NCBI GenBank assembly: GCA_951406725.2
Contig: OX597820.1
Coordinates: forward strand, 123,938,001-124,002,000
From: Octopus vulgaris
Taxonomy: Eukaryota
Reading direction: 5' to 3'
Length of the DNA: 64,000 bases
The position numbers and the translations under genes were made by a program. The stretch's first letter is position 1. Every line of letters starts with the position of its first letter. Positions 1 to 64,000 of the stretch are shown piece by piece. Under the pieces are notes generated by a model. The model searched no databases and was not told the origin of the DNA. It saw only the letters and a list, made by a program, of their open reading frames with translations.

Positions 1-54
1 GGGAGAAAATGAGAGAGAGCGTGTGTGTGTATGTATGTGTGTGTGTGTGTATGT

Positions 55-510
55 TTGTATCTGAAAGGGGTGTTAACGGAAAGGAGAAGGAAAAGAAGAA
101 GAAGGAGAGAAAGAAGAAAAAAGTTGTTGATATCTTTGCAGCTGGTCAGACTTTCAATAGTAAATGATTCTTGGCTTTTAGAAATGGCAAACCCAGCTGG
201 TCACTCCAAGGGGGGCAAAATGTCACGTTTCAAAAATTGTCTGGATTTCCTTTTTATCGTTAGAGTGTGTGTATGTGCGCGCGTGTGTGTGGGTGTCTGT
301 GTTTCTGAAAGGAGTGTCAAATGGCAAAGGAGAATGAAACGATGGATGAGGAGAAAAAGAAGACAAAAATATGGTTACATTTTTGCAACTGGTCCATCTT
401 TCAATAGTAAATGATTCTTGGTTTTCAGAAATAGCATACCCAGCTGGCCACTTCAAGGGCCGCAAAATGTCACTTCTCAAAAATATGTCTGGATTTATTT
501 TTATCATTGT

Positions 511-550
<40 letters not shown>

Positions 551-770
551 TGTGTATCTGTGTGTGTGTGCGTATGTGCGCGTTTCTGTGAGTGGGTGTC
601 ATTGTATCTGAAAGGGCTGTCGAGGGAGAAGGAAAGAAAGAGGAAAGAGAGGACATAGAAATAATTGTGTCGACATTTATACCACTGTCCAGTTCTTTTA
701 AATCCAATGTTTGATTCCTCTGCTGATATGGTTTGGAGAATGTGAATGAAATATTGTTTTTATTTATGTA
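55..770 (-). mobile_element. Probable PLE 3' end: ORF C-terminus followed by a tandemly repeated, microsatellite-containing 3' region
   Basis: Minus frame ...QTLDLKELDSGINVD resembles the LxPxGLN end of PLE ORFs. A ~240-300 bp unit (ctgaaagg...ctttcaatagtaaatgattcttgg...ctggattt) occurs 2-3 times at ~55, ~300 and ~605. Confidence 0.4.
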
Positions 771-797
771 TATGTACATATGTGTAGTTTTATGTGT

Positions 798-851
<54 letters not shown>

Positions 852-914
852 TTAATTCAATTTACTTCGCAAAATTGGTCCTTCATCTAGTACAAATTAT
901 TATAGAAATATTTT

Positions 915-1870
915 CAGCCATTCAATTTGGGGGAAAACTTTGTTATGAATTATTTTTCCATATTTCTCCTGAAGGAGGTGTCATTCTTTGGACATTTGTA
1001 GAAAAGAAAAATCTCAAATGTTCCTTCTCCACATGTATCTAGCTGTTTATTCAGTGGAATCTTTCGTAGTTTCTCCTGTCGGACATGTCAGTGAATTCTG
1101 GCTCGTTGACATTAACAATTTCCATGTGGGGCAGGTTATGCAGTATATTACGTTCTGCTTCTTGCAGTTCATGTCTGCATTTACTTTGAATATGTGACCA
1201 CTCTTAAATTTCATTTGTTGCTCTCCTTCTTTATATTTGCAGGTGGGGGTTATTGCAGATCCCACATTTACCATCTCCGCACTCTTTTACAAAGAATTCG
1301 GTTTTAGTTTCTGATGAGAATTTCACTCTTGTTAGTTTTTTTCTTGAGGTTTTTGTCTTGTCTTTTACCTTTTTATGCAATATTTGTTTAAATATGTTTC
1401 CCATTTTGGGGATTTGTAGGACTATTGGTAGGTTTGAATGTATGATTTGAAACATGTCGGTAACTCCAGGGTTGTGTGTGTTTATGAAAGGGATGATGTT
1501 TTCTTTGTTTTTTTTTTTTTGTTTTAGAGTTCTGAGTTATGTGATGTCTAGTTTCATTGCTCTTGAGATTCCATTTTTTACTAGTTTGAGTGGGTATTTT
1601 TGTTGTAGTAGGAAGATTTTAAAGTCCATCTAGTCTTATTTGGCGTGTTTGTGAGTCGGTTACTATGCTGCATATGCATCTTGCTATACTATATGGGATG
1701 TTTCTTTTTATGTGGGATAGGTTGCAGGAGTAGAAATTTAAATATTGGTGTGTGTCGGGTTTTTCTTGTCGAGGATGTCTGTTGTGATGATGGAGTTGTG
1801 TATCTCGATGTTGATGTCTAGGAAGGGCAGTTCGTTGTGGCTGGTTTCTATCGTGAAGTTGATAGAAAGT
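915..1870 (-). mobile_element. Penelope-like retroelement remnant (RT thumb + GIY-YIG endonuclease), frameshifted
   Basis: Minus-strand fragments INFTIETSHNELPFLDI, QYLNFYSCNLSHIKRNIPYSIARCICSIV, ECGDGKCGIC, MNCKKQNVIYCITCPT and TCGEGTFEIFLFYKC, in PLE order. Confidence 0.9.
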
Positions 1871-2522
1871 GGAAACGCTACCTCGATGACTGCTTCGTTT
1901 TTGAAACAGATCAGAAGAAGATCTACGAATATTACACAACATCCAGAACACACTGCACCCATCTATCACGTTATATTACAGTTCTAGATAAAGCAAAACC
2001 CTGATACTTAATTATATACACATATGTATTATTGCTGTATGTTATGATAGCGAAGGATTCTATTAGGCATAAACAAGTTTGGGTTTAAAATTATTTGAGA
2101 TATATAGAAATATATTTCGATAGTTGTAGATTACATTCCTTCAATTATTTCCTCTGTTGACTGTTTTTGTTGATTTTTAAATGTAATTAATATATAGTTG
2201 AATAGTAAACGCTCACGCACATAACACATATGCATTTGAATTAATTTTTTACAATCCACCCGTCCTTTCAAACGGAATTTCGTGTATCTTTAAATTCTGG
2301 CTCTGGTGTATATAAAGGAATTGTTTATATATATAAAAAAAAGATGTATATATGTCGAAACAAATTGTTGGCCTTTCTGATGTTTTAATATTTGTTTATT
2401 TTATATTATGTTGTATTATATTCATAGTATCATAGTATATTATGTTATATTATGATGTAAAGTAATTGGATTGTCAATTGTGTCTCTCTGTTTAATTTTA
2501 TCATTGTAATTTACACACACAC

Positions 2523-2563
<41 letters not shown>

Positions 2564-2884
2564 TATATATATATATATATATATATATTTTGGTATACAT
2601 TTTGTAACGAAATTAATACACTTTTCAGATTTGCAATTGAAGATTTCCAGTATTTCCTGCATACTTCTATACTTCTACCTTTCGATTCCATTTAAGGCCT
2701 GTTTCCCTTAACAGTTTCAGTAATATATTTTCGTTATTATTCCTCATATCGATTGCGTTGCAATAGTTGGATTCTGCAGCTGATGTTTTCGAAATACAAC
2801 AGTTTGCCTCGTCCGGTAATATTTCCTTATCTAAAATTGTATCTACCTACAAGTAATCATTTACATGTCTTTAAACTCTTTTAA

Positions 2885-3275
2885 ACGTTTCTCTCATCTG
2901 ATTGCGGCCATGCTTTAGTACCACCTTTAGTCAAACATATGGACACCAAGACTCATTCTTTGTAAGCCTAGTAGTTATTCTATCGGTCTCTTTTGCAGAA
3001 CCGCTAGGCTTCGGGGACATAAACACATCAACATCGGTTGTCATGTGATGGTGGGGGGAGGAGACAAACGAAAACACAAAGGCGTACATGCATAAATACA
3101 TCTACATATATACAACAGACTTTCAATATCCGTCTACAGAAACCATTCACAAGGCTTTGGTCGGCCCGAGGCTATAGTAGAAGACACTTACCCAAAGTTC
3201 CACGCAGTTTGACTGAACCCAGAACTATGTGGTTGGGAAGCAAGCATCTTACCACAAAACTACGCCTGCGCCTAT
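2885..3275 (-). mobile_element. tRNA-derived SINE, family A
   Basis: Minus-strand head gcgcaggcgtagttttgtggtaag...gggttcagtc with A/B-box-like motifs; core tatagcctcgggccgaccaaagccttgtg shared with copies at ~15.4 kb and ~56 kb. Confidence 0.85.
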
Positions 3276-3690
3276 ACAAGGCCACCCTGCAGCTATATAG
3301 TATATAGTTTAACAAATGATTTCCATAACTTGATTTGTGACATTCTATTCGGCCAGTCCTTTATTTTAAGCTTTATTTTGTCTTCGAGGTTTTTTTTTAT
3401 TGTCGCATTCTGTATGAAAACATCTTTGAGCAAAATCTAATACAACTTAAAATAAAAATCTAGTACGATGTTGTAATACATTGCAATTCATCGTACTCTC
3501 TAGCCTTTGAAATTTTCAGCTTTTTATCTTTTTCTTTGTTTAAGTAGTAGAATTGCAAGTTAACACAACGGCGTGAAGAACGTAGCCTAACAAATCGATC
3601 ACAATTTTTTTAAAGTATAGTTCTTATTCTTTTGGTCTCATTTACCAGCAAACATATACTAGATTGTCTGGAGATGGTATGAGACTACCA

Positions 3691-3725
<35 letters not shown>

Positions 3726-5522
3726 AACACACACAAACACTCACACACAATCACACACACATATTTATATATGACAGGCTTCCACAAAATACAAACATAA
3801 TATTCAAAGCATTAATAGCCCCTGGGCTATACTAGAAGATTCCTGAAAACATATCAAGTTGTTTTGTAAATTCTAAAATCATCCAAATTTAGGAATTTGG
3901 GAATATCGTAAAACTTGATAAATGCTGCAAGTTTGTAAATAGGAATAAATCACACACAAAAATAAATATCTGACAGGAGTTTGTTGCAGCTTGTAGCAAT
4001 TTCCTGTGCATGTCTGCGCTATCGCTCTCATATCTTGAATATAATTTTAATATATAAATTAGATGAAAATCAACATTAACGTTTTGTAACCTTCTGTTAG
4101 CACTTGCTATGTAGTTAAAGATAAATTGCTATGTATAAAACTTGAAACTTAACATGCAAAGAGATTTCACCACACAATCCCATCTTCATCTCTCCGATGT
4201 ATAACCCGGACGCAATTCACTTTTGAAAAGTATTAACAAAAGTATACATAGATGTTTGTTCATTAGGAAAAAAGATAAAGTCAGTGTGAATATGTGATGA
4301 TATTGGTTTTGGACTATTAAACCCTATTTCGGTTTTAGAAACAAATTGTTTGAAAAGTTTTCTGAAGAAGCGTTATGGTCAATCTGAATATGTTTACGCG
4401 TATAATATATATTAAAGAGTTAAATATATTGTAATAAATCTAAGCCGAGAATGTTTATTAAAACAACGTTCAGTATTTGTCGCTTATGACAAATATAATG
4501 TTATCAACCCTATCAACAAACCAAACACATATATACGTACAATACAGGTATAAATATGCATACACACCGGAATACACAGCCAATTACAATTGCTATTAAT
4601 CCTCCATATCGGGGCTCACCAACAAAATTATCAATATTCATAGTTGAGTTCGATATTTATCTGAGTATTAACTATGTTATCCCCGTTCAAATTCAAAACA
4701 CCGCACAATATATTCGGCACAATGAATGGATAATATATAAATCGATCAGGTGCGGACAAACAAATAAGAAATCCTATATATTTCACCAAGAAATAGTAAC
4801 TGTTATAAAGGAGTCGTGAAAAATGTCTTATGGTTGTGGTTAAGGAAATTAAACAAACTAAATCATGAATATATATATATATATATATGCACAGTATAAA
4901 AGAAAATAGGTAATGTTTTGGATATCAATACCAAAAGCTGGAATGCATAATGAAGACTTTATAATTCAGGTGTGTGGTGATCAAGTAGAAACAAACCAGC
5001 CTGTTCAACGAAAATTGACATTAAGCGTCCGGATTTTGACTTTTAGGCGTCAGCTTGAACGCCCTCTCAACTCCTATTAGATAATGTCCTTGAGGTCTGG
5101 CCAAACGATATTACCCGCTGTTATAGTGTCTGGAGTTCTTGACTGAAACAAGCCTCTAGTTTCATGACACATTGCCCTACGTAAATCAGATGTTCGGATC
5201 CTGACTTTTCAAAGGAATTAATACAAGGGTATAGCATGTTTCTTTGATTTACTTCAGTAAATGTAGTGTTAGCAGTAACGGCTACGAATGAGTGCTCACA
5301 GTGTCTCAGGTAACTTTCTTGTTCCACTGAAGAGAGGCATAGATGCTCAATATATAATTGCTCGGTAAAGATCGGACGTACTAAGTTGGCACATTAAAGT
5401 CTTTATATGGTTAGGAATTATTAGTGCGTTTTCTGTCAACATATGTTATATAGAAAAGCTGGACCTAAATTTTATGAACGTTGAAATGTCGATGGCATTT
5501 ATGTGGCTGATGAAAATATTGT

Positions 5523-5733
5523 TTTCTATTCTAGGCACAAGGGCCGAAATTTTGGGGGATGCGGCTAGTCGATTAGATCGATCCTAGTATGCATCTGGTA
5601 CTTAATTTATCGACCCCGAAAGGATAAAAAGCAAAGTCGACCTCGGCGGGATTTGAACTCAGAAGTAAAGACAAACGAAATACAGCTAAGCATTTCGCCC
5701 AGCTTGCTAACGATTCTGCCAGCTCGCCGCCTT
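5523..5733 (-). mobile_element. tRNA-derived SINE, family B, with 13-bp TSD
   Basis: Head ggcggcgagctggcagaa...gagttcaaat; core gtcgactttgc...cctttcggggtcgataaattaagtacc; TSD atgaaaatattgt at 5510-5522 and 5741-5753. Confidence 0.9.
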
Positions 5734-6625
5734 ATGGCGCATGAAAATATTGTCCTACTAGAAGGTTTCTGGCATATTCATATTGAATGGTTCATTAAAT
5801 ATCATGATTTTACATTACCGCATTTTACTCTGGCAGAATTAAGCCTTTCTAGAATTTACAATCTCCACGAAGTTAATTTTCTAGCGAGAGTATCGTTTTA
5901 GAAAGTGGCAGTCCTGCTAAATATGTATATTTGCATAGCATTTCCACATGCCTAATTATTACCTAATTGGTGATGCAAGCGGTGGTGTTTGAAGTATATT
6001 TAGATGTATATAATTTCCACATTTTACATTGAGTAAGCAGTGCTCTTTTGTGTTTAACTGTTGTACTAGTACTTATACTGGATACTCACTATCGACTACA
6101 TACTACTAATTGAAATAAAACTCCTTAAATAACCTTAATACATCCATGTTAAAGCTATCTATGATGTAACCGTTGATATAGCAGGAGATAGAATCCAAAA
6201 TCTATATAATGATCAAAGCTATATTTTGATAAACAATTCTACGAGATCAGGTGACTAAGCCACAACATAAGTTCCCTTAAAAATAAAGACTTAGCTTCAT
6301 AAGACTTAGCTCCATAATTATATCGCTGAACAACAGTTCCGAAGTAATTGCATTGATTAATATACGCTAGTCTTGGGTTGTCTCCATTACACTTTTACCT
6401 CCTACACAATAGAAGTTCCGATGGCTATACACTTTTGACCTGCAACATAGTCGACTAGAAGTGTCTCTTGAGCAGCAAGAATCGGCAACATGCTGTGTTG
6501 CTGACATTCTTCAACACGAAGTGACTTTCGAATAACAATGGAGTGAATGCCCAACGGCATATAAATGCTACCATATGTGTGTGTGTATGCACACATATAT
6601 ACGTGTATATAGATATGTGTATATA

Positions 6626-6662
<37 letters not shown>

Positions 6663-7118
6663 ACATAAGCATCAACATTTATATCTATATTTGTATATAC
6701 ATATATTCATGCATACATGCTGATATATATGTGAACAGATGTGTCTATATTGTGTATAGTTACATACACGTGTATTTCCTACTACACCCATGTATATAGA
6801 CACCTATACATGTGTATCTATATTTTGCGGCTGAATAAACAGTTTTTTCTGCACGTAATGGAAATCATCTTGTAAGAAAATGAAGAACTGTTCATAACAT
6901 AATGTTCTTCACCAAAAGGACGATATTATCATATAGAGTGGTATGGTGGACAAATTATTCAGAAAGCCCACACGTTTTTCAGTTAACAAATGATGAGGTT
7001 GAGCCGAACTACATCAGTGCCTCTATATAAATCTCTCAGCCTATACTATCTATCTATCTCTCTATCTATTCCAGTGTATTTCTATACATTTCTACTATTT
7101 ATATATACATACACACCC

Positions 7119-7161
<43 letters not shown>

Positions 7162-7201
7162 TATATTTATGTACATACACAAGCAAGCGAATATATATAT
7201 G

Positions 7202-7246
<45 letters not shown>

Positions 7247-7849
7247 GCAAATGTGTGTGTATACATCGATGTCCGTTTGTGTATGTATGTTCTAATGTGT
7301 GTATGAATTCTACAGCGAGAGTGTTGCTTACATTATAGTTAGTAATTTCCTGTCATTGATAAAGAAAATTTCCTCACTATCGTCGCGTATCACAAGCTCT
7401 TCACTGAGCAACAAGTTCATTTTTCCTTAGATCGCATCACATCAAAGAACTTTACTTTATTCAAAGACCTACTTGTACGGTTACTTCTATATCTATATGG
7501 CAATTGTATCAACCACTGAATTGCAAATGAATTGAACTTGCCCTTGCATATATATAGAAATATCTTTTCAGATAACACAAACCTCATCTTTATCTGACTA
7601 CGGAGAAGCCGCAAAAATATACACGCAATTCAAACTCAACATCCAGTTAGTAAACTGAACTCCTCATGCGTTATCAGAAACAAGAGTTAACCGAATTTAT
7701 ATGGACTGTTCATCTCCTACAGATATTTCGGATTGTGTCCAACTGTACCTTCAGATTGTTTTGGGGTCTCTCGTTTTTGTGTTTTCGTTCGTTGCACTCT
7801 ATCCGTGCCCAGTGGCTTACTAGCGAAAAATATGATTTGTGTGCCGACT

Positions 7850-8285
7850 TCTGCTTATGTGGCATTGTGCAGAGTCCTGTTGCCAGACATACGCTCTTCC
7901 AGCAACTACATTCTTGAGCAGCCCTACCTTCTCCAGGAATTTGATTTAGGCATGGAGGCATAACGTCGCTATCCCTTTTGATCACTCCAAACACCATGAT
8001 GGTAGATGGATTTTTGATTTTTATCATTCTCGGTACATGCACTGTACTAACATTGACACCCAAACAGTCTGAAATTTTCGTATTGGAGCTCCCGGCGCCA
8101 TTACCAAGCAGTACAGCATGTCCTTTCGAAATTTCTGGAAGAGTGAATTGTTCCATGGTGCTGTTTTTCTTACAGATGATGCCTAAGTGACTCTGCTATA
8201 TTGAGAAGACAGAAAAATCAAAAACAAACAAAGCAAGTGCGCGAAACAAAAAATATAAAAATAGCATTTTGCCCATCGGACCCTG
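7850..8285 (-). mobile_element. Internally deleted Tc1/mariner (maT/DD37D-like) transposon, 5' end with TIR
   Basis: HTH-like ISDCLGVNVSTVH fused to KNPSTIMVFGVIKRDSDVMPP; terminus reads TA|cagggtccgatggg on the minus strand. Confidence 0.7.
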
Positions 8286-8469
8286 TATATACATCTATAC
8301 ATTTATACATATATCATCTCGCGAGATACATCTGTACCGCCGGATACTCCTGAACCAGGTGTTGAGTGATACACCCATGAGGGATCGACGCTAGTTGTGT
8401 CGAAACAGTTGTCGTGATTCATAATAAATTCTCATATATTCCATCATCTGTCTTTCATCTGTATATATA

Positions 8470-9637
8470 CAGGGGACAAAATAAATGAAACATCTTAAAA
8501 TCTCAAGCAAATTTATTTAAATATAGGGTAGGACTGACTTTGGCAGTAATTACAGCTTGAATTCTACGAGGTATGGACTCGTACAATGTTTCAATTGTTT
8601 TCAAAGAATTTTTGTCCATTCTACAGCTAAAGCACTCTCCAGTTCCCTTAGTGATGATAGCGGATGATATCGACTCCTTATTTGTTTCTATAAATGCACC
8701 ATAAATGTTCAATAATATGGAGATCTGTGGACTGTGGTGGCTAAATAAGATGTTCTACTTCACTAGAAGGTTCCTCGTGCCATTCAGTAACAATTTTAGA
8801 TGCGTGAAAGACGGCGTTTCACTTCGGAAACAGTTCCGCAACCATAGGATGAATTTGATCAGATAAAATGCTCAAATAGTCTTGACTATTAATTCTGCCA
8901 TGAAGGGAAACTATCGGGCCGGCGGATTTCCAAGTTATATCCCCGCAGATCATCACAAACCCTCCTCCATGTTTCACACTTGGAAGAAGGCAGTATGGGT
9001 TAAATGCTTCTTTTGGCTATCTTCACACGTAGACTCGGTCGGTGATTGGAAAGTAGGTAATGGATGACGCATCCGAGAATATAACATTCTTCCACTGATC
9101 TAGGAACCAATTCTGTGGGTTTTACTCCATTCTAATCGCTTTGCAACGTTCGATTTTGAAAATAGTGGTTTCCTGATTGCAACCCACCCGTCAAATCCGG
9201 CTTTGTGCTGCCTCCGGCGAACAGTTTTTATTGAAACTGGTTTCTCGAAGTGGTCATTAAGCTCTGCGGTAATTTTGAGAGCTGTAGTTTGGTTATCCTT
9301 CCTAACAATTCACGAAAGAGTCCGACGGTCCCTATCCGAAATGTTTGGTTTTCTTCGGAATTTTTGTTTCGGCGAGGAGGTTTTTCCTCTTTTTCAAAGA
9401 TTGATTACTTTCGAGACAGAACCTCTTTATGCACCAAACATTTTGGCTGTTTTCTTTACGCTAGCACCTGCCATACGAGCACTAACTATTTGACCTCTTT
9501 TAAACAGCAATTTTAGCAAATTATATTAAGCAACAGTAATAATAAATCTAAACACATAAAAATAAACAAACTTTTGATGGTTTTATAGATATTTCAAAAT
9601 TATGATGTTAGGTATTTCTATTATTTTGTCCCCTCTG
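8470..9637 (-). mobile_element. Tc1-like DNA transposon, full span, decayed transposase
   Basis: TIRs caggggacaaaataaatgaaac and tttctattattttgtcccctctg, both flanked by TA; C-terminal LYESIPRRIQAVITAK. Confidence 0.9.
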
Positions 9638-9742
<105 letters not shown>

Positions 9743-10244
9743 GTGCATGTGTGTATCTGAATTTGCGTAAATGAGCAGACAATAATATCAGTTGAAATAA
9801 GTTACAGCATGGTCTGGTTTTCCCATTTTTTATTATATTTTTTTGATAAACTATAAATGTTCTTACTATGTTAAAGTGTTTTAAAATTAAAATAATATTT
9901 TGTAATGTTGATAACATTCAATTAGCAATTTGATACGTTCATATTAATCATCAGATTTTAAAATGTATTTAACTGGCATTTGACTTCTTGTCAACTGTAG
10001 AAAAGTTATTGACTTCCTTTTTACAACACTTAGAATGCTCCAACAAGCCGATATTACTGGCATAAGTCCCGATTTTATTTTAACCACAAAGCCAATTAGT
10101 AATGGTTTTATGAGTGAGCAAAAGAAGTTGGTATCGTTCGTTTTTATTTTAATTGGTTGGAGTCTTCTGTAACTTGTTTATATTCATATGTTAAAGATAC
10201 TTTTTAAACCACATCATTAATTGGTTGTTATATTATTGTTATTT

Positions 10245-10480
10245 CCCATTCGGAATACGTTTGAACATTTTGATAAACCGTTTTTCTTTTAACGTTTTCC
10301 AACCTCACTTGTGTCATCTAGCTTGTGGACAGGAAGAATTGGAACCATTTTCTGACCACATGTTTCTATATGTATACCCAATAGAATTTGGCGAACATTA
10401 GTATTCCAGTCTGTGGACTCGTGAGCGTCCCGATAATGCATTCTCTATCTTGCCAATATATAGTTCCTCGCAATTCGAGC
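10245..10480 (-). mobile_element. PLE GIY-YIG endonuclease C-terminal fragment (not in ORF track)
   Basis: Manual translation across frameshifts: CSNCEELYIGKIENALSGRSRVHR / RQILLGIHIETCGQKMVPILPVHKL / KEKRFIKMFKRIPNG. Confidence 0.75.
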
Positions 10481-10502
10481 ATATACACACACATATATAC
10501 AT

Positions 10503-10546
<44 letters not shown>

Positions 10547-12189
10547 TTTTGTTGTTTCTTTCTTTCCTTCTCTCTCACTTTTTTTTTTATATCTTAAAAA
10601 TCCTCCAAAAATTCGCCGAAACACATGCTTATACACACACTTACATACATATATTCACACAAACACAGACACACACACACACCATTTATCCGAACTACAT
10701 ATTTATTTCCCAACTAATTAGCATAAATTATAAATATTAATTATAGCTTAACTTTCATTCCCTCTTTGTAATCGTTTTATAATTTTTAGAGATGATGGCT
10801 TCCTTTTATTTGGTCAATTTGTCATATTTGAATGACTGCGCTTCACTTTATTTTCTTGCTTTTTATTCCCTTCTCATGTATGATTTCCATTCCCATGATA
10901 TATATCTACATCATTTGTGACGTAGATATTGGAGGAATTGTTTTCAATACTCTTGTTTAATTGAATGATTTATGGTTAATGAAATATATGATTATGCGTC
11001 GTGCTTAATGCCATGCGTCTGTGAATTTTAACATAATTTCATATGTGACTACTCAAACATAAAATGTTATAACTGAAGAGAATGTATAATTCTCTGAACT
11101 GAGAAATTCCCAGCAGCAAGAGCTTTCAAAACTGTATACCTTAGTATTTTAAAGAATTACCATTTTCTATTGTTTACTTGTTTGTGTGACTTGCCAAAGT
11201 GTTACAAAATGTCAAATTCACTCAGATTTGTTCAGTTGTAGAGTACAAACATTGTTTCTTGGCTGAATGTAGAGGCGAGGATAACTTATATATTTAGAAC
11301 AACTTATATATAATCTAGTAGATGATCAAAGGAAACTAATCATTATTTGGGAGAATTTTATTTAACATAAAGCAGTTTACCATCTGAAATATGTCTTTAT
11401 TCAATGAAGGGACCATCAACTTACAATGAATAACAAATTAAGCAATGGCTAGAGTATTTTGTAAACATTATCATGATTTAAATAAACTTCTATCTATCAT
11501 AGTAATGCCATGTAACTGTTAGGAGCATGTATTCAAGCTCAGATACATGCACATACATATCCAGACCTTTCTAATTTCGGCATTCTACCAATTCTTCTGA
11601 AGGCGAAAACACAAGTCGCGTGTTATTTTGGAAATACCTACCTTCTTATACTTTTTCAGACAAGGGGAGGGAATTCTGCGTCAAAGGTCCTCTTATATAA
11701 AATTACCAATCGAACATTTCAATGACTCAATATAATGCGAAAAAGTACACACCATACCTAGTCAGCTTGAGGCCATGATTAGCACCAGCTGGAACAATAT
11801 TTGGTACAGAAAAGGACTCTAAGAAGATCAAACTTAATTTCACATCTAAAAATTATCACAGAGTGATGCCAATAGCTATATGCACCTGATTTGTTAAAAT
11901 ACGTGACGTTTCACTAAACAACACAGACATTGCAGCAAGTTACAAAATTTACGGAAACTTTCGTTGTTTCAAATGTTTAGTGATGTGTAATAAAAACTCA
12001 TGCAAACGGGGAAATACCAATTTTATTGCTTGATGCAAATAATGAAGTGAACAGACAGAGTCGAAAACAAGGAAGAAATAGAAATAAGTAAATAAACAGC
12101 GTTCAAAAATGGTAGGCGCGCTAGTTAGTAAGAGATAAACGAGCCTTTGTTTAAAGCAAGTTGGGGAAAGCGCTGGTTCATGGAACATG

Positions 12190-13160
12190 CTAGTTTCTAG
12201 ATCGTCTCTGGGGTTATACCACGATATACATCCACTACTGCCTGCCACAGTTCCTTCTTTCTCCTAAATTGGAGTCCATTCACGTAGACTCGCCGCTTTA
12301 GAATACCCCACGAGTTTTCTATTGTGTTTAACTCGAGGCAGCAGGTAGGCCACTCCATCTTCCGACGTCCACACAAGCCTACTTGTTGCAGATACTCTGT
12401 AGTTTTCTTCGCTGAGTTCGAGGGCTCATTATTTTGCATGAATATAATGGTTGCCTTGAAGGTGACACAGCTTTTTTAAACCAGTTTTCAAAGTAATTCC
12501 CCAGAAAGGCTATGTAAGCATCCGCAGTCAATGTAATACTTCCAGGCATTTCCAAAATATACCTCCAATAATACCTGCCCAAATCATAATAATTCTTCCC
12601 ATTTGTTGGCGCCTAAAGCGTTGATGACAATCTCCTCCATTTGCAACCCATCCCTTGCACCAACCATCAGGTTCATCAAGTGTAGCACGGATTTCATCCG
12701 TAAACAAAACTTTTGAAACTTCGTCCTTCATGTCCTTTTTTGCCTGTGTATATTTTATAAGGGAGGCCTTTTAACTTATGTCATTGCTTTACCGACCTTT
12801 TTCAGAATACGACATCGGGTAGTTCTGGACACAGTTATTTCACCAATGCGCTTGAAGAGTTCTCAACGTGCAACACTTGTGTTCTTTACAACTTCACGCT
12901 TAATTCGTTACAAGGAACCTTGAGAAATAGCCCTTTACTGAACCTTGTCGGCTCTCTTACGTACCAAATTTAACAAATGTGTTCACAAACTGGTGACATC
13001 TTCCAATTATTTTAGATATTTGTAACGTCGATTTACCTGTTGCAAGTTCAGAAGTAATAACACGTTTCTCTGAAGTAGTTAACTCACATTTACGAAACGT
13101 AATTGCGCTATTATCATTGATAATTTGGAACACTGAATGTTCGTGAAAATCATGCAAATG
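12190..13160 (-). mobile_element. Tc1-related DD37E (TRT-like) transposase pseudogene
   Basis: KVLFTDEIRATLDEPDGW and IMIWAGIIG; 37 residues from the second D position (QNN, D mutated to N) to the E of LNTIENSW; N-terminal HTH GKSTLQISKIIGR. Confidence 0.85.
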
Positions 13161-13385
13161 GACACAGTATGTTTAGACTTGAGCAAATTCTCACCTTCCT
13201 TTAAACACCACGCGAATATAACTGTTACCATTATTCTGTGGAACTTTCGTTGAATTCCCACAAGTAATTTATATAGAGAAGAAAAATGTTACGTTGTTAA
13301 TAATTCGAAACACAGTGCATGTGGATATGTACACGTATAGATACATACGTTTCCATACATACATATACACTCACATACACTTACA

Positions 13386-13464
<79 letters not shown>

Positions 13465-13617
13465 ACATATATATAATCATAATTAGGGTTCAGCTAATTG
13501 AATTTAGAAATAGGATTTTAAAATTCCTTTTCTGCTACTATAATTATCTCCATGACGGTAAACATACTTTTTTACAAAATCAAAAAGAAAAACAATGAAT
13601 CAACACGACCAGGATTA

Positions 13618-13680
13618 ATTATATACGCTTTTCGAGATTAAAGGGATTTAAATTTTACTTACTTCTCACTTCAGTATAAT
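13618..13680 (-). ncRNA. Minimal type I hammerhead ribozyme (A9 mutated)
   Basis: AUUAUA CUGAAGU GAGA..UCUC GAAA AGCG UA UAUAAU: 6-bp stem I, 4-bp stem II. Confidence 0.6.
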
Positions 13681-14224
13681 ATTTCCAATTTGAAAGTACT
13701 AGGCTGAATATGCACACGATCGAGTGACATCATGTAAAAGATATCCAACCAACACTTCCAAAATTTACAGAGCCGAATGTGAATACATTATTCAACCTCA
13801 ATATCCATGTGTATGCTACGGGCAATACCTTAAAAACTGCAGTATTATATCAATTAATAATAGAAGGGTAACAATTTATTCATTAAATTAATCAATTTAT
13901 TAATCAATTAATTAATAAATTTACCAAGTAGATCGGTACGTTAAAATAACCTTTATAGGTTATAAATTAATGAATGAAATAATTAAGTTAATTAATTAAT
14001 TTTACCCTTCTATTATTAAATTAAAATTATAATTTACTCCATGATAGAATACTGCAGTTTTCTGCGGTATTGCTCGTAGCATACACATGGGTATTGAGTT
14101 TGAATATTGTATTCACATTCGGCTCTGTAAATTCTGGAAGTGTTGGTTGGATATCTGTTACATGATGTCACTCGACTGTGTGTATATTCAGCCGTAGCAC
14201 TTTCAAATTTTATAAATTGGAAAT

Positions 14225-14287
14225 ATTATACTGAAGAGAGAAGTGAGTAAAATTTAAATCCCTTTAATCTCGAAAAGCGTTTATTAT
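14225..14287 (+). ncRNA. Minimal type I hammerhead ribozyme
   Basis: AUUAUA CUGAAGA GAGA..UCUC GAAA AGCG UU UAUUAU; core intact, one stem I mismatch. Confidence 0.65.
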
Positions 14288-14544
14288 TAATCCTGGTCGT
14301 GTTGATTCATTGTATTTCTTTTTGACTTCGCAAAAAATTATGTTTACCGCCATGGAGATAATTATAGTAGCAGAAAAGGAATTTTTGACTCCTATTTCTA
14401 AATTCGGTATGTAGTGAAGCAGTTAGCTGAACCCTAATTATAATTAAGGGGATAGTTTTACCTAGAGAGATTATTTTAACGTACCAATCTAATTGGTAAG
14501 ATTATTAATTAATTAAATTAAAAAATTTCCTTCTCTATTATTAA

Positions 14545-15180
<636 letters not shown>

Positions 15181-15289
15181 TTGTAAATTTAACCGGAGTA
15201 TGTTCATTACTGAATTTTCATTCCGAATAAGCACGTTGTTACCGAAATGCAATTCGAAAAAGCCAGCTATTTACATAGATTTATAAGGG

Positions 15290-15535
15290 GTGAACAGTTA
15301 CGGAGACATAAGCATACCGACATTAGTTGGCAAGCGATAAATAGAGAAAAGACAGACACAAAGACACACACCCATGTATACGTAAATACCCGCTTCCATC
15401 TACCATATCCACTCACAACGCTTAAGTCGACCCCAGGCTACAGTAAAGGGCACTTGCCGAAGGTGCCACGCAGTGGCACCGAACACTGAACCATGTAGTT
15501 AGGGAGCACGTTTCTTACCGCACAGTCACGCCTAC
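15290..15535 (-). mobile_element. SINE family A, decayed
   Basis: cacttgccgaaggtgccacgcagtggcaccgaac matches the family A head in reverse orientation. Confidence 0.8.
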
Positions 15536-15603
15536 GTACGAGCGTATGTGAGTGTGTGTGTGTCGGAGAAAAGCTTACAAATCATCAGTGACTCACAAAA
15601 AAC

Positions 15604-15642
15604 GTTAGATGCATTCCAGACTTCTTGGGCATCATCAGTGAC
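15604..15642 (-). ncRNA. Decayed hammerhead-like motif
   Basis: GUCA CUGAUGA UGCCC..CU GGAA UGCA UC UAAC; palindromic UGCA loop, several mismatches. Confidence 0.35.
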
Positions 15643-15714
15643 ATTTCCACATGACGGAACCATAGTCTCCCGCGCACGTGCATCTTCTAAACAGTAATGA
15701 CAAGAACGACGAAG

Positions 15715-15752
15715 GCGATGATGATGAGACTGTTGAAAATGATGACGACGAC

Positions 15753-15789
<37 letters not shown>

Positions 15790-15800
15790 TGGACCATGAT
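15715..15800. repeat. (GAT)n/(GAC)n trinucleotide microsatellite
   Basis: Direct reading. Confidence 0.9.
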
Positions 15801-16608
15801 GTAATAGTGATAGTAATGTTAATGATGGTGATTATGATTATGGTCTGGGTGTAAACGAAATATGAAAAAATTATGTTATCACTGATAGCAAAATAGCATT
15901 TAAATAATTATTCAATTGATACATAATAGAAATCATTATATTACAAAGAGTTCACCTAGATTATATGAGGATTGGAAAACATAAAACGCTGATTTGAAAG
16001 TATAATGACAATAAATGTAAACATTTATTGTGCCTAAATACACCGTGACCTCTATACATAAGTTGTATTTTTCACAAGTATCTACCAATACTTCTTTAAT
16101 AAAATTACAAATTTCGTCCCCTATTTATGCGTCCCCATGAAAATTGAATCCAAATCCTATAGCTACATGTTTATTTTCACCTCAACCAGTCCCAATTTAT
16201 TCAGTGTTATATACAAAGTAATCAAAATTTCAAATGGTATCTGAAAGTCTCCTAGAAACCACAGAAATCGGGATACATTTCAGCAAACAATCACCCCTTT
16301 TGAGTAGACTTTTATGTTCAAATACATGACTTAAAACATGAATGCAGGTGATTCTAATTAGTTACCATTGACCAAGGCTAATAATGGGCAAAATATATCA
16401 TAGTCATTTATGCTGTCGAATTTGCATTTGTTGGCATTAGAAAGTCACGTTTTATGGTGTACATTGTTTAGTTTGTAACATAATAAAGTAGAATACACGA
16501 GACAGCAACCCTATTTTTGATGTTCTTGAACTCCACAACAGAATTCAAATTACAGACACAAAAATCATATATGTTTATTGTCCATTAATGGAAAAATATA
16601 TTAAATAG

Positions 16609-16916
16609 ACAGCGTGGAAGGTGTTTGTAAGCCATTTAAGAAACACACAAAAGCCGTTCGATTCACTTCAACATTTAAGTTTAATTTGTCAAAATATTTT
16701 CGTCGCTAAAAAGATGCAGCACGGATTTTTGTCAGCGAACAGGTCGCGGATTTTAGCGACGAAAATATTTTGACAAATTAAACTTAAATGTTGGAGTGAA
16801 TCGAACGGCTTTTGTGTGTTTCTTAAATGGCTTACAAACACCTTCCACGCTGCAATTGTTTTCGTTCCAGCACACGATCTCAGATCAAATCACTTGCTAT
16901 GAGAGTACATCTCCGT
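16609..16916 (+). mobile_element. Young 308-bp fold-back retroelement with HHR and 14-bp TSD
   Basis: 102-bp arms 16610-16711 and 16751-16852 with one mismatch seen; TSD aatatattaaatag at 16595-16608 and 16917-16930. Confidence 0.9.
16728..16777 (+). ncRNA. Variant hammerhead ribozyme with G3-C8 core pair
   Basis: UUUGUCA GCGAACA G GUCGC GGAUUUUA GCGAC GAAA AUAU UU UGACAAA: 7-bp stem I, 5-bp stem II, palindromic AAUAUU stem III; position 4 is C. Confidence 0.7.
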
Positions 16917-17644
16917 AATATATTAAATAGTTTAGGCTGCAACAGTATTGCATAGCAATATTTTTCATGAACACAATTAATTTCTTACAATATGATATAG
17001 CAATCTAAAATGTTCATTGAGAGTTACGTGCTTTTGCTTTTGGTCATACTTTCGGCAAATCAATCATTTGCAATGCAGCTATTAATCTAGGAAAACCTGC
17101 TAGTAAAACACTTTAAGGGAAACTTCTGAAGTGTTTATGTTTTTAAAAGAAACGCAGACAATTAAACGGATCCTACGCTCTGGAAATTAAAAGTAACACT
17201 CTAATACATTTCAATCGTTGTCCTGTCACACGAAATAAACGATTGCCAATCTTTCCTTTGTTAGTGTGATGAAAAAAAAAACTAAGTCAGTCAGGCATTT
17301 TTATCACAACAGAAGATTGCTGCTGTCTATGTTATTATAGATGTGACCCAACGTTCAGAACTTAAATATAATCAAGAGAAATTATAATATTTGGAATTCT
17401 ATTGGAAAGTCTGAGCTACCACACGAACAAGTCGACTTCCATATCATAGCCTGCACACCCAGTTTATTACGCCTGTAACCGCTGTTAGTAATTTCTTTTT
17501 GTTTCATAATGCTATTCCTTAAGTATATAGAGTAGTACCTCGGTTTACGAACGCCACTGATTACGAATAAATCGTGATCTATACATAACTATCTCCCCAT
17601 CTCTCTCTCTCTCCATATATATATATATATAATTTTAATTTATC

Positions 17645-17759
17645 GCTTACAGAACCTAGGCTTCCCTAGAGGTCACCCCATCTAAGTACTCACTAGGCTT
17701 GACGTTGCTTAACTTCGTTGATCGAACGAGCACCGGGGCTTTCAACGTGATATGGTCGT
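17645..17759 (-). pseudogene. 5S rRNA-derived copy (divergent pseudogene or 5S-SINE head)
   Basis: Minus strand acgaccatatcacgttgaaagccccggtgctcgttcgatcaacgaagttaagcaacg...agtacttagatggggtgacc...tgtaagc; boxes A and C recognisable; first ~4 nt missing, no oligo-T terminator. Confidence 0.9.
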
Positions 17760-17897
17760 CTGACGAGATGCCGGAGCAGACTTCCCTCTCGACATCCAAA
17801 ACTCGGAGTGTTATTATGGCAACCGAATATCACATATTATATTACACATAAATTCCTCTACATAATATCAAGGTCTCATTCATTCTTTTGCTGCCAT
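17760..17897 (+). mobile_element. PLE-type 3' fragment starting at a decayed HHR core; same family as 50485-50650
   Basis: CUGACGA GAUGCCG..CGACAUC C AAAA CUCGGAG UG; the tail matches the reverse complement of 50500-50590. Confidence 0.6.
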
Positions 17898-17904
17898 CTG
17901 TCTA

Positions 17905-17961
<57 letters not shown>

Positions 17962-17967
17962 GTCTTC

Positions 17968-18150
17968 CATGCACGGACGACGTCACCGTCAAAGTGTCTA
18001 GCCACGAGCACATCGAGCTGGTCAGTGAGACACTAAAAGACTACGAAGCGGTGACAGGAGCGAAAATTAACCGGGAAAAGTCAGTGGGCTTCCGGCTCGG
18101 CACCTGGAAAAGCAAGCCCATGCCGTCCACCAGCGCTCCCGTCATGGAAT
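17968..18150 (+). mobile_element. Non-LTR retrotransposon (L1/Tx1-like) RT fragment
   Basis: CTDDVTVKV...LKDYEAVTGAKINREKS matches YADD...SGAKINxxKS. Confidence 0.8.
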
Positions 18151-18490
18151 GAAAGGCAAAGTCAAACTTAGCAGGATTTCAACTCAGAACGTAACGAACA
18201 AGAAATATTACTTTCTTTTCTTACCGACACATTCTATCAGCTGCCGGCCTATATGTGTTGTCTAGGAATGGCTTTGATTTACAGATAAAACAGAAAATAA
18301 AGGTAAGGGGCAAAAGGATATTATCGTCCTCAAAATTTGACTTGTACCTTATTTTATCGATACAGAAATGATGAAAAGTAAAGTTGTATTTTCTGAGATC
18401 TGATTTCGAAACATAACAGGTCGAAATCGGTCTTGCAAAGCATTTTCTTCGACACACTAAGATAACGACTGTGCCACCTTGCTGCCTTAC
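18150..18490 (-). mobile_element. Two decayed SINE family B fragments
   Basis: atgaaaggcaaagtc...gaactcagaacgtaac-like cores at ~18150 and ~18370. Confidence 0.65.
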
Positions 18491-18749
18491 ACAATACGTA
18501 ATAATGAATGCATAAGTTTGTTTAGATAAATATCTTGGCTGTTACCGAACCGACACATGGTAATCCAATCGAAAGAAATATCTGTCATACGTACATATCA
18601 AGAACTTTACACAATGAAGTTTGTACATGCTGCCGATATACCATGTAAACATGGTATATAAAACCAAACTATATGATTCTAGAAAAATGTAACCATTTGC
18701 CTATAGTTAACTATCTTCAAATTATTTCTGTAGAATTTCAAACGAGAAC

Positions 18750-18752
18750 TCT

Positions 18753-18786
<34 letters not shown>

Positions 18787-19247
18787 GAGAATGTGTATAT
18801 CTGTCTGTCTGTGTGTTTCCCTAAAACCTGAGAACTACACAACCAATTTTATTCAAATTTTACACTTGCCTTACTTAAGGTCTGGGGAGTGTCATCGGCC
18901 AAAAATTTTAACTTTTTCCCTAGGGCGACCCCACAGCAATATCATATCTTCTCCACTATTTCAGTATTACGTGTTAAAAGTGAAACAAAAACATCTCTCT
19001 ATTGTAATGCAGACATTCACTTTAATACTGAAACTATTAAAGTGAAAGTATTATATAACAGAGATGAACCATTAACAGTGGTCATCCATTTTGCTAAAAG
19101 AAGATCCGCTCTTGTCTTATATGATACACCACTGGTTTTCAATTCATGTTAATCAAATTAATATTCAATTGTTCACCCTTATTATGTGTGTGTGTATTAG
19201 CAATTCGTATAAAATTACATCAATGATTTGAACTTGGATAAATGGTT

Positions 19248-19250
<3 letters not shown>
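18750..19250 (+). mobile_element. Helitron-like non-autonomous 5' portion
   Basis: tc(ta)n aaaa..gagaatgtg..ctgtctgtctg start resembles the 31260 Helitron; no CTAG end seen. Confidence 0.45.
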
Positions 19251-19286
<36 letters not shown>

Positions 19287-19289
<3 letters not shown>

Positions 19290-19474
19290 AGAGTTTACGA
19301 AAAGCCAAAAGACGAAGACATGTGGTGTACAAAACAAACAGATGTATTAGTATAAGGCTCAGGAATAGAAAAGTCTTTTACGTTTCGAACCTACTCTCTT
19401 CTACAGAAAAGGGACACAAAAAACAAGGAGAGAAAAAATGTGTGTCGGGGCTAACGATCTATCATGGCAACTAG

Positions 19475-19475
<1 letters not shown>
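19287..19475 (-). mobile_element. Short PLE-type element inside (TA)n with decayed HHR (19375-19410)
   Basis: UUUU CUGUAGAA GAGA GUAG GUUC GAAA CG UA AAAG; (TA)n on both sides; architecture like 48000-48197. Confidence 0.55.
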
Positions 19476-19551
<76 letters not shown>

Positions 19552-19564
19552 CATGTATATATAT

Positions 19565-20176
19565 AGTTTTCCACAAACCACACCACACCATCACCTTTTT
19601 GCTGTCTTGCTGTTTGGATGGATCCATCCAATGTGGATTACCTCGAGACCAGTATAGAAGATTATGTCTGTTGACCTCACCAATTACATAAAACGTAGCT
19701 TTGTCACTGAACAACAATGTTTTTCGCAAAATTGATATTTTCATCCAATTTATCTGAAAACCATTCGCACCTCTACATTCGTCTATCAGGGTCGTCTTCA
19801 TTTAAGTGATGCAATATCTGTTGGTTGTATCGATGAAACTTCTCTTGATCAATTTCCCGACGGCAGTAAAAAAAATTAGGTTACCTATAAGGGTATCGAA
19901 GATTAAATTCTTTCGCAATTTTGCGATACGACCATCCCTCTCGTCCACTTAATAATACTAACTCTTCTTTAGACAGATCCATCATTCGATCTGGAATTTT
20001 TTCTTCTTTAGACAGAGTCATCATTCGATCATCTGTAGAAAAAATAACAAATAAATTGAGAAAAGTAAATTATTTTTTTATTTAATTTAAACAAAAGTAA
20101 AAAAGGAAAATTATTATTTCTTATATTTGTTTAAGTTATGATTTTATTCCATGTACCCAGACTTCGTGGACACCCT
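19565..20176 (-). mobile_element. Tc1/mariner-superfamily transposon 5' half
   Basis: [29 protein letters not shown]...KKVMVWCGL; TIR-like agggtgtccacgaagtctgggtaca. Confidence 0.85.
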
Positions 20177-20205
20177 AAAATTGCTTTGATTAAAACCCTT
20201 TCAAC

Positions 20206-20500
20206 ATGGAACTATCCAAGGAGCATTTAAGGCACTTATAATTCTTTATGAGTACAATAAAAGTAACTCTGCAGCCGAAGTGACTCGAAACATACACTCA
20301 GTTTATGAGAAGGTGCTTGAATGAAAGAACTTGCAGGAGATCGTTTGCAAAATTTAAGATGAAGATCGAAGTGGATGTCCAGTTGAGTTTGATGATAAGC
20401 TCCTTGAGGCATTACTTGAAGAAAATCCGTCATTATCAGTTGAAGAATTGGCAATAAAGCTTACTTCAAACCATACAACAGTTCATCGTTATCTTCAACA
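20206..20500 (+). mobile_element. mariner transposase N-terminal fragment
   Basis: Manual translation across frameshifts: MELSKEHLRH..ILYEYNKSNSAAEVTRNI..DEDRSGCPVEFDDKLLEALLEENPSLSVEELA..NHTTVHRYL. Confidence 0.8.
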
Positions 20501-21329
20501 AGCGTTGTCTTTAGATCGGCTGGACACACCCTAACACAGGGAATAATGCATTTACTGAAGACAAAAGGATAAAAAAAACATTAGATGGAATAACTTTTTG
20601 AATAAAAATCTATTATTGAGTGCTCAAGAAGTTAAGGCATATAAGGTTATAGAAACAGGATTACGTAACTCCTGTTTAATCACATTTTATCTGTGTTTTT
20701 AAACATTCTTTAGCTGTAGATCAGTACTGAATTTTATTACACATGAATAGGTGTATAACGTTAATGATGGATATTTTATATCTCAAGTCTTGAGAGCACG
20801 GTTTCAGAAAATGACTTCAAGATGTTTAATTCAAGAAAGATTAATTAGATTGTAGAAAACCTTGAAATAAAATGCTAATAAAGTATAACACAATAGAAAC
20901 AAGAGAGTTAATAATTAATGTGTAGAAATAATCCTGATGGGAAGAGCAATTAATGAACTATGATCCCTTTGTTCGAAGAAAGCGAAAAGTAAATTGAGAA
21001 ACTCTAGAAAGGTTTGTATCTTGAGTTGGCATTAACTAGTAATTGATCTTTATGGATCACTAGTGTGTCATGTAATCACATCCTAGCGAACGTATTTATA
21101 TGGATGTTTAACCCTTCAAGTCATTTAATAGCTGATGATATACATCATACAGTTTAAATGATTGCTGCGATAATTATTGAATGCAACAGAAGGCGGCGCT
21201 GATATTAGATTACAGGAAGTATTTAAAATGACAGGTTGTGCCGAAAATAATTAAATGATTGTCAAAAATTAAGTACGCTATTATAATACAAATCTGTAAT
21301 TATGTTAAACCCTTAGGTGTCGGTGGATT

Positions 21330-22000
21330 TAGCAGAACCAATAGCACTGGTATATGATAGAGACAAATGCAATGGCGTATTCAGTTACTTTTGTCTTAAC
21401 TATGAGAACACATTCCGCAGACGTTACCATTGGTTATGTTATATTGCTTATCATTTGTATGATATAATCTCGAACCAAAGTAAATTATATTACAGTCTAT
21501 CCAATTCTGTGCGGAACTGGTCGCCATCCAGCACAGCCAGATATACGATGATGTTTATTTACTTTTCAAGGCTGAAAGTCAGGCGAACCGATAGATGACG
21601 TAACTACGTCGCTCCTTATGCCACGATCCATGTCTAAAATGCAAGCATAGTGAGAGCAGAGATGCCAAAACTAATTCGCGGTAAAGAGGCCTGCGAAGAT
21701 GGATATATATATTTTATAACTCCCGTAAACAACCACGCAATTTAGAAGTGATTCTCTTATCGGTGTGGAAACGAAAGCAAAAAGATTAGCATTGCTTGAA
21801 AAAACGCTCATTTATTACGGGTGTCGTATTAAAAATCATTGAAGGTCTTTCCGGCATGAAGAATTAATGAGGTTTAAGACAAAAGGGGACAGTGAATTGA
21901 AACAACACAAGTAAAAACAGCATGTCCCGGATGTTGCTGATTTGACATCACCAATAGCTGCAACACTGGATAGAGATTCAATTATGGTTGAAAATGGAAC
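21330..22000 (+). mobile_element. Possible very old hAT transposase remnant
   Basis: FRHEELMRFKTKGDSELKQH...ADLTSP resembles the GNFxELL...GDxxLxxHL...YTSP block of hAT/ZMYM-type transposases; upstream RRRYHWLCY. Confidence 0.35.
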
Positions 22001-23861
22001 TAGAAATGGTAGAAATCAAAGTTCTTTCGTCTTGCAACGATGGAGAGAAAATGGAGGTCGGAGCGAAGTGACACATTGTCGATAGATAAAGAGAAACAAA
22101 AACAATATCCCAAAAAAGTGTAGTAAAATAGACAAGTTGGGCCCTTTACAGAGCAGAATGTTTATGGATGAATGAGTAAGTAACATTGCATGAAAAGACA
22201 CAAAGCTTGAAGCTCTGAGATGTAAAAAATATTAACTATTCACTGTATGAGGAGAACGACTTACAATTAGTTTTCAAGAGAGAGGCGAGCGCGAGTATGT
22301 TAAACAAGCAGCAATAATCTAAAGCACAATGCAGTAATCATGGCCAGAGGAATTCGCCCTAGCGCGAAGTACTCACAGGCACTGCTTAGTGCAAATGCGT
22401 TACATATATTACGATAATATTCTGAACCAAAGTAATCCCGATGGCGAATTTGTAATGCGACATCTTCAATTGATAGAATGAAGTGTCAGTCAAGAGCTCG
22501 GACTGATAATGTCGACTATTGTTACCTTAACAAAATCTGCTTATGTTGCACCTATAAAAATATTATGGTTGTAAATTAGCAGGTTGTATGTCCGAAAAAT
22601 AACTTACATATATTTTTTTCTGGCTCTGTACCTTCTGATTTCAAATGTCACTGGGGTCAAGAAAGACAGCATAAATATTGGTATATTTGGTATCAATTAG
22701 CGTCCACTAATGTTGTTGATTCTTGGATGAAATTGTAAATAAATATGAGAATCACCTTCATAAATAGTTGTAATAGAAGAAGCTACAATATTAACAAATA
22801 AGATATCAAAACATATTCAAGTAAAAAAACACTATCACAAACATATCACTCCAGAATAAATATCTGTATTATTTATATTTGATGCGTTACATCTTTTAGC
22901 TTTCACAACACACACATTCTATATGTGTGTCTGTGTATTGACATGCAAAAAACACTTCTGAATTAATAATCGGGTATTCTACCAGCAGTATATTGGATAG
23001 TTATTATCCCTTAGTTGGTTGGATTCCCAACATCTAAACCTCATATATATATTGGGGTATGTGCAATATCTATATTTTCCATTATGAAGCACTTGTTTAT
23101 GGTATTGTCCAATTCCTTGTTTAGGCAGCTTAACATTTCTAAAATGTTTTGTTCCATGAAATACTTTGTTCAATTAGCACAGGGATACATTTGTATAGAT
23201 ATAGTACTTCAAATCTGACAGAAACACGACAACAATTACATGTTCACTTTAATTTGATATTTTCGGTAAGGTTTTCTTATATTTTCTTGAAGGCCACCCT
23301 AATCAGATTCTCTTACTTCATTCATGATACAATGTCACAACTAAGCAGGGTATAATGAATTGTAAACTGCTTCAATAAAAATGTGGCTGCGTCGAAGGTA
23401 ATCTTCGCTCACCTAACTTTCTGAGAGGAACTGAAGGGAACCAAGACAAATATTGTAGTTGGCGTACTGAATACCCCAGAACAGAGCAATAACAGACATT
23501 AAAATAATCGACATAGACATCGATGGCAGAAGATCTTAAGAAATATTTATGTTTATACGTATATAGATATGTTTAGTCGCAGCTTGTAAGTAACATATTT
23601 CTCTTTAAAACAAGCAGGCATCTAGTATTTTATTGTTTGATTTTGTTGCTTGGTAAATATGATTATATTTTAGAATGTAATACTAAGAGGTTACAACTCT
23701 GGCAGTTCAAACATGAAAGTAATTAATAGCTGGTCACTTATTGAAATTATCGTGATCGCTTAAAGTATATTGTATATGATATCAGAGTCGATATAAAGTA
23801 GTTCTATGAATGTTATATAATGCACGAGAATGTATACATACTTCACTCTGTGAAACGTATA

Positions 23862-24277
23862 TATTTCTTTACTACCCACAAGGGGCTAAACATAGAGGGG
23901 ACAAACAAGCACAGACAAAGGGATTAAGTCGATTACATCGACGCCAGTGCAAAACTGGTACTTTATTTATCGACCTCGAAAGGATGAAAGGCAAAGTCGA
24001 CCTCGGCGGAATTAGAACTCAGAACATAGCAGCAGACGAAATACCTATTTCTTTTTTACCCACAGGGGGCTAAACACAGAGGGGACAAACAAGGACAGAC
24101 ATAGGTATTAAGTCGATTACATCGACCCCAGTGCGAAACTGGTACTTTATTTATCGACCCCGAAAGTATGAAAGGCAAAGTCGACCTCGGCGTAATTTGA
24201 ACTCAGAACGTAACGACAGACGAAATACGGCTACGCATTTCGCCCGGCGTGCTAACGTTTCTGCCAGCTCGCCTCCT
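23862..24277 (-). mobile_element. Two adjacent family B SINEs (5'-truncated + full)
   Basis: Tail tatttctt..acccaca..ggggctaaac at ~23862 and ~24046; head ends gccagctcgcctcct. Confidence 0.9.
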
Positions 24278-25120
24278 CACTGTGCAATGTATATTTAGCA
24301 GAGATGTTAAACCGTTCTAAAAAGTTGTAGGAAGAATTTAAAGTTGACAGATGCATGAGATCACCGTGTAAAATAGTTTTACCATATTTGGTACTGCTGG
24401 TGGCCTTACGATTTCAAATAGCGTTGAAGTTAACTTCGCCTTTCTTTCTTGAAAACTCGATTAAATACACTACTATTGCTGGGTTGTGTAGTATCTGAAT
24501 TGATCGAGTGTTGAACAAAAGATTTTCTTGCATATGTTTCGGATCCTTATATTCTCACTGTTCAAGTGTGTTGAACTGGCCTGAATAAAAGCGGCTAATG
24601 CTGAATTGTGAAAAATGCTCGAAGAATGGCAATCAAAACATATCTTATTTTCTAAAGAATATTCGATGACAAGGACCCATGTTGCTAAGGAAATTGCCAT
24701 ACTTAGTTGGTGGAGCTTAGAAGATATTAAAGAGAAAAAAATACCATTCATTTCTAAAACAGCACGATCGCAATTTCGAACGTGTTTCGTTTTATCTCAT
24801 CCAGTCAGATAATGTCATTCAATAATAAAATGACTTCTGACGTCGAATAATCGTCAGGTTATTTCAGTTATTCCTATATATACTGATTGACAGGATGTAT
24901 TTATAAATCAAACCAAAAATACATCTTACCTTCAAATGCTTGTATCCAATGCTCAATCGTAAATAAGCAATGTTGGTTCCAATACTAATCAACAGGCCTA
25001 CAAACACACGCACACACACACACACACATACACACACACACTCACTCACACACACATGTGTGTGTGTATTATACATGTGTGTATGTATGTATACATATAT
25101 ATGTATATATGTGCACATAC

Positions 25121-26055
25121 TTATAGGCTTGACCAAAATTATGGAGCAGGTATGAAAAAATGATTGAAACGATGATTGAAACTCATTTACTTAAAAATTG
25201 AGAGCAGTTTGATAGATAGTCTGGAGTCAACAATAATTGGTATTCGATGTGTCCTGCTTTTGCTTTTAAAGCCGCTTTTATGCGTTTTTGGAAACTTGAG
25301 ACTCAGTTGGCGCAAGTGTCTGGGTCAATTTATGTTACTCATTGTTTGACACTAAAGTTTTCGCTATTTGTTTCAGTGAATATCTTATTAACTTATCTGT
25401 GGCTAATTCTTGTTGCAAATTTCTCCAAAGAAATAGATTCCTGAAGCTCAAATGATTCAAATCATAGCATTATCTAGTGAATGATTCTCCCAAGATGAAA
25501 TTGCAAAAAATGCTCGAGAAAAGCTGTCCAATCAACCATCAAAAGTTTCAATGAGACCAAATTCTTCCATAAACTGTAGAGGTCCAGGTTGCAAAAAGTG
25601 TACAACTGGTTGCTGAAGAGGAGAACATCTCTGGCCAAGAGGAAAAAGTCCTATTCTGACAGGACTGCTGAGTTTCAGGTGGCAACAAACAAGAATGTAT
25701 AAACTGGTACCGTGAGAAGATTAATAGAAACTGGCTGAAAGGATGTAAAACCAGAGGTAAACAAGAAGGAGCGATTGTCTTGGACAAAAGAGCATGACAA
25801 TTGATCTGATGATAATTGGGCTAAAGTTGTTTGGTTTGATTAAACTAACTTTGAGGTAGGTTGTCCACATTCATTTCCACCACTTCCCTGGGCATAACTG
25901 AAATTCTTGCTTTTGTACAAATTCTTTATTGGATACACAGAATTATCAGAAACTTTTTTGTCTCCTCAGAATCTTGAAAGCCCTGGAGCTGCTTTTGTTC
26001 GCAGTAGAATTGGGGAAGCCTATCTTCCTGGATGTGTGGTCCCAACAGTCAAAAT
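25121..26055 (+). mobile_element. Rearranged Tc1-like element with an intron-containing transposase (duplicate at 34289-35223)
   Basis: TIR-like ggcttgaccaaaattatgga; antisense C-terminus FQKRIKAALKAKAGHIEY; sense NWAKVVWFD*TNFE[intron]NLESPGAAFVRSRIGEAYLPGCVVPTVK. Confidence 0.8.
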
Positions 26056-26269
26056 ATCTGTACATATCAGTACTAGGGGCCAAAACGATTACATTGTTTC
26101 CTTATGTTATATTTGTGGCAGAATGAATTTAGAGAATAATGCATATCTTGGTAAACCTACTTTAATTTATTTGTCGGATTCATAAATACAACAAGGAAAC
26201 AATGTTATTATTTTGATTTCGAGTACTGCTATGATAAAAGGGTTTATCCTATATGTTGGAATTCTATAT

Positions 26270-26371
26270 GGTCATCTATAGCTGATGAGAGCATTCTTTT
26301 CAAACTGATGTAATGTTTTCCATTATCGATGAAATGGTGACGCTCGAAACGTCCGTAATGAATTTATAACC
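26270..26371 (+). ncRNA. Hammerhead motif with long loop II, stem I damaged (duplicate at 35439-35540)
   Basis: CUGAUGA GAGC..(49 nt)..GCUC GAAA C GUCC G UA; proximal stem I pairing missing. Confidence 0.55.
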
Positions 26372-26543
26372 GTATATTCCTGTTACTTAATTACTCTTCA
26401 ACTATCTTCGACCTGATGGGGCTATACTGAACTGGTTTGGTGCCGCAATTCAACTGAAGCTTGACTATATTATATTATATTATATTATGTTATATTATAT
26501 TACATTATATTATATTACATTACATTATATTATATTATATTAC

Positions 26544-26574
<31 letters not shown>

Positions 26575-27096
26575 AATATATATAAGCTGCTATCTTTCAG
26601 TTATTAATCTGGAATGTTCTCTCTCGGAGATAGAGCGCAATTTGTTTCCAAATTACGCAAGGAAATGTACTTCCATACTTCAAAAATAATTTGTGTAGAA
26701 ATCGAAATCACCCTTGATAATTTAAAATTTTAAAGTCTGTCTGTATGTTCTGAAGTATGAAATATGCAACAATATTGATTAAATCTGAAATATTTTATAT
26801 TAATTATTAAAGTTGATGACATATTTAAGATGACATTAATCTCAAATCAGGAACAGAATTTAGGAACACCACTAGAGCATGTAGTTTGTTACGTATTAGC
26901 ACCCATAGCACTAACATATATGCTTGACCTTATACATATTTTCTAGAATATAAGCTTAATAATAATAATATATTCTGTAACGTATGTTCGATTTCCACAT
27001 TCATTTATATTTGTGAGGCCAATAGCGTTCGCAAGAAAGAAATAAAGTAAAATTCCTGCATCCCGAAAACGTTGCAGTAATATGAGTAGATAACCT

Positions 27097-27327
27097 ATTT
27101 CTTTACTACCCACAAGGGGCTAAACACAGAGGGGACAAACAAGGACAGACATAGGTATTAAGTCGATTACATAGACCCCAGTGCGTAACTGGTACTTAAT
27201 ATATCGACCCCGAAAGGATGAGAGGCAAAGTCGACCTCGGCGGAATTTGAACTCACAACGTAACGCAGACGAAATACCGCTAAGCATTTCGCCCGGTGTG
27301 CTAACGTTTCTGCCAGCTCGCCGCCTT
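27097..27327 (-). mobile_element. Full-length family B SINE with 17-bp TSD (duplicate at 36297-36527)
   Basis: TSD atatgagtagataacct at 27080-27096 and 27335-27351. Confidence 0.92.
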
Positions 27328-27968
27328 TGAGTAGATATGAGTAGATAACCTCCTAATAAAAGCTCTCAATAATGAAAAATTAAAAAAACCCAAATGTTTA
27401 CCGTTTTCTTCAACAAATTTGGATTAAAAATATATAAATAATGTTGTCTTTATACAAAACAGTATGAATATTTTAGTACAGAGGCTGTAAATAACCTAAG
27501 AGTTATTTGCTGAAATATCAGCAAATTCTTTCTCTTTCGCATTAATCGTTTCTGGAAAGCGAATGACATCCATTGTTCTATTAATCTTAAATAACTATTG
27601 CTTTCAGATAGTACTTAGCCTGGTTGTGCCAATATTCGGGAGAAGCTTACGCACTGTACAAGAGAAGAGAACTATAATCTAGTTTACTTGATCTAATGTA
27701 GAAGGAGACGTTCACAAAATAATCCACCTCCTCTTGACATCTTCAACAAAGTTTTCTTCTGACCTGTCAGATAATCTAGTTACCACTAAAGTTACTGAGA
27801 TCGTCAACAATGGGTTAGTTCTTATCTGACATGCTTTTACTTATGGTTTGTATTTGATAACGTGACTGTTCAAATGTTGGAGATCGTATGTATTTTCATT
27901 TGCACACAGAAAAGCAGAGACTCACATATACACATGTATACACACATACACACACGCACACACACACA

Positions 27969-28054
<86 letters not shown>

Positions 28055-28915
28055 CAACTGATAATAGATTCGAAATACAGTTTATTTGTGTTATAGACAT
28101 AACATTATTTCGCTTTTTGTATTTACCTTCAAGGATTACAAGTCTGTTCTGTTAATAATTACTGTTTACATTCGAACTTGAAAAGCATATATACCATTTC
28201 TCCTTTTACCTTATTTTCTGATCTTTTTACAGGAATTATCCAAGCAGCCTTTCAACGAATCTCATTGCAGCTTGTATGATTACTTTTGTCTTGTTCTACG
28301 AAGAAGCTCAAACTATTGCTTAATCCCAGAAGTAAATATTGGGGTTATATTTTTTTTTAGATATTCTATTCGATTTCCCAAAGCGACATTAATGAACTGT
28401 ATAGTCCAAACGTCGAAGGTTTCGACTAATATCAGTTATGTTTACCAGAATTCTATTAATATTTGCCTTCATGGACAAAGAATAGGTGAATGTGAAGAAA
28501 TATTCTCGAAACTTTGGGTTTTGTTTTGTTATTATACTGCTCTATTTCTATGTTCAAAAGAATCAACAGGGAATTTGAAGAGACAGAATGAATGAAAATT
28601 ATTGACTTCTTCTAAAGGCAGATAGTTAAATATATTAGTTCGGAAAAGGCAATATAAGAGTCAGTCAATTTATATATATATTAACGAAATTGAACAACTT
28701 GTTGTCATTAGCAATATATATACTGGAATCTTCATGCCACAATATCATATTCAGTAGGATTGTTTCCAAACAAGATACATTATAATGATTGTGTTAAGTT
28801 GGGTCCGGTATCAGCGTCACAGTCAAATTCAATTATTTTCTGTGTGTATATTAGAGTGTTGATGAGATCTACAAGTCTTTTCGGCATCAACACACCTGTG
28901 CTAATCTAGTGCTTA

Positions 28916-30103
28916 CGAGGTGGTATCAAAGGGTTCCCGGACTACTTCTGTAATGCGGTTGCACCAACAAATGGCACACACGATTGCATGCGCAATGAGA
29001 ATTACCAATGACCTTCATGAAGCGGTGTGCCAAGTGACACCGCTGTGTTTACTTTGCACACTGTGAAATTTGTGTTTATGGGATCACGCGTATGCTGTAG
29101 CCTGAGATTTTGTCATGGTCAGGAAGAAGGAACAAACAGCCAACGTGGAATTTTGCGTTAAACTTGGGAAATATTCGACAGAGTCATTGAGTACGCCTCG
29201 ACAAGTTACCTGAGATGAGGCAATGAGACGTTTGAAATGTTTCGAGTGATACAGGCTCTTCAGAATCTCTTAAAAATCGGAAGAACATACCTGGAAGACG
29301 ATCAGCGATCTGGAAGACCTGCCACGAAATGTAGATCGAATTCCTCAGCTTGTGCATGAGGAAGGTCGGAGGACAATCAGCGAGATTACTGATGTTGATG
29401 GTCTGTCGTATTGGGCCATGTAAGCAATCCTAACGACAGAACTGAACATGTGGCGTGTCTCTGCAAAGTTTGTCACCCGCCTGCTGACTACTGAGCAGAA
29501 ATAACATCGCGTCGAAATCTGTGAATATATCCGTCATACATATCGTGTAGAGGGCCATCACTGATGACAAGATTTACATGTAAGGGTAGGACGCTGAGAC
29601 GAAGCAGCAGTTGTTACAATGCACAAGCCCTTCATTCATGTGGTAGAGCCACTGCTCAATAAAATGCATACTCAAGGTTCTTTTTCGAGATCCGCTGTAT
29701 TGTACATCGAGGATTCTCCCCCAGGGTCAGACGATAATGCACCATGTCACCAAGCTCTCCTCACTCGTGGGTTTCTCACAAAACGCAACTTAGTATCGCT
29801 ACCGCACCTGTCCTATTCGCTAGATTTAACTCCTTCGGACTTCCAGCTCTTTCCCAAGATGAAAAGGCAGCTCATTTTCTGCAATGTTAAAACCGTTTTT
29901 TATATCCAAATTGAATCGCAGTAGGTCCTCGACTAGCTTACGGGAAACGACGTCTAGGCCGGATTCCAAAAGTGTCAAGAACCCTGGGACCGATGTATTG
30001 CTGCGCAAGATGACTTTTTAGAACGAGATGGTGCTAAAAACTTAGGTAAGTAACTTATTTTTATTAAACATAACTAGTTTGGGAAACTTTTGATACCACC
30101 TCG
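28916..30103 (+). mobile_element. mariner (D,D34D) element, decayed
   Basis: TIRs cgaggtggtatcaaag.. and ..cttttgataccacctcg; EDDQRSGRP; DNAPCH...PHLSYSLDLTPSDFQLFPKMK. Confidence 0.92.
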
Positions 30104-31259
30104 CATTCTATGTCTTAGATGAATGTCAAATTAGATGTCGAAAAAAATACAGACCCATGAAAAGCAGACGATTAAATATGCAAAACGTTTTACTTTTGCT
30201 TACTGTTCTCCCACTTCATGGCTCTCTATGTTCCCATACATATTATTGATTGACCCCTATTCTGACACAGGATCAGTTTGAACACAAGCGCCCAGAAGAA
30301 AATTAGAATACGGTACAAATATGATATGAGTGTTATATATAGGTAGATTGCGATCGCGGTGGAGAATATTAAAAAAAATCAATTTTTTAAGACATGGTTA
30401 TTATAATATGCATAGATAGATTGAAAACACAAAGCGTAATGTTTAAAAGCAAAATGGAGCGATTGATAACCACATTTTTTATTTTGTTGTGTGTGTGGCA
30501 ATGTATCATATTTCAAATGATATTTTTCCGCCACACTTTTAATAAAACAAGAATAATGAGCACTGCTACTGAATAAACAGATAAAAATAATTATTTTCTT
30601 TTTTTTTTAAATTTTCTATTAGGATAGAAAACAAATACGGCACTACTAAGTTTTGCTTGTAGCAAAAGCTCTCTGTGAGACCTAATTTTCGTAAGAGTGA
30701 TATCCTATAAATCTCTGAGGAATTAGTAAATTTCAATAAATATTTGTAGATTTCTATATACTTTAGTTTAATTCGATAGGTATTATAGGGAATTTAATAA
30801 ACACTTAAAATATAGAAAGTAGCTGTTATGAAAACTATTGTTATTATATATGATATTATTCTTAAATAAATTAAAGGAAACGTACCAGTACAAGATTTCA
30901 AAATCCAGCAATGTCAGAACCAAGCATAATGATGTACTCCACATCTTCAGATGTAGTGTATATGACATTGCTTAATATTGAAAATAATTTTAAGTTAGTG
31001 AAGAATACACATTTGTTTTATGAACGTGCAAGAATTGTTTGATTTATATACACATCCTTGTCCAGAGATTTGTTCTCTATATGAATGGTGATCAATCCAA
31101 GAGAAAGTTTTCCAGAATTTAGCATTTCTACGTATCTATGCTACTTAATTTCTTATACCTAAACTAAATAAGAATCTAATATGTACAGTATCAAATTCAA
31201 ATTTGCTATTTTGGTAACACGCTCCCCAAATGTTTATGGTATCAACATTTCATAACTCA

Positions 31260-31655
31260 TCTTTATATATAAAAGAGAGGTTGTGTCCTGTCTGTCTCCT
31301 ACGATTTAGATTCCTAACTACTCTCACATTTTGCGGTGTAGTTTAACCAAAACCGGGTATCTTATAGTCGTGATTCATATCGAGCCCTTCTGGGTATTAG
31401 CGCGCGCCTACGATGAGTCTACGATTTAAAAAAAAAATACCATCAATTTTTCCCAGTTTTAATCCATTTTTGGCAGATATAAGGGAAGTAACTCTCTAAA
31501 AATGTATTATTAAATCTCAGAACATAAAAAGCTACAGTACCCCCCCCCCCTTTGTGGTTAGCCATATTGAGATGGCTATTATACTTTACATCTCTAAAAA
31601 TGCTTATATAGTTATTTCCCTTACAAAGCCGAGCAACGCCGGGCGATACTGCTAG
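31260..31655 (+). mobile_element. Non-autonomous Helitron
   Basis: A|TC start, CTAG|T end, subterminal GC-rich hairpin-like gccgagcaacgccgggc. Confidence 0.85.
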
Positions 31656-31679
31656 TTCAAAATAAATCATTAACATCAG

Positions 31680-32970
31680 CGATAAACTGAAACGAGCAGA
31701 GAGATATATTTTGCCAGCAACGATAAATAAAGAAAAATAGGTGCATGGAAGATAATCGTAGACATTAAGGATGTAAATAATAAACGATTGATGATAAATA
31801 GAAACATCTGAGACTTTTCAGAAATTCAAGAGTAGAATATCTGAGAATGAAACATAAATAATTTACTTTAGAGAGTCAAGGCTATTGAAAAGGTTGCAAC
31901 ACGCAACAAAAATTTTAGAACATAAAAATAAGAATTAAGTGGAAATTTTAGCGGTAAGTGTGTTAAATAATAGGGCACAAAAGAAAATGACTCTCCCCAG
32001 ACACAACAGAATATGCTTCAACACACGAACTCACATAAAGAATCTTGCAAACCAAATCCAAAAACGAAAAATAAATTACAGTTCTATAGCATTTTATTTG
32101 ATTGAATAATGGCTTCATTACCGCCAAAGACGTCTTCTGTAAACAAATATTTGTATTTATATTATGTATGTTTCTATATATCACAATTATATGAATACGC
32201 TCATGGAATTTCATCGTTCCCTTTAATCAGTTCCAGCTGCATTTACCCCACTGATAGTTTCCTCTAATGGTGGCGCGCAGCCATTTATAGTCCTCGTATA
32301 TTGCGCTTTTATTGGTTTCCAATTAGCACACTCGTAACGCTATTGAATAGAATGCAATGCTTTGTTTGTTTGCATTCCTGTGTTGTCACAGTCAAAGGCA
32401 GCTGACTGGCGGAATTACACAAGCATCGGATGGGAAAGCTTTCAATGTCTCTTCTCCAGGGTAATACACGTGGAGAAAACTTGCGACATTATCTCAGGTA
32501 AATTTTGTCATATAACCTTGCTCATATTAATGCTCCGTGATATTTAAATAGACACTCATTAAATTATCTGGAAGCTTTGCCTATATTAAATATATTTTCC
32601 TGTATTTTCAAGATATGTGCAAATGCTATCTTTCTCTAACAGAAAATATTTTAAAATAAACATTAAGGTGATGAGAAATTACAGGAAAATTCTATTTATA
32701 ATATTCTTGTGATGTAAGAATTCTTTCAAAGTTAATTCAATTCTCCCATACATTTGCCAATAAAATGCTCTAGAACTTTAACTATAAATCTGTAAGATAT
32801 TTGTTTTTCATCTTCAAATATCCTTCTCTTGAATTACTGAAATGTCTCAGATGTTTCTATTTATCATCAATCGTTTATGCATTACATCCTTAATTATCTT
32901 CCATGCATCAATTTTTCTTCATTTATCATTGCTAGCAAAACACCTCTCTCTGCTCGTTTCAGTTTATCAC
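31680..32970. repeat. ~150-bp diverged inverted repeat pair ~1 kb apart (duplicate at ~40891-42180)
   Basis: 31680-31831 is the reverse complement of 32826-32970. Confidence 0.85.
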
Positions 32971-33808
32971 CATTCAATAACTGTTCTCTTTGAATAACTT
33001 GCCAGTCTCTACTATTTTGTACTCCTTACACTAATACGCCGTTTAAGAAAAACAACTGTTTATAGGTAGAAAATAAAATTGCCTAAAATACTCACAGTGT
33101 TTACTCAAAGGCTCAATCTGTCGCTTTACACATGTAATTTCAACCGAAAATCTTTAAAAGATAGTCCGTTACTGCTTAGTATCAGCTCCATTATGATATA
33201 AGTGATATATTCTTAGTAGTGTCCTGGACATAATCATATAAAATGTTCTGTCTCTACACATTTAGAATTAGATTATATATTATACGCTTTTTAAGAGTAC
33301 AGTAACATTTAAATAAAATTTAGCTGTCGAATAATTCCTACAATTTGTAAGAAATCAACAAATGTAAGTAGTCATCTGCGCCCTCTCGTGGAGAGATTAA
33401 GTCTCCGTCTATACTATAATGGTATAGTAATTCAAAATATTTCTGCATTCAAGGTGTGATATGTTATGGCTTCTACTTCCCGATTTCCATTTTAGAAAAA
33501 TTTTGTTTCCAGGGGGTGTTGTTGGGCACAATATAAGCTATCTATCTAATTACACAAAGTAAAGTTCAACTGCCAAATCTATTTCGGTCACTGTAAGCTG
33601 TTAACGTCACTTGGATAACTATTTTCAATTTTTAAACTATGATTACTAGCTTCTAGCGATAATAATATTTACTATTGAAAATTGTCTTCTTCACAAAATT
33701 TTATGCATATTTATTCTCACACGGTGTAAGAGTGTTTGTTTTAAAGATAAAAGCAAACACGATGGAATAAATATGTATGTATGCATGTATGTATGTAGAC
33801 ATGTATAT

Positions 33809-33908
33809 NNNNNNNNNNNNNNNNNNNNNNNNNNNNNNNNNNNNNNNNNNNNNNNNNNNNNNNNNNNNNNNNNNNNNNNNNNNNNNNNNNNNNNNNNNNN
33901 NNNNNNNN
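33809..33908. other. Assembly gap (100 N)
   Basis: Run of n. Confidence 1.
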
Positions 33909-35706
33909 ATACCATTCATTTCTAAAACAGCACGATCGCAATTTCGAACGTGTTTCGTTTTATCTCATCCAGTCAGATAATGTCATTCAATAATAAAATG
34001 ACTTCTGACGTCGAATAATCGTCAGGTTGTTTCAGTTATTCCTATATATACTGATTGACAGGATGCATTTATAAATCAAACCAAAAATACATCTTACCTT
34101 CAAATGCTTGTATCCAATGCTCAATCGTAAATAAGCAATGTTGGTTCCAATACTAATCAACAGGCCTACAAACACACGCACAGACACACACACACATACA
34201 CACACACACTCACTCACACACACATGTGTGTGTGTATTGTACATGTGTGTATGTATGTATACATATATATGTATATATGTGCACATACTTATAGGCTTGG
34301 CCAAAATTATGGAGCAGGTATGAAAAAATGATTGAAACGATGATTGAAACTCATTTACTTAAAAATTGAGAGCAGTTTGATAGATAGTCTGGAGTCAACA
34401 ATAATTGGTATTCGATGTGTCCTGCTTTTGCTTTTAAAGCCGCTTTTATGCGTTTTTGGAAACTTGAGACTCAGTTGGCGCAAGTGTCTGGGTCAATTTA
34501 TGTTACTCATTGTGTGACACTAAAGTTTTCGCTATTTGTTTCAGTGAATATCTTATTAACTTATCTGTGGCTAATTCTTGTTGCAAATTTCTCCAAAGAA
34601 ATAGATTCCTGAAGCTCAAATGATTCAAATCATAGCATTATCTAGTGAATGATTCTCCCAAGATGAAATTGCAAAAAATGCTCGAGAAAAGCTGTCCAAT
34701 CAACCATCAAAAGTTTCAATGAGACCAAATTCTTCCATAAACTGTAGAGGTCCAGGTTGCAAAAAGTGTACAACTGGTTGCTGAAGAGGAGAACATCTCT
34801 GGCTAAGAGGAAAAAGTCCTATTCTGACAGGACTGCTGAGTTTCAGGTGGCAACAAACAAGAATGTATAAACTGGTACCGTGAGAAGATTAATAGAAACT
34901 GGCTGAAAGGATGTAAAACCAGAGGTAAACAAGAAGGAGCGATTGTCTTGGACAAAAGAGCATGACAATTGATCTGATGATAATTGGGCTAAAGTTGTTT
35001 GGTTTGATTAAACTAACTTTGAGGTAGGTTCTCCACATTCATTTCCACCACTTCCCTGGGCATAACTGAAATTCTTGCTTTTGTACAAATTCTTTATTGG
35101 ATACACAGAATTATCAGAAACTTTTTTGTCTCCTCAGAATCTTGAAAGCCCTGGAGCTGCTTTTGTTCGCAGTAGAATTGGGGAAGCCTATCTTCCTGGA
35201 TGTGTGGTCCCAACAGTCAAAATATCTGTACATATCAGTACTAGGGGCCAAAACGATTACATTGTTTCCTTATGTTATATTTGTGGCAGAATGAATTTAG
35301 AGAATAATGCATATCTTGGTAAACCTACTTTAATTTATTTGTCGGATTCATAAATACAACAAGGAAACAATGTTATTATTTTGATTTCGAGTACTGCTAT
35401 GATAAAAAGGGTTTATCCTATATGTTGGAATTCTATATGGTCATCTATAGCTGATGAGAGCATTCTTTTCAAACTGATGTAATGTTTTCCATTATCGATG
35501 AAATGGTGACGCTCGAAACGTCAGTAATGAATTTATAACCGTATATTCTTGTTACTTAATTACTGTTCACCTATCTTCAACCTGATGGGGCTATACTGAA
35601 CTGGTTTGGTGCCGCAATTCAACTGAAGCTTGACTATATTATATTATATTATGTTATATTATATTACATTATATTATATTACATTATATTATATTATATT
35701 ATATTA

Positions 35707-35794
<88 letters not shown>

Positions 35795-37172
35795 CTGCTA
35801 TCTTTCAGTTATTAATCTGGAATGTTCTCTCTCGGAGATAGAGCGCAATTTTTTTCCGAATTACGCAAGGAAATGTACTTCAAAAATAATTTGTGTAGAA
35901 ATCGAAATCACCCTTGATAATTTAAAATTTTAAAGTCTGTCTGTATGTTCTGAAGTATGAAATATGCAAGAATATTGATTAAATCTGAAATATTTTATAT
36001 TAATTGTTAATGTTGATGACATATTTAAGATGACATTAATCTCAAATCAGGAACAGAATTTAGGAACACCACTAGAGCATGTAGTTTGTTACGTATTAGC
36101 ACCCATAGCACTAACATATATGCTTGACCTTATACATATTTTCTAGAATATAAGCTTAATAATAATAATATATTCTGTAACGTATGTTCGATTTCCACAT
36201 TCATTTATATTTGTGAGGCCAATAGCGTTCGCAAGAAAGAAATAAAGTAAAATTCCTGCATCCCGAAAACGTTGCAGTAATATGAGTAGATAACCTATTT
36301 CTTTACTACCCACAAGGGGCTAAACACAGAGGGGACAAACAAGGACAGACATAGGTGTTAAGTCGATTACATAGACCCCAGTGCGTAACTGGTACTTAAT
36401 TTATCGACCCCGAAAGGATGAGAGGCAAAGTCGACCTCGGCGGAATTTGAACTCACAACGTAACGCAGACGAAATACCGCTAAGCATTTCGCCCGGTGTG
36501 CTAACGTTTCTGCCAGCTCGCCGCCTTTGAGTAGATATGAGTAGATAACCTCCTAATAAAAGCTCTCAATAATGAAAAATTAAAAAAACCCAAATGTTTA
36601 CCGTTTTCTTCAACAAATTTGGATTAAAAATATATAAATAATGTTGTCTTTATACAAAACAGTATGAATATTTTAGTACAGAGGCTGTAAATAACCTAAG
36701 AGTTATTTGCTGAAATATCAGCAAATTCTTTCTCTTTCGCATTAATCGTTTCTGGAAAGCGAATGACATCCATTGTTCTATTAATCTTAAATAACTATTG
36801 CTTTCAGATAGTACTTAGCCTGGTTGTGCCAATATTCGGGAGAAGCTTACGCACTGTACAAGAGAAGAGAACTATAATCTAGTTTACTTGATCTAATGTA
36901 GAAGGAGACATTCACAAAATAATCCACCTCCTCTTGACATCTTCAACAAAGTTTTCTTCTGACCTGTCAGATAATCTAGTTACCACTAAAGTTACTGAGA
37001 TCGTCAACAATGGGTTAGTTCTTATCTGACATGCTTTTACTTATGGTTTGTATTTGATAACGTGACTGTTCAAATGTTGGAGATCGTATGTATTTTCATT
37101 TGCACACAGAAAAGCAGAGACTCACATATACACATGTATACACACATACACACACGCACACACACACACGCG

Positions 37173-37268
<96 letters not shown>

Positions 37269-38127
37269 ACTGATAATAGATTCGAAATACAGTTTATTTG
37301 TGTTATAGACATAACATTATTTCGCTTTTTGTATTTACCTTCAAGGATTACAAGTCTGTTCTGTTAATAATTACTGTTTACATTCGAACTTGAAAAGCAT
37401 ATATACCATTTCTCCTTTTACCTTATTTTCTGATCTTTTTACAGGAATTATCCAAGCAGCCTTTCAACGAATCTCATTGCAGCTTGTATGATTACTTTTG
37501 TCTTGTTCTACGAAGAAGCTCAAACTATTGCTTAATCCCAGAAGTAAATATTGGGGTTATATTTTTTTTTAGATATTCTATTCGATTTCCCAAAGCGACA
37601 TTAATGAACTGTATAGTCCAAACGTCGAAGGTTTCGACTAATATCAGTTATGTTTACCAGAATTCTATTAATATTTGCCTTCATGGACAAAGAATAGGTG
37701 AATGTGAAGAAATATTCTCGAAACTTTGGGTTTTGTTTTGTTATTATACTGCTCTATTTCTATGTTCAAAAGAATCAACAGGGAATTTGAAGAGACAGAA
37801 TGAATGAAAATTATTGACTTCTTCTAAAGGCAGATAGTTAAATATATTAGTTCGGAAAAGGCAATATAAGAGTCAGTCAATTTATATATATATTAACGAA
37901 ATTGAACAACTTGTTGTCATTAGCAATATATATACTGGAATCTTCATGCCACAATATCATATTCAGTAGGATTGTTTCCAAACAAGATACATTATAATGA
38001 TTGTGTTAAGTTGGGTCCGGTATCAGCGTCACAGTCAAATTCAATTATTTTCTGTGTGTATATTAGAGTGTTGATGAGATCTACAAGTCTTTTCGGCATC
38101 AACACACCTGTGCTAATCTAGTGCTTA

Positions 38128-39315
38128 CGAGGTGGTATCAAAGGGTTCCCGGACTACTTCTGTAATGCGGTTGCACCAACAAATGGCACACACGATTGCA
38201 TGCGCAATGAGAATTACCAATGACCTTCATGAAGCGGTGTGCCAAGTGACACCGCTGTGTTTACTTTGCACACTGTGAAATTTGTGTTTATGGGATCACG
38301 CGTATGCTGTAGCCTGAGATTTTGTCATGGTCAGGAAGAAGGAACAAACAGCCAACGTGGAATTTTGCGTTAAACTTGGGAAATATTCGACAGAGTCATT
38401 GAGTACGCCTCGACAAGTTACCTGAGATGAGGCAATGAGACGTTTGAAATGTTTCGAGTGATACAGGCTCTTCAGAATCTCTTAAAAATCGGAAGAACAT
38501 ACCTGGAAGACGATCAGCGATCTGGAAGACCTGCCACGAAATGTAGATCGAATTCCTCAGCTTGTGCATGAGGAAGGTCGGAGGACAATCAGCGAGATTA
38601 CTGATGTTGATGGTCTGTCGTATTGGGCCATGTAAGCAATCCTAACGACAGAACTGAACATGTGGCGTGTCTCTGCCAAGTTTGTCACCCGCCTGCTGAC
38701 TACTGAGCAGAAATAACATCGCGTCGAAATCTGTGAATATATCCGTCATACATATCGTGTAGAGGGCCATCACTGATGACAAGATTTACATGTAAGGGTA
38801 GGACGCTGAGACGAAGCAGCAGTTGTTACAATGCACAAGCCCTTCATTCATGTGGTAGAGCCACTGCTCAATAAAATGCATACTCAAGGTTATTTTTCGA
38901 GATCCGCTGTATTGTACATCGAGGATTCTCACCCAGGGTCAGACGATAATGCACCATGTCACCAAGCTCTCCTCACTCGTGGGTTTCTCACAAAACGCAA
39001 CTTAGTATCGCTACCGCACCTGTCCTATTCGCTAGATTTAACTCCTTCGGACTTCCAGCTCTTTCCCAAGATGAAAAGGCAGCTCAGTTTTTGCAATGTT
39101 AAAACCGTTTTTTATATCCAAATTGAATCGCAGTAGGTCCTCGACTAGCTTACGGGAAACGACGTCTAGGCCGGATTCCAAAAGTGTCAAGAACCCTGGG
39201 ACCGATGTATTGCTGCGCAAGATGACTTTTTAGAACGAGATGGTGCTAAAAACTTAGGTAAGTAACTTATTTTTATTAAACATAACTAGTTTGGGAAACT
39301 TTTGATACCACCTCG
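38128..39315 (+). mobile_element. mariner element (duplicate of 28916-30103)
   Basis: Same TIRs and motifs. Confidence 0.92.
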
Positions 39316-40473
39316 CATTCTATGTCTTAGATGAATGTCAAATTAGATGTCGAAAAAAATACAGACCCATGAAAAGCAGACGATTAAATATGCAAAACGT
39401 TTTACTTTTGCTTACTGTTCTCCCACTTCATGGCTCTCTATGTTCCCATACATATTATTGATTGACCCCTATTCTGACACAGGATCAGTTTGAACACAAG
39501 CGCCCAGAAGAAAATTAGAATACGGTACAAATATGATATGAGTGTTATATATAGGTAGATTGCGACCGCGGTGGAGAATATTAAAAAAAATCAATTTTTT
39601 AAGACATGGTTATTATAATATGCATAGATAGATTGAAAACACAAAGCGTAATGTTTAAAAGCAAAATGGAGCGATTGATAACCACATTTTCTTTTATTTT
39701 ATTGTGTGTGTGGCAATGTATCATATTTCAAATGATATTTTTCCGCCACACGTTTAATAAAACAAGAATATTGAGCACTGCTACTGAATAAACAGATAAA
39801 AATAATTATTTTCGTTTTTCTTTTATTTTCTATTAGGATAGAAAACAAATACGGCGCTACTAAGTTTTGCTTGTAGCAAAAGCTCTCTGTGAGACCTAAT
39901 TTTCGTAAGAGTGATATCCTATAAATCTCTGAGGAATTAGTAAATTTCAATAGATATTTGTAGATTTCTATATACTTTAGTTTAATTCGATAGGTATTAT
40001 AGGGAATTTAATAAACACTTAAAATATAGAAAGTAGCTGTTATGAAAACTATTGTTATTATATATGATATTATTCTTAAATAAATTAAAGGAAACGTACC
40101 AGTACAAGATTTCAAAATCCAGCAATGTCAGAACCAAGCATAATGATGTACTCCACATCTTCAGATGTAGTGTATATGACATTGCTTAATATTGAAAATA
40201 ATTTTAAGTTAGTGAAGAATACACATTTGTTTTATGAACGTGCAAGAATTGTTTGATTTATATACACATCCTTGTCCAGAGATTTGTTCTCTATATGAAT
40301 GGTGATGAATCCAAGAGAAAGTTTTCCAGAATTTAGCATTTCTACGTATCTATGCTACTTAATTTCTTATACCTAAACTAAATAAGAATCTAATATGTAC
40401 ATTATCAAATTCAAATTTGCTATTTTGGTAACACGTTCCCCAAATGTTTATGGTATCAACATTTCATAACTCA

Positions 40474-40866
40474 TCTTTATATATAAAAGTGAGGTTGTGT
40501 CCTGTCTGTCTCCTACGATTTAGATTCCTAACTACTCTCACATTTTGCGGTGTAGTTTAACCAAAACCGGGTATCTTATAGTCGTGATTCATATCGAGCC
40601 CTTCTGGGTATTAGCGCGCGTCTACGATGAGTCTACGATTTAAAAAAAAATACCATCAATTTTTCCCAGTTTTAATCTATTTTTGGCAGATATAAGGGAA
40701 GTAACTCTCTAAAAATTTATTATTAAATCTCAGAACATAAAAAGCTACAGTAACACCCCCCTTTGTGGTTAGCCATATTGAGATGGCTATTATACTTTAC
40801 ATCTCTAAAAATGCTTATATAGTTATTTCCCTTACAAAGCCGAGCAACGCCGGGCGATACTGCTAG
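40474..40866 (+). mobile_element. Non-autonomous Helitron (duplicate of 31260-31655)
   Basis: A|TC ... CTAG|T. Confidence 0.85.
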
Positions 40867-43010
40867 TTCAAAATAAATCATTAACATCAGCGATAAACTG
40901 AAACGAGCAGAGATATATTTTGCCAGCAACGATAAATAAAGAAAAATAGGTGCATGGAAGATAATCGTAGACATTAAGGATGTAAATAATAAACGATTGA
41001 TGATAAATAGAAACATCTGAGACTTTTCAGAAATTCAAGAGTAGAATATCTGAGAATGAAACATAAATAATTTACTTTAGAGAGTCAAGGCTATTGAAAA
41101 GGTTGCAACACGCAACAAAAATTTTAGAACATAAAAATAAGAATTAAGTGGAAATTTTAGCGGTAAGTGTGTTAAATAATAGGGCACACAAAGAAAATGA
41201 CTCTCCCCAGACACAACAGAATATGCTTCAACACACGAACTCACATAAAAAATCTTGCAAACCAAATCCAAAAACGAAAAATAAATTACAGTTCTATAGC
41301 ATTTTATTTGATTGAATAATGGCTTAATTACCGCCAAAGACGTCTTCTGTAAACAAATATTTGTATTTATATTATGTATGTTTCTATATATCACAATTAT
41401 ATTAATACGATCATGGAATTTCATCGTTCCCTTTAATCAGTTCCAGCTGCATTTACCCCACTGATAGTTTCCTCTAATGGTGGCGCGCAGCCATTTATAG
41501 TCCTCGTATATTGTGCTTTTATTGGTTTCCAATTAGCACACTCGTAACGCTATTGAATAGAATGCAATGCTTTGTTTGTTTGCATTCCTGTGTTGTCACA
41601 GTCAAAGGCAGCTGACTGGCGGAATTACACAAGCATCGGATGGGAAAGCTTTCAATGTCTCTTCTCCAGGGTAATACACGTGGAGAAAACTTGCGACATT
41701 ATCTCAGGTAAATTTTGTCATATAACCTTGCTCATATTAATGCTCCGTGATATTTAAATAGACACTCATTAAATTATCTGGAAGCTTTGCCTATATTAAA
41801 CATATTTTCCTGTATTTTCAAGATATGTGCAAATGCTATCTTTCTCTAACAGAAAATATTTTAAAATAAACATTAAGGTGATGAGAAATTACAGGAAAAT
41901 TCTATTTATAATATTCTTGTGATGTAAGAATTCTTTCAAAGTTAATTCAATTCTCCCATACATTTGCCAATAAAATGCTCTAGAACTTTAACTATAAATC
42001 TGTAAGATATTTGTTTTTCATCTTCAAATATCCTTCTCTTGAATTACTTAAATGTCTCAGATGTTTCTATTTATCATCAATCGTTTATGCATTACATCCT
42101 TAATTATCTTCCATGCATCAATTTTTCTTCATTTATCATTGCTAGCAAAACACCTCTCTCTGCTCGTTTCAGTTTATCACCATTCAATAACTGTTCTCTT
42201 TGAATAACTTGCCAGTCTCTACTATTTTGTACTCCTTACACTAATACGCCGTTTAAGAAAAACAACTGTTTATAGGTAGAAAATAAAATTGCCTAAAATA
42301 CTCACAGTGTTTACTCAAAGGCTCAATCTGTCGCTTTACACATGTAATTTCAACCGAAAATCTTTAAAAGATAGTCCGTTACTGCTTAGTATCAGCTCCA
42401 TTATGATATAAGTGATATATTCTTAGTAGTGTCCTGGACATAATCATATAAAATGTTCTGTCTCTACACATTTAGAATTAGATTATATATTATACGCTTT
42501 TTAAGAGTACAGTAACATTTAAATAAAATTTAGCTGTCGAATAATTCCTACAATTTGTAAGAAATCAACAAATGTAAGTAGTCATCTGCGCCCTCTCGTG
42601 GAGAGATTAAGTTTCCGTCTATACTATAATGGTATAGTAATTCAAAATATTTCTGCATTCAAGGTGTGATATGTTATGGCTTCTACTTCCCGATTTCCAT
42701 TTTAGAAAAATTTTTTTTCCAGGGGGTGTTGTTGGGCACAATATAAGCTATCTATCTAATTACACAAAGTAAAGTTCAACTGCCAAATCTATTTCGGTCA
42801 CTGTAAGCTGTTAACGTCACTTGGATAACTATTTTCAATTTTTAAACTATGATTACTAGCTTCTAGCGATAATAATATTTACTATTGAAAATTGTCTTCT
42901 TCACAAAATTTTATGCATATTTATTCTCACACGGTGTAAGAGTGTTTGTTTTAAAGATAAAAGCAAACACGATGGAATAAATATGTATGTATGCATGTAT
43001 GTATGTAGAC

Positions 43011-43073
<63 letters not shown>

Positions 43074-43117
43074 CACATACATACATAAATACATATATAT
43101 ATATATATATATATAAG

Positions 43118-43181
<64 letters not shown>

Positions 43182-43505
43182 AATACATATATAGAAAAAC
43201 ACATTACATACACGAAAGTGATCGTGCTCTTAAGGGGTTTGGCCCGCCAGAATTTGTTCAATGAAATTACACTTTATATTACGCAAGTGACTTTTAACGC
43301 GTTCAATCATCTCTTGAGAATAACATTTCAGAATTGGGTTTAGGTAGAAGCTTGTACATATAAATATATACAAAGAAATAGTTGAGAGTGACTTCAATGT
43401 TTGTGAAATTTAATGAATATGAACGTTTCTAAAAAGCATTGAGTAATTGCTGAGATACATACGCATCTTCACACATACATACACACACACACATTCATGC
43501 ATCTC

Positions 43506-44083
43506 CAGTAATACCTCACTTTACGAGGACCCGTGTTTACGAGCTTTTATTTTCAGCTCACATTTGTATTATGAGCTGAATTTTTTTAGGCGCAAGATCC
43601 AAATTTTGAACGACGTTCAAAATTTTCTGTAACTATACCAAGTGCTTCTGAGTATGACCGAAAAATTGATGGGGAGCGAAAAGAAGCTTCTTCTAAGCAA
43701 ATGACTCTAGATTTGTTTTTTAAAAAGAAATTTAGATGTCTGTCTACGAGGCTTGTGAATTGGAGAACACGTCTACAAGTGATGGTGTGCGCGAGTCTAG
43801 TGCGATTGAAAGTGATTCAGAAAACGATTACAATATTAATATCGCTTATTGTAAATGATCTTGACATTCTTTTTACTTTACGTAACATATTGTTTACATT
43901 CTACTGTTGTTTTATGGACATTTATTTACGAGTATTATAATATTTCATAAGTAAAATACCTTCCTGGGAAGGAATTACGATTTATAACAATACTACCACA
44001 GGAAATTATTGGTCTGCTTTCGGTGTTTTCGTTTTAGGAGCGGTCTCTGGGAATAAATTAACTCGTATATCGAGGCATTATTG
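43506..44083 (+). mobile_element. pogo/Tigger-like deletion derivative
   Basis: TIRs cagtaatacctcactttacgag and ctcgtatatcgaggcattattg|ta; retains C-terminal PIP-box-like QMTLDLFFKK. Confidence 0.8.
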
Positions 44084-44091
44084 TATGTATG

Positions 44092-44142
<51 letters not shown>

Positions 44143-44145
<3 letters not shown>

Positions 44146-44292
44146 GGTCCCGGGTTGAGTCGGGGTTAACCACAGTAAATTAATTTATTTTATAGAAGGA
44201 GCTTCTACAGGACTAGAACTGTTTCATTCCTGATGATTTCTTTTGAATGAAACAGTTCTAGTCCTGTAGAAGCTCCTTCTATAAAATAAATA

Positions 44293-44297
<5 letters not shown>
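44143..44297. mobile_element. Palindromic mini-element in (TA)n; perfect 47-bp arms; loop begins with CTGATGA
   Basis: Arms 44183-44229 and 44245-44291; loop ctgatgatttctttt followed by gaatGAAAcagttcta. Confidence 0.8.
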
Positions 44298-44363
<66 letters not shown>

Positions 44364-44404
44364 TATATAGTTATATATAAATGTATATATATAGTTATAT
44401 ATAA

Positions 44405-44514
<110 letters not shown>

Positions 44515-44620
44515 AGTTAAGCCAAACATGAAAGCACAAAAAAACACAACAACGCGAGGACGTGGAACAAATATAGTATTATTGGACGCTATATAGCATA
44601 ACAGAATATAATATATAAAA

Positions 44621-45090
44621 TTATTACTGTTTGACATTAACATGTGCATTTCACTGAAGGACTTGTTTAAACCCTTGGAGCTTTAATTCTGCTAATGTAA
44701 TGAATTCTCTTCCTACAAAATTTTTACTTAATTATACTACTACTACTACTACTAATAATAATAATAATAATAATTATGACCATTGCATATAGAATTCTTA
44801 TTGCACCCATTACCTCACATAAAGAACCACATTTACATATTCTTAGTAACCTTTTGACAATCTTTGAATACACATACTTGGCAACATTAATAACTGTTTG
44901 ACATTAGGATATGTCTTTCACATTAGAATTTATATAAAACTTTTGATAATTTAATTCCACCAGTATAATTGTCTCCTTCCCAAATATTTACTTAACTAAC
45001 AGTAATATTTTATACAACCATTACACATCGATTTATTGCTTTGCACCCCTTGCCTTACATTAATAACAATTTTATAACCTTTGAACATAT
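44621..45090 (+). repeat. Old tandem duplication of a ~265-bp unit
   Basis: actgtttgacatta, ttacttaa and ttgcaccc anchors recur in order from ~44621 and ~44887. Confidence 0.65.
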
Positions 45091-45209
45091 ATGTTATGTA
45101 TGTATATGAGTGTGTTTATGTGCATGTATGTATATGTATATATGTATAAATATATATATATATATGCATATATATATCTACATATATATCTACATATATA
45201 TATATATAC

Positions 45210-45299
<90 letters not shown>

Positions 45300-45422
45300 A
45301 TATATATGCGTGTGTGCATGCGTTTGTGCGTATTTACTTTATTACTTTGATACAGACATCTGTATATTCCAAAATTATTTTCCATTTATATAATTCTCGC
45401 TCCTAAACAAAATTGAATTATG

Positions 45423-45458
<36 letters not shown>

Positions 45459-45466
45459 CGTGCGTG

Positions 45467-45509
<43 letters not shown>

Positions 45510-45589
45510 GTATGTGTGTGTATTAATATTTGCCTATTTATATAACAGTTAAAAACATCACCATTATTGCATTACGCATGCGAGGAAGT

Positions 45590-45742
45590 GTTTGTTCGAT
45601 TAGGTGCTGCTGGCTTAATTACGTACTACTCAAGTTAGAGAAGGAGTGCGTATTATACACAAGGTTTAGGCATTTCAGAGGTGCAGCCCCCTAAAAGTCC
45701 CCTGCATATCGTACTCGAGGGCGGACTATACTCGAAGATTTA

Positions 45743-45745
<3 letters not shown>
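45590..45745 (+). mobile_element. pogo/Tc2-like terminal fragment
   Basis: gcgtattatacac...gcggactatactcgaagatttacg|ata subterminal repeats. Confidence 0.55.
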
Positions 45746-45786
<41 letters not shown>

Positions 45787-45788
<2 letters not shown>

Positions 45789-46185
45789 AATTAATTAATA
45801 AGGGTGAGAGAATTAGATACTAATTTAATAGTATATTTATTCAACACCAAGTGGCCTAGTGCTTCGAGAAACCTGGATTATTATAATATTTTATAACATA
45901 TTATAATATTTTTACAAAATAAATAAATATAAGAGAGTGGTCACTATATTGCTCACTCTAGCACCAGTTAATCCAAAAGGTTTCAACCACGAAAATACAT
46001 GCTTACCATGAAAGTCAGTACGATTGTTAGCTCACACGGACAGGGCAAATAAAAAATAACAAAAATACAGATTATTTTGGGACAATTGTTTCGCTATTAA
46101 TGAATTAAATGTAATTTTACTTACAAAAAAATCCATTTGTAGCTCGTCAGCCAAGACTATCTGGATGAAATCCACTCAATCACAC

Positions 46186-46190
<5 letters not shown>
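45787..46190 (-). mobile_element. ~400-bp non-coding PLE-type element in (TA)n with intact HHR
   Basis: (TA)n on both sides; terminus aattaataagggt like 50700; HHR at 46068-46163. Confidence 0.8.
46068..46163 (-). ncRNA. Intact minimal type I hammerhead ribozyme
   Basis: UUGG CUGACGA GCUA..UAGC GAAA C AAUU G UC|CCAA; stem I extends CAGAUAGUCUUGG/CCAAAAUAAUCUG; predicted cut between 46081 and 46080. Confidence 0.88.
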
Positions 46191-46243
<53 letters not shown>

Positions 46244-46313
46244 TACATACACACACATATATATACATATGAGCAGACGCACGTACACATGAATAGATGG
46301 GCTCACCTACGCG

Positions 46314-46385
<72 letters not shown>

Positions 46386-46494
46386 TAACAGAAAAGAGTA
46401 ATTTCGATTGTCCCCACGTGTGGGGTTGTAATGTATATAAGAAAATAAGAAAGGAAAATACACACACTTACATGGTTTTAATATAATTTTTAAT

Positions 46495-46529
46495 ATATCG
46501 ACCGGATTCGCTATCGCTATTCATGATAT
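46495..46529 (-). ncRNA. Variant hammerhead with A3-U8 pair (A15.1 mutated)
   Basis: AUAUC AUGAAUA GC GAUA GC GAAU CCGG UC GAUAU; sense to and downstream of the GIY-YIG frame. Confidence 0.6.
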
Positions 46530-47213
46530 TTTGTTTAATTTATTTGAATATATATTTTTTCTTTAGAAGAAATTTGGTCCATGTTGTTTGAGATGAAATT
46601 CACGAGTGAATGTCTTCACAAGTAGACAAATAAAGGGAGGTAATTGGTTGTTATTATTGTTATTGCTCTGAGTAAGGGAGATAACTGTTCGGCTTTCGGT
46701 AATGGGTGAGGATTAAATATGTGTACAGAAAAGGGACAGGTTTTAAAAAAACCTGTTTAGTGGGGGATTTAAGTCCCGTGGTGTAATCGTGAATGGAATA
46801 TGTAAAACTATAAAAGTTGGTTATGCTTGCATATTAAGACGTGTTTTTTTTATTTTTCAATGAAAAAGTTTCTTTATTTAACCGTTCTATTTGAGAGATT
46901 GCGTCTTTGCACTGGTAGAAAGGTAAGTCTCTGAAATTTGGTTTGATGTTACCTGCACATTTTTCTATGCGTTCACTGAGAGGAATTCGTCTGTATTGCG
47001 GGAAACGGATTTGCTCCTTATGTCGAGTGATTCTTTTTCTCAAAATCAAACTCGTTTGTCCAACGTACTGATGACCGCAACAACAATAATAACAACCAAT
47101 TACCTCCCTTTATTTCTCTACTTGTTAAGTCATTTACTCGTAAATTTCATCACAAACAACATGGACCAAATTTCTTCTTAAGGAAAAATATATATTCAAC
47201 TAAATTAAACAAA

Positions 47214-47248
47214 ATACCATGAATAGCGATAGCGAAACCGGTCGATAT
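47214..47248 (+). ncRNA. Variant hammerhead with A3-U8 pair
   Basis: AUACC AUGAAUA GC GAUA GC GAAA CCGG UC GAUAU; one stem I mismatch. Confidence 0.65.
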
Positions 47249-47289
47249 ATTAAAACCATGTAAATGTGCGTATTTTCATTTATTAATTT

Positions 47290-47359
<70 letters not shown>

Positions 47360-47552
47360 TGTATATGTATGCATACGTAAGTACAAGTGTATGTGTGTGT
47401 ATATGCATGCTGAGCTATATATGTATATGTGTGCATATACGTACATATATGTAAATATACCTATATATTTTTAAATATGTGTGCGTGTTGTATGTATTTA
47501 TGTATGTGTTCGTATGTGTGTCTACGTGTGTGTGTGTATGTGTACTGAGATG

Positions 47553-47854
47553 GAGACCCCAACCCGTTACACTGCAGTCTGCTTCGCAACTGACTCGCTT
47601 TGCGCCGAATGATGGCAGCCATCAGTGTGAAAATAATTTCAATACGGAACAAATATTTCGCGAGAAAAATATTTTGCGGAGACATCATTCACTTTATTAT
47701 TATCTACTGTAATAATTTTAAAATGATGACATCAGAATCAATAATATAGGCGATTACAGGACTCCAAAAGGCATTAATTAGCACTATGGTGGCTGCCATG
47801 AATCGCAAAACGAGTCAGAAACAGCGCAGACTTCAGCGTGATGGGTTAGGTCTC
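47553..47854. mobile_element. MITE-like element with ~75-bp imperfect TIRs
   Basis: gagacc..aaccc..gtctgc..ctgactcg..ggcagccatc and ggtggctgcc..cgagtcag..gcagac..gggtt..ggtctc. Confidence 0.7.
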
Positions 47855-47999
47855 TTCATCATGGTAACGCGTGCTGAGGAAGGTGAGGCTATTATGCCAA
47901 TCCAGAAGCCGTTCCGCGTGATTCCAAATACTTGAATGTATGCTGAGAGATCATCTAAGCCCGTTTGCTTTCGGAGGGTGGTTGAAATTTGTGTGTGTG

Positions 48000-48193
48000 T
48001 GTATATATGTGTGTACCGTTGGCGATTTGTTTTTCTTCTGTCTTCCCTTCTCTGGATCTTTCCTTCTCTTATGTTTCCGACAAAGAGCTTCGTTCGAAAC
48101 GTTAAACCTTCCTTCTTTCCTGAGCGTGCAATAATACTATATTTGTTCCACGTCCTCGCGTTGTTGTGTTTTTATGTTCTTTCTTGTTTGGAT

Positions 48194-48197
<4 letters not shown>
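48000..48197 (+). mobile_element. Short PLE-type 3' end abutting (TA)n with decayed HHR (48073-48107); tail also at 44510-44595 (-)
   Basis: GUUU CCGACAAA GAGC UUC GUUC GAAA CG UU AAAC; tail atatttgttccacgtcctcgcgttgttgtg matches the reverse complement of 44545-44575. Confidence 0.6.
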
Positions 48198-48247
<50 letters not shown>

Positions 48248-49157
48248 GGCATAAACAAAAATTGAGATTTGACCCAGTAGAAAAAGTTTACATGAAATGT
48301 TCTAGCAAGTAAGTAACACCTCCAATCAACTTTAGATCTAAATAATCTTTTATTTTATTTTAAAAGCAAATAATAGAAGAAAGTATGAGGAATTTCGTAG
48401 TTTTGGTCTCATGCAACAAAAATTAGTATGAAAAATGTTTTGAGGTAAAACATCATGAAAAAATATAAGTAAGGCAAAAAATTGGATTCAAGTATAATAA
48501 ACTTTTTTATTTTAAATATATTTTAATTAAACTTAAAGGGCAGAGTTCAATTCAAGGAATTTCTTAGTATGCGATGCAATGAAATTTTAAAAGAATAATT
48601 ATGGGCGTTTGTTTCTCAAATTTGAGGGTGATAATATAGTTGTATACTTGTTTCGGAATATAGTTCTAAAAGGGAATTTTGATATATGTCACCAGCATCA
48701 TTTACAAAAATTATGTTCTCACGTAACTTATGTTTATAAATAGATTTATAGACATAAGTTACGTGAGAACTTAGTTTTTGTAAATTTTTATTTTTATTCG
48801 TATTTTTTATTTTCATCTTTATTTTATTTTTTGGTAATTTGTTATTTAAATTATGGCTTGCACAGTAGGGTCCGGCGAACCTATTTACACATACTAATTT
48901 GTTTAAAAAATTAAAATATATTTTTTTTTAGTACTTTTTAGAAAGTAATATAGAGGTCTGATGATTGGGGTTATATTTTAAGAAAGGTTCCAGCAAAACA
49001 CGGTGTTGTTAAGGAACCGGGAAATGAACCTCAAGAAACACGTGTAGCCGAGATATAAGCAGTAAGTAATTAAATTAAAATTTTATTATATGGTTGGATG
49101 AAAGGTCCTACAATCTCTAAATGAAAATATATATTTCTTCATTCAGAGTAATTTGAA

Positions 49158-49301
49158 CCCTTGTTATGCCGGAATTTTTATTCCCTAACAAATAAAATTA
49201 AATATATATATATATGGCATAATATTTTAATATATTAAATTTATACTACTTTAACTACAGTAATGAAATGTTTTCAATTAGACCATTGACGCATGATAGG
49301 G
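49158..49301. mobile_element. Possible piggyBac-type MITE
   Basis: tgaa|ccct..atgc ... gcat..aggg|ttaa. Confidence 0.35.
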
Positions 49302-49924
49302 TTAATATATGATAAATATAATTTACTAAGTTTTTAGGAAATTAGTAATATATCATCGTTCAAATATTTTATAAAATATTTGTTAACTTTTGTTTTTCAT
49401 TTCGTAATGGTTTCAGTTCTAATTATTACACTTCCTGAGCACTTCATTAATATTTTTGATGGATTCTGATATTCATTAAATTAATTTCAGCAAGAAGCGT
49501 TTCAAGCATCAGGGAACCGTAGGCTACAGCAGACTGCGATAGTTAAAATTTACAAAATGGCGATAATTTAACTTTCACTCTTTTCTTGCTGTTATCATAT
49601 CAAACCAGCATTCAGTCACCAATATCAGCAGATCAGAGAGCAAATAAATTAATGGTGGATAGCTGTTGCTGCAAAATTGAAAGTTTTTGAATTTAATTGC
49701 TGCAGAGAGCTTCTATCCACTCGGTCGATCGAGCGTTTTCTAGCTGACAGTCACTGTGGAGCTAAAGCTCATTGATATAAACAGATTTCGGGTTTCTCAT
49801 CAAAATAAGTATTAATGACAGCCTAAGCACAAATATTTGTCATTCATTTCTACTTCTGTCAGCAATACAGAGACGTGTGCACATATACACCTACACATAG
49901 TATGTTCGTATGTATGTAGTATGC

Positions 49925-49996
<72 letters not shown>

Positions 49997-50138
49997 TGCA
50001 TGGCGCGGAATTCCGTTTGATCTTCTAGGCGATAATTAGGATTTGGTGATCTTCTGTGTCTGTTTTCCTTCTGCGTGTGCATTTACATGTTTTTGACTTA
50101 TATATATATATATATATATACATACACACACACCCACA

Positions 50139-50193
<55 letters not shown>

Positions 50194-50413
50194 TACAATA
50201 AAAGTAAACAAAGTTTGCTTTAGAAGCGTTCAGATGTATTGAAAGATGCAGAAATAATTAATTATCAACCGCGGAAAAATGTTAACAGAATACAGGATAA
50301 AATATCCATATTATTACAGAAAATATTTGTCAGCTGGCAGTAATATTGATATTTTATCCTGTTCATGCATTTCTGTTAGCGTTTTCTGCGTTTGATAATT
50401 ATTTCTATATATG

Positions 50414-50462
<49 letters not shown>

Positions 50463-50484
50463 TGTGTGTGTGTGTGTATGTATA

Positions 50485-50650
50485 GTGGTAGAAATGGTAA
50501 GACAACAAAAGAATGAAAGAGAACTCGATATTATGTAAACAGGAATTTATCTGTAAATGTAATATGTGACAATTATTGGGTAGCCATGATACCAATGTGG
50601 ATGCCGAGGTGGAAATCCACGCCGCCATCTCTTCAGTTATCCAGCCATCG
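50485..50650 (-). mobile_element. PLE-type fragment with broken HHR (family of 17760-17897)
   Basis: GAUAA CUGAAGA GAUG..GGCAUC present; GAAA/stem III segment replaced. Confidence 0.55.
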
Positions 50651-50698
<48 letters not shown>

Positions 50699-50942
50699 CT
50701 TAATTAAGGGTAGAAATTGATATTTATCAATTAAGACCAGTGGTCTAGCATATTAAAAAAGAATCCGAAGATTTAAATATTTATATATACCAATTAAGGA
50801 CTGAACACGAAAAGTGGACAGTCAACATGCTAGATATAGACGTCAAATCGCCATTCACCACAAAAGATTATGTTCTCAGATCAAACTCAACACAAAACCA
50901 TAGCAATAAACAAGTGAAAAATATACGAAATAAAATAATTAC

Positions 50943-51007
50943 CCATGTACTAACTTAGTTTCAGCTGTTATTTTCCGCAAGGAAAACTGCAGCCATCATC
51001 AGCATGG
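50943..51007 (-). ncRNA. Type I hammerhead ribozyme, intact core
   Basis: CCAUG CUGAUGA U GGCUG..UUUUCC UUGC GGAAAA..CAGCU GAAA CUAA G UUAG UA|CAUGG. Confidence 0.85.
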
Positions 51008-51447
51008 TCCGTTATAAATGTAATTTGCTGGACTAGATGCAAACACGATACCGAAATATCGCGTGCATGGAGTTCAGCCTATTACATTTGAATATATCTT
51101 TCAAATGCCTTTACTTTGGCGTTGAAACCCGAGAAAACTAGCCTGCAGCTAATAATTAGCAGCAGTTAATTTATCGGTTAGAGAACATATTTATTTATAT
51201 AAAATTAATTAAGGGTAGAAATTGATATTTATCAATTAAGACCAGTGGTCTAGCATATTAAAAAAGAATCCGAAGATTAAAATATTTATATATACCAATT
51301 AAGACTGAACACGAAAAAGTGGACAGTCAACATGCTAGATATAGACGTCAAATCGCCATTCACCACAAAAGATTATGTTCTCAGATCAAACTCAACACAA
51401 AACCATAGCAATAAACAAGTGAAAAATATACGAAATAAAATAATTAC

Positions 51448-51512
51448 CCATGTACTAACTTAGTTTCAGCTGTTATTTTCCGCAAGGAAAACTGCAGCCA
51501 TCATCAGCATGG
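51448..51512 (-). ncRNA. Type I hammerhead ribozyme, second copy
   Basis: Same motif 505 nt from the first. Confidence 0.85.
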
Positions 51513-51678
51513 TCCGTTATAAATGTAATTTGCTGGACTAGATGCAAACACGATACCGAAATATCGCGTGCATGGAGTTCAGCCTATTACATTTGAATAT
51601 ATCTTTCAAATGCCTTTACTTTGGCGCGTTGAAACCCGAGAAAACGAGAAACCCGAGAAACCCGAGAAAACTAGCCTG

Positions 51679-52802
51679 TCGTAGTGCTTCGTCACTTTCA
51701 ATTATTAGTATTCGTTTTGAATCTTCCATATCGCTGTCATACTGTAGAAACGTTTCATCATTGTCAAGGTAGGCTTATACATTTGGTATGGAAACTCCAA
51801 TATTTGTAAGGTAGGTGGCAGGATAGTTGGAATCAGCGAGCTGGCAGAAACGTTAGCACGCCGGATGAAATGCTTACCGGTATTTCGTCTGCCATTACGT
51901 TCTGAGTTCAAATTCCGCCGAGGTTGACTTTGCCTTTCATCCTTTCAGGGTGGATAAATTAAGTACCAGTTCCGCACTGGGGTCGATGTAATCGACTTAA
52001 TACCTATGTCTGTCCTTGTTTGTCCCCTCTATGTTTAGCCCCTTGTGGGTAATAAAGAAATAGGATAGTTGGAAGTAGCTTACCTCCGACGTCTAATATT
52101 CCTATGAAGCTATGGAAACGGAGATATTTGTGACAATGTACCGTCGTTTAAATTCTAAACTTCACTGGCGATAATTGAGCGGGGAGCATCACAAGATGAA
52201 ATAGGCTTTACTTAATATTTGATAAATAACCCTTACATTTAACTCAACAGCATTTAAAACGTGATTATGGATCCCAATCTAACTATTGTTATTTATAATT
52301 TTCATCTGTATGAAGCCTCGCCTTGCACACGCGATTTTCGTACCTCTAGTATATCTTCAATCCACCTGAATTCTGCTTATGTTTTGTGTATATATAATTT
52401 TCTTGATCGACCACTTTGATTTTTTCCTTTCTCTGAAATTATGATCTTGCAGATAGTCATGTTGAATAATTTTAATTCGATTTACCTGAAAATCTTTGTT
52501 CGTAAACTGTCCAGCACAGATGCTTAAGAGAGAGTGAGAGAGAGATAGAGAGAAAGGGAAAGAGAGAGAGAAAGAGAGAGAGAGAAAGAGAGTGAGAGGT
52601 GGGGGTTAAAGAAACGAAAGAAACTATCTAAAATTGTCAAATGACAATTCTCATTCTAAAGTGATTGTTCTAAACTGTTCCACGGAAATCACATTTAAGT
52701 ATGTTTTGGAAAGAATTTGCCAGTTACGAATTGACCTGGGGATGAATTGATCAACGACGAATTGACCGGGGGCAAATTATCCGACAATGAAATATTCGGA
52801 AA
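51679..52802 (-). mobile_element. Mutator-like (MULE) transposon 5' part, interrupted by a SINE
   Basis: Manual translation: DAPRSIIASEV*NLNDGTLSQISP..LHRNIRRRR and YLDNDETFLQYDSDMEDSKRILIIESDEAL; tandem gaattgacc subrepeats at 52725-52790. Confidence 0.7.
51833..52061 (+). mobile_element. Family B SINE with 13-bp TSD
   Basis: TSD aggatagttggaa at 51820-51832 and 52062-52074. Confidence 0.93.
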
Positions 52803-53087
52803 TATTGAAAACAAGTCTGTTAATCTGCAGACAAAGTTATATATCCTACCTTATCTTCAATAGGTGTTACTCTAAGACATATATAAAAACGAGTTTGGAC
52901 ACTTTAGTAATATATGTAATTTCCATAAATGGAATAGAAATGCATTAAGTAGCTCCAGGTCGCTAGTGACAGACAAAGACGAATGAAGGTAGCCCTCCAT
53001 ACATCAACTCAGTCGTCTCTCTCTCCCTCTATCTATCTATCCATCTGTCTGTGTGTCTACCTGTCTGCCTGTCTGTCTGTCTATCTA

Positions 53088-53144
<57 letters not shown>

Positions 53145-53145
<1 letters not shown>

Positions 53146-53240
53146 CAAAATGTAGAGGACTGACTCCTAAAAATGGACAGCGTGTATGCTAGATATAGAC
53201 GTCAAAATCGCCATTTTCCACGAATAATGTGTTCTCAAGA
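53145..53240 (-). mobile_element. Diverged fragment of the 505-bp unit family
   Basis: tggacag..atgctagatatagacgtcaaa..tcgccatt..ccac..tgttctca matches 50815-50880. Confidence 0.75.
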
Positions 53241-53243
53241 AAT

Positions 53244-53274
<31 letters not shown>

Positions 53275-54715
53275 GACTGTGTATGTGCGACTGTGTGTGT
53301 AAATACTTTTGGGGGGAACGGGGAAACTCCAAGCAAATAAAGCTATAAACGATAGCATATAAATGTTGAGTTAAAACACCTATGAATTGAAAAAGACCAC
53401 TGTTTCTCGTAGAATCCATATCTCTAAATATGATAGATGTTCTACCACCAGCAGCCTCTCAATTTTCTATGCAAACGGGGTTTTAATCCAATAGTTACAC
53501 GTTGCAAATAATAACGTTATATGCTTCGAGTATCACCGTTCCAAAAATTAATTAATTCTTGTATATAGAAGCCTCTAAGTTCTTCGATGTCAACGGTTTG
53601 CTCACAAACACACGCACGCCACACTCACACATACGCACATTCACTCACCCACCCATTCACACACATACACACGAACACAGATATATGTACTCGCTTATTG
53701 TTTTAAACGTTGATCTTTGAAATCTTTTTTGGCTGTGTTAGTCATTTGAAAATATCGTTCTTAGATCTTTTATGTATTCTTTGTCAGTGATTCAGGATCT
53801 GTAATAAATAAATAAGTTAATAAATAAGTAAAAAAATAGTAATAAATAGGTAGGAAAAGATTATGAATGGTGGCTTTTGAAAAAAAAAAACTCCAAAACA
53901 TAATGAAACAATGATAAGGAATTTCAACCCAATGTTTACAAAGACATTCATATATTGATATGCATAAACAACAGGAATTCATTTATTTCGATTATTTTTT
54001 AAATAATAAAAGTATATGTATTCAATTATGAAAGAATTATTATTCTATTTTCCTTTCTGTAACTATGAAGATGCTGTTCTTTTTATTACTGCTGAAAAAA
54101 TGTCATTAGAATCCGAATCACAATATATTTCTACACTTCCAATGCAAACAAATTATATCCAAAATTATACACAAAAAAAAATATATATATATATCCATGC
54201 TTTTGATGCCAGAAAAAACAAAAAAGCTGAGAAAATAAAACATTTTTATATTTAGCTGTTATTTAATGCCCCGCATTTAGCGTCTATTTTACTTAGGGTG
54301 TGGAGATTTGAAGGAGATTTTTGATTGTGAATGATATGGGAGTACAGGAATTGCTAACGACATCATTATGTTATTAGAAACAAACAGTCAGAAACAAATA
54401 TTAATTCAACTACATTGTTAAATATCGAATGTAAAGTAACTGTAACCTGTTGTTAGTGATTGAAATGATGGGGAATTTGGTGTATTCAGTTTTGGCGGAA
54501 ATGATGTCAATTAACTACAAAGTATATCGAGTAACGGGCTAATTTCATTTCCAGGACAACACGTTTGATTGTTGTGTTCGTATGTGTACGTGCACGAATA
54601 ATTCCTGAGCATTTCATTCTCGCATACATGCACGCATGCTCTCTCTCTCTCTCTCTTTCTCTCTCACACACACAGAGTTTTAAGTACGTGCTTTAGTGTG
54701 TTTCTTGAGGATATT

Positions 54716-54762
<47 letters not shown>

Positions 54763-55833
54763 ATGTGTGTTTGCATGTATATGTATATATTTACGCGCAT
54801 CATGAACAAAAGAGAAAGATATATAAATAAGGAAGTTTATACACAGAAGGAAAAGAAAAAATAATAGAAAGCATTCTGAAACATAATCAGTTAAATAACA
54901 GTTTTAATGCACGTACACATACGCATGAACACAAATATCAAATTCGTGATTTCCTGTGCTTGATATAAAGGCTTCTTGATCGCTATATTAAGATTCACTA
55001 TATTCATATATTATTTTGATTATCCCGGAGAGATGAAAGTGAAGAAAACTCGCAGCGTACTACTTAGGCTTTCACACTACTCTTTTAGTGTTCTGACCAT
55101 GAGGTTTCAAACTCATGTTTATTAAATATATTTCGTACAAAAATTTTTGCATTCTCTCCAAGGTTTTTGTTGCTGTTAAATTAATTCCCATAGGTTAGAA
55201 GCAAATACTTTCCTTTTGTAATATTTAAATGGCTCGTTCAGAAGTAGAACAACACATAATTGTATGCGGAGGCTTGAGGTCATTTGGAAGAGAGGCGAGA
55301 AGCTATTCTCTTGCTAAATCTCGATCAAAACGCCCGTAACTGTATACACTCTGCCAAAATCATCTAATAGCCTCGAGCTTTTGTAAAACAGTGTGACCAA
55401 TACTGGAAATGAATCTTCTTTTCTCCTTTACAGAGTTTTGTAAAATGCATCCCTGTTGTGTTATAGATAACATCTCAGCGGTTGTTTCCCTTATCTATAA
55501 TTTGATTAACCGTCGGTGATCGAATACATTAATGTGCACTTGTTAAAGCTTAGATAATATTTCCAGAACTGAGTAAGCACAGTAGGATTTCTTACCACAA
55601 ACTAAATGAAAGCAGAAAGTTTCTACTTATAAAAGATTCATAAGCAGAAACTAAATAAAATTTCGTTAATTAAATTAATTAAAATTAATTAAAATTAGTT
55701 AAAATTTCGTTAATATTGACTCGATATGCTACCGATTCGATATTATATTGCATTACAGAAGGGAATGAGTCAAAGTAATTATAACCTCACCGATAACTGC
55801 ATTGTAACCATAGCAGCCTAATACCATTTTCAA

Positions 55834-55875
55834 TGTCCTGATGAGATATACACAACCGTGTAAATGAAATATAAA
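55834..55875 (+). ncRNA. Decayed hammerhead-like motif
   Basis: CUGAUGA GAUAUACAC AACC GUGUAAAU GAAA; cleavage site and stem I 3' strand absent. Confidence 0.35.
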
Positions 55876-55964
55876 AAAAAATACGATTGTCACCCGTTAC
55901 TTTACTCACACCATTTACCTCTAAAATACCGCGTTTAATGACAAGAAAAACATATATATAGGTT

Positions 55965-56108
55965 CGGGCTTGACTCTGTGATAAGAAGTTTGCTTATCAA
56001 CCACATAATTCCGGGTTTAGTCCCACTGCGTGGCAACTTGAGAATGCGTCTTTTTCTAAAGCCTCGGGCCGACCAAAGCCTGTATGTCGTATAACTAACT
56101 AACTAACT

Positions 56109-56176
<68 letters not shown>

Positions 56177-56342
56177 TATATATAATTATGTGTGACTGTG
56201 TTTATTCTCCTTCCGATACTGGTGTGTTTATGTCGGAAAAAGTGACCGATACAATAAGTTCTGGCATCGATTTGTTCCACTAAAGGCGTTACTCCAGTAT
56301 GGCCGCAGTGAAATGACTGAAAGCAGTAAAAGAATAAAAGAA
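55965..56342 (+). mobile_element. SINE family A with internal microsatellite
   Basis: Head ccgggtttagtcccactgcgtggc..gcctcgggccgaccaaagcc; tail ggccgcagtgaaatgactgaaa..aaaagaataaaag. Confidence 0.85.
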
Positions 56343-57424
56343 TGATGTCATGCAACTCTTCCTTAAAGCAAAAGCTACGTACGATATTTTTGAAATGATT
56401 GTGAGCATAAAAGTGTGAATAAGATTTTCACACCTTTGTTATTACATATTCCGTTTCATAATTTTTGTATAAATGGAGGATGCTATGGATAAAGCCTTCT
56501 ATGTATACTCAGCTATTGTAGAGGCACCAGTGAAGCTAGATAAGTAGTATCGGTGTCTTCACGGAGTTAATATTCTATCGTGTATTATCTATTATCATCT
56601 TGGTTTCCATAGATGCATAAGGTACTTTTGATATTGAAACCTTTATCAAAAATATAAAACGTGCGACGATTCTGATGCAGCCATTATGAAGCAATACAAT
56701 ATACAATATTGATTCAAGTATGCATCTTTGAAACTACGAATCTGTGTAAATTTCTGTTATCCCGAAGTCCATAATTTTCTTTCTTATTATGTATATGAAT
56801 GTGCGTGTGTATGTATGTATGAATGTATGCATGTATGTATGTATGTATGTATATATGTATGTATGTATATATGTATGTATGTATGTATGTATGTAAGTAT
56901 GTATGTAGTTTTGTATGTATGTATGTATGTATATGTATGTATGAATATATCTGTAATAGCGAACATAAATATTTATATATGCATTCATGTATATGCAGAA
57001 GTATGTATGCATGTATGTATTATGTACATATATATTTATATATATGATTGCACAGTAAACATATGCCAGTAATTTTTATCATACTTCTCTAATTTTCTCA
57101 ATTCTTTATTTCTCTTTGATGAAGAGTATAATCAATACATGAGATTCTCTAATATATTTTTAGTTGATATATTTTTTTTTATCGAACGCACTCATTAATT
57201 GGCATTATTTCTTAACTCGTTCTCAACCACATATTTTCCTTATCAAATTCATATTCTCTTTATTTGTCCTCTTACTACCTTATGATATTTCTCATTTTAC
57301 ATTTGTACACACAGGCAAAAGCACACACACGAACACACACTCGCATACGTACATATATATGTACCTACCTACATACACACACACATATATTTATATATGT
57401 GTTACACACACAAACACGCACACA

Positions 57425-57464
<40 letters not shown>

Positions 57465-59039
57465 CATACCCACCAAGTGTTTACAAAATATTGACTAATA
57501 ATTATTTAACTGAATTGAGTGAATTTCATACAGTAATGAACCACATCTAAAGGAACTGTAATAATTTGAACTTCAATAACAATAAGAAAATGAAACTAAA
57601 TTATAAGAAACTTCAGATATTTTTAGAATATTTTTATGTTTTAGTAAAACATCTACTCACAATATGGAGAAAATAAATAAAAGATCATGGCAATGAATGA
57701 CATAGTACATATTTTAGTCAGATATCACCTTCTAAAATCATAGTTTGGTAGCCGTTATGACATAAAATGTTACAATTATCAGAACATTACAGCTGCTGTG
57801 TTTGTGTAGGGCTGATTATTCTATGCTCTAGTTCTTTGCCGTCGAATAACCAGTCGATAAATTGTGAAGGCGGTATAATTTAGATCTATTAGGTGTTTAT
57901 CACTGATGGTTGCTAGATACGTCGACGACATAAACTTCGTTATAAATTACAGTGTCAGTGTTTAAGATTTTTGTGTTGTAGGCTGAAAAATTATATTTCC
58001 TTCAATGAACCCAGTCGTTTGTTATTTCTCTGCAACATTTGGCAACTCGAAATCTATCTAAACTCTTGCATTCCCCATTCGTTTCTTCTGCATCGGAAAA
58101 GCAAATCGCACGCAGATCTAGCATTAATATTAAGATTTATATTCTTAAATATCTTTACTAGCCATAAACAATAATCTTACGTTTTAATCTATTGGGCTCT
58201 CTGGTAATATGTAATAAATATAAGTTTTAAGATTTTCTTCAGAATTTACTACGAGAACGTAGTTTATTTTACATAGTTCCGCAGGCTACACAGCAAATGC
58301 GAAAGAGCTGTATGTTGTTCGTAAAGCGAGCTTCAGATCCCGCTGATACATGATTTAGACAGATGTGATTTTTGAGTAAACAGCGAGAGTATTTTTCATC
58401 GAGGAATGTTTCAATTTTATAAGCACTAATATTAAATTTATTTGTTCGTAGGATTATTGCCTATAGAAGAACGGTGCCATACGAAGACGGAGAGAGAGAG
58501 AGAGCGAGAGAGAGAGAGAGAGAGCGAGAGAGAGCGAGAGAGAGCGGGAGATAGAAACGGGGGATATTCTCTCACGACGAAGGAGTAGAATAAATTGTCC
58601 CATATAGCTTCCAGGTTATAGATGGTATTAGAGTAATTCACAGCCCCTGGCCATCATGATCTGAAAAAGGAAAATAAAAAACAAAACGATTAGACAAAAA
58701 ATGGTGTGAACCTCTGTTGATAAAAATACCTGAAAAGGAGTGTTTCTTGAATATTTACAGGAGATCAATAAGTGTAGGCAGTTCGAAGTGTAACGAAACT
58801 AAAAGATTTCCTTCCCTAGAATTTCTACTCCTCATAGCAACTGAATTTATTCCAAGGAATCTCGAGAAGATACGAAATGATTATATTTTACTCCTATCAA
58901 AGTTCGCTAAAATTAATGAGGTTCATTAAAATTATAAAAGCATCGACATTTAGAAGAAGTTTCTAGAAATATATTCTTCATGTAAGCATAACAAGTAAGA
59001 CATCTGGCGTTTCTGGATGACATTATAACTTCTAAAACT

Positions 59040-59690
59040 GCAGAAGAATTTGTTAATTGGCAGTTTAGCTTAAAGGTAGAGCACTATAACCGGATATTCG
59101 AGGGGAGTGAGCTCGATCCTCATGGCTGGTTGCTGACAAAATTTTCTGCTTTTAAAAGGATTTTATCCTATATATATATGATTTTGATTTTGATTTTGAT
59201 TTTTCCAGTTTCAGCTAATGAGCTGTGGCCATGCTGGGGCACCGCTATTTGGTTTGCTACACGATTTTACCTCACGGATGCTTTTTAGCAAACGCCATCT
59301 GATGCATGAGAGAGTTCGATGCAGCTGCCCTCATCTGCACCTCCTGTCGTGAAGTTGGTTCATCCGGGACATATATATATATATATATACTGTTCAGTAT
59401 CTACGCGTTGACTATATATCTTTCTACTTGTTCTACAATACATTTCAACGCTTCAAAGACAAATTTATGTTTGTTTACATATGAAGTAATCTATATGAAA
59501 TCTAGCGCTCCTCGGTAACATTAGAACACAGAATTTGTTGGTCAGCAGTTGAGTTTATAGGTAGAGCAGTCTTATCGGATATCAGAGTTCGATCCTCACG
59601 GCTGGTTGCCGACAAATTTTATCCTCTATAAAGATACTGTTCAGTATTTACGCCTTGAAAATATATCAGTCTCCTTGTTCTAATATATAT
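59040..59690 (+). repeat. Two tandem diverged units with tRNA-like heads; the first is interrupted by an insertion (~59168-59385)
   Basis: A-box-like tagcttaaaggtagagc / gagtttataggtagagc and B-box-like gag(c/t)tcgatcc in both; shared downstream tactgttcagtat. Confidence 0.6.
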
Positions 59691-60347
59691 ATTAGGTGTA
59701 TTAGAAATTTTAGACGATTTAGGTGGTCTACCATTTTGAAGATTCACATTTTTATTCCTATATTTATCAAACTTTCATTCGCTTTGTGATCTCTATATTT
59801 ATCACGCATAACGTTTTACATGTAATCCTTATTTATACGTGACTTTTTATGAATTTTATATATTTTATATTCTTTTATATCTCTCCTACATACTTATGTA
59901 TGTTTGGTTTTATTCTTTATACCCTTGGAGAATCTTAACGCCTGCACATACAGGGTTTATGTTGATGTGTAAAAATATATATGATTCAATTACGTTGATT
60001 GTGTATCTTCATTTATGCGTTCGGGAATTTAGTTTACTGTCTAGGAGTTGCGATTTTATTTTCCTCTACTTTGTATTATATCGCATTAACTCTCTACGAC
60101 CACTCCGTAAATAGCCCATATATTCTATAACATATTTCCAAAACAGTGTATTTTCCAAATAGGAAAGAAAATAAGGAGAAACCAGACTATATCATTTGTT
60201 TTTCAAATATTTTCATTCATTGTTCATCACGTAAAGGATTGGTCAAATATTTATGTTTCTGCAACGTTTGACCATAACGTCCACGAATAAAGCAATGGGC
60301 GTCATGAAATTTACAACCATTCAAAACCTGATCCTTTACCGTATATA

Positions 60348-60520
60348 TTTTTTTCTTTTGCTCTTGTTTATAAGTTATTTATAAATTTAACCTTTAAAGG
60401 TATTTTTTAATACCTTTCGAAAATTTTTCGAAAAGACTTCTATCAATGGCCAGCATATTAAAAAATACCTTTAAAGGTTAAATTTATAAATAACTTATAA
60501 ACAAGGGCAAAATAAAAAAA
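60348..60520. repeat. Near-perfect hairpin, 65-bp arms
   Basis: 60348-60412 vs 60456-60520. Confidence 0.92.
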
Positions 60521-60629
60521 ATTATAATGCCAAATATGCCAAAAATGAACTTAAATCGTCAATAACCATATACTTCATCACTATATGCACGCGTCTCGAA
60601 GTAAGCCGACAGAAATATCTAAAAAAATT

Positions 60630-60702
60630 CCGTTATTATTATATCGGCCCCGATTTCAGAGTTAATTCATAAGAATATTTTCCTCATCAGCGATAAATAC
60701 GG
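60630..60702 (-). ncRNA. Type I hammerhead ribozyme (slightly decayed)
   Basis: CCGUAUUUAUCG CUGAUGA GGA..UCU GAAA UCGG GG CCGA UA|UAAUAAUAACGG. Confidence 0.75.
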
Positions 60703-60789
60703 TAAGAAATAAATGAAATACTTACTTATACCCATGGAAGAAGCAAACTCTAAGTCCTGAGTACACCTAAGTACCCCAAATATATCCAT

Positions 60790-61230
60790 ATCGCGAACAA
60801 CTACAGGACCTCCTACCTCCTCTTTGTGATTGTACACCCTTTAATCCAGATGTCACCAGATGGTTGTGACATCACATACGATCTCCTCAGCAGGATCAAG
60901 GACTGTAACAACACCTGCAACCTGGCAAGATGTATAGAGGGTAGTATGGATGTGGTATCCCTATACCTATCCATTGACATGGATTTTGCGGTGAAGTGCG
61001 TGAAGAGTGTCAGCGAGAGTGAAGTGTAGTTCTTCAGTGTCAACAAAGAAGAACTGTGCCTCCTACTCAGACTGATATATGACAATGGATATCTAGACAA
61101 ACATGACCTTAGAGGTTTCTGCCCCAGTAGACGTTTAAGAGCTAGACCCACTACAATCACATCTATGGCTAGGAGGACCCCTATAGAGATGGAGCGGATG
61201 GACCAGACATACGGACCCCCGAAAATCAAT
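60790..61230 (+). mobile_element. PLE reverse transcriptase fragment (possibly Naiad-like)
   Basis: IEGSMDVVSLYLSID (PLE RT motif A), then past a TAG: NKEELCLLLRL..LRGFCPSRRLRARPTTIT. Confidence 0.7.
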
Positions 61231-61762
61231 ATCAAGTTAATAAACTGATCGCACATCGACTACGAGCTAGTATAAGAGTTACCCTCAAAGGCCACATGTT
61301 TACTGAACCAAATGGCATTGCTTCAAATAAATCTTGTTTTATGACTATGCCACATAAATTGTCTATTTACTTTGCCCTAACCCAAAATGATACTACACTC
61401 TGTCTTCTCTCAGATTCAATAAACTAGCCTATAAATTAAAACTAACCCCCACCCCCCGTAATCAAATCTAAGTAACAGAAATAATCAGTGATAAGCAGTG
61501 TCGTTTTTGAAAAAAATCTCAATTACAACTGTGACGTTGTTGGTAAAACATGTTCTTTGTCTAGCCCCTTATCTTCTTGGTGATTTTGGATAAAATCATA
61601 CAAATGAGTCCTTCAAATTTAACTAAATTCTATATTCTTATGCAACTGAAGATTGCTCTACTTTTTAAATTGATGTAATGATTGCATTGTTCAATTAAAT
61701 GGTGTCGCATGAAACGATCGTAATGAATCACCTCTGGATATACTTGTTGCTTATTTTGATTT

Positions 61763-61860
<98 letters not shown>

Positions 61861-64000
61861 AAGAATTTATGCATGCTAACTGTAAGTAAGGACGTGAGCA
61901 TAGAAATAAATCAATGCAGTAAAAAATTCCTTATTAGAATGATATTTATGAGTTTAACATTAGATTATGGTACTGGCTTTGACAGCAATACATCGGTGAA
62001 ATTGCCTGACCTAATATATATATAATATCAAGATAAATTCTTCTATGTCGACCGCCAAATTAAGGCTCTCATAATATCAAATTAAAATGAACGTTTCTGT
62101 CAAAGGCTACAATATGCGAATCTCTCAGATATATATCGCTTAATATATTTCCATATCAGCATTAAAATGCTTACACTCATATAAACACGAACAGAGATAC
62201 ACTTATACACACATATATTGAATGTTATGTACGTGTGTGACATATTACTCTTATGAACATTAACATTTTTTTTCTGTTAACTGTTACTCGATTACAATAT
62301 TTTCGTACCGATCTAATTGAGATAGAATGTATGGGGATTCAGAGCGTTTCCATTAATCATTGCATATACATATATATCATCGCTCAAATAGTTATCGATG
62401 AAACGGTAAAATCGGGCCATAAATAAAAGGCAGAACAACATAAATGTAATAAAATCATGCTTGGGGAGAACATCTGTATATCATCTTTAGAATAATAACA
62501 ATCTTGTAAGTTCAAGAAACGTATTACAAATTTCTAAGTGCTAAAACCATTTTTATTACACCTTTCTCGAAAAATATACCATTTTTGTTTTAAAAATATC
62601 GAAATGTATTGCTGAACTATATGCCTGTCTGCTGCTTCGAGGTGAACGATTTAATGAGTAAAATGTTAATGCTTCAAGCAATATTTTCCAACAATAATTT
62701 TGTTTCGTCCACTGTACATGAATTGTGATTACTTCTTATTGTAAATTCATCCTGAACCGACGACAAAACGTTCTACGTCTGTCACTTTGGCGCTTTGTTT
62801 TATATCAAACTACAGGGAGGTTATTTCATAAACTGGACTGAAAAGACTTGAGAAAGTGTCGAAAAATGTCCATTGTGTTCATTGCCTTGACACTGTCTAA
62901 CTAGGCACTCGATCAGAAGTAAAAAAGGATAGAGGAATAAAAATAAACCAAGGTCTAGTGATTCAGATTGCATTTGCGTTTTTTACTAAGTGCAAGAGTT
63001 TCGGCAATCAGGTGACTTCACTGTGGCAAACGCAACAATCTCGATATTCATAATAGAAATGGCTATTATGTTACTCTTAACGCGAAAACTTCAGAGGCAC
63101 AGGTCTCCTTCACAGCTGGCATGAATACTTGACAGATGTTCTAAATTAAAGTTCTATATTACATCATACAGTTTACCATCAGATTTGAGACGAAGTTTAT
63201 TGGTTTGATGAGAACTCGTGTATAATCGAAAGGCTCCTGCATAGAAAGATCAACAAAGCAGTTCTGGACAACCTCCCAAATCAAACCCTAGCAGAATTAG
63301 TGATGACCTCTTCTGTATGAGTAACTACCCACGAGATCTAGGTGAATATTTTAAAGTCCGTTTCTTTATTAAGATATAAATCATATACGGCTGAAATATT
63401 TCTTTTATAACGACCGAAAATTCATCAGATATCCCATATCTATAGAATAGCGTCTCTAAAACAACAGTGTACAAGGAAGAATGCCTCATCCAGTGAATAC
63501 GTTTCTAAAATTCTCATCATCTAATAAGTTGAGGTATCACCGTAATTTACTGCAAGTAGTGTTCTTCGCAAAATGTTAAAGACCTAGAAATATACTGAAA
63601 TGGGGAGAATTCAAACATAAATGGACAAGGTACGGTCTGCACATGACAAAAATACCTCTTCAAAGTTGCTTGGCTGGAACTTTGATATTGGAAGATAGCT
63701 AAATTTGTTATCGTGTATAAAAACGAAAGGACAAATTTCTTTCATTAGACTATGCGTTTTTGATACTTTTATTTTATTGAAAGTCTTGTTACATTCTAAG
63801 ATTCAACAATTGGTCTCATTGATTTCAAAACCGTCATACGCGAATCACAGTGCTTCGTATAATGCAGCTTCGAAGTAAATATAAGTATTACCATCTGAAG
63901 GTGTATATGGAATTTCTAGATATATCAAAAACACCTGTACAAATGAAACACATGTGAAATATTTTCATGAAGTTTGAAGGTCTTGTTATAGAGAAAGAAG

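Follow-up and report, generated by a model that had tools for sequence, protein, structure and literature searches.

In an abundant PLE family of Octopus vulgaris (family A), the normal core pair at positions 3 and 8 of the terminal hammerhead motif is A3-U8, and decayed copies of this family lie in the window, by which we mean the whole stretch of 64,000 nucleotides analysed here (contig OX597820.1, positions 123,938,001 to 124,002,000). Active hammerhead cores have C3-G8 as their hallmark pair. Across the genome, hammerhead motifs built on the same ACCGGU palindrome use all four Watson-Crick pairs at 3-8, and it is this four-state series, together with the repeated appearance of A3-U8, that carries most of the interest. 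We consider it probable that the motifs of the window are decayed PLE terminal-repeat hammerheads with A3-U8 as their family state, and that active elements cut themselves, slowly and as dimers.

Two defective hammerhead motifs at a truncated PLE end

The locus is composed of a truncated PLE end on the minus strand joined to an inverted pLTR piece on the plus strand, with microsatellite flanks. The main arm (46431..47081, minus) is a 5′-truncated PLE 3′ end holding the end of a GIY-YIG frame, the 3′ UTR/pLTR and a hammerhead; it is 86% identical by blastn to L070, a longer copy of family A, and 87-100% identical at the 40 genomic places scored. Only the endonuclease tip of the PLE ORF is present in the window itself, as a GIY-YIG C-terminal remnant (46846..47081, minus) that matches Pfam PF01541 with an E value of 0.0032, under the curated cut-off, and the L070 ORF at 74% by tblastn. 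The short inverted arm (47078..47290, plus, right end approximate), delimited from sequence and alignment, contains the pLTR part only and ends in a (TA)n run. Sequence comparison of the two sides gives an inverted repeat with 179-nt arms (46488-46666 and 47077-47255) that are 93% complementary. At the left end only, a one-sided extension or 'tail' (46383..46430, minus, boundaries approximate), which matches locus L033 and not L070, is followed by the microsatellite. A pLTR with its hammerhead, an inverted truncated copy, a one-sided tail and a microsatellite target are all present at the locus, and the same layout has been described for canonical PLEs (bioRxiv 2021.04.23.441226).

The earlier note on this DNA had reported two inverted motif copies, each with a different single defect, and we find both. 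They are minimal type I hammerhead motifs of 35 nt, at 46495..46529 on the minus strand and, inverted, at 47214..47248 on the plus strand. A 5-bp stem I encloses the core A3 U4 G5 A6 A7 U8 A9, a 2-bp stem II with its tetraloop, G12 A13 A14, the palindrome ACCGGU (15.1 to 16.1) that makes up stem III, and C17. In the minus copy A15.1 is changed to U (GAAU), which probably makes this copy inactive, and in the plus copy stem I has a mismatch at position 1.2. The minus copy lies in the sense orientation about 320 nt 3′ of the GIY-YIG remnant, in agreement with the placement first proposed for it. With its A3-U8 pair, the family A motif departs from the strict C3-G8 hammerhead consensus; placing C at position 3 instead would break U4 G5 A6, and this reading was rejected for that reason. 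The motif had also been called extremely small, a claim that we do not retain. Indeed, 35 nt is unexceptional, since Fig. S3 of PMC4209133 shows motifs just as small (about 35 nt in C. briggsae and 33 nt in C. remanei, by our own count), and a record size was rejected on these grounds.

Neither the window nor an intact family copy gave a hammerhead match in an Rfam scan, and a motif this short, in AT-rich DNA, might be taken for a chance match. We give this explanation a negligible probability and regard it as refuted. A hammerhead descriptor with one defect allowed finds two matches in the window and none in each of 200 dinucleotide shuffles, a test that only excludes chance, because the descriptor was built around this motif. 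When positions 7 and 8 are left free, the pattern has 382 exact matches in the genome against 0 in the control. Furthermore, the motif occupies a fixed position at the PLE end, and its stem I covaries as described below.

A3-U8 is the family state

The genome searched comprises 2.8 Gb in 227 contigs. A3 and U8 are found in all 32 copies (two of them the window's own) from 30 loci picked by DNA similarity. In a set of 29 family A copies chosen by protein search alone, A3 is present in 27 and U8 in 28, one copy being gapped, and U4 G5 A6 A9, G12 A13 A14, A15.1-U16.1 and H17 are all the majority state. The earlier note had inferred A3-U8 from the two window copies and proposed an alignment of genomic copies as a check; the consensus of this alignment is A3/U8, neither C3/G8 nor an unpaired combination, and the inferred pair proves to be the real state. 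When the loop was left open apart from one base restricted to non-A, and position 8 was free, 772 A3 matches were found in the genome; among the first 100 of the list, a count by eye gave U8 in 98. In the small-stem context 27 matches lack A3; all of them have U8 and resemble isolated single mutants. At a threshold of 3%, no difference at position 3 or 8 was seen in 969 contigs of run X16 or in 18 contigs of three runs labelled organism B, all of which had to be 80% alike to be compared.

Among 29 family A copies, similarity is 91-98% (mean 93.7%). The motif itself is conserved at 92.3% within the family and the flank at 92.2%, so that conservation gives no sign of selection at the level of the copies; this equality is what copies dead on arrival, or decaying after insertion, would show. 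The longer copy L070 encodes 635 aa in a single ORF, with RVT_1 (E 1e-6) followed by GIY-YIG (E 2e-6) in Pfam and a cysteine linker motif between reverse transcriptase and endonuclease. A cysteine linker ahead of GIY-YIG is a mark of Neptune and Nematis elements, not of Penelope/Poseidon (bioRxiv 2021.04.23.441226). Among the loci examined, no full-length family A copy with an upstream tandem pLTR was seen. Same-strand pairs about 5 kb apart were considered as full-length elements and rejected, as they are duplicated truncated ends. In another family, E, same-strand ORF matches lie about 4.4 kb apart.

All four Watson-Crick pairs at positions 3 and 8

Genome-wide, motifs sharing the ACCGGU palindrome gave 6522 matches for U3 with position 8 free (control 17), 1376 for A3-U8 (control 34), 145 for C3-G8 (control 18) and 115 exact matches for G3-C8 (control 0), counts that are only roughly comparable because the patterns differ slightly. 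Among the first 100 of the U3 matches, A8 is found in 95 and G8 in 5 (by eye), and U3-A8 is the commonest pair with this palindrome, outnumbering C3-G8. Most of the C3-G8 matches belong to a single 360-bp tandem family, near which no endonuclease match was seen; loci L101-L113 are tandem repeats of about 360 bp, retrozyme-like, whose C3-G8 hammerhead motifs lie in arrays with two inverted arms. For G3 with position 8 free there are 300 matches against 121 in the control, with C8 in about 42 of the first 100 by eye, and the non-C8 matches are apparently, for the most part, background or else single mutants derived from larger families. Across families, positions 3 and 8 change jointly and stay Watson-Crick, and no family with an unpaired combination occurs in the lists examined. 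The cleavage triplets, searched with position 17 left free, keep the NUH form at the family level.

Family B has 61-69% endonuclease identity to family A by tblastn and keeps A3-U8, while the two motifs differ at N7, in loop II and in stem I (one compensatory pair, A-U to G-C at 1.3-2.3, and two single changes). Identity between A and B is 92% in the core versus 66% in the UTR. The 45 nt that follow the motif on its 3′ side are themselves 87% alike, with 96% in the best 24-nt window, so the motif is not the sole conserved island between the two families. Families C, D and E, recovered by protein search with no motif filter, have U3-A8 at the matching site 3′ of the endonuclease. The young U3-A8 families, with near-identical copies, have open frames of 753-784 aa (753-764 aa in family C, which is young), and in families C and D (L067-L069, L075 and L078) there is one extra base in the GAAA stretch ahead of the palindrome. 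In clade F, A3-U8 (L176) and G3-C8 (L173-L175) occur in near-identical flanks.

Two further observations concern single groups of loci. At L123:1405-1620 (the same place as L145), the inverted copies of one locus are U3-A8 and A3-U8, so that A3-U8 could have arisen a third time here, the only place where this was seen. In addition, C17, which could mis-pair with G3, is present in 0 of 31 G3-C8 rows (L130-L197); most of these rows seem to form one related group, and the absence is only a lead.

The series can be followed within the window, where the earlier note had counted three of the four pairs, a count that our analysis bears out. Besides A3-U8, canonical C3-G8 type I motifs were found by scan on the minus strand at 51448..51512 (core at 51507) and 50943..51007 (core at 51002), in the first and second units of a 505-bp tandem (50697-51648) that is retrozyme-like and whose two motifs are identical. 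The third pair, G3-C8, is the family state of a motif at 16728..16777 (plus), recognized through a family search. This motif, which begins with a 7-bp stem I at 16728, belongs to a separate, short and young repeat family (94-99% at its best 40 places), in which the GUGAACA core with G3-C8 is present in 18 of 22 copies from 20 loci; in the window copy U4 is changed to C. Strict and loose hammerhead scans had missed it, and a reading of the site as a plain foldback was rejected once the family search had shown the G3-C8 motif. Two inverted overlapping ends of this repeat, for whose family a first look gave 1108 candidates, lie at 16610-16852 with the palindrome AAUAUU. The repeat often adjoins (TA)n and had no PLE protein match in 20 loci; it is likely a non-autonomous PLE-type element. 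Elsewhere in the window we noted a broken, more distant PLE RT-EN remnant at 905-1866 (minus; 25-51% to the query proteins), 3′ of which the scans found no hammerhead, a degenerate C3-G8 hammerhead-like core with weak stems at 60690 (minus), and a 5S rRNA-like copy at 17644-17763 (minus; 64.6 bits, over the Rfam gathering score).

Covariation and the endonuclease tree

Both sides of each of the five stem I pairs vary in an alignment of 26 motifs, in which 93% of the cells are paired; the covariation is 0.92, and slid controls reach 0.27 at most. The stem II pair 10.2-11.2 also changes on both sides, being unpaired in 6 of the 26 rows. As the rows were hand-picked from pattern matches, the 100% pairing at 3-8 and the invariant core in this alignment are circular. 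The 3-8 pair is likely to have been kept by selection, because related motifs in the genome use all four Watson-Crick pairs; self-cutting itself is only a prediction.

The endonuclease tree (LG+G4) was built from 25 of 54 rows, after long-branch, identical and redundant rows and most outgroup rows were dropped; the 54 comprise 7 outgroup proteins and what remained of 85 rows after thinning in family A, with no named PLE reference proteins among them. Three changes of the 3-8 state, in whichever direction, are needed on this tree, and a single A3-U8 clade is rejected (p-AU 2.8e-26). Families A and B fall in an unresolved group with U3-A8 families, and L179, one A3-U8 row, falls inside the G3-C8 clade (support 100/99). 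The tree thus suggests that A3-U8 lies in two separate clades, the second origin being carried by the single protein row L179; several further A3-U8 motifs share the clade F flanks.

These data bear on the idea that A3-U8 marks a dead ribozyme that drift has fixed while its lineage transposed without it, the pairing being coincidental. Such a history would account for our finding no young A3-U8 family with an intact full ORF (family A, with its mean of 93.7%, has a longest frame of 635 aa), the near-identical young families with long frames being U3-A8, and Naiad PLEs are known to have spread without detectable hammerheads (bioRxiv 2021.04.23.441226). Drift does not readily explain why unpaired families are missing from the lists examined, why all 27 non-A3 matches retain U8, why A3-U8 persists across families A and B through a compensatory change in stem I, or why it recurs in two clades of the tree. 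This explanation is already weakened, and we hold it to be improbable.

Folding and proposed mechanism

PLE hammerheads acting as dimers are a published model (PMC4209133; PMC6765202). For the intact family A motif, the predicted minimum-energy fold of the dimer is the exact double hammerhead, at -13.3 kcal/mol, with -8.3 kcal/mol predicted for the ACCGGU duplex, while the monomer is predicted to take the hammerhead fold only weakly (P = 0.025). Of 14 family representatives, only 2 have the exact double hammerhead as their minimum-energy dimer fold, and in the prediction it is lost from both window copies. In predicted read-through RNA of either direction, the sense motif pairs with the inverted arm. 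The window motifs are likely silent, and likely dead, since each is defective and the read-through hairpin would bury the sense copy.

In active elements, two motifs would pair through the ACCGGU palindrome, building stem III between them, and the paired motifs would be predicted to cut after GUC. The element's protein may help the cutting, as reported for the Anolis PLE (PMC11167929). Selection would act on the pairing at 3-8 and not on base identity, because the catalytic group of nucleotide 8 is its 2′-OH and not its base (PMC6155905, PMC8495972). Two studies weigh against this predicted cleavage of the A3-U8 motif. Pairwise mutagenesis of a type III hammerhead rescued activity only with the C3G/G8C swap, the other single and double changes made there remaining low (PMC9901934). 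The hammerhead of the Anolis PLE depends on protein, and insertion in vitro proceeds with hammerhead mutants (PMC11167929).

These same studies lend some weight to a non-cutting role, in which the hammerhead fold and its 3-8 pair are kept for protein binding, palindrome-driven RNA dimerisation or template positioning, A3-U8 having no useful cleavage rate. A3-U8 was not rescued in PMC9901934; PLE hammerheads are poor cleavers in vitro, and PMC4209133 leaves room for functions other than cutting; and besides the insertion by hammerhead mutants, RNA-seq showed no ends at the cut site in Anolis (PMC11167929). On the other hand, the 3-8 pair is seen only in the rearranged core of a tertiary-stabilised ribozyme and is absent from minimal crystal forms (PMC3884650), so that its repeated compensation is most simply explained by catalysis, and the cleavage triplets retain the NUH form at the family level. 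A non-cutting role is in our opinion unlikely, though likelier than drift. Slow self-cutting as a dimer remains the reading that we prefer for active elements. A broader proposal, that PLE hammerheads are no longer bound to C3-G8, that each of the four pairs spread with retroelement families in this one genome, that A3-U8 arose more than once and that purine-3/pyrimidine-8 motifs do work as ribozymes, probably with help from dimer formation or from the element's protein, is put forward tentatively, as we rate its chances at slightly below even.

Implications and comparison with known hammerheads

If this broader proposal is true, a sizeable class of hammerheads in genomes would have escaped searches built on CUGANGA or UUGANAA. 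Standard descriptors and Rfam have a blind spot for these cores. A natural four-pair series gives evolutionary support to the 3-8 pair, and the near-identical scaffolds of clade F, which differ jointly at 3 and 8, are ready-made matched constructs. With them one could ask by experiment if PLE hammerheads have to cut, and if weak cores are rescued by dimer formation or by the PLE protein.

Natural U3-A8 is already known: it was described in S. mansoni Cercyon (PMC4209133) and is the only variant named in the core-variant passages of Perreault et al. 2011 (PMC3088659). Natural A3-U8 and G3-C8 are apparently new. A full-text literature search found no published example of either, and none was found in Fig. 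S3 of PMC4209133 or in the accessible text of PMC3088659, PMC11014351, PMC3884650 and bioRxiv 10.64898/2026.07.22.740005; the alignment of Lunse, Weinberg and Breaker (RNA Biol 14:1499) could hold earlier ones.

The closest known system is the min-HHR of metazoan PLE pLTRs (PMC4209133; Cervera and De la Pena 2014), which shares with the octopus motif the type I topology, the pLTR site 3′ of the RT-EN, the palindromic reduced helix III, G10.1-C11.1 and the inverted pairs 100-700 bp apart. The octopus motif differs in its 2-bp stem II, in lacking an extra base after A9, and in its 3-8 states, as A3-U8 and G3-C8 are not seen in the rows of Fig. S3 (56 motifs according to the legend); also unlike this set, U3-A8 exceeds C3-G8 among the ACCGGU motifs of the octopus. 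The core variants of Perreault et al. show natural 3-8 covariation too, and a 2-bp stem II is called common there. PAc (Poseidon) of Anolis carolinensis likewise has a PLE pLTR hammerhead, with C3-G8 as its natural core, whereas the octopus element has a cysteine linker before GIY-YIG; in PAc, an engineered C3G/G8C swap partly restores cleavage (PMC11167929). Finally, the PLE hammerheads of Lunse, Weinberg and Breaker, as reported in PMC6765202, share the reduced palindromic stem III and cleave as dimers.
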